Source: Elainellaceae cyanobacterium (GTDB lineage Bacteria; Cyanobacteriota; Cyanobacteriia; CAZCXK01). From it: a DNA stretch of 25,972 nt. Below the pieces are notes generated by a model. It worked only from the letters and a program-made list of their open reading frames with translations. It ran no database searches and was not told where the DNA came from. Below are positions 1 through 25,972 of this stretch, piece after piece. How positions within the stretch are numbered: the stretch's first letter is position 1; every line of letters begins with the position of its first letter. The stretch spans positions 1 to 25,972 of the forward strand of contig JBNPEG010000178.1 in NCBI GenBank assembly GCA_051117555.1, read 5' to 3'. A program made the position numbers and the translations under genes.

Positions 1-245
1 ACCGTTGCATTTGAGCTTCAATGGGAGCAGGGTAGGGGCGCATTGGTTTTCCGGCTCATCGTCTACTTCTCTAGCTTACAGATGCAGAAGGTGGAATTAC
101 AGCTTATTTAATCCACGATCCTTAGCGCTTTTCTACTCTTTTGGACTGCTACCGCGATCGCAGTCAAAACCTGGCGGAACGTTATGTACTCAGCAGATAG
201 TCGCTAGCAGCTTGAACGGCTCGTAAGCCATTAAAGGTGAATTGA

Positions 246-1796
246 ATGAACATTACCCGCAAAAAATTTCTGGGGCTGACAGGCGGCGCGATCGCCACGT
301 TGCCCCTCGGTTCGATGGCTTTCACAGCCTGTAACAAACGGTTGGCGTTACCAGATAATCGGGGCAGAAAGGATGCGATCGCCATCACCCCCTTTCAAGT
401 CCCGTTGCCAGTTCCCCCAGTACTTCAACCCGTCCGCAACGACAGCACCACGGACTACTACGAAATCACCCAAAAGGCAGGAGAGATAGAAATTCTGCCG
501 GGACTCCGCACCCCAATTTTGGGCTATAACGGCAGTTTTCCCGGTCCTACCATTTCTGTTTCCAGTGGACGTCAAGTGGTAGTCAGACACCAAAATGAGC
601 TGCCAGTGCCCACAGTGGTTCACCTGCACGGGGGCAAAACACCCCCAGAGAGCGACGGCTACGCGACTGATCTGATTTTGCCAATTCACGCTACCGACCC
701 CCAAGGGGCCGTCCATTCAGCCCACCCAACCGTTGGCGGCATCGGTCACGGCTTCAAAGACTACACTTACCCCAACCAGCAGCCCAGCGCCACCCTCTGG
801 TATCACGATCATCGAGATATGTTCACGGGGCCACAGGTATACAAAGGGTTGGCGGGCTTTTACCTGATCCATGACGCCGTTGAGGAGGCATTGCCTCTGC
901 CCAAAGGCGATCAGGACATTCCCCTGATGATCAGCGACCACATTTTTAACGAAGATGGCTCCTTCTTTTATCCCTCCCTTGACCCAGAACTGCATGAACC
1001 GGGGCTGGCTAATGGCTACCATAATGGAGTACAGGGCAACACGATTCTAGTCAACGGTGCGCCCTTTCCCTTTCTCGAAGTGTCGAATACGCGCTATCGC
1101 TTCCGGTTCTTAAATGCTTCCAATCGCCGTATTTACAAGCTTGCCCTCGACCCGGCACCGGCAGAGGTTGCATTCACGCAGATTGGCAGCGATGGGGGGT
1201 TACTGCCTGCTCCAGTTCCGCAGACTAAGCTGGTGATAGCCCCTGCCGAACGCTTTGATGTCGTGATCGACTTCTCCCATTACGCGGTTGGCACTCAAGT
1301 AGGGTTGAGAAACCTGGATGGAGAAGGGGCCACATCACAGGTGATGCGCTTTGATGTAGTGCGATCGCAACCCGACGACAGCACCATCCCCGCTCAACTG
1401 GCCCCCGACTGGGAAACCCCGGACCCAGAACAGGCGGAGGCCACTCGTCGCATTATCCTGAGACGAGCCGGGAAACGGTTTCAAATCAATGGCAAAGAAT
1501 TTGACCCCAACCGCACCGACATTTTTCCCCGACTGGGCTCAACGGAAATTTGGGAAATCTTTGCCGATATCCCCCACCCCTTCCACATGCATCTGGCTCA
1601 CTTTCAGGTGCTCTCTCGCAATAATCAGGCTCCCGCACCCTGGGACATCGGTTGGAAAGACACAGTTCGAGTAGGACCAAGGGAAATGGTGCGGATAATC
1701 CCCCGCTTTACCCCCTACCGAGGAAAGTTCATGTACCACTGTCACATGCTGGAGCACGAAGATCTAGGCATGATGGATAATTTTGAGGTGATTTAA
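246..1796 (+). CDS. Multicopper oxidase (CotA/bilirubin oxidase-like), probably exported
   Basis: All four Cu-binding motifs present: HLHG, WYHDH, HPFHMH, HCHMLEHEDLGMM. Tat-like N-terminus (TRKKFLG) followed by a lipobox-like FTAC. Confidence 0.93.
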   Translation: MNITRKKFLGLTGGAIATLPLGSMAFTACNKRLALPDNRGRKDAIAITPFQVPLPVPPVLQPVRNDSTTDYYEITQKAGEIEILPGLRTPILGYNGSFPGPTISVSSGRQVVVRHQNELPVPTVVHLHGGKTPPESDGYATDLILPIHATDPQGAVHSAHPTVGGIGHGFKDYTYPNQQPSATLWYHDHRDMFTGPQVYKGLAGFYLIHDAVEEALPLPKGDQDIPLMISDHIFNEDGSFFYPSLDPELHEPGLANGYHNGVQGNTILVNGAPFPFLEVSNTRYRFRFLNASNRRIYKLALDPAPAEVAFTQIGSDGGLLPAPVPQTKLVIAPAERFDVVIDFSHYAVGTQVGLRNLDGEGATSQVMRFDVVRSQPDDSTIPAQLAPDWETPDPEQAEATRRIILRRAGKRFQINGKEFDPNRTDIFPRLGSTEIWEIFADIPHPFHMHLAHFQVLSRNNQAPAPWDIGWKDTVRVGPREMVRIIPRFTPYRGKFMYHCHMLEHEDLGMMDNFEVI

Positions 1797-1863
1797 GCCC
1801 GGTTATCTTCATCAGCCTAATTTTCTCAAAGGCTTCAAAGGTTTGAATCAGGTTAAGGAAAAC

Positions 1864-2061
1864 CTATTTCTTCGAACAGTAATCGCTTAGCTCCAAACGA
1901 TAGACAAAGCAATCGTCCTCGCCAAGCTGGCGTCGTTCTACCCGTCGAAAGCCCAACTTTTCATAGAACCGATGGGCGCGGATATTGTTCATCAGCGGAT
2001 CAACCAGAGCTGCCGTCAAGTCTGGGTCAGTAAAGCAGTAAGCCAGGGCAAGCTGCATCAT
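1864..2061 (-). pseudogene. C-terminal fragment of a GNAT acetyltransferase (AAC(6')-like)
   Basis: VDPLMNNIRAHRFYEKLGF is the GNAT C-terminal motif. Only 65 aa; the acetyl-CoA-binding N-terminal half is missing. Confidence 0.75.
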
Positions 2062-2115
2062 TAGCCTGAATAGCTATTTGCCGAAATGAGACGTGCTAGT
2101 TGGCAAAGCAACCTC

Positions 2116-2160
2116 TTGTCACTTAGTGACATTTAGCGTTATTCTGTCACTTAGTGACAG
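2116..2160 (+). promoter_or_regulatory. Two identical palindromic operators overlapping a sigma70-type promoter, likely TetR autoregulation
   Basis: TGTCACT-T-AGTGACA at 2117-2131 and 2145-2159. TTGTCA (2116) and TATTCT (2140) are 18 bp apart, directly upstream of tetR. Confidence 0.85.
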
Positions 2161-2179
2161 ACTTTGAAAGAAGACTGTC

Positions 2180-2851
2180 GTGGAGAGTGACGGTGCCAAC
2201 GGTATGACGAAGAACAGGCGCAAGCCAGGGAGGATGAGTGAGCAGCGGCAGCAGCGGATACGTCTGGAGATTTCGCGGGAGGCGGCTCGGTTGTTCTGGG
2301 AGCAAGGCGTCGCTGCCACGACCGGTGAGCAGATCGCAGAAGCGGTAGGTCTCTCGGTGCGCACCCTCTGGCGGTACTTCCGCAACAAGGAGAGCTGTGT
2401 CGAGCCGGTCTTGGCGCAAGATGGCGAGGAGTTTGTGGCGCTATTGCGCCGCTGGCCTCGGGAAGTCTCCCTTGAAGATCACCTCATGGAGTGGGCGATA
2501 AATCGGACTAAAGATCCCGATCAGCAGTCCTTTGATCAGGCTGTGATCAAGATGACCGTGCTGGCCGAAAAAGAGCCGGATCTACGGACGGCCTGGCTGA
2601 TGACCAACGACCGAATAGAGCGCGCTCTGGTCGAGATCTTCGCAGATCGCCTGCGGCGATCGCCTGACGATATCGAGGTGCGGCTGCACGCCGCCGCAGC
2701 CACCGCAGTCGTGCGCGTTATCAGTGAAGACATCAGTGCGGCCCTAATGGCAGGAGCCGATCCCACCTCGCTCGGCAACACGCTTGGGCAGATGGCCCGC
2801 GCCGTGCACACAGCTACTGGTGGAGTGGTCGGCGATCCTGTCGATCCTTAA
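2180..2851 (+). CDS. TetR/AcrR family transcriptional regulator (start may be ATG 2204)
   Basis: N-terminal HTH AARLFWEQGVAATTGEQIAEAVGLSVRTLWRYFRNKE; GC-rich codon usage. Confidence 0.93.
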   Translation: MESDGANGMTKNRRKPGRMSEQRQQRIRLEISREAARLFWEQGVAATTGEQIAEAVGLSVRTLWRYFRNKESCVEPVLAQDGEEFVALLRRWPREVSLEDHLMEWAINRTKDPDQQSFDQAVIKMTVLAEKEPDLRTAWLMTNDRIERALVEIFADRLRRSPDDIEVRLHAAAATAVVRVISEDISAALMAGADPTSLGNTLGQMARAVHTATGGVVGDPVDP

Positions 2852-2872
2852 ACCAATTAACAACTGAAATCA

Positions 2873-2982
2873 GCAACAAGAGTAAAGGAGTTGATCCTCA
2901 TGTCTCAAGTTCCTTCCAGCCATCCGCAACAAGAGTAAAGGAGTTGATCCTCATGTCTCAAGTTCCTTCCAGCCATCCGCAA
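2873..2982 (+). repeat. Perfect 53-bp tandem duplication containing an RBS and an orphan start (MSQVPSSHPQ)
   Basis: gcaacaagagtaaaggagttgatcctcatgtctcaagttccttccagccatcc at 2873-2925 and 2926-2978, followed by gcaa. Confidence 0.95.
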
Positions 2983-3038
2983 AGGCTGTTCAGAGTATTT
3001 TGATTAGACAATTGTGGAAAACATTTGAGGACATAAAG

Positions 3039-3476
3039 ATGAATAAGGCGAGCTTCTTAGAGCGGGCTGCTGCATGGTTGATTGATCAAGCTATTCTCTC
3101 AATCATCTATTCACTAGCAGCGGTTGCTATTGGAGTGATCATCGGAGCTTACGCTGATAGCGGAATACCTGTGCCAAATCTAATTGTGGCTCCGAGTGTG
3201 ATCGTATTTTCCCTCGCTCCCATATTCGGGCATTTTTTGTACTTTGGTTACCTTTGGAGTCAGCGAGAGCGATCAATTGGCATGGGAATGATGAACATCA
3301 GGGTAGTTAAATCCGATGGACATTCGTTGCCTTTTGTGATGGCTGGTCTACGCGGCTCGTTGGGGTATTTCCTAAGTGGGCTAATCTTTGGGCTAGGCTA
3401 TCTCTGGTTTTTTGTGGATAAAGAACAGGAGACATGGCACGACAAAATTTTTAATACTGTAGTGCTGAAACAATAG
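3039..3476 (+). CDS. RDD family membrane protein
   Basis: ASFLERAAAWLID...SIGMGMMNIRVV...WHDKIFNTVV; GAGG RBS before ATG 3039. Confidence 0.9.
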   Translation: MNKASFLERAAAWLIDQAILSIIYSLAAVAIGVIIGAYADSGIPVPNLIVAPSVIVFSLAPIFGHFLYFGYLWSQRERSIGMGMMNIRVVKSDGHSLPFVMAGLRGSLGYFLSGLIFGLGYLWFFVDKEQETWHDKIFNTVVLKQ

Positions 3477-3521
3477 TTCAGAAAATTTTGAAGGGCGAGA
3501 ATCGACAAGAGGACTAGCTAG

Positions 3522-3603
3522 GAATCTAATAAATCACCGTAAGAATTTGAAATAACTTGAGTGTTAAAACTCATACACTCAAGTTAGCTAAGACAAAGAA
3601 AAT
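3522..3603 (+). promoter_or_regulatory. Second copy of the putative AraC-dependent promoter at 16538-16622
   Basis: gaatctaataaatcaccgtaagaatttgaaa...tacactcaagttagctaagacaaagaaaat aligns with 16540-16622. Includes a 12-bp inverted repeat, 3553-3564 / 3575-3586. Confidence 0.75.
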
Positions 3604-3627
3604 CTGTGCAAAAAGTATATAAACACA

Positions 3628-3746
3628 GCACAACAATTCCGTTGATAGGGGCCGTCGATACTCGGATTGTGGTTCGACTAGGGGCAAGCGCATGTCCAAC
3701 GATGCCGGATTTGGTGACACCAGATTTATCGAAGACATCGTTAAAT
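3628..3746 (+). other. Degenerate attC-like recombination site
   Basis: GCACAAC (R''-like, 3628) ... GTTAAAT (GTTRRRY, 3740). Inner TTGATA/TATCGA are each 7 bp from the AAC/GTT. Homology to 17392 onward starts right at the GTT. Confidence 0.45.
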
Positions 3747-3819
3747 CCTGAAACTATCGACAACTGTGATTAGCAACCCGATCCAAGCACCACAGAATTT
3801 ACTCATAAAGGGAACGGAG

Positions 3820-4818
3820 ATGAAGATGCAAAATACCGAAAGAATGCAGGGAATCATCGCAGAAGCGAGAAAAGTTACCTACGTGGAGGCTGCCCGGTGG
3901 GGTAAGCATCGGGGGTGGCGGTATGTTCTGGGATTAGTCGTCATCTTCTTTGTGGGGCTGGTCGTCAATGGCATCACCGTCCCGCGCATCGCGTTCTTGC
4001 TCGGCGGTCAGGAGGCGCTGGCGGCGTTCAATCGGCTGGATTACGCTGCACTCGGCCTCGTGGGGGGCTTCGTTGCGTTCAGGGCGAGTTTTCCGTTCTT
4101 CCTCGCGGGAATCCTGATCGCCGTCACCTTCGTTCACCAGCGTCATCCCCGGACGCTGGTCACAGCGCGGGAAAAGATTAGCTGGCGGCGGGTCGGTCAT
4201 GGGTTTGTGGCGTGGTTCGTGCCATTCTGGCTGATCGCTGGGCTGGGACAGTACTTCTTCTATCCCGACACTTTCTCGTTTAACTTTGACCTCACAACGT
4301 TCGCGCTCTTCGTGCCGATCGCACTGATTTTCGTTGCGATCCAGACCACCACAGAGGAGCTTTTCTTTCGCGGCTACATTGTGCAGGGCGCGAGTATTGT
4401 TTGGTCTAACCGCGTCTTTCTGGCGCTGGTGCCAGCCGTGATCTTCGCCCTGGCGCACCTGCTCAACCCGGAGGCGAGTGCTGGCGGTTGGCTCACGGTC
4501 TTCATCAACTACTTCCTCGTTCCGGGTCTAGTGTGGACCGTGGTTTCGTTGATTGACGGAACCACTGAACTCGCCATCGGCGTACACTTCGCGAACAACA
4601 TCGGCGGCAATCTCTTGATGGGCGTAGCCGGAAGCGACGTGACCGGAAGCGTCGTGACTCCGCCGACTCTATTCACAGTCAGCGAGTTCCACGCGACCTA
4701 CACGGCTCTATCAATGCTGGTTGTCGTACCCGTGTTTCTGGCGATCGCCTACAAGGTGTTCAAACCCGATGGAGTATCCAAACCCGTTTCCCAAAGCCAT
4801 CGGAGTGGTCGTTGGTAA
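3820..4818 (+). CDS. CPBP/CAAX (Abi) family intramembrane metalloprotease
   Basis: EELFFRGY, FALAH and HFANN motifs; multi-pass hydrophobic; GGAG RBS. Confidence 0.92.
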   Translation: MKMQNTERMQGIIAEARKVTYVEAARWGKHRGWRYVLGLVVIFFVGLVVNGITVPRIAFLLGGQEALAAFNRLDYAALGLVGGFVAFRASFPFFLAGILIAVTFVHQRHPRTLVTAREKISWRRVGHGFVAWFVPFWLIAGLGQYFFYPDTFSFNFDLTTFALFVPIALIFVAIQTTTEELFFRGYIVQGASIVWSNRVFLALVPAVIFALAHLLNPEASAGGWLTVFINYFLVPGLVWTVVSLIDGTTELAIGVHFANNIGGNLLMGVAGSDVTGSVVTPPTLFTVSEFHATYTALSMLVVVPVFLAIAYKVFKPDGVSKPVSQSHRSGRW

Positions 4819-4857
4819 TCTCGTCAGTTCGTAAAACCATCAGCAGAGGATAAAACC

Positions 4858-5598
4858 ATGATTAAGCATAAAAACTCTAAGCTGCGACTGTTTGGGCTGC
4901 TGTGGTTGGCAGGCATGGCTGGGGTGATGACCCTGGGGTTGCTGCCTTTGCCCGTGCTCCCAGAGGGTGCCCCACCTGCCGCCGTGGTCAGACTACTGAT
5001 GCTGGTGCAGCCTACGGTTTTGGTGTCGGTAGCGGTACTGATAGGCGTGCTCTTGACTCCCCAGCTAGGACTAATGGCACCGGGGGCAGAGGCGCTGGCT
5101 GTGGGGCGATCGTGGCGGCAAGCCATGGTTCCTCAACTGTTGCCCGGTGTGGTGGGTGGGTTGATCAGCGGCGGACTACTAACGGCGATCGCCCTGCTGT
5201 CTCGCCCGCTGCTGCCACCCGCCTATGGGGCGGCTGAGCCCACGCCGCTGCTAGCGCGATTTCTCTACGGCGGTATCACCGAAGAAATTCTGATCCGCTG
5301 GGGACTGATGACACTGCTGCTATGGCTAGGCTGGCGATTTGGGCAGCAGCGCCAGGGTAAACCCCAGACCCAATGGGTGGTCGTCGCCATTGCCGTCTCC
5401 TCCCTGTTGTTTGCCGTGGGCCACTTGCCCGCTGCGATCGCCCTGGGACTGCCGTTGACCCCACCACTACTGGGGTTCTTGCTAATCCAAAACTCTTTGT
5501 TTGCAGGGGTTGCGGGGTATTTGTTCTGGCGCTACGGGCTAGAGGCCGCCATGATCGCCCACCTGACGGTTCATGCCGTGCTGGCTCTCATCGGCTGA
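4858..5598 (+). CDS. CPBP/CAAX family intramembrane metalloprotease
   Basis: EEILIRWG, FAVGH and AHLTVH motifs; GAGG RBS. Confidence 0.9.
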   Translation: MIKHKNSKLRLFGLLWLAGMAGVMTLGLLPLPVLPEGAPPAAVVRLLMLVQPTVLVSVAVLIGVLLTPQLGLMAPGAEALAVGRSWRQAMVPQLLPGVVGGLISGGLLTAIALLSRPLLPPAYGAAEPTPLLARFLYGGITEEILIRWGLMTLLLWLGWRFGQQRQGKPQTQWVVVAIAVSSLLFAVGHLPAAIALGLPLTPPLLGFLLIQNSLFAGVAGYLFWRYGLEAAMIAHLTVHAVLALIG

Positions 5599-5774
5599 GG
5601 CATGGGTTGTGTGTACCAATCAGCGGGCGCTGGGTGGTCGCCCCAGGTTCTTTGCCGGATGAGTTGGACGGCAACGAGTCCACCATCAGGTCTCAAATTT
5701 CTTCTAACAACCCACGAAATCGTGACCGACTCACGCACCACTCAAGACCAACAGCTTCCATCAGGAGGAGAAGT

Positions 5775-7517
5775 ATGCGCGTTCCCAAGACCTACGTCAG
5801 ACACTTACTAACGGCCACAGCGGTGATGTTGCTTGTTCTCGCTGGAGCACCTGCTGCATTGACACAGTCAGAAGCAACTGCGACTGCTGCGGTTGCCACC
5901 GCCGACAAAGCGGTCACGCACGCCGAGAACGCCCGCGTTCCCCAAGGTGCGGCCTGGACGCAGCACTACTTTCCGTCCTCAGACGGCTCCGACGTTGAAC
6001 TGCACGCCGACGTTCTGTTGCCCGAAGGACTGGCCGCAGGCGAGCAGGTGCCGGTGATTCTGTCGGTCGGAGCGTACTTCGGGCACTCCGGCCAACAGGC
6101 ACTGGAAAACCACGCGCACACCGGCCCCTCGAACCGCTTCAACGACCTGATCGAAGGCACCGATCTATTCAACCGTGGCTACGCCTTCGTTATGGTCGAC
6201 CTGCGCGGCTTCGGCGGGTCCACCGGATGTCTAGACTTCATGGGTTCCGGTGAGCAGGCCGACGTGCAGGCCGCGATCGCCTGGGCCGCGAGCCAGCCCT
6301 GGTCTACGGGTGCCGTCGGCATGTATGGCATGTCCTATGATGCCGTCACCGGTTTAGTGGGCAACAACCTCGACCAGGACGCGCTCAAAGCCGTCGTCGC
6401 CCAGGAACCGATCTGGGATCTGCACCGCAGCGCCTGGTCGAACGGCGTCCCCCGCTCGACCATCGTGGATGTGTCGCGCACCTATAACGAGATTGCTATC
6501 TTGCCGCAGTTACCCGACGATGACGAGCGCTACCGGACCAATGCCGCCTACGAGCAGATGAATCCGCTGTGCCTGCCGTTGAACTCGCTCGGCTACCAGG
6601 ACGCTGACCCAGACTCGGAGTTCTGGCAGTTCCGTGACCTGGCGTGGCACGCCAAGGGCACCGACACACCGCTATTGTTCACGCAGGGCTTCCTTGAGTG
6701 GAAGGCCGAAGCCGAAGCGGTGGAGGAGTTCCTCGCCAACCACCAGGGACCGCAGCGCGGCTGGCTCGGGCCTTGGGAGCATTACCGGGGCAACGATCGC
6801 ACTGCCGATGGGAAACTGGAAATGGGCCGCGAGGGCTGGTTCGACGAGGTGATGTCTTTCTATGACCAGTACCTCAAGGGCATCGAACCGACCGTGGACT
6901 ACCCAGCCTACGTCGTGCAGGACAGTGCCGGTGCCTGGCGCGCCCAGGACACCTGGCCGGTTGTGGAGTACTCCGCTACCATCGCGCTCGGCGGCGGGTC
7001 GTACCTGGACGACGGCCTGCCCGCCGATGCCACAGCCGAGGCTCCCAAGCGCTTCTTCGTCTGGTCTGAGCCACTTGGTCAGCCGGTTCGGATCACTGGC
7101 ACGCCACGGGTATCGCTTGCGATCGAGGGCCACGGCAACGTCATGGTCGAACTGTACGACGTCGCCCCAGACGGCAGCGCCGTTGCGTTCAACCGGCAGG
7201 TGGCGGTGGTAAAACCCGGCACGACCAGCTTCGATCTGCGATCGACAGACTGGACGCTGCAATCTGGTCACGCGCTGGTCGTCGAGATTGGCACCATTCA
7301 GCCCTCTCTGGCCCCCGACAACGACTGGATTGATACACCGTCGCTTGAAACAATCACCGTCAGCAACGGCCGACTCGATCTTGCCCTGGACGACCCAGCT
7401 AATGACACCGTCATCCCTGGCGATCGCGCGCCGTGGCTGGACATCTACCGGCAGGCGTACACGGAGCAGTTGTCCACCGATACCCCAAACTTCACGCTGC
7501 CGACGAATGGCAGGTAA
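5775..7517 (+). CDS. Secreted CocE/NonD (peptidase S15-like) hydrolase
   Basis: AGGAGGAG RBS then ATG 5775; signal peptide; VDLRGFGGSTG, GMSYDA nucleophile motif, GPWEH; visibly GC-rich. Confidence 0.9.
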   Translation: MRVPKTYVRHLLTATAVMLLVLAGAPAALTQSEATATAAVATADKAVTHAENARVPQGAAWTQHYFPSSDGSDVELHADVLLPEGLAAGEQVPVILSVGAYFGHSGQQALENHAHTGPSNRFNDLIEGTDLFNRGYAFVMVDLRGFGGSTGCLDFMGSGEQADVQAAIAWAASQPWSTGAVGMYGMSYDAVTGLVGNNLDQDALKAVVAQEPIWDLHRSAWSNGVPRSTIVDVSRTYNEIAILPQLPDDDERYRTNAAYEQMNPLCLPLNSLGYQDADPDSEFWQFRDLAWHAKGTDTPLLFTQGFLEWKAEAEAVEEFLANHQGPQRGWLGPWEHYRGNDRTADGKLEMGREGWFDEVMSFYDQYLKGIEPTVDYPAYVVQDSAGAWRAQDTWPVVEYSATIALGGGSYLDDGLPADATAEAPKRFFVWSEPLGQPVRITGTPRVSLAIEGHGNVMVELYDVAPDGSAVAFNRQVAVVKPGTTSFDLRSTDWTLQSGHALVVEIGTIQPSLAPDNDWIDTPSLETITVSNGRLDLALDDPANDTVIPGDRAPWLDIYRQAYTEQLSTDTPNFTLPTNGR

Positions 7518-7606
7518 CTCAAACCCTGCGTTCGATGACGTATACAAAGTGAGTTGATTGTTGATCGTGGAATCACAGTGAATCGTTCCACCAACAAACC
7601 CGACCA

Positions 7607-7654
7607 CGATCGCTGCGTCCTCTAGCCCCCCAGCGCCAAAACCAAGGATTTAGA
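7607..7654 (+). repeat. About 50-bp segment also found upstream of ridA (14494-14546)
   Basis: cgatcgctgcgtcctctag..ccagcgccaaaaccaaggatttaga vs cgatcgctgcatcctctag..ccagcgccaaacctcaggatttaga. Confidence 0.85.
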
Positions 7655-7748
7655 CGCTCTTATTTGCATCAACAACAACGCTGCTCTACGCGGCGGTTCT
7701 CACGCTTAAGCATCACTACATCCATCACCAAACAATGGAGCTAAAAAC

Positions 7749-8429
7749 ATGTCACGCAAAGCGATTACAACCAAGCGCCTAATTCACCCGAATCATGAAG
7801 CAAGACACATCCGCTTGCTTCGCAAACCCTTTCAGATCATCCGCGCCAATTTTCGCGCCTACCTCATCATCAACGCCATTGTCTATGGCTTAGTCATCAT
7901 CGGGATGGTAGCGGCGATGGTTTTTCCCAACCTGGGCGCAACTCAGTTGGCCACCCTGGAAGACAACGGAACAGCGGATCTTGTTCGATCGCTAATCAAC
8001 AACCCTTGGCTGTTCTCGCTGACCATCCTGGGAGTCAACGTCATGACCGGCGCGCTGTGGATCGTGCTCCCTTCGCTGATTGTCCCCTTCACTGGCATCG
8101 CCCTATTTGCGTATAAGGCATTCACTTTAGGTTTAGCCATGGCCCCGTCTACCGAGATTATGGCGGTGGCACTGATCCCGCACTCGCTGACGATACTCAT
8201 CGAACTCCAAGCTTACGCCCTCTTGATGTTTGGCGCATACATCCTTGGTCGGTCTTGGGTTCACCCCGCCACCATCGGTGCTCGGAACCATCGTCAGGGT
8301 TACGTTCGTGGGCTGAAACAGCTCGGTTGGCTAAGCCTGGCCACGCTCCCACTGTTCATCATCGGCGCGATCTGGGAGGCGTTCTCGCTCCGCTACCTGG
8401 TTCCTCCGCTAACCCAATGGTTGTTATAG
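7749..8429 (+). CDS. Stage II sporulation protein M (SpoIIM/DUF95)-like membrane protein
   Basis: Multi-TM protein with PHSLTILIEL and GAIWEA motifs; GGAG RBS. Confidence 0.7.
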   Translation: MSRKAITTKRLIHPNHEARHIRLLRKPFQIIRANFRAYLIINAIVYGLVIIGMVAAMVFPNLGATQLATLEDNGTADLVRSLINNPWLFSLTILGVNVMTGALWIVLPSLIVPFTGIALFAYKAFTLGLAMAPSTEIMAVALIPHSLTILIELQAYALLMFGAYILGRSWVHPATIGARNHRQGYVRGLKQLGWLSLATLPLFIIGAIWEAFSLRYLVPPLTQWLL

Positions 8430-8507
8430 CGCTAAAGAGACCAAATCATGATGATTTCTTGATCGATTGTCAACTCTAAAATTTTCAATTTTAAGGTGGT
8501 GAGTCAA

Positions 8508-8795
8508 ATGATTCAATACAAAGATTTCGCGCCTCGAATTACTGAACGGGGACCCTTCGGCGGACCTTCCGAGTATGAATCTTTCTCGGAGGTTGTGAGT
8601 GCTGTAAATCAGTGGATCGAAAGCACAACGATACAGGTGATCAATGTTGAAACTGTTGTTTTACCCGATCGCATCGAAGGCACCCATGATGATATCTACG
8701 GAGTGACGACCAGTAATGCTTTCTACCCAGTGATGATCAGTCAGGGGCTTCCAATCAAATACTTTCAATGTGTGCGTGTTTGGTACCGAGAATAA
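8508..8795 (+). CDS. Small hypothetical protein
   Basis: Co-oriented ORF with RBS-like sequence; NQWIE..IQVINVETVVLP..VRVWY reads like a real small protein. Confidence 0.75.
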   Translation: MIQYKDFAPRITERGPFGGPSEYESFSEVVSAVNQWIESTTIQVINVETVVLPDRIEGTHDDIYGVTTSNAFYPVMISQGLPIKYFQCVRVWYRE

Positions 8796-8815
8796 GCTTC
8801 ACCGGAGAAGAAATC

Positions 8816-9187
8816 ATGAAACGATCTACCTTGTTTACTTTCCTGTATCTGGCGCTGGGAGTCTGTCTAACGGCGATCGCGCTGGGATACCCAAACCTGC
8901 CTTCAGGTCTTCAAGCCAGCTTGTTCATCAGTGCAGGGTCGTCCTACATCGCTTGTATTTTCAATCCATTTTGGCGAGAGAGGACAATCCACTTCTATCG
9001 CCGCCGCAATTCATCGGTCATCCTATCCTCGTTGGTGATTGGATTCACGATTATTTGGATGATCTGGCAGGTTCAGAGTCAGAACTGGACAGCGGAAGCC
9101 ATTTTACAGACGCTTCCGTGGCTAATAGGTGTTTTACTGTTTGCTGAAAACATTGTGATTATAAGGCAAGTGAATTCTGAACATTAG
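8816..9187 (+). CDS. Hypothetical 4-TM membrane protein
   Basis: GGAG RBS, ATG 8816, four hydrophobic segments. Confidence 0.75.
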   Translation: MKRSTLFTFLYLALGVCLTAIALGYPNLPSGLQASLFISAGSSYIACIFNPFWRERTIHFYRRRNSSVILSSLVIGFTIIWMIWQVQSQNWTAEAILQTLPWLIGVLLFAENIVIIRQVNSEH

Positions 9188-9251
9188 GGTCTAAATCAGA
9201 ACACCGAATAGTACAGATATAGAGTTGAGGTGCAACTCTGGGGTGAGCATT

Positions 9252-9857
9252 ATGGTGCAGCATGAATGGCAAGATGAAACACGACAGTTAGCGATCGCGC
9301 CTCGCCTGTGGCTCTGGTGGACATTGGCTACTACAATTGCGGGGGCGATCGTCGGAGCACTGGAAGAGTCAGGATTTCAGTTTATAGCAACCATATTTTT
9401 TACAGGTTTGTTGATTGGCGCAGCCCAATGGCTCGTTTTGCGTCAGTACATGCCTAAAGCCTTTTGGTGGATAGTGGTTAGCACCCAGGGATGGACTTTT
9501 GGGATAGCGCTGGTGAGTTCTTTCATCACACCCCTTTTTGATCCGCTTATTCAATTCCTGAGCACACTGGGCGCATGGCCAGTTTTTTGGTCGAATCTGG
9601 TCACACGGCCGATTGAACTGGCTATTTTTGGCGCGGCTCAGCTTCTGATTTTGACACGATTTGTCCGTAAAGCAGAATGGTGGATTTTGGTCAGCGCTTT
9701 AGGAGGTGCGTTATATGGAGCAAGTAGCTCAACTGTCGCCTACATTTTACCGCCAGCACCATTCTCGACAGCATTGATCTATGGGGTAGGTTGGCTAGGC
9801 TACGGCATCGTTACCGGGATTTGCCTCCAATGGCTGCTGCGTCATCAACCCCGGTAG
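9252..9857 (+). CDS. Hypothetical multi-pass membrane protein, paralog of 13290-13907
   Basis: Repeated G.AQWLVLR / WW motifs; close DNA paralog later in the window. Confidence 0.85.
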   Translation: MVQHEWQDETRQLAIAPRLWLWWTLATTIAGAIVGALEESGFQFIATIFFTGLLIGAAQWLVLRQYMPKAFWWIVVSTQGWTFGIALVSSFITPLFDPLIQFLSTLGAWPVFWSNLVTRPIELAIFGAAQLLILTRFVRKAEWWILVSALGGALYGASSSTVAYILPPAPFSTALIYGVGWLGYGIVTGICLQWLLRHQPR

Positions 9858-9964
9858 GGCATTACAGCACAACCTTTCGGCATCAAACTTGCGATTAGCT
9901 TCGAGGCGCAACTCCTTGGCACACCAGTCTGATGCTTGTCACTCAAACATCGAGGTGTTCATTT

Positions 9965-11611
9965 ATGGCTACACGTAGCCCTCACTTGTGGCGTGCATTT
10001 GAAGCGATGTGCGGCAGTCTATTGTTAGCCACAATGGCCTCGCCATCGCCTGCCGCTGAACAGATTACATTTTCGCATGGCTTCTTAGAAAGAACAGTTT
10101 CAGTGACCTCTTTAGAAGCCTTTGCCAGAGAAGGTCAGGTTAGTGATGAACTTGATTTCTATTTGCAGAGAGTAGGTGTGGAAGAGCAGGAGAAAATCCA
10201 GGAAATTTTACTGACCCCAGTAGATTTAAGCCCTGTTGCCCTCTCTAATTTTCTATATTCTTCCCTTGGAGAGGTATTACTGCAATATTTAGGATCTCTA
10301 ATCCAGACAGATTCTAGACTTAATGGCTTCTATGCTTTGCGCTCGGCAATTGTGCAGGCAGCGGCTGATTCAGAGGAATTGACAATTCTAAACGTAATTC
10401 AGCACTTTCCAACTCGAACGGTTCGAATTGATGGTTCACGAGTCTTCCAAATCGCTGGAATGATCGCTCAGCTATTTGAGCGAACTGAGCAGGTGGTAGC
10501 TCTGATTGAAAAGCAGGCTGATTTAGAGCTAGAAACAACTGCTGCAGTCAAATTTACTCAGGACTCAAACCTAAAGCAGCCAGGTCCCTTCAAGTGGTCT
10601 TCGAAAAGCTTAAATGTGTATGATCAAGGGCGCGATCGCAGGATTACAGCAAATCTATATCAACCGCAAACTTCGTTCTCTACCCCCGTTCCCGTGATAG
10701 TAATTTCTCATGGTGTAGGAGCAGATCGCAATAGCTTTACAGATTTAGCGGAGCACTTGGCGAGTCATGGCTTTAGCGTTGTGTTATTGGATAACCATGG
10801 CTTTAATACTCAAAAAATTCAAAATCTCTTTAGAGGAATAGCTAGTGAAGTTATTGATCCTAAGGAATTTATTGAAGCCCCTAAAGATGTCTCTTTCTTA
10901 CTTGATAAGCTAGAGCAACTCAATGAATCTAGCCCTTCACAATCTATTCGCCTTAACTTAGAAGAAGTTGGCATAATCGGACATTCTTTTGGCGGCTCCA
11001 TGGCTTTTGCACTGGCAGGAGCAGAATTCAATATTGAGCAGTTAAAAGCAAACTGTACCTTGGCTAGCGATGGGCTTGACCTTGTCAATCTTTCGCTGCT
11101 GCTTCAATGCACCGCGCTGAAATTGGAGGATACAGCCTTTCAACAGCTTCAAGATGGACGCATTAAAGCCGTTTTTGCAATGAATTCTATGGGGAGCAGT
11201 TTATTCGGAACCCATGGATTCCAGCAAATGCAAGTTCCGGTCATGTTTGTTGCCGGAAGCCATGACCTACTCGCTCCTGCGCTTTTGGAGCAGATTCGCC
11301 CTTTTACTTGGTTAGAGGGAATCGATAAATATCTCATGGTCATCCAAGCAGGAACTCACATCTATGCGGCTTCTGAAGTGTCTATTCACGAAAATTTGAC
11401 TCTGCCCAGTGAATTGGCGGGTCCTGATCCAGTCCTTGCTCGACAATATCTCAAAGTGAGTAGCTTAGCGTTTATGCAGACCTATGTTGCTGACCAAGAT
11501 GAATACTTGCCGTATTTAAGCGCTGGCTATGCTCAGGCAATTAGTCGGCCACCACTCGAACTCATGCTAGTGCGTGATTTTCCATCAGCTGATCTTAGTT
11601 TTATCAAATAA
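9965..11611 (+). CDS. Alpha/beta hydrolase with N-terminal DUF1400 (cyanobacterial type)
   Basis: AAEQITFS..ERTVSVTSLEAFA N-domain; ISHG; GHSFGG nucleophile elbow; GAGGTG RBS. Confidence 0.9.
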   Translation: MATRSPHLWRAFEAMCGSLLLATMASPSPAAEQITFSHGFLERTVSVTSLEAFAREGQVSDELDFYLQRVGVEEQEKIQEILLTPVDLSPVALSNFLYSSLGEVLLQYLGSLIQTDSRLNGFYALRSAIVQAAADSEELTILNVIQHFPTRTVRIDGSRVFQIAGMIAQLFERTEQVVALIEKQADLELETTAAVKFTQDSNLKQPGPFKWSSKSLNVYDQGRDRRITANLYQPQTSFSTPVPVIVISHGVGADRNSFTDLAEHLASHGFSVVLLDNHGFNTQKIQNLFRGIASEVIDPKEFIEAPKDVSFLLDKLEQLNESSPSQSIRLNLEEVGIIGHSFGGSMAFALAGAEFNIEQLKANCTLASDGLDLVNLSLLLQCTALKLEDTAFQQLQDGRIKAVFAMNSMGSSLFGTHGFQQMQVPVMFVAGSHDLLAPALLEQIRPFTWLEGIDKYLMVIQAGTHIYAASEVSIHENLTLPSELAGPDPVLARQYLKVSSLAFMQTYVADQDEYLPYLSAGYAQAISRPPLELMLVRDFPSADLSFIK

Positions 11612-12190
11612 ATTTTGCAGTTTCATAGCTATTTAGTCAACAGTCAACGAGATTCATGCATTACAAGAAGGAAAAGTTGATGCTTGCCTTGAGCGGATTC
11701 AGATTGGATTGGACACAGAGATAAGCTATGATGAAAACCCAAAATTTGAAGAAAAAGCGATGCTTTAAAAATCGGCGGGGGCCCTGGCATGGGCTAATAA
11801 ATCTAGCCTGGCTCTGCTGGATTGTGGTCGCGCTACTGCTAAAATTACCGTGCTATCTGCTGATTATTTGCAGCCCAGAGAATAGCAAAAAACATTCTTG
11901 ACAGCGTCTTACTCTTTTAGAGGATGCTTTAAAGGGCCAGTCAATGTCAGATGAAATCGTTAGGGGTTGTATAGAACAATAGTTCAAACAATTCGACGTG
12001 TAATTTAAGCCGGGAAATCCTGGTTGGGTAGGAATCCAGAATTCAGGAGCCAGAATTCTATCCTGGGGAAAACTTCCCGCCTTGAGGAATACGCCAACAA
12101 TTCTGACAGGAAAGCTTTGTCGAATATTTGTTTCAAAAACTTCTGCTATGTAGAGCAGAGGAATGCTCAAAATCTAATCAGGAGATTCAA

Positions 12191-13045
12191 ATGATCCTAG
12201 TAACTGGCGCAACTGGAAATAACGGGCTGGAGATACTCAAGCGTCTCGCCTCGCAAAACGTTCAAGCTCGCGCGATGGTGCGCGATCGCAATCGAGCAAA
12301 GGCGATTGCAGATTTGGGCATCGAAATGGTCGAGGCTGATTTTGATCGCCCTGAAACACTCCCCTCTGCCCTGGCAGGCGTTGATCGAGCCTTCCTTGTT
12401 ACCAACTCAACAGAACACACCGAAGCACAACAACTTGCGTTTGTCGAAGCAGCGAAACATAGCGGTGTCAAGCACATCGTTAAACTGTCGCAGTTCGCCG
12501 CCAGCGCTGACTCACCCGTGCGTTTTTTGCGCTACCATGCGGCTGTCGAATCGGCAATCCAAGCAACCCAGATGACATATACGTTCCTGCGCCCCAATCT
12601 GTTTATGCAGGGCTTGTTAAACTTCCGATCGTTGATCGTTGAGCAAAACACTTTTTACGCTGCGATCGGTGATGCGAAGGTGAGCGTCGTAGATGTCCGC
12701 GACATTGCTGACGTTGCTGTCGCTGCTCTGACCGAAGCTGGGCATGAAGGAAAGATTTACGATCTCACAGGTTCGCAGGCGCTAACACATACCGAGATGG
12801 CAGAATATCTCTCTGCTGCCCTGAAGCGTCAGATTGCGTTTGTCGATATCCCACCCGAACAGATGCGTGAAGCTATGGTTGGCTTTGGGATGCCAGCTTG
12901 GCAAGCCGATGGACTGATTGAGGATTACGCCCACTATCGACGCAATGAGGCAGCAGCGGTTTCGTCTGGTATACAGGATGCAATTGGTAAAGATCCGCGC
13001 AGTTTTAAGACATTCGCCTGCGACTACGCAACAATGTTTGGCTAG
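12191..13045 (+). CDS. NmrA-like / atypical SDR NAD(P)-binding oxidoreductase
   Basis: MILVTGATGNNG, TFLRPNLFMQ and VDVRDIA motifs; AGGAG RBS. Confidence 0.92.
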   Translation: MILVTGATGNNGLEILKRLASQNVQARAMVRDRNRAKAIADLGIEMVEADFDRPETLPSALAGVDRAFLVTNSTEHTEAQQLAFVEAAKHSGVKHIVKLSQFAASADSPVRFLRYHAAVESAIQATQMTYTFLRPNLFMQGLLNFRSLIVEQNTFYAAIGDAKVSVVDVRDIADVAVAALTEAGHEGKIYDLTGSQALTHTEMAEYLSAALKRQIAFVDIPPEQMREAMVGFGMPAWQADGLIEDYAHYRRNEAAAVSSGIQDAIGKDPRSFKTFACDYATMFG

Positions 13046-13076
13046 ACGCAGCCCAATCAGCCTGCTGCACCGAAAC

Positions 13077-13199
13077 AAACCTGAGTTGTTGTTAAAACAT
13101 AATGAATTGCATTACTCGCAAGCGTTAAAAATTGGCGATCGCGCGAAGATACCTGAAAAAGTGGTTGGGATGACAACCTAGAAATTCCTGAATCACTCG
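13077..13199 (+). pseudogene. Degraded 5' fragment of a RidA gene (paralog of 14584-14985)
   Basis: aatgaattgcattactcgcaagcgttaaaaattggcgatcgcg...tgggatgacaacctagaaattcctgaatcactcg aligns with about 14590-14734, with deletions and a frameshift. Confidence 0.88.
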
Positions 13200-13289
13200 A
13201 TTCATAGTTCTGTCGATAAAAACCGTTCTCACACGGGCTAGGCAAATAGTACAGATATGGAGTTGAAGTACAACTCTGGGGTGAGCATT

Positions 13290-13907
13290 ATGATGCAGCA
13301 TGAAAGACAAGATAAAACACGACAGTTGGCGATCGCGCCTAGCCTGTGGCTCTGGTGGACATTGGCTACTACAATTGCGGGGGCGATCGTTGGAGCACTA
13401 GAAGGATCATTTTATTTTCAGCTTGTAGCAACCATATTGTTTACAGGTTTGTTTATTGGAATAGCCCAATGGCTCGTTTTGCGTCAGTACATTCCTAAAG
13501 CCTTTTGGTGGATAGTGGCTAGCACACTGGGATGGACTTTGGGGTTATTGCTGGTGAGTCATTACAACACCCTTTTTGATCCGCTTATTGACCTCCTACG
13601 TACGCTGGGCGCATGGCCAGTTTTTTGGACGAATCTTGTCACACAGCCGATTGTACTGGCTATTTTGGGCGCGGCTCAGTTTCCGATTTTGAGACGATTT
13701 TTCCGTAAAGCGCATTGGTGGATTTTGGTCAGCGCTTTAGGAGGTGCACTAAAAGGAGCAAGTAGCTCAATTGTCGCGTCCATTTTGCCGCCAGGGCTAC
13801 TACCAGCACCATTCTCGACAGCGTTGGGCTATGGGGCAGGTTGGCTAAGCTACGGCATCGTTACCGGAATTTACCTGCAATGGCTGCTGCGTCATCACCC
13901 TCGATAG
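13290..13907 (+). CDS. Hypothetical multi-pass membrane protein, paralog of 9252-9857
   Basis: Colinear with 9252-9857, including about 45 bp of upstream leader. Confidence 0.85.
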   Translation: MMQHERQDKTRQLAIAPSLWLWWTLATTIAGAIVGALEGSFYFQLVATILFTGLFIGIAQWLVLRQYIPKAFWWIVASTLGWTLGLLLVSHYNTLFDPLIDLLRTLGAWPVFWTNLVTQPIVLAILGAAQFPILRRFFRKAHWWILVSALGGALKGASSSIVASILPPGLLPAPFSTALGYGAGWLSYGIVTGIYLQWLLRHHPR

Positions 13908-14073
13908 GGCAATACAGTGCCGTCGTACTGCCCGTCGTCGCCCCTTGTCTTGTTCAACATTGGAATGTAGTAGCTGCCTCTTATTGATGACGGACTACTT
14001 AGCGAAAGGTTTTCAATCAATAAGGAGCGTATACGTGTTTAACGCCACAAATAGAAAAGGTGAGACATCAATC

Positions 14074-14418
14074 ATGTTCAAGCTATCCTCTAAAGTTTTT
14101 GTCTTGTTAGTTACGATTACCGTGTTGGTGCTGGTTTGTTTACAGTCTTTTTGGGCAAAACCTGCCCTATCTGAAATCTCTATAGCCTCTCTAAACCAGT
14201 CAACGCTTGTCGCAACTGCTGCTTTTCCCCCTGACCTTGTTCAGGCTGTTTTAGGAGGCAGACCTATTTATGTACTGTATGTAACCAGAACCGAAGACAC
14301 CGTTCTAATTCGCTGTTATCCCGGCTATGAACCCACGATCACCGTTCGAGCCATGGGTAGCAATCCCAATGCCAGTGGCCAGAAGGAAGGTGTCATGACG
14401 TGTCGTTCTTCTGCTTAG
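14074..14418 (+). CDS. Small secreted hypothetical protein
   Basis: AAGGTGA RBS; signal peptide ending PALS; two Cys in the mature domain. Confidence 0.7.
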   Translation: MFKLSSKVFVLLVTITVLVLVCLQSFWAKPALSEISIASLNQSTLVATAAFPPDLVQAVLGGRPIYVLYVTRTEDTVLIRCYPGYEPTITVRAMGSNPNASGQKEGVMTCRSSA

Positions 14419-14583
14419 AGGTCACTTATATACCTCTGAGATCAATCGGTCTACACAACGAGGAGAAAAGCATTGTGCTGCAACTAGAAGATGCGATCGC
14501 TGCATCCTCTAGTCAGTCGCTCCAGCGCCAAACCTCAGGATTTAGAACCCCCTATCGACAATCGTACTGAACGGAGAAAAACC

Positions 14584-14985
14584 ATGAATAAGCCCGAGTT
14601 TTTTGTTACCCCCGGCTATGGGGAATACATGCTGAATGAATTGCATTACTCGCAAGCGGTAAAAATTGGCGATCGCGTGGAGACATCAGGTCAAGGTGGC
14701 TGGGATGACAATCTGCAAATTCCCGAATCGCTCGCAGACGAAATTGCTCAGGCGTTTCGGAACGTAGAGCGAACCTTGGCAACCGCTGGTGCGGGTTGGG
14801 AGCATGTTGTCCACATCAATTCTTACCATGTTGGTGGGTTGCCCCCAGAAGTTAACGAGGTGATGGTCAGGCTATATCGCCACTACATGCCCAACCACGC
14901 CCCAATTTGGACACAGGTAGGAGTCGCGGCTCTTGGGCTGCCAACGATGCGGATTGAAATCCGCGTGACTGCAATTATTCCGTGA
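14584..14985 (+). CDS. RidA/YjgF/UK114 family protein
   Basis: YSQAVKIGDRVETSGQGG and PIWTQVGVAALGLPTMRIEIRVTA motifs; GGAG RBS. Confidence 0.92.
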   Translation: MNKPEFFVTPGYGEYMLNELHYSQAVKIGDRVETSGQGGWDDNLQIPESLADEIAQAFRNVERTLATAGAGWEHVVHINSYHVGGLPPEVNEVMVRLYRHYMPNHAPIWTQVGVAALGLPTMRIEIRVTAIIP

Positions 14986-15222
14986 GTTTCGCGTAACTGT
15001 CCCTAAAACCTCGGTACAGAAACCTGATTTCTGCTCTGCAACGGACCAAATCTCGTGCGCCAACCCTTGAAGAACGTCATGAGGCGTTGAGTTTGAAGCA
15101 GGTTCTCCTTATGAAGGATGGGATTGTCAGGAACCTGTGCTTCGGTTGCTTGTACGCAACCGGGGGCTAGACGAAGCACACTCTAAAATTCAAGATTAGT
15201 AGGCGGTTGGTAGCACCAGACT

Positions 15223-15296
15223 AGCTAACAAGTCTATGAATCGGACGGTTGAGAGATTTTGGTGGTAATGCAAAGCTTATCTGGTGACGCTTTAGT
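15223..15296 (+). other. Possible attC-like remnant (left arm only)
   Basis: AGCTAACaagtctatgaatcggacggttgagagattttggtgg. The core resembles 22704-22730 (cggactagaggttatcggtggg). No intact GTTRRRY. Confidence 0.3.
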
Positions 15297-15399
15297 ATCT
15301 CCCAGAGAAAAGCCCGTAGGACATTTGAAATCATCTGGAATTCTCGCTTGCCACTTATGTGGGTAGTACAGCTTCTTAGGCTAGCAAGGACTAAAAAGT

Positions 15400-16317
15400 A
15401 TGAAACGTCGCCTTCCATGGATCGCATGCTTGACTGTGAGCACTGTGGTATTTGTACAGCCCATCTTGGCTAAATTGTCCCCAAGGATTGATACTCTTCG
15501 ACTAGATGAGCAAGCGAAAGCTTTAGAGACTGAGCTTTCTATAAGCGACGAACCACCATCAAATGTCACAGAGGTGGAGGAACAACCTGGCTGGAACAGA
15601 TTTTTTGAAGATTTTGAAGCTCAGGGCACGATTGTCATATCCGATCAGCGCGAAGACAATCGACAAGTGTGGGTTTACAACCAGGAGCGCGCAAACAGAC
15701 GCTATTCGCCAGCATCAACATTCAAGATCCCACATGCTCTCTTTGCGCTTGATGCTGGTATTGTTCGTGATGAATTCCAAATTTTTGAATGGGATGGATT
15801 AGAGAGAAGTTTTGCTTCCCATAATCAAGATCAGGACTTGCGTTCGTCAATGCGAAACTCAGCAGTTTGGGTCTATGAGATTTTCGCGAATGAGATTGGC
15901 GAAGAACAAGCACGAGACTATCTAATGCGGATTGACTATGGAAATGCTGATCCAAGAACAAGCGAAGGACCCTATTGGATTGACGGTGAACTTGCTATCT
16001 CAACACACGAGCAGATTACGTTTCTGCAAAAGTTGTATCGCAATGAACTCCCTTTCAGTGTTGAATACCAGCGTCTGGTTAAGGACATTATGATCGTTGA
16101 AGCAGATCGGAATTGGATTCTACGCGCTAAGACGGGCTGGGAAGGCAGATGGGGCTGGTGGGTTGGCTGGGTCGAATGGCCGACAGGTCCAGTGTTCTTT
16201 GCCCTGAATATAGATACGCCTAATCGTCTGGACGATCTATACAAACGAGAGGGAATTACGCGCTCTATCTTGCAGTCTATTGATGCATTGCCACCTGAAG
16301 ACGAAGCTTTAAACTGA
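15400..16317 (+). CDS. blaOXA: Class D beta-lactamase, OXA-2-like
   Basis: PASTFK (SxxK), SAV (SxV), YGN and KTG motifs; signal peptide. Confidence 0.93.
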   Translation: MKRRLPWIACLTVSTVVFVQPILAKLSPRIDTLRLDEQAKALETELSISDEPPSNVTEVEEQPGWNRFFEDFEAQGTIVISDQREDNRQVWVYNQERANRRYSPASTFKIPHALFALDAGIVRDEFQIFEWDGLERSFASHNQDQDLRSSMRNSAVWVYEIFANEIGEEQARDYLMRIDYGNADPRTSEGPYWIDGELAISTHEQITFLQKLYRNELPFSVEYQRLVKDIMIVEADRNWILRAKTGWEGRWGWWVGWVEWPTGPVFFALNIDTPNRLDDLYKREGITRSILQSIDALPPEDEALN

Positions 16318-16371
16318 CGGTAACTTTGCAAAAAATGGGAACTGCTGCTTGCATGTGTGGTGTAAGCCTAA

Positions 16372-16531
16372 CGAGCGAAAATGATACGCTCTAAAGCAGA
16401 TTTGGCGATACGTGCTGCGCACAGGCTGTGCCAACGCCAACATCGCTTTACAGGTTGGCTTCTCCAGCCAAAGCCATTTGACACAACACTTCAAACGATT
16501 GACTGGAGTAACACCGAAACAGGTTCGCTAA
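16372..16531 (+). pseudogene. 3' fragment of an AraC-family regulator, interrupted by a 25-nt insertion
   Basis: After removing 16410-16434 it reads [44 protein letters not shown], the second AraC HTH. Confidence 0.9.
16410..16434. mobile_element. 25-nt small dispersed repeat-like element inserted in HIP1 (GCGAT^CGC)
   Basis: GCGAT[ACGTGCTGCGCACAGGCTGTGCCAA]CGC with two mini hairpins (GTGC-tgc-GCAC, GGC-tgt-GCC). Excision restores both HIP1 and the reading frame. Confidence 0.8.
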
Positions 16532-16537
16532 CCCCAC

Positions 16538-16622
16538 AAGAATCTGATAAATCACCGTAAGAATCTGAAAGAAGTTGAGTGTTGGAACTCACTACACTCA
16601 AGCTAGCTAAAACAAAGAAAAT
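16538..16622 (+). promoter_or_regulatory. Putative AraC-activated promoter
   Basis: Direct repeat AAGAATCTGA at 16538 and 16559 (21-bp period) immediately after the AraC stop codon; TACACT -10 at 16593. Confidence 0.7.
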
Positions 16623-16632
16623 TCAGGAGTTA

Positions 16633-17382
16633 ATGAGCATGTTTAAAGTGTCTTCTAACTCCCCGCAGGAGCCAGAAAAGACCACCGCTGGGTCCTCTAC
16701 TCAGCCTTCACGCAACCGGTTCACATATCCAGGTTTGTCGGAGGGCATTGTGGGTCTTATCGTCTTTAGCATCGTCGGGTACGGAGGCGGTGCGTTGCTC
16801 GCAATGCGCGGACTTGATCCCGTCGTCCTCGGTCTGATTTTCACTGCCCTTTCTGGCATCGCTAGCATCGCCGGGTTTGCTGCCGCTGCGCTGCTACGCA
16901 TCCGTTCCCTCAGCGCCTTCAGCGTCCGCTCGGTCTCCCGGCGGTGGCTGCTGATCGGGGTCGGAGCAGGGCTCGTCGCCTTCGTGGTCAAGGGTCTGGC
17001 GGTTTTGGTCTACATCGCCATCACCGGGGACAGATCCACCCCCCAGTCAGTGTACGCCGAAGGGGGCAGCGGCGGGGTACTGTCCTTGATCCTAGCGACG
17101 CTGTTTCTCGGTCTCCTCACACCGCTCGGCGAGGAGCTGCTCTTCCGGGGCGTGGTTGCCAATGTGTTGCTGCGCCACGGGCCAATCTTCGGGGTCGTGA
17201 GCAGCGCCCTGATCTTCGCCCTCATGCACGGCATCAATATCGTTTTTCCCGCAGCTCTGGTAATGGGCCTTGTTGGTGCCGATCTGCTACGGCGCAGCGG
17301 CTCGGTCTGGCCCGCCGTCGTCGTCCACGTCGTCTTTAACCTGCCCACGGTTCCGGCACTGGTGTTTGCTGGTATGGGCTGA
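16633..17382 (+). CDS. CPBP/CAAX family intramembrane metalloprotease
   Basis: EELLFRG, FALMH and HVVFN motifs; AGGAG RBS; GC-rich. Confidence 0.92.
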   Translation: MSMFKVSSNSPQEPEKTTAGSSTQPSRNRFTYPGLSEGIVGLIVFSIVGYGGGALLAMRGLDPVVLGLIFTALSGIASIAGFAAAALLRIRSLSAFSVRSVSRRWLLIGVGAGLVAFVVKGLAVLVYIAITGDRSTPQSVYAEGGSGGVLSLILATLFLGLLTPLGEELLFRGVVANVLLRHGPIFGVVSSALIFALMHGINIVFPAALVMGLVGADLLRRSGSVWPAVVVHVVFNLPTVPALVFAGMG

Positions 17383-17467
17383 CCCGTCGCCAAATCCTGA
17401 AACTATCGGCAACTGTGATCAGCAACCAGATCCAAGCACCCCATACATATCAATAAAGGAAACGGAG

Positions 17468-17819
17468 ATGGAGATGCAAACTGGCGATCGCGCCAGCCGT
17501 GATATTCACCCTGCCGCACCTCCTCAACCCGGAGGCGATCGCAGGCGGTTGGCTCACGGTATTCTGTACCTACTTCCTCGTTCCGGGTCTGGTGTGGACT
17601 GTGGTCTCGTTGATTGACGGAACTACTGAACTCGCCATCGGCGTACACTTCGCGAACAACATCGGCGGGGTACTCCTGTTCAACATCACTGGAAGTGCCG
17701 TGACCTCACCCGCTCTGTTTACCATCAGCGAGTATCACGCGACCTACGGAGCGCTATCAGTGCTGGTTGCAGTACCCGTGTTTCTGGCGATCGCCTACAA
17801 AGTATTCAAACCAGCATAA
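17468..17819 (+). pseudogene. Internally deleted paralog of the CPBP gene at 3820-4818
   Basis: Leader 17392-17480 matches 3743-3832, then jumps to the equivalent of 4420. About 587 bp including the EExxxR motif is lost, and the frame is shifted. Confidence 0.9.
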
Positions 17820-17935
17820 CCAAGGTTGTGTTTAAGATGGGCGGGTAGTTTACAGGTGAAACATAGCTCTAGCAAGATGTGAATCGGGAAAACCTTCTTG
17901 TCACAGAGAAACGTGGCACTCGTCAGGAATCACGC

Positions 17936-18907
17936 ATGGCTATTAAGACACTCAATCACAGAAACATGATCAGCATTTCTTCTTGTAAAGAGACTTTGTC
18001 AGCGCAGCAGTCCGTGGCAGTCGCCAAATGTGCAGAGCTGGCGGCATTAGCCGATCAGCTTACTGATGGCAGGGGAGAGGGTTATCATTCAACCGCGATC
18101 GATCCTTTAGTCTTTGTCCGACAAAGCAACTCTTCCATCACCATCCAGGAAGTTAGCGAACCCCTATTCTCCATTGTGGTGCAGGGTCAAAAAAAAGTAT
18201 CACTCAATGAGGAAACGTTTCAGTATGGGATTGCTCAGTATCTGATTCTTTCGGTGGACATGCCGCTGAGTGCTTGTATGGTAGAAGCAACCCCTGATCA
18301 GCCCTATCTCGGCTTAAAGCTGAAGCTAGACCCAGGACAACTCTGTGAGATTATTGCTCAAACAAAGCTGGGTATCAGTCAGAACCAAAGCCCTGTCAGA
18401 GGCTGGTGTGTCAGCGATGCCGCGCCATCTTTAATCGATTGCGTTATCCGGTTAACAAAGCTGTTAGATACACCACAGGACATCTCATTTCTAGCACCGT
18501 TGATGATTCGCGAAATCTATTACCGTTTGCTCACCGACCAACAAGGTGCAGTGGTGCGTCAGATTGCGACCGCTGGCAGTAATATGCAGCGCATTGCTGA
18601 CGTGATTAAACAGATTAAAGCTGATTTTACAAAGCCGCTGCGGGTTGAGGAGCTAGCAGAGCAGACGAATATGTCGGCTGCATCGTTCCATCGTCACTTC
18701 AAAGCTGTCACATCCATGAGTCCGCTGCAATATCAAAAGCAATTACGACTGTTAACTGCCCGACAGATGATGCTTGCCGAGGCGATCGATGCCACTCAAG
18801 CGGCTTATCGAGTTGGGTATGAGAGTACGTCGCAATTCAGCCGCGAATATTCCCGCATGTTTGGTGCACCGCCCATTCGAGATATAGAACGGCTACGGGT
18901 ATCTTGA
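17936..18907 (+). CDS. AraC family regulator with AraC_N domain (YqhC-like)
   Basis: IVVQGQKKV, REIYYRLL and MSPLQYQKQLRL...VGYESTSQFSREYSRMFGAPP motifs. Confidence 0.95.
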   Translation: MAIKTLNHRNMISISSCKETLSAQQSVAVAKCAELAALADQLTDGRGEGYHSTAIDPLVFVRQSNSSITIQEVSEPLFSIVVQGQKKVSLNEETFQYGIAQYLILSVDMPLSACMVEATPDQPYLGLKLKLDPGQLCEIIAQTKLGISQNQSPVRGWCVSDAAPSLIDCVIRLTKLLDTPQDISFLAPLMIREIYYRLLTDQQGAVVRQIATAGSNMQRIADVIKQIKADFTKPLRVEELAEQTNMSAASFHRHFKAVTSMSPLQYQKQLRLLTARQMMLAEAIDATQAAYRVGYESTSQFSREYSRMFGAPPIRDIERLRVS

Positions 18908-18923
18908 ATGCTGTGCATCTTTT

Positions 18924-18987
18924 GAGAGGATCAGGCAAACATCGGTAAGGTTTGTGTATTCAAACTCCTAATTCGTACTTATAGGAT
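18924..18987 (+). promoter_or_regulatory. Putative AraC binding site and promoter for the downstream operon
   Basis: AGGATCAGGCAA (18927) and AGGTTTGTGTAT (18948) at a 21-bp period; TAGGAT -10-like at 18982. Confidence 0.55.
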
Positions 18988-19039
18988 GAAACTATTCGAA
19001 CCGATGACTCGAATTGCATAAAAATTTCAGGAGATTGAG

Positions 19040-19681
19040 ATGATGCGTTATTTAAGTCAAGTTTTCATTGGCACAGGGCTGATCGGACTGCTGGTTGTTC
19101 CGGCAATGACGCAAGCTCGCACGGATGAGGCAGGTTTTCAGTCGAATGGGACTGCGTTTGAGCCAAGTCATGACTCGACCTCATTGAATAAACAGCCTGC
19201 CCTCAATCAGTTTCCAGCGATCGCAGATTTGGCTCAGGCAACTCAGCCCAATCAAGCAGACGCAGAGACTCAGGTAATCGAACAGCGCAACAAAGAAATC
19301 GTCCGGCAGTCTTTTGACGGTTGGCGCAACGGAACTGGCAACTTCTTCGACCTGCTCGCCCCAGAAGCAACCTGGACGATTACAGGCACTGGCGTAACTG
19401 CGGGAACCTATCGCAAGCAAGCGTTACTCGATCAAGTTATCAACCCAACCAGTGCCCGTTTATCGACCCCAATCGTGCCAACCGTGCGCGGCATCTGGGC
19501 AGATGGCGATATGGCCATTGCCCTGTGGGATGGAGAGGCGACCGCCGGGGACGGCAGACCTTATCGGAACACCTACACCTGGTATTTCAGAATGCAGGAT
19601 GGCAAAGCAATTGAAGCGATCGCCTTTCTGGACATGCAAGAGTTTAACGACTTATGGACAAGAGTTTCACCGAGAAACTAG
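19040..19681 (+). CDS. SnoaL/NTF2-like (ketosteroid isomerase-like) protein with signal peptide
   Basis: NKEIVRQSF..FFDLLAPEATWTITG..DGRPYRNTYTWYFRMQDGK; AGGAG RBS. Confidence 0.88.
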   Translation: MMRYLSQVFIGTGLIGLLVVPAMTQARTDEAGFQSNGTAFEPSHDSTSLNKQPALNQFPAIADLAQATQPNQADAETQVIEQRNKEIVRQSFDGWRNGTGNFFDLLAPEATWTITGTGVTAGTYRKQALLDQVINPTSARLSTPIVPTVRGIWADGDMAIALWDGEATAGDGRPYRNTYTWYFRMQDGKAIEAIAFLDMQEFNDLWTRVSPRN

Positions 19682-19741
19682 TGCTGGTTGCCCTGTCGCT
19701 GAGCTAAAGAAACTTCCGCAACTTTAACAAGGAGAATAGCC

Positions 19742-20506
19742 ATGATAAACAACACAAAGATCGCATTGGTCACAGGAGCGAGCCGAGGACTGGGCAAAAA
19801 TACGGCTTTGGCACTGGCTAAAAAAGGAGTCGATGTGGTCGTGACCTATCGCAGCAGCGAGGCAGAAGCAAGTAGCGTTGTCTCTGAGATTTCAGAAATG
19901 GGCGGTAAAGCCGCTGCCCTGCAATTGGACGCTTCCAGCACAAAACCCTTTGATGAATTTGCGGCACAGGTCAAACAGACGCTTCAAGATCAGTGGCAGA
20001 CCGAGCAGTTTGATTTTCTAGTAAACAATGCAGGAATTGGGATTCATAAGCCGTTTACTGAAACCACCGAGGACGATTTTGATCGATTGATAAACCTCCA
20101 ATTCAAAGGCGTTTTCTTTCTCACCCAAAAGCTGTTGCCACTGCTCAAGGACGGCGGACGGATTGTGAATCTTTCGTCGGGGCTTGCTCGTTTTACGCTG
20201 CCGGGCTACTCAGCCTATGCCAGCATGAAAGGCGCGATCGAGGTGCTGACTCGATATATGGCAAAAGAACTAGGGCACAGACAGATTGCCGTAAATGTTG
20301 TGGCTCCAGGCGCGATCGAAACAGATTTTGCGGGCGGTGCAGTCCGTGACAATCCAGAAATCAACAACTTCCTCGCTTCGCAAACCGCGTTAGGGCGAGT
20401 TGGTCTTCCCGATGATATTGGAGGTGCGATCGCATCTTTACTTTCTGAAGACAACCGTTGGGTAAATGCTCAGAGAATTGAAGTCTCTGGCGGTATGTTT
20501 CTTTAA
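19742..20506 (+). CDS. Short-chain dehydrogenase/reductase
   Basis: TGASRGLG, NNAG and YASMK motifs. Confidence 0.95.
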   Translation: MINNTKIALVTGASRGLGKNTALALAKKGVDVVVTYRSSEAEASSVVSEISEMGGKAAALQLDASSTKPFDEFAAQVKQTLQDQWQTEQFDFLVNNAGIGIHKPFTETTEDDFDRLINLQFKGVFFLTQKLLPLLKDGGRIVNLSSGLARFTLPGYSAYASMKGAIEVLTRYMAKELGHRQIAVNVVAPGAIETDFAGGAVRDNPEINNFLASQTALGRVGLPDDIGGAIASLLSEDNRWVNAQRIEVSGGMFL

Positions 20507-20554
20507 TTCACGCTGACTAAAACACAAGGAAACTAAAACAGAGAGAAACTCCCT

Positions 20555-21289
20555 ATGTTGAATGTAGAAAACAAAGTGATTGCTATCACCGGAGCCAGTA
20601 GCGGGATTGGTGAAGCAACGGCTAGATTGCTGGCTCGTCAGGGTTTACAGGTGATGTTAGGGGCGCGACGCACCGATCGACTGGAAGCAATTGCTGCCGA
20701 AATTCGTTCTAAAGGCGGCAAAGCAGAATACCGTGCCCTGGATGTCACCAACCTCGAAGACATGCAAGCCTTTGTCGAGATTGCCCAGGATAAATTTGGT
20801 CGCCTTGATGTTGTGGTGAACAATGCAGGCTTGATGCCGCTCTCCAGGCTAGAGGTGCTGAAGATCGATGAATGGAACCGCATGATTGATGTGAACATTC
20901 GCGGTGTGCTTCACGGGATTGCTGCTGCACTACCTCTCTTTAAGCAGCAACGATCCGGGCAGTTTGTCAATCTATCCTCGATTGGCGGGCACAACGTCTA
21001 TCCAACCGCAGCCGTATACTGCGCCACTAAGTTTGCAGTTTGGGCGATTTCCGAGGGACTGCGGCAAGAATCGAGAGACATCCGGGTTACGGTGATTTCG
21101 CCTGGAGTGACGGAAACTGAACTTGCCAGCACGATCACGGATGCTGAAGCAGCGGAATGGGTGGAGGGATTTCGTGAGGCCGTAATTCCAGCAGACGCGA
21201 TCGCCCGTGCGATTGCCTTTGCGATCGAGCAACCCGCAGAGGTGGATGTGAATGAAATCATTGTTCGACCGATTGGACAAATGAGCTAA
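20555..21289 (+). CDS. Short-chain dehydrogenase/reductase
   Basis: TGASSGIG, NNAG and YCATK motifs. Confidence 0.95.
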   Translation: MLNVENKVIAITGASSGIGEATARLLARQGLQVMLGARRTDRLEAIAAEIRSKGGKAEYRALDVTNLEDMQAFVEIAQDKFGRLDVVVNNAGLMPLSRLEVLKIDEWNRMIDVNIRGVLHGIAAALPLFKQQRSGQFVNLSSIGGHNVYPTAAVYCATKFAVWAISEGLRQESRDIRVTVISPGVTETELASTITDAEAAEWVEGFREAVIPADAIARAIAFAIEQPAEVDVNEIIVRPIGQMS

Positions 21290-21324
21290 ATCTCGGAAGT
21301 TGAAGAAACACAGGAGAAGTAATC

Positions 21325-22311
<987 letters not shown>

Positions 22312-22434
22312 ACGCATTCAGAAATGAACAATCGTCTTTCCCACAGCCGTAGTCGCGAGTCTCGCTACTGCCGAGATCTTTCGCCGTAGCGGATCGGTCT
22401 GGACTGCTGTCATTGTTCACGTCGTTTGCAACTT

Positions 22435-22535
22435 GCCCACAATTCCGGTGATGGTAGCTGCTGGCATGGGCTGATAAAACGGTTCGGAGTGCGATCGCTC
22501 ACCTGTAGTAGCGCGACAAGTTTAAACTGTTGGGC
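22435..22535 (+). other. Degenerate attC-like site
   Basis: GCCCA-CAATTCCGGTGAT resembles GCACAACAATTCCGTTGAT at 3628. Ends in GTTGGGC (GTTRRRY), complementary to GCCCA(A)C. Confidence 0.4.
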
Positions 22536-22641
22536 TAAATAAATCTCATATTATCCAACAAATTAGCCTGGATGAGCTAGTAGTAGCGCATCCAGGCTAG
22601 ACATCATAGTTTGCCGGGGAACCTTGGACACATGACAAACC

Positions 22642-22698
22642 GTGAGCAGTGGTGAGATTGCGCTTGATACCTCGGCTGCGATTCGTTTTTTGAATGGT
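22642..22698 (+). pseudogene. 5' fragment of a VapC/PIN toxin gene
   Basis: Translates as VSSGEIALDTSAAIRFLNG, a typical PIN first strand/helix (LDTS); similarity then stops. Confidence 0.55.
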
Positions 22699-22746
22699 AC
22701 GGGCGGACTAGAGGTTATCGGTGGGAGTTCACGTACTACTGTTCGA

Positions 22747-22892
22747 CTGAGAGTTTTCTGTATGTTCAAGTGCCAAGTTCGTTGACATCATGATGCGATC
22801 GCACCTTTCCATGGAATGCACTGCTGTCAAGACATAAAATACAGGTGAGTTATGGAATGCGCCCTGCACAATTGGGCGATCGCACTTGAGAG
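22747..22892 (+). repeat. Left copy of an about 140-bp HIP1-containing direct repeat
   Basis: 54-bp core 22794-22847 is identical to 23918-23971; flanks are similar. Confidence 0.92.
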
Positions 22893-23029
22893 TTAGGGGC
22901 TAGCAGGATACAACGCATGCAATGCTATTTTGTTCTGTCTGCATCATGGCAATGTTCGACTGTCGTTGCTTGCAATCAAGATCGCTTATTCTTAGATCAG
23001 GATAGTTCAATTTCTTCCAGCAAAAACCA

Positions 23030-23275
23030 ATGAGTGTTGTAATCCCTGATGACATCCTCCACGCAACCAAAATGACTGAGGATGAATTGAAGCTAGAAAT
23101 CGCTATCATGTTGTATAAGCAACAAAGAATTAGTAGCGGCAAAGTCCGCGCTTGGACTGGGTTAACGGTTCTCCAATTCCAGCACGAATTGGCAAAACGA
23201 GGACTGTACATCAACTATGATGTGGAAGATTTTCAATCGGACGTTGAAACCCTACAATCATTAGGTTTGTTGTGA
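23030..23275 (+). CDS. UPF0175 family protein (putative antitoxin)
   Basis: ELKLEIAIMLYKQQRISSGK..FQHELAKRG..YDVEDFQSD; overlaps the next gene by 4 bp. Confidence 0.88.
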   Translation: MSVVIPDDILHATKMTEDELKLEIAIMLYKQQRISSGKVRAWTGLTVLQFQHELAKRGLYINYDVEDFQSDVETLQSLGLL

Positions 23276-23766
23276 TCGTTGTGAGTGATACTTCGCCCAT
23301 CACCAACCTTACTGCCATTGGTCAGTTAGATCTGTTACGCCAACTCTATACAAACATCGTTATTCCCATAGCCGTCTATAACGAAATGGTGGCCGTAGAT
23401 ACTGTTGTACCTGGTGCAGTTGAAGTACAAACTCTCTCTTGGATTCAAACTCAAGTGGTTGCGGATGCTCAGAGTGTCATAGATCTACAAAGCAGCCAAG
23501 ATGACATTGATTTAGGCGAAGCTGAGGCGATCGTTCTGGCACTAGAACTCGGTGCAGACTTACTCTTAATGGATGAGCGTCGTGGTAGAAGATTGGCTGA
23601 AAATTGCGGACTCCGCGTTACTGGATTACTTGGTGTTTTATTGCAAGCCAAACGCAATGGTTTCATTACATCTGTTAAACCTATCATGGATCAATTGATA
23701 GAGGAAGCTGATTTTCGAATCAGTAGTCAATTGTATGCAACTGTCCTAAAAACTGCAGATGAGTAG
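23272..23766 (+). CDS. DUF3368 PIN-like domain protein (putative toxin)
   Basis: VVSDTSPI, DLGEAEAIVLA, LLMDERRGR and TGLLGVL motifs. Confidence 0.9.
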   Translation: MIVVSDTSPITNLTAIGQLDLLRQLYTNIVIPIAVYNEMVAVDTVVPGAVEVQTLSWIQTQVVADAQSVIDLQSSQDDIDLGEAEAIVLALELGADLLLMDERRGRRLAENCGLRVTGLLGVLLQAKRNGFITSVKPIMDQLIEEADFRISSQLYATVLKTADE

Positions 23767-23800
23767 TTGATTTTTCACTAGGCGCACGTAAGGTCTAGCT

Positions 23801-24032
23801 GGCGATCGCACTAGGGGATTTTGTCTATACGGGCGATCGCATGACGAGTTAACAAATGGGCGATCGCCCTAGGGATTTTCGTCTGTATATTCAATTGCCA
23901 GGTTCGTTGACATCATGTGCGATCGCACCTTTCCATGGAATGCACTGCTGTCAAGACATAAAATACAGGTGCGGCGCTCTATACAGTTGGGCGATCGCAC
24001 TGAAAGTTTTTGTCTGTACGGGCGATCGCACT
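23801..24032 (+). repeat. Right copy of the direct repeat plus HIP1-delimited short units
   Basis: HIP1 at 23802, 23833, 23860, 23919, 23991 and 24022. Related units: actaggggattttgtctatacgg, cctagggattttcgtctgtat, actgaaagtttttgtctgtacgg. Confidence 0.92.
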
Positions 24033-24327
24033 GTCTAGTCACCGTCTCTCTAAAACAATCGCTTTCTTAATCCCCTCCATCTGAGGTGATCGCTCCAATC
24101 AATAATTACTGTAATCGCATCGTCTAATCAACATCTGGTATGAATCGCACTTGTGTTTATGTAGCACTCTACTTTGCAAAGGTGTTTGTGCAAAGCATGT
24201 ATCTCATATAAAGATGTCAAGATTTGCAACCGCACTGCAGTTGAACAATCTTAAGGAGAATCTTCGCCGCTACACGCGAGTAACTTGCAAAATTGTAAAG
24301 TTTTTTTAATTTTCAGAACTTCATTCT

Positions 24328-24368
24328 GATAGTACACTTGATCATAGAAGTAATTCATGTGTACTATC
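24328..24368. promoter_or_regulatory. Inverted repeat upstream of the small coiled-coil ORFs
   Basis: GATAGTACAC(T)TGA ... TCA(T)GTGTACTATC: 14-bp arms with 1 mismatch. Confidence 0.55.
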
Positions 24369-24381
24369 TCAAGGTTTCTCC

Positions 24382-24516
24382 ATGGCAAAGCAACAAAGGG
24401 CGAAAGACCAGGCTCGTAATGCGCTTAAGAAAGTTGTATCAGAAAAGCAGCAGACAGAGAGGCGTATAAGAGATTTAGACGATCAAATCAAAAAATTGAG
24501 TGGTAACGGTAGTTAA
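24382..24516 (+). CDS. 44-aa coiled-coil microprotein (not in the ORF track)
   Basis: MAKQQRAKDQARNALKKVVSEKQQTERRIRDLDDQIKKLSGNGS*; AAGG upstream; clear heptad pattern. Confidence 0.6.
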   Translation: MAKQQRAKDQARNALKKVVSEKQQTERRIRDLDDQIKKLSGNGS

Positions 24517-24612
24517 TCTAATCTGACCTTTACTGAACTTTTAACTTGATAATCCGGATCTTTGTTAAATGGCTGGCAATTAGTAAATATAACTAATTGC
24601 CAGGTTTTCAGT

Positions 24613-24780
24613 ATGTTTGAAGATGAATTTCACCGCAGATTGAAAGCTCTTCTAGATGAGAAGCATGACACCCAAGTTAAGCTTATTAGGCTGACTCGGG
24701 ATGCTGATCAAGCTAAGCGTCTCATTAAACGGCTTGAGGATTTGAATAGGGAAATTGGCGAAATGCAAGATAAAATATGA
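24613..24780 (+). CDS. 55-aa coiled-coil microprotein
   Basis: MFEDEFHRRLKALLDEKHDTQVKLIRL...LIKRLEDLNREIGEMQDKI*; AGGT upstream. Confidence 0.65.
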   Translation: MFEDEFHRRLKALLDEKHDTQVKLIRLTRDADQAKRLIKRLEDLNREIGEMQDKI

Positions 24781-24794
24781 TCAAATAACTGAGT

Positions 24795-25709
24795 TTAAAC
24801 ATTAAATAGCCTATTTTCTAAATAATCTAAATAGGACTCTACTTCTTTGAACAATAGTTGGCTTATGGTTTCAGGGATTTTGCCTTTAATAAGCTCAAAA
24901 AACTTCTGATAGACATCAGCATCAGCATTCTCATAAATAGAATCGTCAGCTAGAGATGGAAGTAAACGTGGTTCATCTAAATAAATAAATTCTTGAGTAC
25001 GTACCGCATAATAGACCAACTCTAAGTAGCTTTCGATTTCTAGATAAAATCTTTCGATTCCATCATCATGATCTTTTGCTTCTCTGCTGAGATTAGGAAA
25101 CGGCTTTAGAGCAAGACTTCCATATTTCCTTGCCAAAGTTTTGCGGTTTGACAACCAAATCAGTATCCTGTTGCGATCAGGATCATCAACCTTGATTTGC
25201 AATTCTAAATCTCTTATTTCCTCTTCAAGTTCTTTTAACTTTAATTCCAGATTTGTCTTCTCAAAGCGTAACTCCTCTAGCTTTTTTTCAACGAGTTTTT
25301 CTCCTGTGATTCCCCAGACTAGTTGACTCATGGGATTAGGACTTCGCCTGCGAAAGTCGACCCACATTAAGCCTTCTAGAAAAATTGGAAGTTCTGGCTG
25401 TTGTGGAGCATCTTTTAGAAGAACTGGAATTACAGGACAATGATTTTTGACAAATTTGCGTAGAAAAGCATCTATTTCTTGCCTCTGCCAAGGACCTACA
25501 GCATTTTTGCCGACAAAAACAGCTGCCGCTTGAATTTCTGATATTTGTTGCTCTAATACTTGCTGCCATGGAACACCGGGTCGGAATTCCCATTCATCTA
25601 ACCATGGTCGAATTCCTAGTTTTTTTAGTTGTTCTGCAATATATAGAATTTCAGGCTTGTCTTCGCTGTTATGGCAAAGGAAAACATCATACTTTGATTG
25701 CTCGGTCAT
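24795..25709 (-). CDS. TIR domain protein (TIR - coiled coil - unknown helical C-domain)
   Basis: YDVFLCHNSEDK..PWLDEW..GPWQRQEI (Glu78 at the usual catalytic position); coiled coil at about aa 144-173; AT-rich. Confidence 0.9.
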   Translation of the reverse strand: MTEQSKYDVFLCHNSEDKPEILYIAEQLKKLGIRPWLDEWEFRPGVPWQQVLEQQISEIQAAAVFVGKNAVGPWQRQEIDAFLRKFVKNHCPVIPVLLKDAPQQPELPIFLEGLMWVDFRRRSPNPMSQLVWGITGEKLVEKKLEELRFEKTNLELKLKELEEEIRDLELQIKVDDPDRNRILIWLSNRKTLARKYGSLALKPFPNLSREAKDHDDGIERFYLEIESYLELVYYAVRTQEFIYLDEPRLLPSLADDSIYENADADVYQKFFELIKGKIPETISQLLFKEVESYLDYLENRLFNV

Positions 25710-25972
25710 TTTCAGCCTGCCTTTGACTAGTATATTAAGCCAGCAATTTTTCCCAAGGGTTTGGACATACTATCCTAGATTAGGTTTTGGCCCTCCAAAC
25801 TCACTTTTCCACATCAAGTAAACCGAGTTAGCTCTAACGTAATGTTTCGTAACTACTCAGCTTAAAAGATAGTAAGGATTTGCGTAACCGAGGTAAGTTA
25901 GCGGTAGGTTTGATAGCTATAAGGACAACGATGAGGCAACCCTTTTGAGTGAGACCAGTCCCAAGAAACTCA

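Follow-up and report, generated by a model that had tools for sequence, protein, structure and literature searches.

What do two very small open reading frames contribute to the TIR-domain gene that they face near the end of a cyanobacterial contig, and do the three genes together form a new TIR system, as the original prediction suggested? The window analyzed here is the whole contig, a stretch of 25,972 nt from an Elainellaceae cyanobacterium. The TIR gene (24795–25709, minus strand) is an open reading frame of 304 aa. Transcribed towards it are two microprotein genes on the plus strand: gene A (ORF1; 24382–24516), encoding 44 aa, and gene B (ORF2; 24613–24780), encoding 55 aa from its ATG or 72 aa from an alternative TTG start at 24562. 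The stop codon of ORF2 ends at 24780 and that of the TIR gene begins at 24795, leaving a gap of 14 bp (24781–24794). The convergent three-gene anatomy originally described is thus confirmed, as is the AT-rich nature of the block, with a GC content of 0.34–0.39 over 24001–25500 compared to 0.489 genome-wide. The DNA of the locus was not found in a DNA search of 60 relatives, including two same-genus genomes; besides being AT-rich, the locus is strain-specific. Only 263 bp separate the TIR gene from the contig end upstream of it, and so further components of the cassette could lie beyond that end. A weak sigma-70-like promoter match precedes the TIR gene (25729–25756, minus strand; 9 of 12 positions). 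Such sites are no more numerous in the region than in shuffled sequences, and this one is therefore a consensus match only.

The N-terminal domain of the large protein (aa 9–130; 25320–25685, minus strand) matches Pfam TIR_2 (PF13676) with an E-value of 2.6e-26 and 92.9 bits, against a curated cut-off of 28; at E-values up to 1, Pfam returned only TIR_2 and TIR for this protein, and no SEFIR. Among solved structures, the AbTIR NAD+ hydrolase is its closest relative (E 5.6e-9). Glu78, which had been proposed as the catalytic glutamate, aligns to the glutamate of WTNYE (a W-x3-E motif) in AbTIR chains 7uwg and 8g83, which we take to be the catalytic residue of that enzyme, and it stands as the candidate here. 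The TIR domain is accordingly predicted, by sequence comparison, to be an NAD+-cleaving effector.

The rest of the protein is formed by a long linker helix, the "coiled coil" of the original prediction (aa 139–171 by DSSP on the AF2 model; 25197–25295, minus strand), and a domain with a phycobiliprotein (globin-like) fold (aa 174–304; 24798–25190, minus strand), modeled with pLDDT values of 96–98. A VIA-align superposition of this domain on phycoerythrin alpha (1b8d_A) has a Z-score of 13.7 and an rmsd of 2.8 Å over 123 residues. The Foldseek matches listed (ranks 1–48) consist entirely of phycobiliproteins, phycobilisome chains and a fluorescent protein. Further fold matches are non-haem globin sensors, such as the N-domain of RsbR, pXO2-61 and globin-coupled sensors, with which the module has its fold in common. 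The relationship to phycobiliproteins extends to sequence: the family profile of the module retrieves true phycobiliproteins with E-values of 1e-6 to 1e-8, and five module relatives (P0003, P0047, P0049, P0055 and L028) score above the PF00502 cut-off, although the window protein itself has no PF00502 match in Pfam at E-values up to 1. The C-terminal module is truly homologous to phycobiliproteins. Both have an N-terminal helical element before the globin core, and in phycobiliproteins this element mediates alpha-beta pairing. Helix 139–171 takes the place of the X-Y helices of phycobiliproteins, as one long helix instead of a hairpin. The window protein also differs in its chromophore site, where C-A-R-D is replaced by F-Y-L-E with loss of the bilin-binding cysteine, and in the fusion of the domain to death effectors. 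The phenylalanine at the position of the bilin cysteine is almost invariant across the module.

A word-indexed protein search with the C-terminal half returned only the query, a result overturned by an exhaustive phmmer search, which found 65 homologues of the module. The long helix is kept as part of the module in these proteins, while the domain in front of it changes. Twelve N-terminal Pfam families, including two EAD adaptors, were recognized, among them TIR (24 proteins), Trypsin_2 (6), CHAT (3), EAD8 (2), and SEFIR, caspase, patatin, DUF676, PNP_UDP_1, GT4-conflict and EAD10 (1 each). At the level of loci, EAD10 is found in L027, L050–L052, L055 and L056. The module is sporadic, occurring in 22 of 401 genomes, and it had no match in the plasmid collection, the phage collection or the viral contigs, the data in which it was sought outside cyanobacteria.

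Its ancestry suggests one alternative outside immunity, in which the cassette is an accessory of the phycobilisome: the domain would dock an enzyme on the antenna, and the small proteins would be linker-like or NblA-like remodeling cofactors. The homology of the module is what such a role would predict, and the genome carries a full set of antenna genes (16 matches to PF00502 pass the cut-off) together with two NblA genes. We nevertheless give this explanation very little chance. The N-terminal partners are classic death or immune effectors and EAD adaptors rather than antenna enzymes, the bilin-binding cysteine is lost, and the sporadic module lies here in a strain-specific, AT-rich locus that a DNA search did not find in two same-genus genomes. 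The microproteins do not resemble NblA either: a genome-wide search with PF04485 found the two NblA genes (C43 and C42) and not ORF1 or ORF2, and Pfam scans of 15 microproteins, at E-values up to 0.05 or 1, gave no NblA match.

One constant region combined with interchangeable effectors is the logic of the effector-swapping conflict systems described by Kaur, Burroughs, Iyer and Aravind (eLife 2020, PMC7159879; 2021, PMC8195603), which have a constant regulatory region and EAD adaptors. Those systems likewise join one constant region to alternative TIR, trypsin, caspase/CHAT, patatin, PNPase or EAD8/EAD10 domains, and they are enriched in cyanobacteria. However, the constant region associated with EAD10 is given in these papers as TPR, GreA/B-C and PIN, unlike the present module, and the main text of neither paper mentions phycobilisome, phycocyanin or globin; the term "small protein" is absent from the text of PMC7159879 and "microprotein" from that of PMC8195603. 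The NTPase core of those systems (STAND, GTPase or MoxR) was not found either: among ORFs of at least 70 aa, none besides the effector is common to 24 loci (with ∼1.5–2.5 kb of flank).

No PADLOC model covers the cassette, a check suggested along with the original prediction; it yielded only domain-level TIR hits and a partial match to bSEFIR. We found no description of the three-gene cassette in the literature searched. In the available text of two preprints (Millman et al. 2022; Osterman et al. 2024), bSEFIR, encoded by a single gene in Bacillus sp. NIO-1130, is an anti-phage protein shown experimentally to deplete NAD+. It and the window protein both have an N-terminal TIR-superfamily NADase (predicted in our case) followed by a helical C-terminal region. 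The bSEFIR model (PDLC03957) matches aa 92–238 of the window protein with an E-value of 3e-11 and 41.8 bits, covering positions 135–277 of its 412. The same model matches the SEFIR-bearing member of the module family at 3.5e-51 and other TIR members not at all. According to the text of Millman et al. (2022), bSEFIR proteins were selected for a SEFIR hit stronger than the TIR hit, whereas the window protein is a TIR_2 protein; bSEFIR is described as a single protein, with no mention in the available text of either preprint of microproteins or a phycobiliprotein-like domain. ThsB models of the Thoeris system match weakly, with E-values of 2e-3 to 5e-2, and no SIR2, SLOG or Macro domain that would indicate ThsA is present in the 24 large ORFs of the window, on a contig that stops shortly upstream of the TIR gene.

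The contribution of the small ORFs depends on whether they are genes at all. They might be chance frames in an AT-rich spacer, with the TIR protein acting alone. The codon usage of ORF1 resembles that of spurious ORFs of this genome, and that of ORF2 is borderline, both of which count against them; neither has a paralogue in its own genome, and word-indexed protein searches with each returned only the query. Best scores in the ESM Atlas were 0.79 for ORF1 and 0.86 for ORF2, below the lead level of 0.9. The word-indexed result was overturned by tblastn on the fetched loci, the co-occurrence check proposed originally, which showed that further cyanobacterial genomes carry homologues at this convergent position. 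ORF1, a predicted single amphipathic helix, matches L024 (56% identity over 36 aa, E 9e-10), L023 (6e-9), L021 (2e-5) and L022 (5e-4), in each case convergently downstream of a module-bearing gene. It aligns without internal gaps to eight homologues in other loci at 26–48% identity, and the family core reads L..L(V/I)(V/I)EKQQ....I.....QI. A family-A HMM built without the window ranks ORF1 first among 111,776 six-frame genome segments (E 1.2e-8), with a leave-one-out E-value of 4.5e-9. The second in-genome match of this model (C212, E 0.016) was dismissed as a tandem repeat of DELKAQID type.

ORF2, also helical, is more divergent. It aligns to nine proximal ORFs of other loci at 13–24% identity, with the core L......L...I.(R/E)LT.(D/N).......L..L..IE..L, and tblastn detects homologues convergently downstream of module genes in L022 and L024 (9e-5). 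The corresponding family-B HMM also ranks ORF2 first among the 111,776 segments, but only with an E-value of 0.17, and the leave-one-out value is 0.095, such that its membership of family B is marginal when judged by sequence alone. Its position is the expected one, between gene A and the stop codon of the effector. ORFs on C8 and C218, the best in-genome BLAST matches of ORF2 (E 0.03–0.04), were dismissed, since an unrelated non-helical region was aligned.

Substitution patterns point in the same direction for both families, with dN/dS values of 0.07–0.20 for A and 0.15–0.38 for B among homologues (0.07–0.38 overall) at pS of 0.38–0.72. By this comparative evidence, both small ORFs are real, conserved genes under purifying selection. 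Conservation of position and sequence across genomes, dN/dS below 0.4 and first rank with the family models leave chance frames hardly credible as an explanation, and identities of 26–48% disfavor the idea that the homologous loci are assembly duplicates of one source.

To which part of the large gene are the microproteins linked? In the 22 module loci examined elsewhere among cyanobacterial genomes, the module gene is accompanied by two small convergent ORFs in 15 cases and by one in three; three loci have none (L029, L030 and L054) and one is cut by a contig end. The loci lacking small ORFs suggest that the partners may not be obligatory. Further copies are present on metagenome contigs (L034–L037, L039 and L040), which were scanned with a 4-row alignment as query. 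The effectors at microprotein-bearing loci are not only TIR but also Trypsin_2, CHAT and EAD10. In L033 a family-A microprotein lies beside a trypsin-type effector (leave-one-out E 1.3e-5), and positional equivalents of the microproteins adjoin CHAT and EAD10 proteins; at L033 and L025, the proximal ORF is a positional equivalent only (E-values of 510 and 67, respectively). Conversely, 12 control loci (69.6 kb), holding TIR relatives with other C-terminal regions, contained no match to A, B or the module. Since the microproteins accompany trypsin, CHAT and EAD10 and are absent from the TIR controls, this is not specifically a TIR system. The predicted three-gene linkage therefore recurs in other genomes, with dN/dS below 0.4 for the small genes, but it is a linkage to the C-terminal module and not to TIR.

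The original prediction also held that the microproteins mimic the coiled coil of the TIR protein. Eukaryotic microProteins, such as Id and LITTLE ZIPPER, titrate larger proteins through a copied dimerization helix, and a tiny protein resembling the oligomerization helix of its partner would be comparable. The alignments put forward do exist: TIR protein residues 144–168 and ORF1 residues 15–39 share 7 of 25 identities (ungapped BLOSUM62 score 40), and an 18-residue stretch shares 7 of 18 with ORF2 (score 24). They do not rise clearly above generic coiled-coil likeness, however. Compared with the 9,698 ORFs of this genome that reach 80 aa, the TIR protein comes 50th in its match to ORF1 and 665th in its match to ORF2, behind 49 and 664 better-matching ORFs, respectively. 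A profile comparison (hhalign) of family A with the module helix gives a probability of 33% (P 4.5e-4) in the register first proposed, and among 24 permutations of the heptad blocks the native order scores highest, by a small margin (21.6 vs 20.4 for the runner-up). Family B shows nothing in the profile comparison. The likeness of family A to the helix is weak and no more than suggestive of homology; at the sequence level, ORF1 is a borderline case of mimicry and ORF2 shows none.

The non-coding parts of the locus raise another possibility, namely control mainly at the level of DNA or RNA and no stable protein complex with the effector: A, B or both might autoregulate at an operator, or convergent transcription might silence the effector through antisense or interference. 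The inverted repeat noted at the outset was found upstream of gene A as a palindrome (24328–24368; arms 24328–24341 and 24355–24368, 13 of 14 positions or 93% complementary), and it is conserved at this place. Its right arm contains a −10-like box, TACTAT, 14 nt from the start codon of gene A (box 13–18 nt). The core ATAGTA..TACTAT lies at most 60 nt upstream of gene A in six of nine type-1 loci (the window, L021, L023, L033, L035 and L036); the copies in L022 and L024 are degenerate. A loose form of the pattern occurs four times in the 6.06-Mb genome, while the strict ATAGTAC..GTACTAT is found only at this locus. The A-B spacer (24517–24612, plus strand) is conserved as well, with a mean column identity of 56% and an invariant TCCGG (24553–24557) in a DNA alignment of eight loci. 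A perfect 12-bp hairpin followed by a T-run (24573–24603) directly precedes the ATG of gene B in the window. RNAalifold detected no shared structure in the spacer alignment, so the hairpin is unsupported as a conserved RNA structure. The only Rfam match, to U2, is below threshold (18.2 bits, E 0.9; gathering score 46). No terminator was found in the 14-bp gap between the convergent stops of the window, and the A/B and TIR transcription units therefore probably overlap at their 3′ ends. Stop-to-stop gaps in homologous loci are 14, 14, 19, 20, 41, 66, 80, 180 and 369 bp, that is, 14–80 bp in seven of nine.

The palindrome overlapping a −10-like box, the conserved spacer and these short gaps speak for control at the nucleic acid level. 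We nonetheless consider it improbable as the main mode of regulation. Purifying selection acts on both peptide sequences, and A and B are amphipathic helices with no DNA-binding domain recognized by Pfam. The gaps of 180 and 369 bp in L022 and L036 indicate that transcript overlap is not conserved, and an arm spacing that ranges from 2 to 25 nt across loci is odd for a fixed dimeric operator.

The same palindrome invites comparison to type II toxin-antitoxin and abortive-infection pairs, in which a toxic enzyme (predicted, in our case) adjoins small partner genes. Autoregulated antitoxin operators have a palindrome at the antitoxin promoter, and one is found here at the promoter of the partners. 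Unlike in these pairs, there are two partners, which are convergent rather than co-transcribed and have no recognized DNA-binding fold; the convergent orientation is unusual for toxin-antitoxin pairs and counts against the reading that we favor below.

We tentatively favor, at somewhat less than an even chance, a three-gene conflict cassette of the abortive-infection type. Its sensor module, to which different effectors can be attached, would be under the control of the microproteins, which probably keep it inactive. The constant sensor or regulatory module would be the ∼33-residue helix together with the chromophore-less, phycobiliprotein-derived globin-fold domain. The exchangeable N-terminus would be TIR, SEFIR, trypsin-like, CHAT/caspase, patatin, PNPase, esterase or glycosyltransferase, or an EAD8 or EAD10 adaptor. 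A (44 aa) and B (55 aa), dedicated partners of the module, would be transcribed convergently from the promoter embedded in the conserved palindrome. They may bind the long helix, the globin-like domain or both, keeping the effector non-oligomerized and inactive in the manner of antitoxins or dominant-negative microProteins. Infection could remove A and B, titrate them or halt their supply, or else a trigger could bind the globin-like domain. The modules would then self-associate and the TIR domains assemble, leading to NAD+ depletion. A role in defense is suggested by the domain logic and the link to bSEFIR.

The microproteins of the same cassette might instead act positively, as sensors or adaptors, as bait to be bound or modified by a phage factor, or as co-assembly subunits nucleating the active oligomer. 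All of the evidence linking microproteins to the module applies equally to this alternative. Moreover, the microproteins diversify with module subtype, as expected of recognition components: TIR, trypsin and CHAT effectors are accompanied by type 1, EAD10 by type 2 and L028 by type 3. By hhalign, the type-1 and type-2 proteins show no relationship (probabilities of 1.9% and 0.5%). In genome G160 there are two cassettes, and the A/B pair of one is distinct from that of the other. The data fit either sign of regulation. When a toxic effector of a known toxin-antitoxin system has a small partner with a transcript of its own, that partner is more often an inhibitor, and we regard positive action as rather unlikely.

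If the inhibitory conflict cassette is confirmed, it would represent a family of defense systems overlooked by annotation pipelines, both because the products of two of the three genes are so small (44–62 aa) and because an antenna protein of photosynthesis has been repurposed as the sensor. The combination of one helix-globin module and a microprotein pair with at least ten effector domains or EAD adaptors amounts to a clean natural experiment in modularity, and so would be well suited to studying what keeps bacterial TIR, protease and lipase effectors silent and what activates them. In view of the partial link to bSEFIR, microprotein genes that escaped annotation may have been included in the cloned DNA of some defense genes reported as "single-gene". 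A more speculative extension, which has only a small chance of being correct, is that the phycobiliprotein-derived domain is an integrated antenna decoy guarding against cyanophage factors by which phycobilisomes are attacked or remodeled (for example, phage NblA-type proteins), and that the microproteins are a cognate clamp that keeps the system silent until the decoy is engaged. It would then be a bacterial counterpart of the integrated decoys of plant NLRs, and inhibitors of the microProtein type would add a layer of regulation that is new to prokaryotic immunity. It would also offer a testable guard/decoy case in cyanobacteria, whose phage defense is poorly explored.

The surroundings of the cassette include a UPF0175/PIN-like gene pair, which adjoins it and lends support to the reading of the locus as a conflict cassette.

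The window comprises all of contig C197 from a cyanobacterial genome of 6.06 Mb. Its right end is AT-rich (GC 0.34–0.39 versus 0.489 for the genome) and contains three genes. ORF calls place the gene for a 304-residue TIR protein on the reverse strand (24795–25709) and two short ORFs, gene A (ORF1, 44 aa, 24382–24516) and gene B (ORF2, 55 aa counted from its ATG, 24613–24780), on the forward strand, convergent to it, with 14 bp between the stops. A 14-nt inverted repeat (arms 24328–24341 and 24355–24368, 13 of 14 positions complementary) is located 5′ of gene A, and a hairpin with 12 perfect base pairs and a T-run (24573–24603) lies immediately 5′ of the gene B ATG. The TIR_2 domain spans residues 9–130 (E = 2.6e-26), and its closest solved relative is the NAD+ hydrolase AbTIR (E = 5.6e-9), whose W-x3-E glutamate aligns with Glu78. 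Together, the ORF, repeat, domain and AbTIR-alignment results bear out the anatomy of the original prediction, from the coordinates, convergence and stop spacing to the inverted repeat and the TIR domain with Glu78.

Upstream of the TIR gene, an open frame also on the reverse strand (25834–25971) continues past the contig end and may be a fourth gene of the group. Directly left of the three genes (23030–23766), the genes for an 81-aa UPF0175 protein and a 164-aa DUF3368 (PIN-like) protein overlap at the start of the latter and resemble a toxin-antitoxin pair. Between them and gene A, a 41-nt direct repeat occurs three times (23801–24031, 71–100% identity), flanked by GCGATCGC (HIP1-type) palindromes; this arrangement may be an insertion boundary or a miniature repeat element. 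The window also contains three Rce1-like CAAX protease genes (3766–4818, 4858–5598 and 16579–17382) with metabolic and regulator genes as neighbours.

Comparison with other genomes reveals that the three genes form a conserved cassette, in which two microproteins accompany one effector-helix-globin protein. An exhaustive phmmer search of 1.84 billion representatives with residues 135–304 of the TIR protein gave 65 homologues at E≤1e-3 (22 of them at ≤1e-10), among which this region is a constant C-terminal module joined to varied N-terminal domains: TIR (24), Trypsin_2 (6), CHAT (3), EAD8 (2), and one each of SEFIR, caspase, patatin, DUF676 esterase, PNP_UDP_1, GT4-conflict, pentapeptide repeats and EAD10. 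The other 22, some of them fragments, have no Pfam match except PF00502 of the module itself. Across 400 other cyanobacterial genomes, a single-sequence search located the module at 13 places in 12 genomes, and an 11-row profile found 25 strong places, distributed over 21 genomes. Proteins with closely related TIR domains (44–67% identity) bear quite different C-terminal parts. A 443-aa ORF on contig C81 of the source genome has a TIR domain of 59% identity followed by a quite different region, and two loci from other cyanobacteria (L004 and L007) combine the same TIR domain with yet other C-terminal regions; these cases show that the TIR unit has often been shuffled.

The AlphaFold2 model of the full-length protein (pLDDT 91.7, 49 sequences; 91.6 for the module from 11 sequences) consists of the TIR domain, a long helix (139–171) and an all-helical domain (177–303). 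Among the Foldseek matches listed (ranks 1–48), all are phycobiliproteins, phycobilisome chains or a fluorescent protein (TM ∼0.55, E ∼1e-2). An independent structure search gave phycoerythrin alpha (Z 13.7, rmsd 2.8 Å over 123 residues), next ApcE and allophycocyanin (Z 11.5–12.4), and non-haem globin sensors (Rv2242 N-domain, pXO2-61, globin-coupled sensors and RsbR; Z 8–11.5), where values below ∼13 may be generic for helical folds. Despite this caution, the phycobiliprotein fold agrees with sequence evidence: five module relatives score above the PF00502 cut-off, and the module profile finds true phycobiliproteins in many genomes (E 1e-6 to 1e-8; PF00502 confirmed at 1e-28 to 1e-45). Where phycobiliproteins have the bilin-attachment residues C-A-R-D, the profile alignment places F-Y-L-E of the window protein, so that the domain, as judged from alignment and model, is a pigment-less phycobiliprotein derivative. 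The long helix occupies the position of the X-Y helices, which mediate alpha–beta pairing in phycobiliproteins. Searches of the whole source genome detected 17 matches to the phycobiliprotein model (16 above cut-off) and two NblA genes. The microproteins were ruled out as NblA, with no match to the NblA model in genome-wide and Pfam scans.

The two small ORFs are inconspicuous when viewed singly. A word-indexed search of 5.8 billion proteins returned only the query itself for ORF1 and for residues 135–304 of the TIR protein, and no match for ORF2; neither ORF has a paralogue in the genome, and the locus DNA has no match in 60 relatives. Codon usage of ORF1 is similar to that of the genome's spurious ORFs, and that of ORF2 is borderline. 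Conservation, which the original prediction had made a point to check by tblastn, became visible at the module loci. In the first 13 of these, ORF1 matched L024 (56% over 36 aa, E = 9e-10), L023 (6e-9), L021 (2e-5), L022 (5e-4) and L025 (0.03), and ORF2 matched L022 and L024 (9e-5). The matches lie downstream of the module gene and convergent to it, and ORF listings give the same order in each locus: A distal, B proximal, then the effector stop. A metagenome scan added L034–L037, L039 and L040, which have A and B together or, if cut by a contig end, only B.

Profile tests lead to the same genes. Among 111,776 six-frame genome segments of at least 30 aa, ORF1 ranked first with a family-A HMM built without the window sequence (E = 1.2e-8), the second-best segment being far behind (0.016). 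ORF2 likewise ranked first with a family-B HMM built without it; its E-value (0.17) would carry little weight alone, yet the top rank coincides with the exact position between gene A and the effector. In leave-one-out tests, with relatives of at least 60% identity removed, seven other A members were recovered at E 2e-7 to 8e-5, among them the one beside a trypsin-type effector (L033, 1.3e-5), and that of L025 marginally (0.19). For B, seven members from other loci were recovered at 1e-10 to 6e-6 and the window's own marginally (0.095); at L033 and L025, the proximal ORF is equivalent in position only. Both family alignments are free of internal gaps. Rough Nei-Gojobori dN/dS estimates on these short genes, limited to well-aligned pairs not too diverged for a ratio, were 0.07–0.20 for A and 0.15–0.38 for B (synonymous differences 0.38–0.72). 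From the HMM ranks, leave-one-out tests, gap-free alignments and low dN/dS, we conclude that A and B both encode proteins and evolve under purifying selection.

From the 25 strong places, 22 loci other than the window's own were inspected. Six have the A/B pair found here (type 1: L021–L025 and L033), beside TIR effectors in four and CHAT and Trypsin_2 in the others. Eight (L031, L050–L053 and L055–L057) have a type-2 pair of 55–62 aa, mostly adjoining EAD10-module proteins, in which the proximal gene is a paralogue of the distal one (consensus MTP..RF...L..L..QGC..D.A.....Q.Y...ADEAD.LL.EKQ); the alignment covers twelve sequences, drawn from seven loci, and the remainder were assigned by eye. 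A third paralogous pair, at L028 only (2044–2211 and 2324–2488, both on the reverse strand; 55 and 54 aa, both with C-terminal LREEDW), follows a 246-aa module protein whose C-domain exceeds the PF00502 cut-off. Three loci (L058, L059 and L061) have a single convergent ORF of 82–99 aa, three (L029, L030 and L054) have no small convergent ORF, and L027 is cut by the contig end. The ∼98-aa ORFs at L058 (1132–1428, forward) and L059 (2025–2324, reverse) look alike by eye and may be fused or alternative partners. Thus, two small convergent genes are present at 15 of 21 informative loci. In one genome, a TIR cassette and a trypsin cassette coexist, and each has a microprotein pair to itself. The module loci share no further ORF of 70 aa or more, and 12 control loci (69.6 kb) of close TIR relatives with other C-terminal regions have no match to A, B or the module. 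This distribution, with its varied effectors and blank controls, indicates that the microproteins belong to the module and not to TIR; the proposed linkage to the TIR gene is real, but it follows the module.

The inverted repeat is conserved as well: an ATAGTA..TACTAT core occurs within 60 nt upstream of gene A at six of nine type-1 loci, with degenerate copies at two more. Its right arm ends 13–18 nt ahead of the gene A ATG and reads as a putative −10-like TACTAT. In the 6.06-Mb genome, the loose palindrome pattern occurs four times and the strict one at this locus only. The A–B spacer is conserved too (56% column identity, TCCGG invariant), and its alignment contains no shared RNA structure. 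Control at the DNA or RNA level, to which such elements could belong, is an unlikely account of a cassette whose small genes encode proteins under purifying selection. A palindrome with the same core (ATAGTACATAGATACTAT, inside a longer perfect palindrome) on contig C171 (4272–4300) precedes an unrelated ORF of 134 aa by ∼50 nt and may be another site for the same putative DNA-binding factor.

Mimicry of the TIR protein's coiled coil by both microproteins, as originally proposed, holds in part. Gap-free alignments give 7/25 identities for ORF1 (BLOSUM62 score 40) and 7/18 for ORF2 (24), and the TIR protein ranks only 50th and 665th, respectively, among the 9,698 ORFs of the genome that are 80 aa or longer; the single sequences seem to resemble the helix as any coiled coil would. 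However, the A-family profile aligns to the helix in exactly the predicted register (hhalign probability 33%, P = 4.5e-4), compared to 3% for the B family and 1.9% for the A family against an unrelated microprotein family. The native order of the helix's four heptad blocks scores best among 24 orders (21.6; next 20.4, 19.7 and 19.3). Mimicry is thus suggestive for A, and nothing indicates it for B. We propose that the constant module acts as a sensor or regulator and that the microproteins bind it, most likely inhibiting helix-mediated self-association; their release would allow the TIR domains to assemble and consume NAD+. A positive action of the microproteins, as adaptors, is a possible, if less favoured, alternative.

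PADLOC gave only domain-level TIR matches and a partial bSEFIR match (residues 92–238) for the window protein, leaving the cassette otherwise uncovered by its models. The SEFIR-bearing member of the module family is a strong bSEFIR match (3.5e-51), and bSEFIR is reported, in two preprints, as a single-protein NAD+-depleting defence (Millman et al. 2022; Osterman et al. 2024). By the rules for bSEFIR membership, the window protein does not qualify, since it contains TIR instead of SEFIR and matches the model only partially. Both the range of effectors and the relation to bSEFIR suggest a role in abortive infection. That the module is an integrated antenna decoy guarding against phage factors that target phycobilisomes is the boldest reading and an improbable one, and an antenna-related, non-immune role is more improbable still.

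The conflict systems of Kaur et al. resemble the module family in that one constant region goes with interchangeable effectors or EADs, although their EAD10 constant region, so far as the main texts describe it, differs from the module. Neither main text (2020, PMC7159879; 2021, PMC8195603) contains 'phycobilisome', 'phycocyanin' or 'globin', nor the former 'small protein' or the latter 'microprotein', and no account of a phycobilisome- or phycobiliprotein-type domain joined to TIR or another effector was found in the literature searched. The cassette thus looks new: its swappable-effector design is known, but this module with its microproteins was found undescribed in that literature. A 368-aa ORF on contig C80 of the source genome (5675–6984), with a sub-threshold PF00502 match (21.1 bits) and a convergent 58-aa helical ORF 27 bp on, near the contig end, may represent a remoter version of this cassette.
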